Source of the DNA: the human T2T-CHM13v2.0 reference genome, Homo sapiens
Direction: 5' to 3' (one strand)
NCBI RefSeq assembly: GCF_009914755.1
Contig: NC_060938.1
DNA length: 64,000 nt
Under the pieces are notes generated by a model. The model was not told the origin of the DNA. It saw only the letters and a list, made by a program, of their open reading frames with translations, and did not search any database. Made by a program: the position numbers and the translations under genes. Below are positions 1 through 64,000 of this stretch, in pieces (the first letter of the stretch is position 1; the number at the start of each line of letters is the position of its first letter).

Positions 1-163
1 TTACAGGCACCCGCCATCATGCCCGGCTAATTTTTGTATTTTTGTAGAGATGAGGTTTCACTATGTTGGCCTGGCTGGTCTTAAACTCCTAATCTCAGGT
101 GATCCACCCGCCTCGGCCTCCCAGGGTGCTGGGATTTACAGGTGTGAGCCACTGCGCCCGGCC
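1..163 (-). mobile_element. Alu (partial, cut by window edge)
   Basis: Alu consensus, reverse. Confidence 0.9.
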
Positions 164-211
164 TGTCCTTTAGCTTCTCTCATTTTTCACTCCTCCTTTC
201 TCTACTGCTCA

Positions 212-529
<318 letters not shown>

Positions 530-659
530 CTAAAGAAAATAACACCTCCGAATGTAGCAACATAAACACAATTAGGTTTCTTATCCTAAGAAATTCTGTG
601 AAAATATCTGAGATCAGTACATGGCTCTCAGATTCCCTGCTCTTGAAATGCATTCATTT

Positions 660-969
<310 letters not shown>

Positions 970-1256
970 TCAAAGCCCAGCTTTGCAGGCATCTGGGCTT
1001 CTTATGCTCCCGGCTCCTGTGCCTGCCTCTCAGCGATGTGGCCTCTGGGTGTAATATTGCTTCCTAGTCCAGGGAACCTGGTCCAACAGACACATCTCAT
1101 TCCACGTAAGGCCAAACTCCAGCTCCACTAAAACTCAACCTTCTGGAACTTCTAGAAGCCTGTCTTTCTCATCTAGTACAGTTAGTATAAGAGTATACCT
1201 AGTCCACAGCTGAGCTGTGAGCTGTATGTGTCCATACAGATGGATATCTTTAAGCC

Positions 1257-2260
<1,004 letters not shown>

Positions 2261-3054
2261 TTAAGCCCTTGCCACTCAGGTCTTTGGCTCCACCCACTTC
2301 AGAATCATTCTGTGATGATTCACTCACATGAGGTCCCTACACACAAGGAAGGCAGGGTCTTGTAAAAATCTGCCTGTTATAGTTTCATGACACGATAATA
2401 ACCACATCATAAACATACCATTCACAGAGTATGAGTTAATACATTTATGGTATGAGGAAGTTCATTCTTATTTACCACGCGAGGTGGTAAAATCTCGCCT
2501 GGAGGACACATGTTGGCTAGGCCTGGGAGTAACTTTGCAAGCAGGTGAAAGCTTGAGATACTTTCAGGCTATTCTATCAATTAGGTGGTTTAAGATTTAA
2601 AAAATAATTGTATGAATTTGACCTCAATAAATTATTTTTAGAAAACAATTGCCTCCATCTCCAACTCAGCATGAAACTGTTTTACTCATCCGTAAAGCCC
2701 ACTTGATGAATAAGTAAACTCCTTTGGTTAAAATAATTAGTGTTTGCAATATTCCAGGGGGTAGTTCAAATTGGACTAGACTGATTTGAAGGTGGTTTGT
2801 GTGTAGTCTTTTCTAAGGTAAGAGTCTAGGTCAGGTGTGGTCTCAGTTTCGTGATTTTGTTCTAAAGGCTAACATTACAAGTCTTTGAGCTTCCGTTACA
2901 GAAGACCCTCAGAAATTTCCCACTGGGGCCTGAGACCTCCTAACACCCCCAAGAAATGACTTTTTCCTTCTTGTGGTAGGCATGTAAGATGAATAGACAT
3001 GTAATTATATATTTATTTTACAAATGCTTCTATAGTTGCTTACTATGTGCTTAA

Positions 3055-3894
<840 letters not shown>

Positions 3895-5084
3895 CAGAGT
3901 CTGTGTTTTTTAAACATCATGCTATGCTGCTTATCTATTGTGATTAAGCCGGAAACTCCAAGGTCCAAATGCTCTCCCCAGAAGATGGGCTGATAGTTGC
4001 AATATAGGAAGAGAACACTGTCTACACATTCCTGTTAAAGTAGCTCTTTGTTTACAAATCATACATGCTTTCCATTTTAGAATAGAAATATACATGTACT
4101 CATGTCCCAGTGTGGTATGAAAGTTGCAATGGGATGTCACTGTGGGCCCACAATTTCTGCTCTGAGGAAAATAATAAATGGAAGCAAATCATCTCCCTTC
4201 CTTATTGACAGAGGCCCCACCACAGGTGTGAGGGGCCCCCTTTGTCCTTCACCCCCAATTCTGACTGAGCTGCCCAGTTTTGGGACCACGGACCATTCAG
4301 ATAATGGAATAATCCCACTCAGACAGAGGATAGGAATGGTGTGGATATTGCTTGAGGCTGAATTTAATAGGAAATCAAGGGACAGTAAAATTCTTTTGGT
4401 CAGTCTTTGTCCTAAAGTTCTAAAATGTCTACCTTGTTGTCACAAATGGGAATGAAAGTAACATCTGGGCCACAGCGAGAAGTGCCCTGAATTTTGCCAA
4501 TCATTAAGCCTCCCTCAGTTATAGTCAGCACATATTTTGAAACTTAGAAGGAAAATCTTTTATGGTGATGTACACCCATGTTGCAGGGTCTCTACGGAAT
4601 ACATACAAGACACTATTTTAAGCATATAGAAACCTCGCATAGTTTTTGTTCTCACATCACATCTTGCTATAGAAATAACATGCATGTGTTGAGTATGATT
4701 CTCGATAATGCCTTTGTTATTAAGTTTTTTCTGTGGCTACACAATTATCTTCGTTTGCTCTCCTTGCCATTGTTTGGAAGAGAGAGCTTAGGGCAGAGGA
4801 ATTGGGTTATCCTAGAGAGTTTGAAGTAGGGTTTTAAATGGCATTTGATGAAAGTAGAAGGAATTGAGTTGAGAAAAGTTTTTGCTTGGCTACTACATTA
4901 AAACAGGATAAGGCTCATGGCAAGGGATGTCCTGTTCATTTTATTTCTACTATGTTGCCAACCACCCAAATCATCCCACAAGCAATAAGAAGACTTGTGC
5001 TCCCATGGCCTCAGCAAAGATGGTTTGAGAAGCACTCCTGGGTGCCTATGACCCACACTCCAAGTTTCTTGGTAGGAGGTATGC

Positions 5085-5901
<817 letters not shown>

Positions 5902-6689
5902 CTGGGGAGAGAAGAGAGAGAGCATTCAAGGGCAGCTAAGGGCAGGGATGAGATCAGCTTAATAAAGTGGCTTTGAGTCAGTGGAAGGTTGTGGCTGGAT
6001 GGATGCCCCTCTCCAAATCTCCCAGGGAGTCAGGCCTTCGTCCAGGTCGGGGCAGTCCACTCGTTGTCAGAGGACTGCTTCTCTGTGAAGGCTTGACTTT
6101 TTTTCTCTCAAGACAGGAAAAACCAACCCACGTGTGGCTCAGCTGCCTAGTAATCCTAGAACCACCCCCTGGACCTGGCAGCCTCAGGGTTGGGCCTGGG
6201 GTGGGGCAAGCCAGGTGTTTAGGTTATAACATTTAAGGCAGTGCTCTCTCTTGGGGTCGCACAATTGCCCCCTTCTCAGAGGTCTGGCCCTCTGCGGGAG
6301 CAGGGCCTCTTCCCCAGTGCTAGGCTGAGAGTAGTCAGGAGTCCACCTTCTTTAGACTCAAGCTTTACTGCCATCCTGAGGGTGCCAGCCAACCTCAGGA
6401 CAGCTGAGCCAGTCTCATCACTGGCTTCTCCCCCTCCCTCTCCATCACAAATGTCAATAACCTCACCGAATGCTTTCCTGTGTTTTGTGAAACTTCAGGA
6501 CTATGAGGAGTATGAGAAGGAGCCTCACCTGGCACCCTCTCTGCATATTCAGGGCAGTAGTTTGCTATCGAACCTGCCTCCAAATCTTCAGGGTGTGCCA
6601 GACATTTTATCCTAACTCCCTACCATAAGTTACCCGGGCTGGCGCTCATTTAGACAGCCTCGCTGGGCTTGTTACTCTGAACAGTTTAC

Positions 6690-6722
6690 CTCCCATTTCC
6701 TCCAGGACACTCAGCAGGTTCT
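6690..6722 (-). pseudogene. Unit B 33-nt phase 1-1 micro-exon (ENLLSVLEEMG-like)
   Basis: tttcctttttctctccctag|AGAACCTGCTGAGTGTCCTGGAGGAAATGGGAG|gtaaac; the phase matches the B30.2 exon, and short heptad exons precede B30.2 in BTN/TRIM genes. Confidence 0.55.
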
Positions 6723-7990
6723 CTAGGGAGAGAAAAAGGAAAATGCTTTGAGCTCCCAACCAACAGGTGCTTTCCACAAGCATCTCCCACTAGAGCTAAA
6801 AGCAAAAGCCAGGGCTGCTTCCCAGCTATAGGTAGAAGCCTGGCCTCCCTCCCCCTGTTGCTAGATCAACTGCCACAACCCCAAAGGAAAACAGGAATTT
6901 TCATTACCTTTTATCTGGTGTATGATTTGACTCAGTGTTTTACTCCTTGGAGAAAGTATGGATTCTCTTGCCTTGTTCAGTTAACTTGGAGACTAATGGT
7001 TTAACTTTCATGGTTTCACCCCTAAGAATAAACAGCAGGTTTTTGCAAATCAGGGATGAGTGGTTTACTTCTTAGGCCTAAGAGGGAGAAAGACAAACAA
7101 ACTGACCACCCTACTATCGGGAAGTGGCATCTGGAAGAAAGGGATGCAACCTAGAAATAAGGCCTTCCCACATCTGCAGGGCCTAGGACAAGAGAACGAA
7201 GGAAGGCCCACATACCATTTGGCCACATCTTTGAAAGTTATACACCAAACCAGCAAGCTGCTTAATGAAGTTATATCCTCCCACCTTGATGCATATATCT
7301 TCATAACAACCTAGAAAGTTAGTTACAAATTTAGAGTTATTGGACTCCTCAGGGTTCTGCACAGGGACACAGCAGACCAGGGAGTACCTTCCCAGCTCCC
7401 CAGCCCACTCCCTTCTCTTTACACCCTGGTCTCATCTGCATCATGAAGGACTTTGTGTGCATGTGGGTAGACACCTCAGCCCACATGACCATGCTTCATC
7501 CGTATGTTGCACCTCCTCCCCCACAGTTGCCACTTGGCTACCCCTTGGGTTTTAGGAGCATCTACTCATGCAGATGTCTGTCCTCCTAAGGACAGACCCA
7601 AAAGACAGACACAGAGAAGAGGACATCACAGGCCCTGGAAGTGGGCTCAGAGCTGCTTGTACAAGAAATTCTGGGAGTGTTATGTTAGAAGAGTGGCTTG
7701 GACGTGCAGTAGGCACATCACTCTGAGGGAGGATGGCTGCCAGTGGAGAGCCAGAGAGGGCACTTTTAATGCATAGGGCCTAGGAAAAGGGTACCTCTTG
7801 CCCAGGTAAAAGGGCAGTACTGCCAGGAATAAACATTTCCCTTTCCGAGACTTTCATCATCTGAGGAGACACGGTTTTCTCCAAGTCCTTACCCTCACAT
7901 AGGCTCTGGACCACCAGAAAGAAGCCAATAGGGAGGCAGTGGGCTAGAGTTTAATGCCACATGGACACATGTCTACAAAATGTCCAGTGA

Positions 7991-8458
<468 letters not shown>

Positions 8459-8757
8459 CTAGTGAACCATCTTCTTATCAGCCAGTCGGATTCATTATCA
8501 GCTCCCAGGCTTCTAGCAACTACGAATGATCAATGCATTGGACTGGAGCCACTACCCCAGGGGAAAAATGGCCACTTCCAGCTTATGTGGGATCCAGCCA
8601 AATGCCTTGTGGAATGGAGATGTAGGAGTATTGTTAGTCATGTCTGGGCCTGCCAGACTAATTTTCATCTTCATCCAGTTTTCACTCTCTGGAGAGGGGA
8701 GCCCAAGCAAAACATCTGCGATACCACCGCCCTTCCCCGTGGCCCATCCCCACTCAC

Positions 8758-8784
8758 TGAGCTGTTTAAGATTCTCCTGCTGTT
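8758..8784 (-). pseudogene. Unit B 27-nt phase 1-1 micro-exon (QQENLKQL)
   Basis: cttcttgttttcttcacag|AACAGCAGGAGAATCTTAAACAGCTCA|gtgagt; near-consensus splice sites and a heptad-like peptide. Confidence 0.6.
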
Positions 8785-9524
8785 CTGTGAAGAAAACAAG
8801 AAGCTCAGGTGCTGTTCCACCAGGCAATCCCCATCCGCCCTGCACGGAGTTTCGGACTTTTCCTAGATTATTCCACAAGCCTCCTTAACAAAGTGGACCA
8901 GTGTTTATCCTGCACCTTTGTTTTACAGACTGTTTTATGACTGGAAATAACCTGCTTATCATGAATCTCTCCCAAGGGATTTATCGAGGCATCGTCTATT
9001 CCATTTTCCTGGCTCTTTCACACATTTATTTCACTTTCTTCATTATTTGGTGAGCACATTTTGTATTCCAAGTCTTAATTATACAAGAAAGAAATATTGT
9101 CCAACAAACACAGCCCTTACTGGATTGATTCAGTTTTTTTTTTTTTTATTTAAAAGGTAGGCTTGTCCCCCTTGGTAGTTCTCTGGCTTTTAAAATACGT
9201 TTTCTCTATGAAATCCTAGGAAAGGCCCATGATAGTGGTGTCTTTGTGCCTGTGGGCTTCCAAGGGTGCAAAATGCTTTCTTCAAGGAATAAGCTCAAGT
9301 TTATTATTGACCATGTTTTACAAACTATCTTTTTTGCAAGGAATGGACAAAAGTCCATTCTAGCTTTTGTTTTTCTCAATCACTAATGCCTAGTTTGGTC
9401 CTTGACTTCCAAAGCTCTCTTTAACCTCTTGGGATTGAGGGGAACTTTCAGCCTGTCTTCTGGCATTTTGTATGTGTGGAAGGGATAAAATATACTTAAT
9501 ATATAATTTACCATTTTAACCATT

Positions 9525-10690
<1,166 letters not shown>

Positions 10691-10979
10691 AATTTCTTCA
10701 TCACCGCAAAGGGAAACTCTGTACCCATTAAGCAATAACTCCCCATCTCCTGGTCTTTTGATACTTAGCTTGTGCAGTGTTTAAGTGAATGTACTTTAGA
10801 GCCAAGGAAACTGAGTTGAATTATTGGTTCTGCCCTTGCTAGCTCTGGGACCTTAAACAATTTACCTGACCTCTTTAAGCCTCGGTTTACTCATGTACAG
10901 AATGGAGCAAATAAGAATAACAACACTCATTGGGTTGTTCTGTGCATATAATATCACACCACAAAAGTAGTGGCTGTAG

Positions 10980-11388
10980 AAAGACAAATATTACATGTTG
11001 TCACTCATATGTGGGAGCAAAAAAAGTTGATCTCATGGAGGTAGTGAGTAGAATGGTGGTTACCAGACACTTTGAAGGGTAGTGGGGGTAGAGGAGCATA
11101 AAGAGGGGTTGATTAATGAGTACAAAAATACAATTGGATAGAAGAAATAAACTGTAGTATTCAATAGCACAATAGGATGACTATAGTTAAGAATTATTTA
11201 TTGTATATTTAAAAATAGTTAGAAGAGAAGATTTGGAATGTTCCCAACACAAAGAAATAATGAACGTTTGAGGTGATAGATATTCCAGTTACCCTGATTT
11301 GATCATTACACACTGTATGCTTGCATCAAAATATCACATGTACCCCATAAATATGCACAACTATTCTGTATCAATTTTTTTAAAAAAA
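10980..11388 (+). mobile_element. L1M (L1MA-like) 3' end
   Basis: CACTCATATGTGGGAGC..GTGATAGATATTCCAGTTACCCTGATTTGATCATTACAC..ATGTACCCCATAAATATG plus A tail. Confidence 0.85.
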
Positions 11389-11594
11389 AGGAGTGTGTGG
11401 AACATCATAAACTCTCAATAAGCACTGACTTCTAATTATTGCCTGCTTTGCTTTGCCTCCTCCTTGTTGTCAGTGTTGCTTCAGATGAGGGTTCTCTGCT
11501 ATGATCCTCAAGTCCCTAGACCTTCCATCCCACCTGGGCTAGGCCTAGCTCCCTTCCCACTCTTTGGGATGGGATTGGGGGATTTAGGCATTTC

Positions 11595-12377
<783 letters not shown>

Positions 12378-12682
12378 CAGCCCATGTTCTTAATCACTGG
12401 ACTACAAGGCCTTGGTGTGTTAATAAGCATCTGGTAAGGATGATGGCAGAAGATGAACTTAAAGGGGGAAATTCAAGCTCACCCAGTAGGTCAATGGCAT
12501 GGCTAAGGCGACAGTCTATGTCTTCTGACTAGCCACCAGATGCTCTCCCTCACCCGCCAGCCACTGGCTCTAGCTGTGCTGCAGATGTTATTATTCTAAG
12601 AGTGTGATGTCAAACGTAATCAGGGAATCGGGTGATTAAGTATTTAGGGAGATTTTAGACATGGACAATACCAATGGCTTAC

Positions 12683-12706
12683 CTCCTGGAGTATTGCTTT
12701 GATGTG
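12683..12706 (-). pseudogene. Unit B remnant of the TRIM ~23-nt linker exon (HIKAILQE, cf. DIKSTLSR)
   Basis: CACATCAAAGCAATACTCCAGGAG|gtaagc lies 133 nt after the coiled-coil exon; strong donor, acceptor lost. Confidence 0.5.
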
Positions 12707-12839
12707 TTCCCTCATATAGCTTTCCACAGATCAGCAAAAACACATGCTTGGAGTTGCCTAAAAACGACTGAGTGTCACCAGCCACCCACCCACCCACCCA
12801 CTGCCACCTTCCTGGTTCTCAGTCCCCTAACAAGCCCAC

Positions 12840-13066
12840 CTTTGAGACTTTATTAACTGAGTGTGGGTGGCCCGCCTTCGTTTCCTCCACAAGGTGGTTG
12901 AGGAGACATCTCTCATTTAAGATTTTGTTCATGTTTTTATGCTGGTTTCTTAAAATGGCTTTGTTGCTCTCTCAGTTGGGACAGAAGGCTTTTTTTTTCT
13001 TGTTCTCCTGGAATTGACGGCATTAGTCACACTCACAGGTGACTCTCTGCCACTTAATTTCTGCTT
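12840..13066 (-). pseudogene. Unit B TRIM-type coiled-coil exon (227 nt; canonical TRIM exon is 231 nt)
   Basis: ccactttatcctag|...AAG|gtgggc. Reconstructed with two compensating frameshifts: AEIKWQRVTCECD*CRQFQE/QEKKSLLSQLREQ/KAILRNQHKNMNKILNERCLLNHLVEETKAGHPHSVNKVSK, matching the E..Q.V..EF..LRQFL.EQE..LL.QL.E pattern of C-IV TRIMs. Confidence 0.75.
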
Positions 13067-13929
13067 CTAGGATAAAGTGGTCACATGAACACTAAAGCAA
13101 GCAATGCATCTTTCCTTTTCACTATTGTCCAAAGTTGCTGCCCTGTAATTTCCTCTTCATTTGATTCTATTCCTGTCACATACCCACTGTATAAGAATTT
13201 AAAAAGAGACAAAACAGAAACATACTTCAGGGCCTTAAAGTGTATGTCATTCAATGTGATTATAAACTGAGTTTTTACAACTCCCAACGTTATCTCCAGC
13301 TATCTTAGGGGATTATCTTAACAATAAACCTTTCAGAAAATCAATTTTAATCAATTTTGGCTTAAAACCCCATGTATTTATAAGAGGAAAATGGGATGTG
13401 CCATGAAGTCAAGAACATGTGTATGTGGGTGTAATTATGAAAAGACTGGGAATTAGTTATTCTCTAAAGCACGTGGGTGTCTGCTTTGTGGTTTAGTTCT
13501 TTGGGTCTGGTGTTGGGCTCTAGGGGAGTGTATCTATCTCAAAACAAGCAACTGGGAAGAGCTTAAAGAACATGGCTAGTTCTGCATCCAGATTCTTCCC
13601 AACAAGTAATGCTTGCAGCGACTCACATACGGAGAGCTAACCTGCTTGGAACAGGAGGGTGTGTGCTGAAATAGTTGCAGACATGAGATAATTAAGTATT
13701 TACCACCAAGAGCTTAAGTATCAGCTAATCATAGGAGTTGAAACCATCTGAGCCTCAAGGGGCAACAATGCTTTTTTTTCTTTTAATAGCCCAGAGGTAG
13801 TAAGATATAATCAATTGAAAAAAATCATAATCAATAATATTTAAGGTAGAGAAATGGTATTCAACTTGTGCTTATGAGTAACTTTTTTTCCTCCGTCTTC
13901 CTCTAAGTCGGAGATTGTCAAAATATTGC

Positions 13930-14235
13930 CTCCCAGCCAAGTCTAGCCCACCACCTGTTTTCGTTTGTCTCTTGAGCTAAGAATGTTTTTTTACATTTTT
14001 AAATAGTTGGACAAAAAAAAAATTCAAAGAAGACTATTTCGTGACAAGTGAAAATGATATGAAATTCAAATTCCAGTGTTCATAAATAAAATTTTATAGG
14101 AACACAGCCGCACTCGTTCATTTATGTATCGTCTATGGTTGCTTTTGAGCTACAAGAACAGAGGGCAGCAGTGGCACAGAAAGCCTAAAATATTTACCAT
14201 CTGGCCCTTATCAGAAAAAGTTTGCCGATCTTGGC
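13930..14235. mobile_element. MER58B-like hAT element
   Basis: GAGCTAAGAATG..TGAAATTCAAATT..AAAGCCTAAAATATTTACCATCTGGCCC. Confidence 0.75.
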
Positions 14236-14429
14236 TCTAAGGCAATGCTTTCAAAGTGGACAGTTAGTAGCTGTTACTTGACAAAAAGGGGTCCATTGAC
14301 AAATAAATTGCAAAATGCTATTTAAAATAAAATCAAACCAATTTCCTTAATAAGCTAATGTGACATAGAAATCTACAAAAAAGAGTGGGAGGGGAGGGAA
14401 GCAGAGTATTTGATGTTTCCCAAACTTAC

Positions 14430-14693
14430 TGGCTGTAAAACCCTTTTCTTTTCTGGGCTGTTTTATGGCACTAATCTTCCAGGGAACACAACTTGGTAAA
14501 TGCTGTTGACAAGTAATTGGCGATTTATGTATACACAATGGAGAGAAAAAAAGCCTGCTACTGGAAACAACAACAAAAGCCACCAAAACTGCTGGTAGTA
14601 GAATTTCTCTCGGGGAATAACCTGTTTTTTGTTTCACAAAAACACTTTTAGTAGGTCATTTGGTCATGAAAAGTTAGGTTTTAGGAACTCGAT
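14430..14693 (-). pseudogene. Unit B possible strongly decayed RING exon
   Basis: Strong phase-1 acceptor tctgtttccattttccatcttccag about 170 nt after the TM exon (similar spacing to unit A). Peptides KCFC...FGGFCCCF and LFFSPLC resemble unit A CGHGFC...LFCPHC; donor gtaagt follows 14430. Confidence 0.3.
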
Positions 14694-14871
14694 CTGGAAG
14701 ATGGAAAATGGAAACAGAGTGTTAGAGAATTCTGCACAGTAGCATGAGGTAATTTGGAGTTTGGGGCTAGGAAGAAGGATTGAAGGGGTGAACAGGACAG
14801 GAAAAGAGGGAGATGAGAAGGGTCTATGGCGACTTGAGAAGAATCAAAGAAACCTGGTGGGGGAAGCTGGC

Positions 14872-15009
14872 CAGTGAGAAATTCCCTACGGCAGAGAGAG
14901 CTACAGAATATCAGCAAAATGCCGACCATGACGACCAGTAATCCGTGGAGCCCAGTGAGGAACCAAAATGAACATGTTCCAAATGCAGGAAAAAGTGCCG
15001 TCAGAGGTG
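14872..15009 (-). pseudogene. Unit B transmembrane exon
   Basis: Open phase-1 frame PLTALFPAFGTCSFWFLTGLHGLLVVMVGILLIFCSSLCRREFLT: FP...W lead-in, hydrophobic run, then RR stop-transfer as in BTN TM exons; splice sites weak. Confidence 0.6.
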
Positions 15010-15073
15010 CTCAAATAGGAAGTGCTTCCCTTTCAACTGCAGCCTGTCATGCTGTTTTTAATTTGCTACTTAC

Positions 15074-15222
15074 TGCTGTGCTCCCTCAGGCATAGGGAAT
15101 CCCACCAGTGCAGATCCTCGAGGCACCCAGCCCGTGGGGGCACTGCTCGGGGACCCACCGGCTGCAGGTTCTCCTTTCCCCTCCCATCTGCCACCGCCTC
15201 AGGTGCTTTGCCCAAGTCAGGG
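15074..15222 (-). pseudogene. Unit B truncated IgC exon
   Basis: ctgacctcacttccccag|(A)LTWAKHLRRWQMGGERRTCSRWVPEQ... |gtaagt; resembles the BTN IgC start ALGS..HI......GGI.L.C.S.GW.P.P. Confidence 0.45.
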
Positions 15223-15654
15223 CTGGGGAAGTGAGGTCAGGCATCTCACTTTCGCATGTGCCGGCCACCCCAACCCACAGTGGAGAGGCATCGGGTGGAG
15301 GGGAGGCCATTGGGTGAGGGTGGAGAGGGGGCCTGGGGCACCCAGCAGAGGTGGGCAGTGGGTGGGTGAGGGAGTCCATTGGGGACAGCTGAGAACCTGG
15401 CCCAGTAAGGCAGGGAGTTGGCCTGGGGCAGTACTGAGCATGAATCCAGGCTCCAAGTCCCTGGTGCACACACCATTGACCCAACAGACTTCACTTACAA
15501 AGTGCAAATTCAAAGATAAAATTATTAAGAATTTTAAGACAGTGACCAAAGAATATGAAAGCCCAAGTACAGGATTCTTCTGGGCACAGGGTCCCATAGG
15601 ACTGCAATGCTTGCACACCCATGAAGCCAGCCCTCATGATAACTAGTCACTTTT

Positions 15655-15948
<294 letters not shown>

Positions 15949-16240
15949 CATCACTTGTACATTTTTTTTTTTTTTAAGGAATAAATTACCCCCACACCTT
16001 TATTTCCCAGCTTTGTGTTGGGCCAGTCATTGCCTTGGGATATTCAAAGCAAAAGATACTGATTTCCTTGTTTGGGTCAAACCAGCTGATGGAACGAAAC
16101 AGCAGTAAGAAGTCAATGCTAGAAGGAGATTCAGAGTTCAGTGTAAATGAGAAATTGGATGAGAGATGGAAAATCGGATGAGAACACAATCCTAGTGGGA
16201 ACATGTGGACATTTTGGGTTTCCAACCCTGCTAGTGACAC

Positions 16241-16608
16241 CAGCCAGCTGAAGGACGTGAAGACAGCCACGTGGCCAACGCTTGGGTTTCCTATAATATA
16301 ACTTATGCTCTCTGGGGAACGCTTTACAAATATGTGAAAATCATCTGTGGATTTTGTCTGTTTTTACTGTGTACATTTCTCTGTGCCAGAAGTAAACCAA
16401 ACTGTGGTCTTAACGCTCCTTAATTTGTCACTGTTAATCACTGGTGGCAAGAATCAGCAGAGAGGGATGGTAAGAGATCTTAGCTTGAGTTCAGGCTGCT
16501 ATTCATGTCCCAGCTCCCATTATGATGGGGGGAGAAACTGGCCAGATACCAAGTGCACTCTCGCCAAATAGAGAGGAATGTATAATGCACCTTTTACAGA
16601 AAAAATTC
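16241..16608 (-). pseudogene. Unit B decayed IgV exon
   Basis: GIFSVKGA.../LFGESAL/VSGQFLP/..DM resembles BTN QFSV.GP...LVGEDA.LSCQL.P...AEDM; later SLVYFW...Y..KT...HICKAFPREHKLYYR...VLQLA(G)|gt; length about 368 nt versus about 348 expected. Confidence 0.4.
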
Positions 16609-16647
16609 CAAGACAAGTGGGAGTAGAACCACTTATGCCCAACCAAC

Positions 16648-16715
16648 CTGGCTTGGATCAGAATAGAATGACGGAGGACATGAGGAAAGAGAGACAGAGG
16701 CCATGTTTAGTTTTC
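16648..16715 (-). pseudogene. Unit B possible signal-peptide exon
   Basis: ATG at 16704, hydrophobic GLCLSFLMSSVILF*SKP in a shifted frame, phase-1 donor CAG|gttggt. The following intron is implausibly short (about 39 nt). Confidence 0.3.
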
Positions 16716-17183
16716 CTGCCCAGGTCGAAAACATTGAATAAATGAGGAATAAATGAGGGATATACGTCCCTGTTATTGAATGCTTTCCAAGTGCCAAGCA
16801 TTCTGCCAAGTGATTCTCTTGCATTAATCTCACTTACTTGCCACATGGATTCTATGAGGTAAACTGTCACCTATTTTACGATGAGTAAACTGATGCTCAG
16901 AGATGTTATGCTTACAAAAGACTGTATAGCCAATAAGTGGCAGAGGCAGGATTCAAACCTGGGTTCATCTGATTGCAAAACCAACCGCTTCAGTCACACC
17001 TGGGTAAATGAGCTTATGCTGGCTTTTGCTGAAAGCAGAAACTCCTTACTCTCAAATATTCATATCCAGAACACCCTGAAGCTGCTTTGAAATTTTATTA
17101 ATAGTAGTAACTGAGGATAAATTACTTTTCTGAACACCAGACGTAAAACAGAATCAATGGAGGGGATTGATGGCATTGGTATC

Positions 17184-18271
17184 TATCGGGAGAACCTGCC
17201 CCCGATAGTCACGTAGGTTCTTTTCTATTTTCCCTAAGTGTCGGCCAGTCTGAGAAATAAAGGGACAGAGTACAAAAGAGAGAAATTTTAAAGCTGGGTG
17301 TCCAGGGGAGACATCACATGTTGGCAGGTTCCGTGATGCCCCACAAGCTGCAAAACCAGCAAGTTTTTATTAGTGATTTTCAAAAGGGGAGGGAGTGTAC
17401 GAATAGGGTGTGGGCCACAGAGATCACATGCTTCACAAGGTGATAAGATATCACAAGGCAAATGGAGGCAGGGCGAGACCACAGGACCACAGGACCAGGG
17501 TGAAATTAAAATTGCTAATGAAGTTTTGGGCACGCATTGTCATTGATAACATCTTATCAGGAGACAGGGTTTGAGAGCAGACAACTGGTCTGACCAAAAT
17601 TTGTTAGGCGGGAATTTCCTCGTCCTAATAAGCCCGGGAGCGCTACAGGAGACTGGGGCTTATTTCATCCCTACAGCTGTGACCGTAAAAGACAGCCGCC
17701 CCCAAAGTGACCATTTCAGAGGCCTACCCTCAGGGACGCATTCTCTTTCTCAGGGATGTTCCTTGCTGAGAAAAAGAATTCAGCGATATTTCTCCCATTT
17801 GCTTTTGAAAGAAGAGAAACATGGCTCTGTTCCGCCCAGCTCACCGGCAGTCAGAGTTTAAGGTTATCTCTCTTGTTCCCTGAACATTGCTGTTATCCTC
17901 TTCTTTTTTCAAGGTGCCCAGATTTCATATTGTTCAAACACACATGCTCTACAAACAATTTGTGCAGTTAACACAATCATCACAGAGTCCTGAGGTGACA
18001 TACATCCTCCTCAGCTTACGAAGATGATGGGATTAAGAGATTAAAGTAAAGACAGGCATAGGAAATCACAAGGGTATTGATTCGGGAAGTGATAAGGGTC
18101 CATGAAATCTTCACAATTTATGCTCAGAGATTGCAGTAAAGACAGGCATAAGAAATTATAAAAGTATTAACTTGGGGAGCTAATAAATGTCCATGAAATC
18201 TTCACAATTTATGTTCTTCTGCCATGGCTTCAGCCGGTCCCTCCGTTCCAGGGTCCTGACTTCCGGCAACA
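17184..18271 (-). mobile_element. MER11 solo LTR (HERV-K11/HML-8)
   Basis: Minus strand TGTTGCCGGAAGTCAGG...GGTTCTCCCGATA, internal AAATTGTGAAGATTTCATGGAC repeats, perfect 6-bp TSD GGTATC (17178-17183, 18272-18277). Confidence 0.92.
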
Positions 18272-18279
18272 GGTATCTA

Positions 18280-19005
<726 letters not shown>

Positions 19006-20679
19006 AAAATATATTATTCCTTTGATTTGAAGTCTTTTTTAAATCAAAGATTGATGGCTGAGATTGTGTCTCTCATGTCTCATTTTACCCTCAATGTCTT
19101 ACAAATAGCAGTCACTCAATAAATGCTAAAGAATGTAATGCTTAGAGAACCAAAAGATTAAAGATTTTTATTCATCTTCTTGAAACTTTTGGTAGCTAAC
19201 ATGATAAAGAGCTGTTCTAGCCATATAATAAGTGAAGAATTTTGGCTACACTTTGTTACTAGGAGTTGATGTGTGTGGCCGGGCATGGTGGCTCATGCCT
19301 CTAATCCCAACACTTTGGGAGGCCAAGACAGGAGGATCTCTCGATCAGGAGTTTGGGGCCAGCCTGGGCAACATAGTGAGACCCCATCTCTAAAAAATAA
19401 ACAAATACATACATATATACATACATAAATAAATAGAAAGTGATTTGAAATATTAATAGAAAAGTAAATATTTTTAAAAGGTTATTCCCTTCACTCTCTT
19501 CTCTTTGTTGTATAGCAAGGTTACAGCTCCAGAGAGGACAAATGGCCTAACCAAGTCTCCTACCCGAGTCTCAGCGGCTGACCATGCCTTCTTCTTCACT
19601 GAGAGTAGATGCCATTTCAGGGTCAGTCTAGAAACTGGGATTTGTCCTCTCTGTCAGGCTCCACACATACCTATCACTAGGTTCCATCATCTAAGTCGTT
19701 CTTGAATCTGTCCCTCTGTTCCCTTTCTCACAGACACTGCCTGTTTTTAGGGACTCCAGATTTCCCATTTGGACTATCGTAGTAGTCTCCTCGGCTCCAG
19801 TGCACCCTCCACCCTTTCATTTCATCTAAATGAAAACATGGTACTGCCTCTCCTCTGCTGAAAGATCCTCAGAGGCTCCTCAGAGTCACAACAGTGTGCC
19901 CAATGAAACTGTGATGATGGAAGTGTCCAATATGGCAGCCACTAGCCATATGGCCACTGGGCATTTGAACATGGCTACAGAAATGTGACTGTGGAACTCA
20001 GTTGTGGCTAATGGCTACTGGATTGGACGGTGCAGGTCTGGGATAGCATGCCAATTACTCAGTGTGGCCCACAAGGCCCTTCCTTGTATTGCCGTGACTT
20101 CCCTTTCTACCCTCATTTTCCACAGCTCACTCTCCACACCCTGAGTGCCTTGTGAACTTCATGCTTTTCCCTTTACACATGCAGCGTTCTTTCACACTGT
20201 TGCTCCTCCTGGAATGCCCTATCCTGCTTTACTTGCCTGACAAAGTTCCTACTCACCTTGCAAGACTCAGCTTAACTCCCTTTTCCTCTGTGAGGCCTTC
20301 CGGTCCAGCCTCAGGATGCACCCAGAGTCCTCCACTGGGCTACCACCAGGGCCACCACACAACTCCAGGGGGTACCATTTACACTGAAGTGCATGCACAT
20401 GACAACTTCTGGATTTGTGCAGTACACAGTATATGCAGCCCTCATGGTGGTCAAAGTCCAAACTTGTTTGATATAGGTAGCTGTTTTGATATAATACTTT
20501 TATTTAGTTCATTCATTCATCCATTCGTGAGGCACGGGGCTTGGCTTATATTACCATAGTCATTTATTTCTATGTCTTATTCCTAAACCCCTCTGTGGAT
20601 TCCTGCATGCAAGGACCTTGTATTCCTAAAACCTGGCTTACTGCCTGGCACATAGTAGAAACTCAATAAATATCTGTCA

Positions 20680-21015
20680 AAGCAGGGATTGGCAAACTGT
20701 GGCCCATGGGCAAAATCCCAGCCACCACCTGCTTTGTATGATCCATGAGCTAAGAAAGGTTTTTACATTTTTAAAGGGTTAGAGAAAAATCAAAAGAATA
20801 ATATATTGTGATGTAAAAATTAAGTAAAATTCAAATCTCAGTGTTCATATGCAAAGTTTCACTGGAATACAGACATATCACTCAGTTAAGTGTTGCCTGT
20901 AGCTGCTTTTGCCCTATAGCTGCAGAGTTGAGATGCTGTAACAGAGACTTTGTGGCCCACATAGACAAAAATCTTTACTCTCTGGCCCTTTCAAAAAAAA
21001 GTTTGCAGACCCCTC
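20680..21015. mobile_element. MER58B-like hAT element
   Basis: CAGGGATTGGCAAACTGTGGCCCATGGG...AAAAAGTTTGCAGACCCCT termini. Confidence 0.8.
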
Positions 21016-21175
21016 TGTTAAAGGAAGACATAAACAGACTTCCTCCCCTCAGAACACAGCTGCTCCTCTTCCCATCTTTCCCTCCTAGCTGCCTGCTTCA
21101 GCGGAAGACTTGGCCCTGGTCCTTGCCATACCCCACATTCTAGATCCTCACTTCCTGCCTCCTCTGGTACTTTGA

Positions 21176-21527
<352 letters not shown>

Positions 21528-22329
21528 ACTTGCCTTGGATTCTATGCTCCAGAAATAACAATTGGCTTGAGATTCCCCCCAAACCATATATTTTCTGCCT
21601 ATCCTTGAAAATCCCAATACAGAAGACTCCTTTTTCCTCTTCCCAGTTTTCCCAGTTTGCGATGCTCCTCCTACCCCCTGGCCCTCAACATTTATACCTC
21701 TGCCTGGGATTCTTTTAGGACCCAGAGCAGATAAACCAAATCCTGGAAGTCTTTCTCAGCCTCTTCCTCTCTCAGATTTAATCATTTGCTCTTCTCTGCA
21801 AGAGAGTTCAGATTCTAGTAAATACTACATTATATCCTAGTGAATGGAGTGTGTCTAGGTCATTCCCCGCATTTCATTAATTAACTAACTCGTGCATTTT
21901 ACAAATATTTGCCGAGTGCTAATATGTGCCAGGCATCATGCTAGGTGCTGGAATGTGTTGATGACTGAGTCAGATGTGGTCCTTGCTCTGTCTAGCGGGG
22001 GAGACAGTTACTAAACATGGCAATGAATGCATCATTATAAATTGTGATAAGTGTTACGAAGAAAAGAACAGGCTGCTACGAGAAGACTTAGCATATAAGA
22101 GACTGTCAGAATTTTTTGCTTGATTGGTGCTGAATAGAAAAACATGCGCTTGAAGAGATGGCCTGGTCAGTTCTCTCTCCTTTCAAAAAAGAAAATGAGG
22201 CTTAGAGATCTTACATGATTCACCTAAAGTCACACAGCTTCTAGCCATCAACAGTAGCATAATTCAATTGAATTCAGTTAATGGAATTCAGTGGGGTGAC
22301 TCCAAAGTCGGATTGCCCTTGTTACAACA

Positions 22330-22804
22330 TTCACCTTTATTTTCCAATAAATAATCTCATCTACAGTCATCAAGTGTCTGTGTGTGACAACTTTATATGC
22401 ATGTTTTAATGACTCACTCACCTAAATGTGATATCCATAAATCAGGCATATTGAGTAATGAAAAGGTGGCTCAAACAACAGTGACAGAAATAATTTTCAA
22501 AGACTTCAAATTATTTACCAAGCTATTATGTATTCCTGCAGCCTTTCTTCCATCTATAGCCCCTTAGCCCTTCTGGAGGCTGATGGGCGATATGCTTTGC
22601 TATAGTCTTTTCCAGATCAGTGCTGGAGCATTTGTCCTCCTCCTGAACCCCATGTGGCCGGAAGACGCCTGTCCCTGTCAGAAGGCTCTCTGCAGGAAGG
22701 CAGAAGGCTGACTCCAGCATGTGCCAAGAGTTTAATCGGAGTTTGGCGGAAATTGGCCACTCAATATCGACAGCTGATATTGAGAAGTGGCTGGATCAAC
22801 ACAA
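22330..22804 (-). pseudogene. Unit A terminal exon: second, more decayed B30.2 (PRY-SPRY) domain
   Basis: After accactttcag: VDPATSQYQLSILSG (LDP.TA...L.LS), GVF/GHMGFRR (CVLG..GF.SG), SASRRA (ESVSRK). Then in one frame FMDITFR*VSH*NM (22441-22400; FLDYE.G.VSFYNV), SHTDT (SHIYT) and FIGK*R (F.G.LR). Confidence 0.7.
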
Positions 22805-23231
22805 CTGAAAGTGGTTTAGGGGCAATACCAGGTGAGCAGTCGATGGAGTTTCAGGTCACAAAGAAGCAAGGACTTGCACTGCTTTAAATATCTCTATCAC
22901 TTTTTGTTCACTTATGTTTATAGTGAGCAAGGTGGTCATAAGTTCTGGGACCTGGGATTGAATTCTGGCTCTTCCACCTCCAAGGAGGGTGACTTAGGTG
23001 AGTCACTTAGCCTCTGCGGGTCTAAGGTTCCTCAAATGCCCAGGAGGAATACTGAGGGGACCTGTCTGGGGTTGGGGGGGCCTGTGGTGAAGGTTAAATG
23101 AGTTCGTTTGTGTAAATAGATTACCACCCCGCCCAGGGTGAGGGCCAATGACAAGAGCAAATCCGAATAAAGTGCTTCCTTTGCCCCGGGCTCAGCTCTA
23201 AATTCCTGTTGTAATATACTTAAGCCTCAAG

Positions 23232-23608
<377 letters not shown>

Positions 23609-24243
23609 TTAACTGGCTTGTCCAGGTCACACAGCTAGTAAGTATCAAAGCTGGGATATGAACCCAGAGAGACTGGCTTCAGTATCCACAACCATAAGCA
23701 CGGCACTAAATCTCTCAATAAGAACGAGCTATTATTTCATTTTTATTTGTTTATAGTTTTACATTTACTGCTCTTCCCTCTAACTTTAAATTGCCTTCCT
23801 TGAAATTCCTTCTGTTCAGTATTCTATGATGACTGTATTATCCCAGCCAAAAATCTGAGATGTGTGTTCAGAGAAAGGATTTTGTGCTGCAGAAGGTAAG
23901 AGGTTTACAGGCAATTCTGAAAATTCCATTTAGACACTACGAAGTTGGGATTTCTAAAACATTTGTGATAGCTTAAGGCGACAGGAGGATAAAATATTTG
24001 AAATCAGTATTGTCCTGGAAAAGCCCGAATAGTAGATGAAGATATTATTTTCTTTGCCCTTTAAATCCTTTTCCAAATAGACCGAGTACAAGATTGAGGG
24101 CCCTGAGAGCAGATGGCCCTCAATAAACACGAGCAACTGGCAGGCTCTGGTTAAGTCCAGGCTGCCCGCCTCTCCTCCCCACCCGGAGGCAGGGCCCTTC
24201 CTGAGCGCCTTTCGGGAAATAGCAGCGCACTCGTCCTGTCCCG

Positions 24244-24333
24244 CTGGGAGATGTTGACTTTTTATTGCTCTTCCCTCCACAAATTTCACAGCAAACTCTT
24301 TTTCTTCATGGTGTTTAAATCCTTCTCAAATTC
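24244..24333 (-). pseudogene. Unit A first coiled-coil exon (about 90 nt; TRIM 96-nt exon equivalent)
   Basis: tttgttttgtttccag|GAA phase 0: EFEKDLNTMKKKSLL*NLWREEQ*KVNISQ; donor lost. Confidence 0.45.
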
Positions 24334-24429
24334 CTGGAAACAAAACAAATAACCCAAAGATAACTTTTAAAAGATTTTGATTCTTCAGTAACTTTTTCTT
24401 AGTGAGTTTTTCTTACATTTAAAATTGTT

Positions 24430-25159
<730 letters not shown>

Positions 25160-25837
25160 TGAGGCTGGAAGGTGGGATATCCTGAGACAGAGATGGTGTA
25201 GTCTTTGTTCTTTTTGAATTTTGGCCCATGTATTACATATGCAAAAATGAACAGATAAAGGCCAGGCATGGTGGCTCATGCAGTGAGCTGGGTGATCCCA
25301 GAACTTTGGGAGGCTGAGGTGGGAGGATCACTTGAGCCCAGGAGTTTGAGGTCAGTCTGGGCAACATAGTGAGACTCTGCCTCTATTCTTACAAAAAAAA
25401 AAAATTAAAAAAATTAACAAATAAAATTGGGAAACATAGGTGGTGTTTGAGGCTGCATCTTTCTTTTTCTGTGAGCTGGGGAAGTGCTGAAAGCCACTTT
25501 ATGTTGAAATGATGATCCTCCCAGGTAGGCTGGGGTAGAGGCAGCTGTGATAGATAGCACCCACACACTACCACTTATGAGCCACATGATCCTGATACAG
25601 CATCCTCATCTCTATAATGGAAGTATGGCATGGTAATTAAAAACACAGGCCACTTGCCAGCCACATGCCTTTGGGCATGTTATCTCTTTGTGACTAAGTC
25701 TCCTCCTCTGTAATATGGGGATCAGTAATGCTACCTTCCTCAAAGGGTAGGAAGGATTATATGAGTAAAACACCTAGAGCAAGGCCTGGCATATGGCAAG
25801 CCATCCAACACCCATCATCATTACACACAGAGCTGGC

Positions 25838-26826
<989 letters not shown>

Positions 26827-27349
26827 TCAAATCTAACATAAATGGAGTTACAGAAGAAGTAGCTGACCATGGGAATGTTGACAATGCTGCCATTTGAGAG
26901 AGTACATATGCAATCAGAGGAACTTAGCATTTACTGTGTGCCAGGCACCGTGCTAAGAGCTTTAGAAATATTACCTTACTTAATCCTTACAACTACCCTA
27001 AGAGGTAGGAACTACTGTCATCTTTTTATAGATGAGGAAAGGGAGGTTTAGGGAAGTGAAGACATTTATTCAAGGTGACTCCGAGGGGAAGAGGCAGAGC
27101 ACAAAATTGAGTCCAGGTGTGACTAACTGTATAATAGTTCCCTGACTCTTAACCACTAGGCCACTTGAGAAAAAGATTTTCTAGCTTCTCAGAGTTCAGA
27201 GTATGGTTGGTTAAAAAAGAAAAAAGAAAAAATGATTTTTTTCCCTTAAAGCATTTAATGATAACTCTGTTAGCATGGTGGTAACTGTCTGGTGGCCTAT
27301 GCTAGGCACTGCCTGTTTCCCTTTCCTTCCCTCTGCTTATCTCCTGCTT

Positions 27350-27671
27350 AAATCCCATTCTTCATCCCCTCTCCCCCAAACCCGTGCAGGCCCACGTGAA
27401 TCGGAATCCTTGCTCTGTTCAGCTGGCTAAGGCGAGTCCCGCAAAGCGCTGGCCTCCAGGTGCTTCTGCCAGGCCTTGTGGTGCAAGGGCCCTGCCTCCT
27501 CCCGCTCCAGCAGCAGCCCTGGCGATGCCCACTGCGTTTCTCAGCTCTGTTGGCAGTGGGGGCAGAAGAGGCTGCCTGAGGCCCCCTCCCAGCAAAAGCC
27601 GTGGCCACACCTGCAATGACTGGGTTGCAGCTCTGAGCTGCAAGCATTGGCTGTGGCCTGGAGACCAGCCA
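27350..27671 (-). pseudogene. Unit A TRIM RING + B-box exon remnant
   Basis: ttctgcctacttacag| phase 1, single frame: (V)AGLQATANACSSELQPSHCRCGHGFCWEGASGSLFCPHCQQS*...KAWQKHLEA. NPVIA lies in an adjacent frame just before CGHGFC (27609-27592); CPHC at 27564-27553; WQKHLEA/QRF(C) at 27471 resembles B-box C.KH.E.L.LFC. Confidence 0.7.
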
Positions 27672-27858
27672 CTGTAAGTAGGCAGAACTTTTTGGCTTTA
27701 GATTCGTTTCAGTTTTGTAATCAGAAAGTTGCTTCTCTCAGTTCCGCAACTTTCCCTTTCGGCAGGCCTGCATCAAGTGCCCTCTGTAACCCAGGAAGGA
27801 GACGGTTCAGGGTGGGAAACCAGTAGGGGCTGTGCCATGGTCCAAGGGGGCTCCTCAC

Positions 27859-27975
27859 CTGACAGATCTTTGAAAAAGTGTTTGCAATAACTGCTGTGCT
27901 GGCCCTGGCAAGACGTGAACCCGTGAGGAATGTGACAGCTGCTTCCCACAGGGGCCCTACTGACCCCAGAGGGCT
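27859..27975 (-). pseudogene. Unit A decayed transmembrane exon (117 nt, phase 1-1)
   Basis: gccag|(E)PSGVSRAP/WEAAVTFLTGSRLARASTAVIA/CKHFFKDLS(G)|gtgagg; the start resembles BTN EPFFPRASPW..A; needs two compensating frameshifts. Confidence 0.4.
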
Positions 27976-28090
27976 CTGGCACTCCCAGGGTTTGGGAGAG
28001 GAGCTGGAAGTCTGGTGCATTAAGAGTGAGGAAGGACTCTAAAAAGCTGGCAGGGAAACATTGTCTGAGTCACATCTCAAGGGAACTTGA

Positions 28091-29056
<966 letters not shown>

Positions 29057-29320
29057 TGAAGGACATAATGAAATTATCCTGATGGTCTCAGGGCTTGGAG
29101 CTCCTGCCTCTACACTGACTTCTGCCCATGGAAGGAGAGGCTGTGTGTGTGTGTGTGTGTGTGAGATGGTAGGGCTGGGAGAGTGGAAGGGGTCTTGTGT
29201 TGCTTTGAAGTAGGTTCTGGAGTCCTGGTGTCGACTCCTTGGGTGCTGGGAGGTGAGCCCACAGAGAAAGAGGCCATGCTTTCGAAAGGGGTTGAGCTGG
29301 AAATGGTCCAACACCCTTAC

Positions 29321-30366
<1,046 letters not shown>

Positions 30367-31289
30367 TTGAGTGCCACTCAAGTGACATCACTGTTAGGAC
30401 ACATTCTCCTAACAATGCACTCTAAGCCATGTGAGCATTGGGTGCCCCCTCCCAAGGGTCCAGAGCCCTGGAGTTTTACCCCTAATCTGGGTTAAGCTGG
30501 GTTATTGGAGAAATCAAGGTTGAGGCAGAATCTGGCAGGAGGGGCCAGATGTTATAGAGGAGAAGAGACCCAGACAATTTCTGACAGCCAGAAAACACCT
30601 GTTTCAGGGCAGAAGCAAAGGATAACTTGGTAACATTGATGAAAAGATGACATTTTGTCAGATACTGAAAGAACCCAGAGGAACATATTTGCATTTACGT
30701 TCTACATGGGTACCTTTGGTGATTCATGGACCTGCCACAGAAAAATGTGAGGTTTTCAAAAGTATTTCCTACAGCAAATTCAGTTTCACATTTAAAAGGG
30801 CCTACAAATATGCATTTTAACAATAATGGTTGTAGCAATATATGTTTTACTAAGTGGAAATCTTCTCAATTTTAATTTTAAAAAATCGTTTTACATAGAC
30901 AAGGTGATCCGTAAGGGAAAATTGTCTTTCCAAAATGGCTTGCAGAGCAGAAAGTTTGAAGGCCTCTATCAGGTAGAACAGGTTCTATTTCCAAGGTCTC
31001 CTTATTTGGAAACCCAGGAGGCTACTCTTAGGCTTATTTTCAACTGTTTTTGAATGTGAGACTCTCTTTCCATTGCAGGGATGAGAGAAACGCTGTAGGA
31101 TCTGCAGGTTGTCTGGAGGGACTCGGGGTCCCTTGGTGAAAAGAGAAACCACTGCCCTTGAGTCATAAGTATGATCATCCTTTCTTTTAACAAAGGTATG
31201 TTTATATACACAGAAAAATACCCCAGGCAAACACACCAAATGTGGATTGTTAACTCTGGGTGATGTTTATTTATTTATTTACTTAATTT

Positions 31290-32420
<1,131 letters not shown>

Positions 32421-32734
32421 ATTTTAATTTTTTTTAATACTGAAATTTACTTTCCAAAATTTCTGTAAAGAACACATATTCCTTTTATAAGGAGGGGGAA
32501 ACATTGTAAAGATGTCTCTTAGGTAGAAAAACAACAAACATTTATGTAACACTATGATTTATAAAGCTCTTTTCTCAGCATTCTAATTTAGTCCTCTCAA
32601 CTGTGCTCTCTGATGATTATTTCCATTTAGACTTCAGAAGACAAACCCCAGAGGTTTAGAAATGTTCTTAAGGACATACAACTCCAACTAGCTGAACCAA
32701 AAGCAGAAGGAACTTAGTCTTCTTGCTATAGTTT

Positions 32735-33520
32735 TTTTGTTTTTGTTTGTTTGTTTGTTTTTCAGACACAGTTTCACTCTGTTGCCCAGGCTGGAGTGCA
32801 GTGGCATGAACACAGCTCCTCCCTCCTGGGCTCAGGCGATCCTCCCACCTCAGCCTCCCAAGTAGCTGGACTACAGGTGCATGCCACCATGTCCAGCTAA
32901 TTAAAAAAAAAATTTTTTTTTTTTTTTGAGAGACAGGGGCTCACTATGTTGCCCAGGCTGTTCTTGAACTCCTGGGCTCAAGCAATCCACCCACCTCAGC
33001 CTCCCACAGTACTGGGATCACAAGGATGCACCCCCAAGCCTGCCCATCACTGTAGATTTCATCTTGTGTTAAAGTCACTGAAATCTTAGGATAAGTGGGA
33101 GCTGCAGAAGGAAGTCAGAGGTTAGTTTGTGGGAGAATAAGCAAGTGGAACTGCTGACCTCATGGGGGCAGAGGTTTGGCAGCTGCTGTTTAGATAGTGG
33201 GGTCATCGGGCCTCTAGTTTTTTTGTCTTGTTTTTTTGAGACAGAGTCTTGCTCTGTTGCCCAGGCTGAAGTGCAGTGGTGCGATCTCACTTCACTGTAA
33301 CCTCTGTCTCCCAGGTTCAAGCAAATTTTGTGCCTCAGCCTCCTGAGTAGCTGGGACTACAGGCGTGCGCCACTATGCCCAGCTTATTTTTGTGTTTTTA
33401 GTGGAGATAGGGTTTCACCATGTTGGCCAGGTTGGTGTTGAACTCCTGGCCTCAAGAGATCCTCTCACCTCAGCCTCCGAAAGTGCTGGGATCGCAGGCA
33501 TGAGCCACCATGCCCAGCTG
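32735..33520 (-). mobile_element. AluJ (32735-33040) and AluS (33220-33520)
   Basis: Alu consensus, reverse. Confidence 0.85.
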
Positions 33521-33969
33521 TGCCTCTAGTTTTATCTGGAGGGCCTTGGAATGATTTCTGGGCTGAGTAGAAAGCACACCCTCAGGAGATTGGACCTCCT
33601 GGGCCCCTAGCAGCTGGGTTTTGCTCAGCCTGAGTCCTGTCTCTAGTTGGAGACAATTGGGAACTGCTCCCTTAGGCCCTGCATGGCCCTACAAATTCCT
33701 CCTCCTTTTCTGGGGCTAAAGCAGGGCCTTCTTCCTTGTGAGTTACACAAAGTGAGAGACACATGGTCCAAGTTGGCCAGCGTCTTCATATCAGAAGATC
33801 TTGGAGTTCCTCCAGGAGCCCGGAGGTGTCTCCTTCTTGCATGTGAGGGGGGGCTTCTAGATGAGGCAGGTTTGTGAACCAAATCCATTAAGGAAGGGAA
33901 CTGGGACATGAAGACGAGGAGGTGGTGTCAGAACGAGATTCTCTTTCAGGGATGTGTCATGATGTCCTA

Positions 33970-34755
<786 letters not shown>

Positions 34756-35149
34756 CAAAGAGTACCATTTACCTCACTGTTTGGGGGTTCCTTGTGGCCT
34801 TTTGAGGGGGATAATGACAACTCTGTCTGGCTTTGGCCTTCTCTCCGTGATGTCCTGATGGTAATCATCTAGGAAGTACTGAATAAATATTTTTACTTTG
34901 GAATATATTATGAGATGAAATACAGGTCACCCTTGTCTGTAGGTTTCTCTACTTTCCTTCTCCTATATCTAAATCACACAGGACAGGCTTATCTAGGATA
35001 ATATCTCCTGTATACTCCATTCCTAGTCTCTCTAGACCGTATAGCAGCTAGTACAATGCCCAGGACAAAGTAGGTGCTCCAGAAATTGTTCAAGGAGGCT
35101 TAGAGAATCAATATCACCTGTTAAAATTTTATAGTTTTCCTGACTGTTG

Positions 35150-35162
35150 TCAGCAGAGGGCG
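35150..35162 (+). promoter_or_regulatory. CTCF-like core motif
   Basis: TCAGCAGAGGGCG versus CCASYAGRKGGCR; motif match only. Confidence 0.35.
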
Positions 35163-35958
35163 ATACAGGACTACTGATGTGCCAGTTCCAGCTCTTTACT
35201 CTCTCTTTAAGAGAGAAAAATATGAATTAATTAAGGTGAATGAAGTAGGAAGGGGCCAAACTGAATTGATGACTTTTAGATAAAGCATCAGTTTTGAAAA
35301 AGAAAATTGCAGCATTCAAATGATAATAGTAAACATCATCCTGTAGCACTTTACATATTACAAAAAGCACTTGGCCTACACAGTCTTCTTCAGTGCCTCG
35401 GACCACCCTATGCAGGTGTAAGCATCACAGTCTTCTAGGTGCATGTGTGGAGTCTGCAGTCACAGAGGAGTCACCACTGGACAGGACTGGCCTGGCTGTA
35501 GTACATCTGTTGTACCCAGGGACGGGGAAGCCTCAGTGTGAAGGTTGCAGGGAGCCCAAAGCATCTGAGCTCCAACTGACTCTCTGACTTTGGACAGGTC
35601 ACAAAACCTTCCTGTGCTTTAGGGATAATACTGGTACATGGCGTCAGGACATGGTGTGGAATGAAAAGAGAGGATGCATACAAAACACTTAATAGACTGC
35701 TTTTCAGGTAGTAAAACACTTAGGCACTGTTAGCTCTTACAACACCAGGCACCTGACCTGAGGGTGAAGGCAATGCTCAAGGTTGTGTAACTAGTAAGGA
35801 CAAAGCCAGGACAGAAGTCCCACCTCCTCCAACCCAGGGTCTCTGCCTCTGACGAGGGACACCTGTCCCCAGCTGTCAGTGCTGACAAACCTTCCAGCCG
35901 TGCTAATCATGGCTGTCATTCTTACTTAAGTGCTTGAAGACTAGTTTTTAAGAAATTC

Positions 35959-36616
<658 letters not shown>

Positions 36617-37564
36617 TCATTTTTCTTAAAGAGCTGACAGTTAACTTCAGCCAAGTGCTACCCAGGGCTCATGATCTGAATCTGAGTGCTCAAAATCAAG
36701 TAGGTTTATGGTCCTGAGCATGTTAAAGCCAGCATGTTTAATAGGAGTTTAATAGGAGAGGAGTAGTAGAGATTCTGGTTCTGTTTGAGGCAGGAAGTTC
36801 ACATGTAGGGCTGATATTGTCAGATTTTCTGATTTTCCAAAAGAAGCATGAAGTCCAGATTTTTTATGTGAAATATCTCACTTGATAAATCTTAACTAAT
36901 TTATATTGTGTAAAAAAAGACCACAGGGACCAGATAAAACATGTTTGTAGGACACATTGCTCTGTGGCTACTAGTTAGTAACCCCTGAAAAAGCCTTAAG
37001 GTAGGATGAGGCAGGGCAGGGCAGCGTAGTTGTGGCACATGGTTTGTGTTCCCAGGGGCAACAAGAGTAATTCCATTTCAGTTTGGAGATCCTTGTCTAA
37101 AGCCAGTACATTTTGCTCAATTGATCATTATTTTTCTTTGGCTGAGTTAAGTAGCATTCTTCGCTCTTTCGCTAAAGGATCAATTCCTTGTCTCAGGAGC
37201 ATTTGAAGCTTCTGGATGAGGATTAGAATGATTGAAATCTATCTGTGACCCTGTGGAGTGACTCCAGGCAAGTCTCAGATGCCTCTAACCCTCTCCATCC
37301 AAAATGCCCAATGCAGCTAGGTTTCTTTTAAGATCAGCAATGATTATTGTTTTTCTCTCTATGCAGAAACTTGCTTCAAGAAGGAGTCTCTACCTTTTAA
37401 GTGCCAGGCTAGGAGCCTCTTTATTGGACCACATTAGATCTTCCCTACAGCCCAATTTTGAATTATTATTTTTATTGCTTTCTTATTCTTTAACACTCAA
37501 AAATCTTTGGAAACATAAAAGCCTGTGATGTAGTTCATGTTGTGAGTTAAGGGAGGTACAAGAA

Positions 37565-37975
37565 GTGTGTCATTTCAGGTCCTCTGAGAAACACATGCCA
37601 AGATGGAATTAGGCAGAGCATAAATGCACGGGGGAGAATGTATGTGAAGGATATAGGGTGTGGGAGCAGGAGTGGTGAGGACAGCCCTCAGGCAACAGTG
37701 CAGGCCTGGCACTTGCTGAAGGAGAGTGGAAAGGAAAGAGAGTTGGGTAGGAAGAATCTAGACTACAGCATAGCTCCAAGAAAGCCACAGCCAGGCTTAT
37801 GGGAAGCCCAAGAACAGAGGAGTTGCCACTGGACAGGACTGGCCTGGCTGTAGTACATCTGTTGTGCCCAGGGAGGGGGAGGCCTCAGTGTGAAGGCTGC
37901 AGGGAGCCCAAAGGATCCATAGTGTAAGGCTGTCATCCTGCTACTCCTGGTAGCAGGTTCTCTCAAAGGGAGATC
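37565..37975 (-). mobile_element. Old ERVL LTR (LTR16-like)
   Basis: GGTCCTCTGAGAA..ATGCCAAGATGGAATTAG..GGGGGAGAATG pattern of reversed LTR16-type elements. Confidence 0.55.
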
Positions 37976-37979
37976 AAAG

Positions 37980-38465
37980 TGAGGTAGGAGGTGAGACTTT
38001 ACTTTGAAGGCAGGGTTCAGATACTGGACCAAATTGGGGACTAACTAAAACAAGTCCAGGGCAGAAGCACCACCCCATAAGACACGCCCATCACTGTGCC
38101 CTGTCAGTTTACCATTACCATGGCAACACCCAGAAGTTCCCACCCCTTTCGTGGCAATGACTTGACAACCTAGAAGTTACCACCTCTTTTCTAGAAATTT
38201 CTGCATAAACCACCCCTTAATTTGCATACAATTCAGAGCAGGCATAAAAATGAGTGCAGAACTTCCTCTGAGCTGTTACTCTGGGCCCACTGCCTATAGG
38301 GTAGCCCTGTTCTGCAAGGAGCAGTACCTCTGCTGCTCCTGTGCACTGGGCGCTTTCATCAAAGGCTGTTCAACACCATTGGCTTGCCCTTGAATTTTCT
38401 CCTCGGCAAAGCCAAGAACCTTCCTGGGCTAAGCCCCAATTTGGAGGTTCGTCTGTTCTGCATCA
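37980..38465 (+). mobile_element. ERV1-class solo LTR (LTR15/MER41-group-like)
   Basis: TG...CA termini, 4-bp TSD AAAG, CCATGGCAAC/GAAGTTACC motifs typical of this group. Confidence 0.8.
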
Positions 38466-38642
38466 AAAGGTGCTTTCTTGTGACCACCACAATCAGCAGG
38501 AAGGTTTTTGTGATTTCATAAATATGTGGTTATTTTTACTTATTTTTATACAATAAGAGGGAGGAGATTGTGGGGGTTCAAAGTTAGTCCTGGCTTTGTG
38601 GCTCCATCACTGTGCTGGCTGTGACCTTAGGCAAGGAGCTAA

Positions 38643-38891
<249 letters not shown>

Positions 38892-39669
38892 TGAGAGTTT
38901 TGATAGAAGGTATGCAAAGTGCTTAGCACGGTGCCAGGTACCTAGCAAGTATTTTTACTTTGGAATATATTATAAGATGAGATCTAGGCTAACTATCCAC
39001 TGATGATTACTTTGATTTTAGAGGGTCTTGTTTTTTGAAATGATATTGTTAAGGTGAGTCTGGTCAGTAGGCAAACTGAAATGCATGTATGGACAATGAC
39101 CCCCAGCTCAGCCTGAGTCCCCCAGCAGCACTCTCCCACCAACCCTGTGAGGTAGGTTTTATTATGTTTAGTTTACAGATGAGCAAACTGAGGCCCAGAA
39201 AGATCTTGGTGATTTTGTGGAGCAAGTGATTCAGGAATGACCAGAGTATTGCATTGCATCCCCTTAGTTAATGATGGGCAGGTGACCCAGTAAGAACCAA
39301 GGAGATGTGGTGAGACTGCCCAGGGTAGCTGCGAAGATGTTGAGCTCTTTTACTAATGGTCTTGGACCAGGGAGAATGTGAGGCTGGTGATGCTGAAGCT
39401 GTCTTACCTGCACAAAGGTAAGCCTCTCTGAGAATGTGGCAGAGGCAGAAATATTTGGCCTTGAATGAGTGAATCTAATAGCCATCCAAACCCTTTCTCC
39501 TATAACTGCTCTTTTTTATTTTTTAATTTATTTTTGTTTTATTTTATTTTTAAAAAATGTTTGTGGGTATATGGTAGGTGTATATATTTATGGGGTAGAT
39601 AAGATGTTTTGATACAGGCATGCAATGTGAAGTGAGCACATCATGGAGCTCTAACTACACCTGAGGAGA

Positions 39670-40670
39670 TTGCTAGTTGTTTCAAAATACCCCTCTTCTT
39701 CATCATGTGACTAACAGAACTCCTCAAGTTTTAGCTGGGCACATGGCTACCCAAGTACTACATTTCCCAGCCACCCTTACAGCTGGTTGTGATCAAGTGG
39801 TTATGTTCTGACCAATAGCATATGGGCAGAAGAGAAGTGATGAATGCAACTTATGCATTGCATCCTTAAAAGAAAGCTTCTTGCCCTTCTCTTATACCTT
39901 CTCCCTTCTTGGCTAGGATATGACAACGGAGTGACTGGTCAGACTGCAAGGAAGAGGCAGAACCCTTTCACAATCTTGGGTACGGTTTGTTCTTTGACTG
40001 TTATATGAGGCAAAACCAAACCAAACAAAAAACACTGCTTCTACTGCAGGGACCAAAAAAGCTTAAAAACGTACTTTCCCAGCCTCCTCTGTGGCTAAAG
40101 TGGCCTCATGGCATTGATGTATTCAATCAACTGGAAGCAGAGGTCAGCTGGGAACTTTGGGGATTGATTTACTTTTCTGGATAAAAAAAAAAAAATCGGA
40201 AGTTAGCTAGCCTCTTCTTTCTGCCTTGAATGTCTAGAGCTGGACCTGTCCTCCTGTGACCCTGAAGACAGTAGAGCTGAAATGAAGAAGGAGGCTGGGT
40301 TCTTGATGACATTACTGAGCTGCTGCATAGTAACGTCATCTATGCCTATTCTGGGCTGCTTGTTGAATGAGAAAAATAAACCTCTCTCTGGACTTCTTAT
40401 GTGAGAAAAACAAACCACACTTTGTTGAAGCCTCTGTTAGCTGAGTTTCATGTTATTGCAGCCCAAATGCCCAAATATCAGTGAAACTTAGTGGTGTGTC
40501 AGACAGCCCAGATGTTGATGATGTCATCTGGCCTTCTGAATACAACTGTGCCTGAGACTAAACCCAAGCCCCTGGACTTTTCAGCTATTAGAGAAAGAGT
40601 AAGTTCTCTTTCTGCTTAAGCAGTTTAGGCTGGATTTTCTGTGGCCTGGATGGAAAGACCCCTGATACAA
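39670..40670. mobile_element. MLT1 (MaLR) LTR fragments
   Basis: CTACATTTCCCAGCC, TGTTATTGCAGCCCAA and TTCTGCTTAAGCAGTTTAGGCTGGATTTTCTGT motifs. Confidence 0.65.
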
Positions 40671-40736
40671 CTATGAACCAATAGCAACTAGATACATTCT
40701 GTTTTCACCTCCTCTTAGTCTCTCCCCTGATTTTAC

Positions 40737-40772
<36 letters not shown>

Positions 40773-40864
40773 ATTAGAGCAAGGAAAGAAAGAAGAAAGG
40801 AATAAAGAAGGAAGGATAAGATAAGAAACAATAGAAGACTTGAACTAAATTAAAAGAGGTTAGA

Positions 40865-41336
<472 letters not shown>

Positions 41337-41682
41337 TCAGCTTCCCATTCCCAAAACTCCAGAGCCACATTGCTGGGTCCCTTCACTCTGCTTTACTCTC
41401 CTCCCAAGACAGACGTAGCATGGGCCACGTGAATTCATCCATGTCCTGAACTAATCTGGTTGTTCTACCAGGTTACTCTTAAGTTCATGGGCCATCACCC
41501 CCTTGTACTTACTGAGCTCCAGGGTTTTCATCTCTTCTGAGAATCGACCGTTTAGTCCAATCTTAGTACAGACCAGCATTAATAGGCAATTACCACAGGG
41601 AGATAATACAGAGGGAAAAATGGCTAAAAATATACAGTGAATCACAGAAAATTACATCTCTTAAAACCTACAGTGTATTCCT

Positions 41683-41696
41683 ATTGCCATAGCAAC
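41683..41696. promoter_or_regulatory. RFX X-box-like motif
   Basis: ATTGCCATAGCAAC, one mismatch to GTTGCCAT(G/A)GCAAC, in unique CpG-retaining sequence. Confidence 0.4.
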
Positions 41697-42448
41697 CCTT
41701 GGCTAGTAAAGACAGAGATGATTTATCACAGGCTTTCCCCGGAGCTCGGTTCTGCCGGAAGCACCTCCAGCCTGTGGTGAGTTCCAGCGAGGAGGGCAAT
41801 GCAGACATCATACAACCGGGTTTTCTCTCCTCCATCCCTTCCAGTGGCATTTCTGCGGCAAGAAGACTTGAGTTCCTTCTATATAACCCAGGTCATCTCC
41901 CGGCCCCTTTTCTGAGATGAAAGTGGCTGTCTCTAACCTCTGACAACGCGGCGTCCTGCCGACACGATGTGAATGCCAGCGGCAGCAGTGCGCTGACTTC
42001 CAGGAGGGGGCAGTGGGGCTGGGGGACATGAGGAGGCTGTAGGTGCCAGACCGTCTGAACAAATGAGGAGAGGAGAGGAGTTCTTTCTCCTCCTGTTCCT
42101 TTTCCTCCCTACTTCTCTCTCACCTTCCCACTTCCCTGACTCTCCTCTCTACCCTGCTACTTCCTCAGTAGGTCTACTGTGAAATGGACTGGACATACAT
42201 CAGGACCGGGAGAAGAGAGAGGAAGTCATGTCCTCACTTAGGAAATGAGTCTGGTCTTTAGGAAGATTATAAAATGTATGTAAATAAACATCTTGTTATT
42301 TCGTTGGAACTCTAAAATTCACTGGCATAGATGCTGTGCTTTCTCATAATGTTAAAAATTAGATTCTTGAATGCTGTTTAAACATTCATAATTTGGAGAA
42401 ATAGCCTGGACCAGAGTTCTGGAGAATCCACCTTCAAAAATAACCCTA

Positions 42449-44640
<2,192 letters not shown>

Positions 44641-44774
44641 GTTCCCCATCTGCAGACTCAGAAATCCTTTTCAGTGAATTTTCTTCCCAGTCTTTTCTTT
44701 CCCTCCCTCTGATGGTATGCCTTAGTATTTCCGTCCTCACAGCTCCCTTTACAAAGCAGAATTCTGTCGAATGG

Positions 44775-45181
44775 GGGAGTGTGAGGAAGGGGTGTGTGTG
44801 AGTGTGTGTGGGGGGTGAGTGTGTGTGAATGTGTGAGGGTGTGTGGGGGGTGTGTGGATGTGAGAGTGTGTGTGTTATGTAAGAGTGAATTGTGAGTGTG
44901 ATATGTGAGTGTAGGTTGTGTGTGTGTAAATGTGTGAGTGTGTGTGCTGAGTGTGTGGGGGTGTGATGGTATGTGAATGTGTGTGGGGTGTGTGTGTGAA
45001 TTTGTGTGTGATGTGAGTTGTGAGAGTGTGTGTGAATTTGTGTGATGTCCGTGAGTTGTGTGTGATGTGTGAGTTGTATGTGATGTGTGTGTGTTGTTTG
45101 TGTGAATTGTGTGTGATTGTGTGTGAATTGTGTGAGTGTGTGATATGTGTGTGTGAAAGTCGTGAGTGTGTGTGTATGTAT
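44775..45181 (+). repeat. Degenerate (TG)n / TGTGAG low-complexity tract of about 400 bp
   Basis: Directly visible. Confidence 0.95.
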
Positions 45182-46354
45182 AGTGCAACTACTCCCTCAG
45201 GATGTCACAGAGGCAAACCATAAAGCCGGGATAAAGTCAGTTGTTACGATGCCGAATAAGGCCAGTGAATGAAGTCAGAAGCCCCTTGGTGGTTCTTTTC
45301 AGGTTTCTGTGGACAGGAGGGCGTGGTCTCGGCGGGATGCACTGACCCAGCTCAGAGAGCTGAGAGCATGTGAGAAACAAGACCGAGTTCCTAGTCTGCA
45401 TGCTCGCCCGCTCTCACTGTCTCCCCCTCCCCTGCTCTCTTTCTCACACACTCCTCTCTCTTTCCTCTTCTGTCCGAGAGTGCCTTTGAATACTCTGGAA
45501 CCAGGTGAAGGGGCCATTTTCTCTCTGGGACAGACATCTCTCCACAGCAGGGGGACGTTCTTCCCTGGGGCCAGAGAGCAAGGTTCAGTATGCAGAGCCC
45601 GCTAACTTTGGGTTCAGACCTTGGCAGGGTGGGGTGAGGGCAGCCTTGTGAGGTCTAATGCCTCCTCCCCCTACATTTGGTCTGGCTTGTTTAGAACCTC
45701 GTATCCAGGTCCAAGAACCTGGATACAAGTCCCAAAGCACTTACCCTAATGCCTGCACAATGGTCATGGCATGAAAAGACTCCAAAGGCAGGTTTGCCAG
45801 ATGCTGCATTAAAATTCATTCCCCTAGTTTCTCTAACAGCCATTCGCTTTAATTCACTCATCTCACTATCATGAGCTGCAGCGAAGCAGAAAGTGGTTCT
45901 GCTATTTTTAAATGATCCCAATGGAATGAAATAATGTCTTGATTCCTTCCCAGTGGTCTAGGGACAATCAAAGTGAAGACTAGGGGATGGGCAAGGTAGA
46001 ACTCACCCTCTCTTGGAAGTGGGCATCTATCTGTCTGACTCTTAGCTTTTTAGAGCACTGGCTTTTGCTTGGAGGGAAACATAGAGAAGAAAAAAGATAG
46101 AGTCATTTTCAGTTCTGAAAAGATATTTGTCTCAATCCACCAACATCAACCAGATATGAGTTATATAAATCAAATAGGCACAGAGCTTCAGGCTAGCCTG
46201 TGACAAAGAAAATTTAAATATTTAAGAGCCAGTCATGAAGGTACCAGGAAAGGGAGATAAAAAATAAATAATTAAAATTAAAGAAAGAGCTGGTCAACCC
46301 TTATCTGATCAGCTTGGAGTTCATTTTCACTCCAAGACACTAAGTCTAAGCCCT

Positions 46355-47258
<904 letters not shown>

Positions 47259-47989
47259 GTAGCTCTAAGATGGAAGTGTGTATGATGAAGAAACTCCCTG
47301 CATCATCACAGTAACTGAAACGGGGATAGCCAAGAAGGGCTCCTTCATCTGGGCTGATTCACTCAGACTTCTAGGGCCTAATGCTGTTGGAGGGATTTTA
47401 GTGTTTTTTTTCAAGGTTTCCATGTGGCAAGATAGCATTAACTCTTAGATGGAAAATGCACCGTTTTCATAGGGCAACATATACCTTCTTTTCTTTTGCC
47501 ATCTGAGGAAGCACATTAACAGTTTCAGAGCCAATATTTATAATTTTAGCAGAAATGTTCTCACAAAGATCTCAAAACTCCTATAACAGACTTGTGAAAG
47601 AATTACTATATTTAAGGAGTGGGAAGTCTATAAGAAGCTCCATGGCAGAGGGAGGAGTTGAGCTGAGATGTCCAAGACCCAGAGCCTTTCTCCAGTATTG
47701 TGGGTGGTGGCTGTGAGTTGGGATGGGTGTCACTGTTGTCTTGTAGGGGTGAGTTTTGCCAGGGATTCTATTTTCCACATACCATCTCGGCAATGGTTTA
47801 TTTTGGTGTATGCTCAGAACTTGGGCAAAATTATTGACTATAAATGGGCTTAAATCTCTCTTCTAGTCGATTGAGTGCATACTTAGGACATAGTATTTTA
47901 TGACACCATTATATTCTATGTATCTTGATTATAGGAGAACGCTATAATCCTATTGTATTCATCATATTCACTGTAGTGAGTTAAAGAAG

Positions 47990-49263
47990 GTTTAAAATTC
48001 TTTGCCTCTCTTACTATCAAGAAGTGTGGTCTATTTTCTATTTCTTTGAAACAGACCAACTCTGACACTGGTTTTGACAAATAGAATACACTGGAGGCCA
48101 AACACAGTGGCTCACATCTGTAATCCCAGCACTTTGGGAGGCCAAGGCAGGTGGATCACTTGAGCCTAGGAGTTTGAGACCAGCCTGGCCAAAGTGGCAA
48201 AACCTTGTCTCTACAAAGAAATTTAAAAAATTAACTGGGTATGGTGGCACATGCCTATAATCCCAGCTACTTGGGAAGCTGAGGCAGGAGGATTGCTTGA
48301 GCTCAGGAGGTTGAGGCTGCAGTAACACTGTATAACTTCTAAGGTTGGGCCCTAAGATATCCGTAGCTTCCAATTTTGTCCCATTTGGGAGCAGTTGCCA
48401 TATAAGAAATCTGGTTACCTTGAAACTTCTATATCATGAGAAAGCTCAACCTTACCACGTGGAGAGAGGGACCAAGTGGAGAAGTGCTGAGGTGCCAGAC
48501 ACGTAAGTGAAATTTTCTTAGACCTTTCTGTCTAGCCACTAGGTAAATGAAGCCTAGTAAATGACCTCAGCCAGTGGCATGAGGAACAGAATAACCACCC
48601 AACAAAGCTCTGTCCAAATTGCTGACTCAGAGAAACATAAGCAAATATGATGATTGGTTTAAGCCAGTACGTTTTGGGGCAATTTGTTAACTAGTATAAC
48701 AGAAACATATCGAATCAAAGTTGATGGAATTAGTGACCCACACACCCACCCCCATTACACAGCAACAACAGGATCCAGATGGATAAAGCTTCTTTATAGT
48801 CATTCAAATAGCAAAAACCTTACTGAGCTGAGAGCAGAGCCCAGAAAAATCCCCAAATTCCAGGTGTGGTCTACATGATATTAGATGGAGATATTTTTCT
48901 GAAAGCAACTATTTTCCCTCATACCGCTTTTCTGTAGTATGTTGCATTTTTCTTTTTTATTTATTTAATTTTTTGTTTTGTTTTGAGATAGGGTCCCACT
49001 CTGTGCCACAGGCTGGAATGCAGTGGCGTAATCTGGGCTCACTGCAGCCTCAACCTCCTGGGCTCGAGCCATCCTCTGTGTCAGCCTCCCTAGTAGCTGG
49101 AACCACAGATGTGTGCCACCATGCCTGGTGAATTTTTGTATTTTTTGTAGAGACAAGGTTTTGCCATGTTGCCCAGGATGGTCTCAAACTCCTGGGCTCG
49201 AGTGATCTACCCACCTCTGCCTCCCAAAGTGCTAGGATTACAGGCGTAAGCCACCGCACCTGG
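47990..49263. mobile_element. MLT1 LTR with truncated AluJ (+, 48096-48325) and AluJ (-, 48970-49263)
   Basis: MLT1 tail TTTAAGCCAGTACGTTTTGGGGCAATTTGTTA; Alu consensus. Confidence 0.75.
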
Positions 49264-49499
49264 TAGCTGCGTCTTTCCCACACTGGCCATTATACCTCCC
49301 TACTGTAACCCCATTCATTTATTTTATTTTTAAAACAGTCCACAGAATATCATAATAGTAACATGTGTAAACAATGTAGCTACCCGATAGCAGAAAAAAG
49401 GATAAATAATTTATAGTACATCCACTAAAAAAATCACCAACTTGAATCTCTTAAATTTAATGCTACAGAAGGGTATCTATGGGCATTGAGAGATATTCT

Positions 49500-50569
49500 T
49501 CTCAGGGAACCTGCCCCGATAGTCACTTAGGTTCTTTTCTATTTTCCCTAAGCGTCGGCCGGCTTGAGAAATAAAGGGACAGAGTACAAAAGAGAGAAAT
49601 TTTAAAGCAGGGCATCCGGGGGAGACATCACATGTCGGTAGTTTCCGTGATGCCCCACAAGCCACAAAAACCAGCAAGTTTTTATTAGGGATTTTCAAAA
49701 GGAGAGGGAGTGTGCGAATAGGTGTGGGTCACAGACATCAAGTACTTCACAAGGTAATAGAATATCACAAGGCAAATGGAGGCAGGGCAAGATCACAGGA
49801 CCACAGGACGGGGCAAAATTAAAATTGCTAATGAAGCTTCGGGCACCACTGTCATTGATAACATCTTATCAGGGGACAGGGTTTTGAGAGCAACCGGTCT
49901 GACTAAAATTTATTAGGTGGGAATTTCTTCTTCCTAATAAGCCTGGGAGCGCTGTGGGAGACTGGGGTCTATTTCACCCCTACAGCCTTGACCATAGAAG
50001 ACGGGCACACCTAGGGGGGCTGTCTATAGGCCTATACCCCCAGGTGCGTATTCTCTTTCCCAGGGATGTTCCTTGCTGAGAAAAAGAATTCAGTGATATT
50101 TCTCCCATTTGCTTTTGAAAGAAGAGAAATATGGCTCTGTTCCGCCCGGCTCACCAGCGGTCAGAGTTTAAGTTTATCTCTCTTATTCCCTGAACAGTTG
50201 CTGTTATCCTGCTCTTTTTTCAAGGTGCCCAGATTTCATATTGTTTAAACACACATGCTCTACAATTTGTGCAGTTAATGCGATTATCACATGGTCCTGA
50301 GGCAATATACATCTTCCTCAGCTGACAGGATTCAGAGATTAAAGTAAAGACAGGCATAGGAAATCACAAGGGTATTGATTGGGGAAGTGATAAGTGTCCA
50401 TGAAATCTTCACAATTTATGTTTAGAGACTGCAGTAAAAACAGGCATAAGAAATTATAAAAGTATTAACTTGGGGAACTAATAAATGTCCATGAAATCTT
50501 CACAATCCATGTTCTTCTGCCATGGCGTCAGCCGGTCCCTCTGTTTGGGGTCCCTGACTTCCCACAACA
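49500..50569 (-). mobile_element. MER11 solo LTR, different subvariant
   Basis: Colinear with the 17184-18271 copy but with a divergent central segment; imperfect TSD TATTCT/TATTTC. Confidence 0.9.
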
Positions 50570-51339
50570 TATTTCCAATATATGTTATGGAACAGTGTTA
50601 TCCCACTTTTAAAAGTCTTATATACAGTATTCGTATATGCCTAGAAGAGGATATGATTTGTAATAAGGTAGAGAAGGATATGGGGACTCTGCATGCTCTT
50701 ATTTGAGTTTCCTGAAATAAGCATGTCATAACATGCTTTTGTAATATGAAATGGTGAGAAAAGTGCTATTTAGGAGGTAGAAGTAGTGATGGAATGGAGG
50801 AAGTCTTCTCCAGGGAAGGGGAATGAGGCTGAAGCGCTGTGACTCAGAGAGAAACACCTGTGGTGTCCGGAGTTCCCCATTTGCTATTTGCCCTCCTGTG
50901 CACGGAATCTGTGACAGGCAGCCTGCCAACGACATGACCTCTGTTAATGACAGCTGAAGTCTGGGCTCGTGTAGATTCTTAAGCAGAATAGGAATCAGAG
51001 TCAGAACTGTGGTTATTAGATGAGTGGCCTTGTCAGAACTTTATCACCAAGTAGTATTTATTAAGCACTCTCTTGCTTTAATGAGTCAGGAAATAGGGTT
51101 CTCGTTCCCTTTATCATTCACAGTTGTGTTTCTCAGCAAGTGCAGGGCTCCCTTCCTAAAATGGCCCAGGACCCTTTCTCCTGAAGCCATATTACTAGGC
51201 AGAATGTTCCAGGGATGCAAAGTGTTGAGTCAACTACAGAGTATTAACTGAATGTCTCATTGCTCTCTGGGACTTTTTATTCTGGTTCTCACTTCTTCTC
51301 CCTACCTCCTACCAGAAAATACAATAGTCAAATCTGTGT

Positions 51340-52305
<966 letters not shown>

Positions 52306-52989
52306 AAAGGTAGGAGAAGGTGGGACTTGAGTGAAGCCTGTAAGGTTGGGTTTTACTTTTGCTTTATAATGACTTTACAGCTTTTGGAGAAAATTCACCC
52401 ATAGTCACATTTGAGCCTCACCACAACCTTACAAAGTCAGCAGAGTCTCTATTATCATCTCCATCTTGCAGAAGAGGAAACTGAAGCTCAGAGAAGTTAG
52501 ATGATGTGTGCAGAGCTGGGGATCAATGGAGCTGGGGCACAAATCCAAGCTCTTTCCACTACACAGAGAAGCTGCTGGAGCTAAATCAGATTTGAGTCAG
52601 CACAGAGAAGGCAGAGTGGGATTTTGGGAACATATGCCTCAGTGACAGAGACTATTTCTGCTCTTTTCGCAAGATCACCTAATACAGCGCACTAAATGCA
52701 CAATAACACAACAATAACTAATATCTACTGTTTGTCTGTGCCCAGCATTGGGTTAAGTAAACACTTTAATGGATTACCCATCTCCTTTCGCTTTTCCCAA
52801 TATTCATACAAGGAAGGCATTATTATTGTCGCTACCATTTAACGAAGTAAGATGAAATAACTAAAATGCAGAAAAATGAAGCCACTTGCCCTAAGTGACA
52901 CAATGAGTAAGTGGCTCAGGGGGGATTGGAATCCAGATCTGACCCCAGAGAATTCCCCTCGGCTGTCTTTATCACCAGGCTGTAGCCAT

Positions 52990-54720
<1,731 letters not shown>

Positions 54721-55970
54721 AACTGCACCTTAGCAATAAATATATTGACACTGTCAACAACTCTTGGTTGGCCTTTTGGTCTTTCAGTTGGGGCTGGGAA
54801 GATGTGGTTCTAGATTTTTCTTTTTTAATGATACTTCTCCCCTCCTGATTAAGGGTCATGTGTCTCTAAAACTCCACAACGGACACAGTCCCTTCAGGTG
54901 CTCCGCCTTCTCAAGCTGGCTCTCCCTAACTGGCCTAGACAGCAGCAAAGTCCCCAGATATTTCCACGTGACTCATGCAACCCCCTTGCTTCCAATGTTT
55001 TGCCTCCTGCTGGTGCTCAGAAGCTCAGAGTGGTATTAAAGGGGCAACAGGAAAGTAAAGTCCCAGCAAGAGTGAGAGCCCAAATCCTCAGGAGTTGTCC
55101 CTCTGTGGTTCCCTGCCCCCACCCCACTTGCTCCATCTACCCACTGTAGGGAAGCAACTCCAGCTCCTAATGTATTTATTTTATGAAGTGCTGCCCTTGG
55201 TGTTAAAATCACCTCAGGGCACAGAGCACACAATTTTAAAACAATTAAAAGATACAAGGCAGAGGCTTGGCAATGACGGGCACTTTTTAAAAATCAGCAA
55301 TAAAATGCCAGTTTGAGGCTCACCCCAGGGCTCTGAAGATTCTCCAAGAGGGCTCTGTCGATGGGAGGGGCAGGGAGTGAGTTTCCTACAGCCTCTGCCT
55401 GAGCTGTTTGCTCACGAAGCTGCCTCTCTACTCACTTTCCTTCACACTCTCCTGTCTGAGTTTTTATGACTCAGCTTGAGGCCAGAATCAACTCATTTAT
55501 TTTCTTCCTGTACCTGGCTCTTGGGGCTGGTGGGGGTCCGTGGTGTCTGGCAAGGGCAGAGTGGCAGGCCTGCTTTAAGAGCCTGGCGTGGGGGACCAGC
55601 ATGGCAGCTAGTGCGTCACTGCCTGGGCCTTGCCAGTAGTTAAAAACCAAATAATAATATTGATAATCACAATAATAATAATAATATGGTGAGAGCTAAT
55701 CTTGACTGAGGCTTCTGTTCTGTGAGGTGGGTATCTTGGCTCATCATTAAGGGTTCTTCAGCTTTTAAAGATGTGTGGTTAGAATCAGAGGGGAAGATAC
55801 AAGTCCAAAGCAACCATGTTAACCAGATTGGAAGAGAATTTGGGAAAAGAAAAGTACCATGTTGAAGTCATTTTAGCTTGAAGGAAGGTCAAGGCACAGC
55901 TGGGGCTCCAGCCACTGGTAACAGAGATACTGCTCATGGCAGATAGGTTTACCTAAAGCACGAGCAATGA

Positions 55971-56340
<370 letters not shown>

Positions 56341-58937
56341 GTTCCCTGGAGTTTAGTTTTCCCTACTGGTAAACAAAGGGACTGGTCTAGATAATCCCTT
56401 TATAAATGAATTTCTAATTCTCAGAACTCAAACAGTCATTGCCAAATATTTATTGACCATCTTCTTTCTGCCAGGCACCTGGAGGGATCTCTCAGGAGAA
56501 GAAACATTTTCTAATCACTCAGTATCACACAGGTTTCTCTCCAGAGACCTCAGCCCAGCACCTCTGCAAGGGGAGAGAGGAGAGGCGTCCTTCAGCTCAT
56601 TTATGCCTGTATTGATCGCTGCTGCCTCACCCTCGATGTCGGTGGTTACCATCCAGTACCTGTTCGATCTGATTCCCATGCAACCATGTTCTGGAATTCC
56701 CTGAGCACTACTCCACCTGAAGAGCAGCCCCTGTCTCTCTCTGGACAGTAATGAGGTTTCCTTTGCAGTCTCACACTGGCTTACTATCCTTCATCCCGCC
56801 AAGCATCCCCCTGACTACATTCATTTCTCTCTATGCCCGGGTTTATTCAGCTGTGTTCTCCTCTGCTCTGTGGGCGACAGGAGACTGTCACAGCCCAGTT
56901 GGAATTCACTTTATCTTCCCCTCTGCCCTATACGCTGAGCAAACATGTGCAGTTGGCATTTCAGCAGTGGAAATTCTCTGACCCCCTTTGCTGTTGCCTA
57001 AAACAGAAACCTCAGTGGCTTTGCAGGAAATATTCCACAGTCTCCTGCAACCTAAATTTGATAGCTATTTGTTGAATATACATGATATGCCTCTTGCTGT
57101 TGTGCCCTCAAGAGGCTTATGAAGCTGTTGGTGAAATAAAACAGACACATGTGAAACAATTTGAAAACAGCAAAGCACGGTATACCATCAGTATTATCAT
57201 TAGGTGCCAAAATGCGTGATACTAAAATACCATCATTAACACTAGTCATAGAGCTGACACACACTGAGTACCCAGGCACATCTCATTTCAACCTCATGAC
57301 AAGCCCATGAGGTGGGCATTATTGTCCCCATTTTATGCATCAACAAACTGAGTCACAGAGAATTTAATTAGCCTAAGGTCTCTTGGCTGGTAAGACAACC
57401 CAGCTCTGTTCAACTCCAAAGTGTGTGCATTCTCAGTTCTACTCTATGCTCAACCACTGCCCTGCTTAGCTCCATAAAGGTGGAGTCTAGGTGTTTTGCT
57501 TGTGGCTGTGTTCCAGAGCCATTTTCCCAGTGCTTAGCAAAGGAAGGGCTCAATTTATATATATGTGTGTATGTACATATATACATATTTGCATGCTGCA
57601 CCTCTTATATACAGAAAGATCTATAGGAAAAGCCAGACCAGCTAGATCAAGTGGTCTGCTTTCTCGAGTCAGATGTGGGACAAATGTTGAGGGGTTTGGA
57701 GGATTATGAAGTCCAAGTTTGGCCATCCCAGTAGTTGGTGGTGATGGTGTAGGGTTTGCGTTTGATCATGAAGAGTGGAGAAAGAGAAAAGGAAACTAAC
57801 ACATACAGAAACACACATACACATACGCATGAAACAACAACAACAAAGCAAACCCCACATACCCCAACACTGCTCCTCTTTTTGAGGTTCTAAATCCAGT
57901 TCTTCCCCCTGGCCTCTTCCTGCCCTGCACATAGCTCACCTGCCTTGGTGGGACCTGCCTGCTTTTATGCTGCTTAAGTCTGAATCACAAAACTGTGAGC
58001 CCCTGGAGAGCGGGGCAGGCTTAATCCTATTTTTTTTAATCCCCTGAGATGGGTTAGTCCTTTGCAGGCTATATTTGTTAAAATGAATTGAAATCAGGAG
58101 TGTAAGACTTTTTTTTTGAAGGCTTTGTTTCTTTTTCTTGTCTGATGCTTTTTGGGAAGTAGCAATGCTGTAGAAAGGAAGAACAGTAGAGACACTCCTC
58201 GATAGTTACAAGGGGAGATGAAGCCTTGGGTCTGATCTGTCCCACATTAGATTCCCATTTGTAGAAGAAAAAAAGAGAAAGGAATGAAGCTACATCTCCC
58301 TCATCAAGTTAGCCTGGGGGGTCTGCCGCAAAGAGGATTGAAGGGGAAATGTTCAATTTTACCGCTTTGTTCTGCTGGGTTCTTCTCCCCAGGACACTGT
58401 TTAGTGCACTGAGTGAAGTAGAAAATGAAGAGCAGGTGAGCAATCAGCTGTGAAAAGCTTTAATGGGCCCGGCACCCCTTTGGGAATGAGGCTCGGCTCT
58501 TGCTAGTGCTGGGGAACAACATCTCTTTCAGTTCAGTAGGCTTTGTTTTTGTAATGGGAATTTAACTCCCTCAGGTGGTCCCGGGATGGAGGAATATTAC
58601 TGTGCTCAGCAGCAGTGGCGCTGCAGCATCTTCTAAAGGGAACCAAGGCCACTGTCCCCAAAGGGGCCTCCTGGCTCACTGGGAGGCCTTTGGAAATCTC
58701 AGACTTCCTGGGTGGGGAGGAGAGGAGGAGATCATGTGACCCCGTGAACAGCATGATGCTGTGATTACCTGGGGCTTCCTAGCAAGGGCACTGGGACAGG
58801 TCCTGGAGCGAAGGGGACTGAGAGCTGCAATGGATTCAGACCCAAAGGGGTTGGAACCACCACAGTTCTTGTGGGAGTGAGGAAGTGGCCCAGCCTCTTT
58901 TAAGCTCCCTGGGGTGTCCTATAAAGCATAAGGCCTC

Positions 58938-59328
<391 letters not shown>

Positions 59329-59708
59329 TTATGCTATACCAGACCCTGTGCCGAATACTTTATTATGGTATGAGAGCTAACTTTCACTCCCTAACACAAA
59401 AATTTAGTCTCTGTCCAATTAGTTTCTTCCTCTCTCTTGCCCTCTAAGGGTTTTCCTGGCTACTGTGCTTTTTAAAAAGGCGTAGCATCAGGGGAATGGA
59501 TAGCAGAAGGCGGGGGAAGCAGAAGCCTTCTTACTGGGGCAGCTCCGAAGGTCTCCTCTATTATGGAGAACGCTGATAGTGAGCAAAGTGTAGCTAAAAA
59601 TTTAAAAATGAAGTGAGAGAAACTTAGTGAGCTAAGTTGATGTACATAACAAATATGGGATGGGGAGGAGTGAAAAGCAGAACAAAAATTTGTGGATCCG
59701 GCATTGGG

Positions 59709-60262
<554 letters not shown>

Positions 60263-60620
60263 GTGGTGAGGAGAGTTTTCTAGAGTTGAGATTCTGGAGC
60301 AGATGGTAGGTAGAAGTAGGGGAATTGGGCAGAAGAAGAGAGATTTTAAGAAATGTTGCTGTGGATTGTACATTGGATCCCCTTTTTATGTTATTTGAGT
60401 GACACTAGTACTCTTAGAAAACTTTATAAATTATGTTTGGTTTTAGAACTGTCCTCTAATGTAACTCTGTGCAGAGAGTGGGTGATGTGAGATCCTGGCT
60501 TATGTCTGGTTTACGTTATCTCACATAATCCTTACAATTATACACGGTAGGTGGCATTATTCTTGCCTTACAAATGAGGAAATTGAGGTTCAGAGAGGTT
60601 ACATAACTTGCTCAGGGTCA

Positions 60621-62044
<1,424 letters not shown>

Positions 62045-62963
62045 TTAGCTTGACCAGATCTTTCCTCTCACAGGACAAGAAGATACCTGGGGAATCAAGG
62101 TATTGGCTGGTCTTTCAGGGCTCCTGGAATCAGTGCAGGTGGAGTTAGATAGGAAGACCAGAGTTTATTCTCATTGAGCTCTAAGATCTGGGGCTGTCAC
62201 CTCCATGATGAAGGACTACCTGCCACAATCACTAGACACATGCCCCCATTAATCTAAGCATGCTGTCTTCTGGGTAGTGCTAGGATATGGCAGATATCAG
62301 ACTAGGAAATAAAATGTCACACTCAAAAGGGGGTAGTCATTGCAGAATTTAAAGAAAGGATTCTTTTCCAACATATCTCAAAACCAATAAGGGATGGTTA
62401 TGCACCCCTAATCTGGCAACCATGGGAGTCATCCCTACCTCAAGGGCAAAAGGAGGAAGGAGTTGCCAGGACCTGGAGGGAACTGTAGTTGCAGCTCCAA
62501 GGGAGGGCATTTCTCCAGGATCACGGCCCTTGGTAGAGGAATACAGCCACTGCAAAACATAGGCTAGCAGGGAGGGAACCTGGGGAAGATATCCCCTTGT
62601 TTCTCTCGCCTCCTGTCCCCTGATCCTTCTTGTGCCTCCCGTTGGCTGGACGCAGCTGGAACCCAGGGAGCCAGCTGACAGTCTGTAGAGGCCAGCCTCT
62701 TAGATCACAGAGCAGGGTAGAGAAGGTGAGAGCGGAAGCAGAGGGGCAGGCAGAGATATGTGGTACATGGGACTGCAGGCATCATGCCTCCTCATTCCTA
62801 GGCCTCCTTGCCAGACGACTTTGCTTCTGTTTAAGACATTCCAGAATAATTCCTTCAATCTGGCTAAATGGGGATCTTCCTGGCCTGGGGGCTATTCTCT
62901 TTCTTTAAGGTGACTCTAAGTATCTCTCTTCTGATCAGTTAAATGATGTATTCATTAATGTAA

Positions 62964-63286
<323 letters not shown>

Positions 63287-63554
63287 ATTTTCCTTCTTTT
63301 CTCATGGTTTGTAGGGCCAGGATGGGAACACCTCACAGAGGCCTCCTCAGGCCAGCCTAATTCAGCCTCATTGAATGGAAGAATTAAGGGAAGAGGGGAA
63401 CTCCAGGGCATGCCAGGGCTCTCTGTCTAATACTGCCTTAGCACCAGCTTTACCAAGCACGTTTGTGTTTTAAAAAGGACTCTTAAAAATACAAAATTTA
63501 ATACCAAAAGAAATGTCTCTCAAATGGCAAAATTTCAGTTTAGTAGTTGGGAGG

Positions 63555-64000
63555 TATGAGGTGCTAATGACCCCCCAACCCCAAGATGTCCACATCTTAA
63601 TCCCCAGAACCTGTGAATGTGTTACCTTGTAGGAAAAAGGGACTTTGCAGATGTGCTTACATTAAGGCTCTTGAGCAGTGGAGATTAAGGATCTTGAGCC
63701 TATCCAGGTAGGCTCAATGTAATCATAAGGATCCTTATCAGAGAGAGGCAGGAGGTCAGAAGGACAGAGACAATGTGTGATGACAGAAGCAGATGCTGGG
63801 CTGGCGCAATTTGAAGATGTGAAGAGGCCATGAGTCAAGTAATTCAGGAGGCCTCTAAAAGCTGGAAAAGGCAAGGAAATGATTATCTCCTGGAGCCTCC
63901 AAGAGGAAGGCAGCTTTTGATTTTAGTTCAGTAAGACCCATCTTGGATGATATGGTTTGGCTCTGGGTCCCCACCCAAATCTCACCTTGAATTGTGATGA
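63555..64000 (+). mobile_element. MLT1 LTR interrupted at about 63947 by the start of an MST/THE1 LTR
   Basis: AAGATGTCCACATCTTAATCCCCAGAACCTGTGAATGTGTTACCTT; TGATATGGTTTGGCTCTG..CCCACCCAAATCTCA. Confidence 0.85.

What the first reader, a model, noticed from the sequence alone, without database searches (positions are those of the whole stretch)
12683..13066. TRIM-signature 231+23-nt exon pair downstream of a transmembrane exon
Seen: a 227-nt coiled-coil exon followed by an HIKAILQ(E) mini-exon with a strong donor, about 1.8 kb 3' of the unit B TM exon. Established: about 231-nt then 23-nt exons are typical of C-IV TRIM genes, not of butyrophilins. This supports the hybrid architecture in the second unit independently of unit A.
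Basis: partly seen in the sequence, partly recalled or inferred. Interest (0 to 1): 0.7.

Follow-up and report, generated by a model that had tools for sequence, protein, structure and literature searches.

The report
Dead marsupial-type TRIM gene in humans
The two exons are real pieces of a broken, unannotated human TRIM gene whose closest intact relatives are marsupial proteins and which likely died early in placental mammal history; the proposed fusion with a membrane receptor is not supported.

Summary
The coiled-coil peptide aligns without gaps to a tammar wallaby 'TRIM10-like' protein (score 113; 0 of 1000 shuffles reach it).

The pair is exons 3 and 4 of one decayed seven-exon C-IV TRIM gene spanning about 27690-5100: RING/B-box remnant, 89, 227, about 24, 114 and 33 nt, then an Alu-split B30.2 exon. 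Its B30.2 groups with four marsupial proteins (100/99 support), apart from 29 human paralogues, so it is likely a unitary pseudogene. RefSeq shows nothing here.

The butyrophilin-TRIM hybrid is not supported. No Ig exon scores above controls. The 'TM exon' is no more hydrophobic than chance stretches, has no good donor and lies in intron 2. The marsupial proteins have no TM helix. Only one coiled-coil exon and one B30.2 exon were found, so there are no two units. Exons 1 and 2 are weakly supported, and synteny and the date of loss are untested.

The parts
27400..27690 (-). Exon 1 remnant: RING finger and start of B-box, broken by frameshifts, deletions and stops; borders approximate
   Evidence: tblastn hits from 17 of 53 TRIM-family queries, best E 6.6e-4 in a window-sized search; tolerant profile 33.3 bits vs control maximum 26.1; strict profile 23.7 vs 22.7, not separated; Pfam zf-RING_5 only E 0.24
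24245..24333 (-). Candidate exon 2 (89 nt; the 96-nt exon of TRIM genes), donor decayed; weak
   Evidence: Best minus-strand hit of a splice-anchored scan, in the expected place, but 7.6 vs control maximum 11.2; 10 of 31 identical to tammar with hand-placed gaps
12840..13066 (-). Exon 3, coiled coil, 227 nt (231 in the intact gene), 2 stops, frame broken at the 5' end
   Evidence: 24 of 75 identical to tammar without gaps
12683..12706 (-). Exon 4, the 23-nt-type mini-exon (HIKAILQE), strong donor, acceptor lost
6908..7021 (-). Exon 5, linker, 114 nt (116 expected from the tammar protein), one stop, one frameshift, both splice sites intact
   Evidence: 15.9 vs control maximum 7.8; 10 of 38 identical to tammar in register
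6690..6722 (-). Exon 6, 33 nt, phase 1-1, open, both splice sites intact
   Evidence: Best hit 15.1, next minus-strand hit 14.9, control maximum 13.4; 5 of 10 identical to tammar, 6 of 10 to koala
5102..5901 (-). Exon 7, B30.2 (PRY-SPRY), intact acceptor, 2 internal stops, a frameshift near 5617, split by an Alu
   Evidence: Pfam PRY E 1.9e-7; PDB best BTN3 E 8.9e-15; 53% to tammar P0010; tree
5270..5569 (+). Alu inserted in exon 7
   Evidence: Repeat family D1; 92% and 88% identical to two other copies in the window, short duplicated flank
14870..15010 (-).

Best explanation
This is a broken seven-exon C-IV TRIM gene on the minus strand (RING/B-box remnant, coiled coil, B30.2), likely the unitary pseudogene of a gene still intact in marsupials and likely inactive since early placental mammal evolution. 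Shown: exons 3, 5, 6 and 7 match the marsupial proteins in order, strand, size and phase, and exons 3, 5 and 7 carry stops and frameshifts, so no TRIM protein can be made today. Inferred: exons 1, 2 and 4 (weaker scores, right places); orthology (tree only, no synteny); the date of loss. Inferred from family knowledge: the living gene made a cytosolic protein that dimerised through the coiled coil, bound targets through B30.2 and, with its RING, acted as a ubiquitin ligase. The nearby hydrophobic stretch is likely chance intronic sequence.
For: Tammar P0010 is the best single-domain hit among 1.84 billion representatives (53% identity, 101.9 bits) and also hits the coiled-coil exon (E 6e-8). 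One search names it and three relatives as marsupial 'TRIM10-like'. B30.2 tree of 60 rows (fossil, 29 human paralogues, 30 chosen proteins): fossil plus the 4 marsupials form a clade at 100/99, with a long fossil branch of 0.85. On the same columns tammar is 54% identical to the fossil and at most 45% to any of the 29 intact or pseudogenic human paralogues. Exon sizes 227/24/114/33 against 231/23/116/33 expected. There are 5 internal stops in about 310 assigned codons; simulation gives 4.5-5.8 at 0.15-0.2 substitutions per base, with a wide range of about 0.1-0.4. The DNA of the finding has 1 match in the genome, itself. No placental protein is among 53 hits or 30 hits.
Against: The best solved-structure and human matches of the B30.2 exon by score are BTN3A butyrophilins, and the fossil is not the top-scoring human match because the Alu halves it. 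All four marsupial records lack RING and B-box, so exon 1 has no close reference; it separates from controls only under tolerant scoring (not). Exon 2 does not beat controls. One search also returned no placental paralogues, so it is not exhaustive, and clusters at 50% identity and could hide a placental orthologue. Synteny, transcription and conservation in other placentals could not be tested. No formal clade test was run on the tree.
Confidence: 0.88

Rival explanations
1. One reading: a butyrophilin-type TM exon was once spliced to the TRIM coiled-coil and B30.2 exons, making a membrane-anchored TRIM, or a decayed butyrophilin is nested in the TRIM fossil.
For: A stop-free hydrophobic stretch (19-residue hydropathy 2.46) lies 1.8 kb upstream of exon 3. 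A 27-nt phase-1 mini-exon candidate with strong splice sites at 8784-8758 resembles BTN heptad exons in size and phase. The B30.2 scores best against BTN3 among solved structures.
Against: No IgV or IgC signal (window maxima 19.6 and 20.6 vs controls 24.4 and 20.1), whereas human BTN exons decayed by 25-30% still gave medians of 41-57 bits (V) and 32-48 (C); that power is overstated because those exons were in the profile. TM stretch: rank 208 on a BTN TM profile; 0 of 13 PDB matches are butyrophilins; no strong donor. The BTN TM exons found are phase 1-1 (4 of 7 genes; only phase 1 was searched), whereas the coiled-coil exon is phase 0. The 4 marsupial proteins have no TM (hydropathy at most 1.12), and no longer marsupial form appears among 30 hits (weak evidence by the tool's own note). 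The coiled-coil peptide matches 0 of 6 BTN-like proteins above shuffles.
Confidence: 0.04
2. A duplicated (unprocessed) pseudogene: a dead copy of a gene of this therian clade whose true orthologue lay elsewhere and was deleted or survives in some placentals.
For: Synteny is untested. C-IV TRIM genes duplicate often (PMC10445537, passages). The placental protein search is not exhaustive.
Against: No closer human locus among the 29 in the tree or by identity among 112 genome matches (fossil 50%, next 47%). The finding's DNA is single-copy.
Confidence: 0.07
3. Chance pattern in intronic-like DNA.
For: Exons 2 and 4, taken alone, are near or below control scores. Pfam misses exon 3.
Against: Exons 3, 5 and 7 are each far above controls and collinear with one protein.
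Confidence: 0.01

Closest known systems
Marsupial 'tripartite motif-containing protein 10-like' (tammar P0010, Dromiciops P0152, bilby P0153, koala P0154; names)
   Same: Collinear match over exons 3-7, matching exon sizes, 53-56% identity in B30.2, one clade at 100/99, no TM helix.
   Different: They are intact but annotated without RING and B-box (267-355 aa). The human copy is dead but keeps a RING/B-box remnant. Despite the name they do not group tightly with the human locus I recall as TRIM10.
Human C-IV TRIM genes (TRIM10, 11, 15, 17, 21, 39; names recalled)
   Same: Phase-0 231-nt exon followed by a 23-nt exon, terminal B30.2 exon.
   Different: None is the parent. The fossil coiled coil beats shuffles only against TRIM10 (1 of 1000), not against the other 5.
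Butyrophilins (BTN1A1, 2A1, 2A2, 3A1, 3A3, ERMAP, BTNL9; names recalled)
   Same: B30.2 domain; BTN3 gives the best solved-structure score.
   Different: They have Ig and TM exons and phase-1 mini-exons of 21/27/33 nt, and lack the 231+23 pair. No Ig exon is detectable in the window.
Human unitary pseudogenes lost in placental mammals (for example the chr10 TNFR-like entry in Supplemental Data S3 of PMC6886504)
   Same: Exon fossil in synteny-free human DNA with an intact marsupial counterpart.
   Different: This locus is not among the 44 rows of that file; its chr14 rows are at 62.1 and 35.0 Mb.

Membership tests
C-IV TRIM (RING, B-box, coiled coil, PRY-SPRY) | C-terminal PRY-SPRY (B30.2) in one terminal exon | tested here: met
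   Pfam PRY E 1.9e-7; C-terminal part hits tammar at E 1e-9; phase-1 acceptor at 5901
C-IV TRIM (RING, B-box, coiled coil, PRY-SPRY) | Coiled coil on a 231-nt phase-0 exon followed by a 23-nt exon | tested here: met
   227 nt and about 24 nt; 0 of 1000 shuffles; the mini-exon's acceptor is lost
C-IV TRIM (RING, B-box, coiled coil, PRY-SPRY) | N-terminal RING finger | tested here: inconclusive
   Remnant at 27660-27500: 17 of 53 queries; above controls, not; Pfam E 0.24
C-IV TRIM (RING, B-box, coiled coil, PRY-SPRY) | B-box | tested here: inconclusive
   Only the first residues align, as part of the tblastn hits ending at 27442
C-IV TRIM (RING, B-box, coiled coil, PRY-SPRY) | Open reading frame (functional gene) | tested here: not met
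   5 internal stops, frameshifts in exons 3, 5 and 7, and an Alu in exon 7
Butyrophilin | IgV exon | tested here: not met
   No score above controls on either strand
Butyrophilin | IgC exon | tested here: not met
   Maximum 20.6 over 12 codons vs control 20.1
Butyrophilin | Phase 1-1 transmembrane exon | tested here: not met
   Rank 208 on the BTN TM profile; chance-level hydrophobicity; no strong donor
Butyrophilin | Series of 21/27-nt phase-1 heptad exons before B30.2 | tested here: inconclusive
   One isolated 27-nt candidate at 8784-8758; 4 such candidates on both strands in all, one being TRIM exon 6, and 0 in reversed controls
Unitary pseudogene | No intact human copy of the same gene | tested here: met
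   Tree and identities against 29 human B30.2 loci; 112 genome matches; candidate lists are lower bounds
Unitary pseudogene | Synteny with the intact orthologue | not testable with these tools
   No marsupial genome is held

The most novel reading that the evidence does not exclude
The fossil records a real TRIM-butyrophilin intermediate: besides the RING/B-box start, an alternative TM exon (15010-14870) and a heptad mini-exon (8784-8758) once gave a membrane-anchored coiled-coil/B30.2 isoform, or a butyrophilin nested in the gene has decayed beyond detection of its Ig exons.
Probability: 0.04. Interest if true: 0.75.

Novelty: new member of a known kind. Interest (0 to 1): 0.35.

Why it matters
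It adds an apparently unrecorded gene loss to the history of an innate-immunity family. Most attention goes to TRIM gains in placentals, such as TRIM5/6/22/34 (PMC10709114) and TRIML2 (PMC6993854); this looks like a loss. The pattern may be reciprocal: marsupial records keep coiled coil and B30.2 without RING, while the human fossil keeps a RING remnant. It also points to an unstudied marsupial protein that is misleadingly named TRIM10-like. It has no evident function in humans, and the striking hybrid claim fails, so the interest is moderate.

Tried and rejected
1) Plus-strand reading: no motif or exon.
2) Two duplicated units: self-blastn outside Alus shows no duplicated gene-like unit, and exon 3 and exon 7 queries each find one site.
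3) An Ig exon near 22960-22400, suspected by eye (a 268-nt stretch with strong splice sites): no Pfam hit and no profile signal.
4) A RING/B-box near 7700-7280, suspected by eye: not among the top hits.
5) The TM stretch as a COX3 remnant or ribosomal L24 piece: Pfam COX3 E 0.0027, below its cut-off; PDB E 0.055 and worse; no other genomic copy. Treated as chance.
6) Word-indexed search with the decayed B30.2 piece: 0 of 39 candidates. PDB search with exon 3: 0 hits. Pfam on 12400-15640 and 18632-24420: nothing meaningful.
7) Fused longer forms of P0010: 30 hits, none marsupial. P0214 and P0210 are tandem TRIM-then-BTN read-through models, not TM-before-coiled-coil hybrids.
8) Literature: searches gave 0 papers; searches gave nothing on this locus in the listings. 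PMC3296468 has 0 occurrences of TRIM, B30.2, RFP, SPRY or butyrophilin in its main text. PMC6886504 S1 has 0 occurrences of tripartite, TRIM, butyrophilin or SPRY.
Not done: Pfam on the plus strand and on 28400-64000 (these were covered only by my TRIM and BTN profiles); sequence outside the window on chr14; structure prediction.

Full report
OBSERVATION. The plus strand shows nothing. On the minus strand HIKAILQE occurs once in six frames, at 12706-12683, followed by GTAAGC. Upstream lies a 227-nt segment, 13066-12840, between an AG acceptor and a GTGGGC donor; the intron between the two is 133 nt. The segment has two stops. The mini-exon has no acceptor left and measures 24 nt from its His codon. 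The DNA is single-copy in the genome search.

FINDING THE REFERENCE. Reading stops as X, Pfam found a PRY domain 7 kb downstream on the same strand (E 1.9e-7). Solved structures matched it best to BTN3, which may be what suggested a butyrophilin. A full HMMER scan of 1.84 billion representatives gave one clearly closer single-domain protein, P0010 (53%). P0010 also hits the coiled-coil exon (E 6e-8) and the SPRY tail beyond an Alu. One search names it tammar wallaby 'TRIM10-like isoform X2', with relatives in Dromiciops, bilby and koala (82-89%), then turtles, crocodilians and birds (47% or less). None of the 53 hits is placental, but no placental paralogue appears either, so the search is not exhaustive. 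The koala isoform skips exactly 77 codons, which fixes exon 3 at 231 nt.

TEST OF THE PAIR. The exon 3 peptide aligns to tammar without gaps (24 of 75 identical). Its score is 113 against a shuffle maximum of 53, with 0 of 1000 shuffles reaching it; Dromiciops and bilby give the same result. It beats shuffles against 1 of 6 human TRIM exon-3 peptides and 0 of 6 BTN-like proteins. A frameshift-aware scan gives 52 bits against 20.5 or less in controls, and hhalign gives E 1.2e-6. The mini-exon is best of 5799 positions in its interval and narrowly best window-wide (16.4 vs 15.1). In human loci fetched from the genome, 6 of 7 TRIM genes showed the 231+23 pair (the seventh only the 23-nt exon at my thresholds) and 0 of 7 butyrophilin-family genes did. 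The gene names for these loci are my recall, not a tool output.

THE WHOLE GENE. With the marsupial alignment as guide, the other exons fall in order on the minus strand. Exon 5 is 7021-6908 (114 nt, both splice sites, 15.9 vs control 7.8). Exon 6 is 6722-6690 (33 nt, open, 15.1 vs control 13.4 and a second minus-strand hit of 14.9). Exon 7 starts at 5901 and is split by an Alu at 5569-5270. Upstream, a candidate exon 2 at 24333-24245 is best on its strand but below the control maximum (7.6 vs 11.2). A RING/B-box remnant at about 27690-27400 is hit by 17 of 53 queries and beats controls under tolerant scoring (33.3 vs 26.1) but not under strict scoring (23.7 vs 22.7). The splice-site scores use my own consensus matrices. 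There is one exon 3 and one exon 7 in the window, so one unit.

ORTHOLOGY AND AGE. A B30.2 tree of the fossil, the 29 human loci and 30 proteins chosen from 233 puts the fossil sister to the four marsupials (100/99) on a long branch. Deeper placement is unresolved, and no clade test was run. Tammar is 54% identical to the fossil and 45% or less to the other human loci. By raw score the fossil is not tammar-clade's top human match (Dromiciops query) because the Alu halves it, but it has the highest identity of 112 matches. Five internal stops in about 310 codons fit 0.1-0.4 substitutions per base of neutral decay, best near 0.15-0.2. On a recalled rate of about 2e-9 per year that is tens to over a hundred million years. 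With the lack of placental hits this suggests an early placental loss. That is inference, and synteny is untested.

THE HYBRID CLAIM. IgV and IgC profiles built from 19 and 14 vertebrate and human domains find nothing above reversed controls. Simulated decay shows they should see V exons at 25-30% divergence, although the test exons were in the profiles. The TM-like stretch has hydropathy 2.46, reached by 6 stretches on the minus strand (itself included; several others are simple repeats), 7 on the plus strand, and 10 and 5 in controls. It ranks 208th on a BTN TM profile and lacks a strong donor. Its 13 PDB matches are COX3 and L24e at E 0.055 or worse, none a butyrophilin. Just upstream is a 58-nt piece with two other genomic copies at 84%, likely a repeat fragment. 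BTN TM exons found were phase 1-1, while exon 3 is phase 0. The marsupial proteins have no TM helix, and no longer marsupial form was found (weak). The one loose end in favour is a 27-nt phase-1 candidate exon at 8784-8758. It is isolated, its phase does not fit the intron it lies in, and two similar candidates occur outside the gene.

MECHANISM. Shown: the locus cannot encode the protein now. Inferred from C-IV TRIM biology (recalled; C-IV defined by C-terminal PRY-SPRY in PMC10445537): coiled-coil dimerisation, B30.2 target binding, RING ubiquitin ligase activity. The marsupial records start at exon 2 and would be RING-less like TRIML2 (PMC6993854); whether that is real or annotation is open.

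WHAT IS IN PRINT. RefSeq lists no gene in the window (hub note). What I saw of papers: PMC6886504, passages, all of Supplemental Data S3 and a term search of S1; the locus is not in S3, and S2 and S4-S6 were not read and could list it. PMC10445537, PMC10709114 and PMC6993854, passages only. PMC3296468, a main-text term search with 0 hits; its supplements were not read. Nine searches found no description of this locus. Current GENCODE and UCSC tracks could not be checked.

VERDICT. Observation confirmed, TRIM call right, hybrid not supported. This is an unannotated TRIM fossil of a marsupial-retained gene: new member of a known kind, interest 0.35.

Noticed in passing
window 8784-8758 (-): 27-nt phase-1 candidate mini-exon with strong splice sites and a heptad-like peptide, similar in size and phase to butyrophilin mini-exons; lies in intron 4 of the fossil, where the phase does not fit; surrounding DNA is single-copy.
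   Followed up: partly
window 15010-14855 (-): The TM-like stretch weakly resembles COX3 (Pfam E 0.0027) and archaeal L24e (PDB E 0.19); treated as chance.
   Followed up: partly
window 17192-18280 and 49507-50578 (+): Two 1.1-kb copies, 87% identical, with an internal unit of about 90 nt repeated; they look like two insertions of one LTR-type repeat (family not determined).
   Followed up: no
window 22689-22422 (-): 268-nt stretch with strong acceptor and donor, stops in all frames, no Pfam or Ig match; possibly a non-coding exon or chance.
   Followed up: partly
window about 7310-7215 (-): Stop-free stretch with plausible splice sites about 200 nt upstream of exon 5, seen by eye; no match to the TRIM or BTN profiles.
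   Followed up: partly
window 31319-31988: Tandem pair of about 335 nt, 76% identical; likely repeat fragments.
   Followed up: no
G000 C2:223130975-223131922, C10:84613816-84614706, C6:113533375-113533923: Long intron-free matches to a coiled-coil/B30.2 TRIM with 1-2 stops, which look like processed TRIM pseudogenes.
   Followed up: no
P0010, P0152, P0153, P0154: All four marsupial records are named TRIM10-like yet lack RING and B-box and do not group tightly with the human locus recalled as TRIM10.
   Followed up: partly
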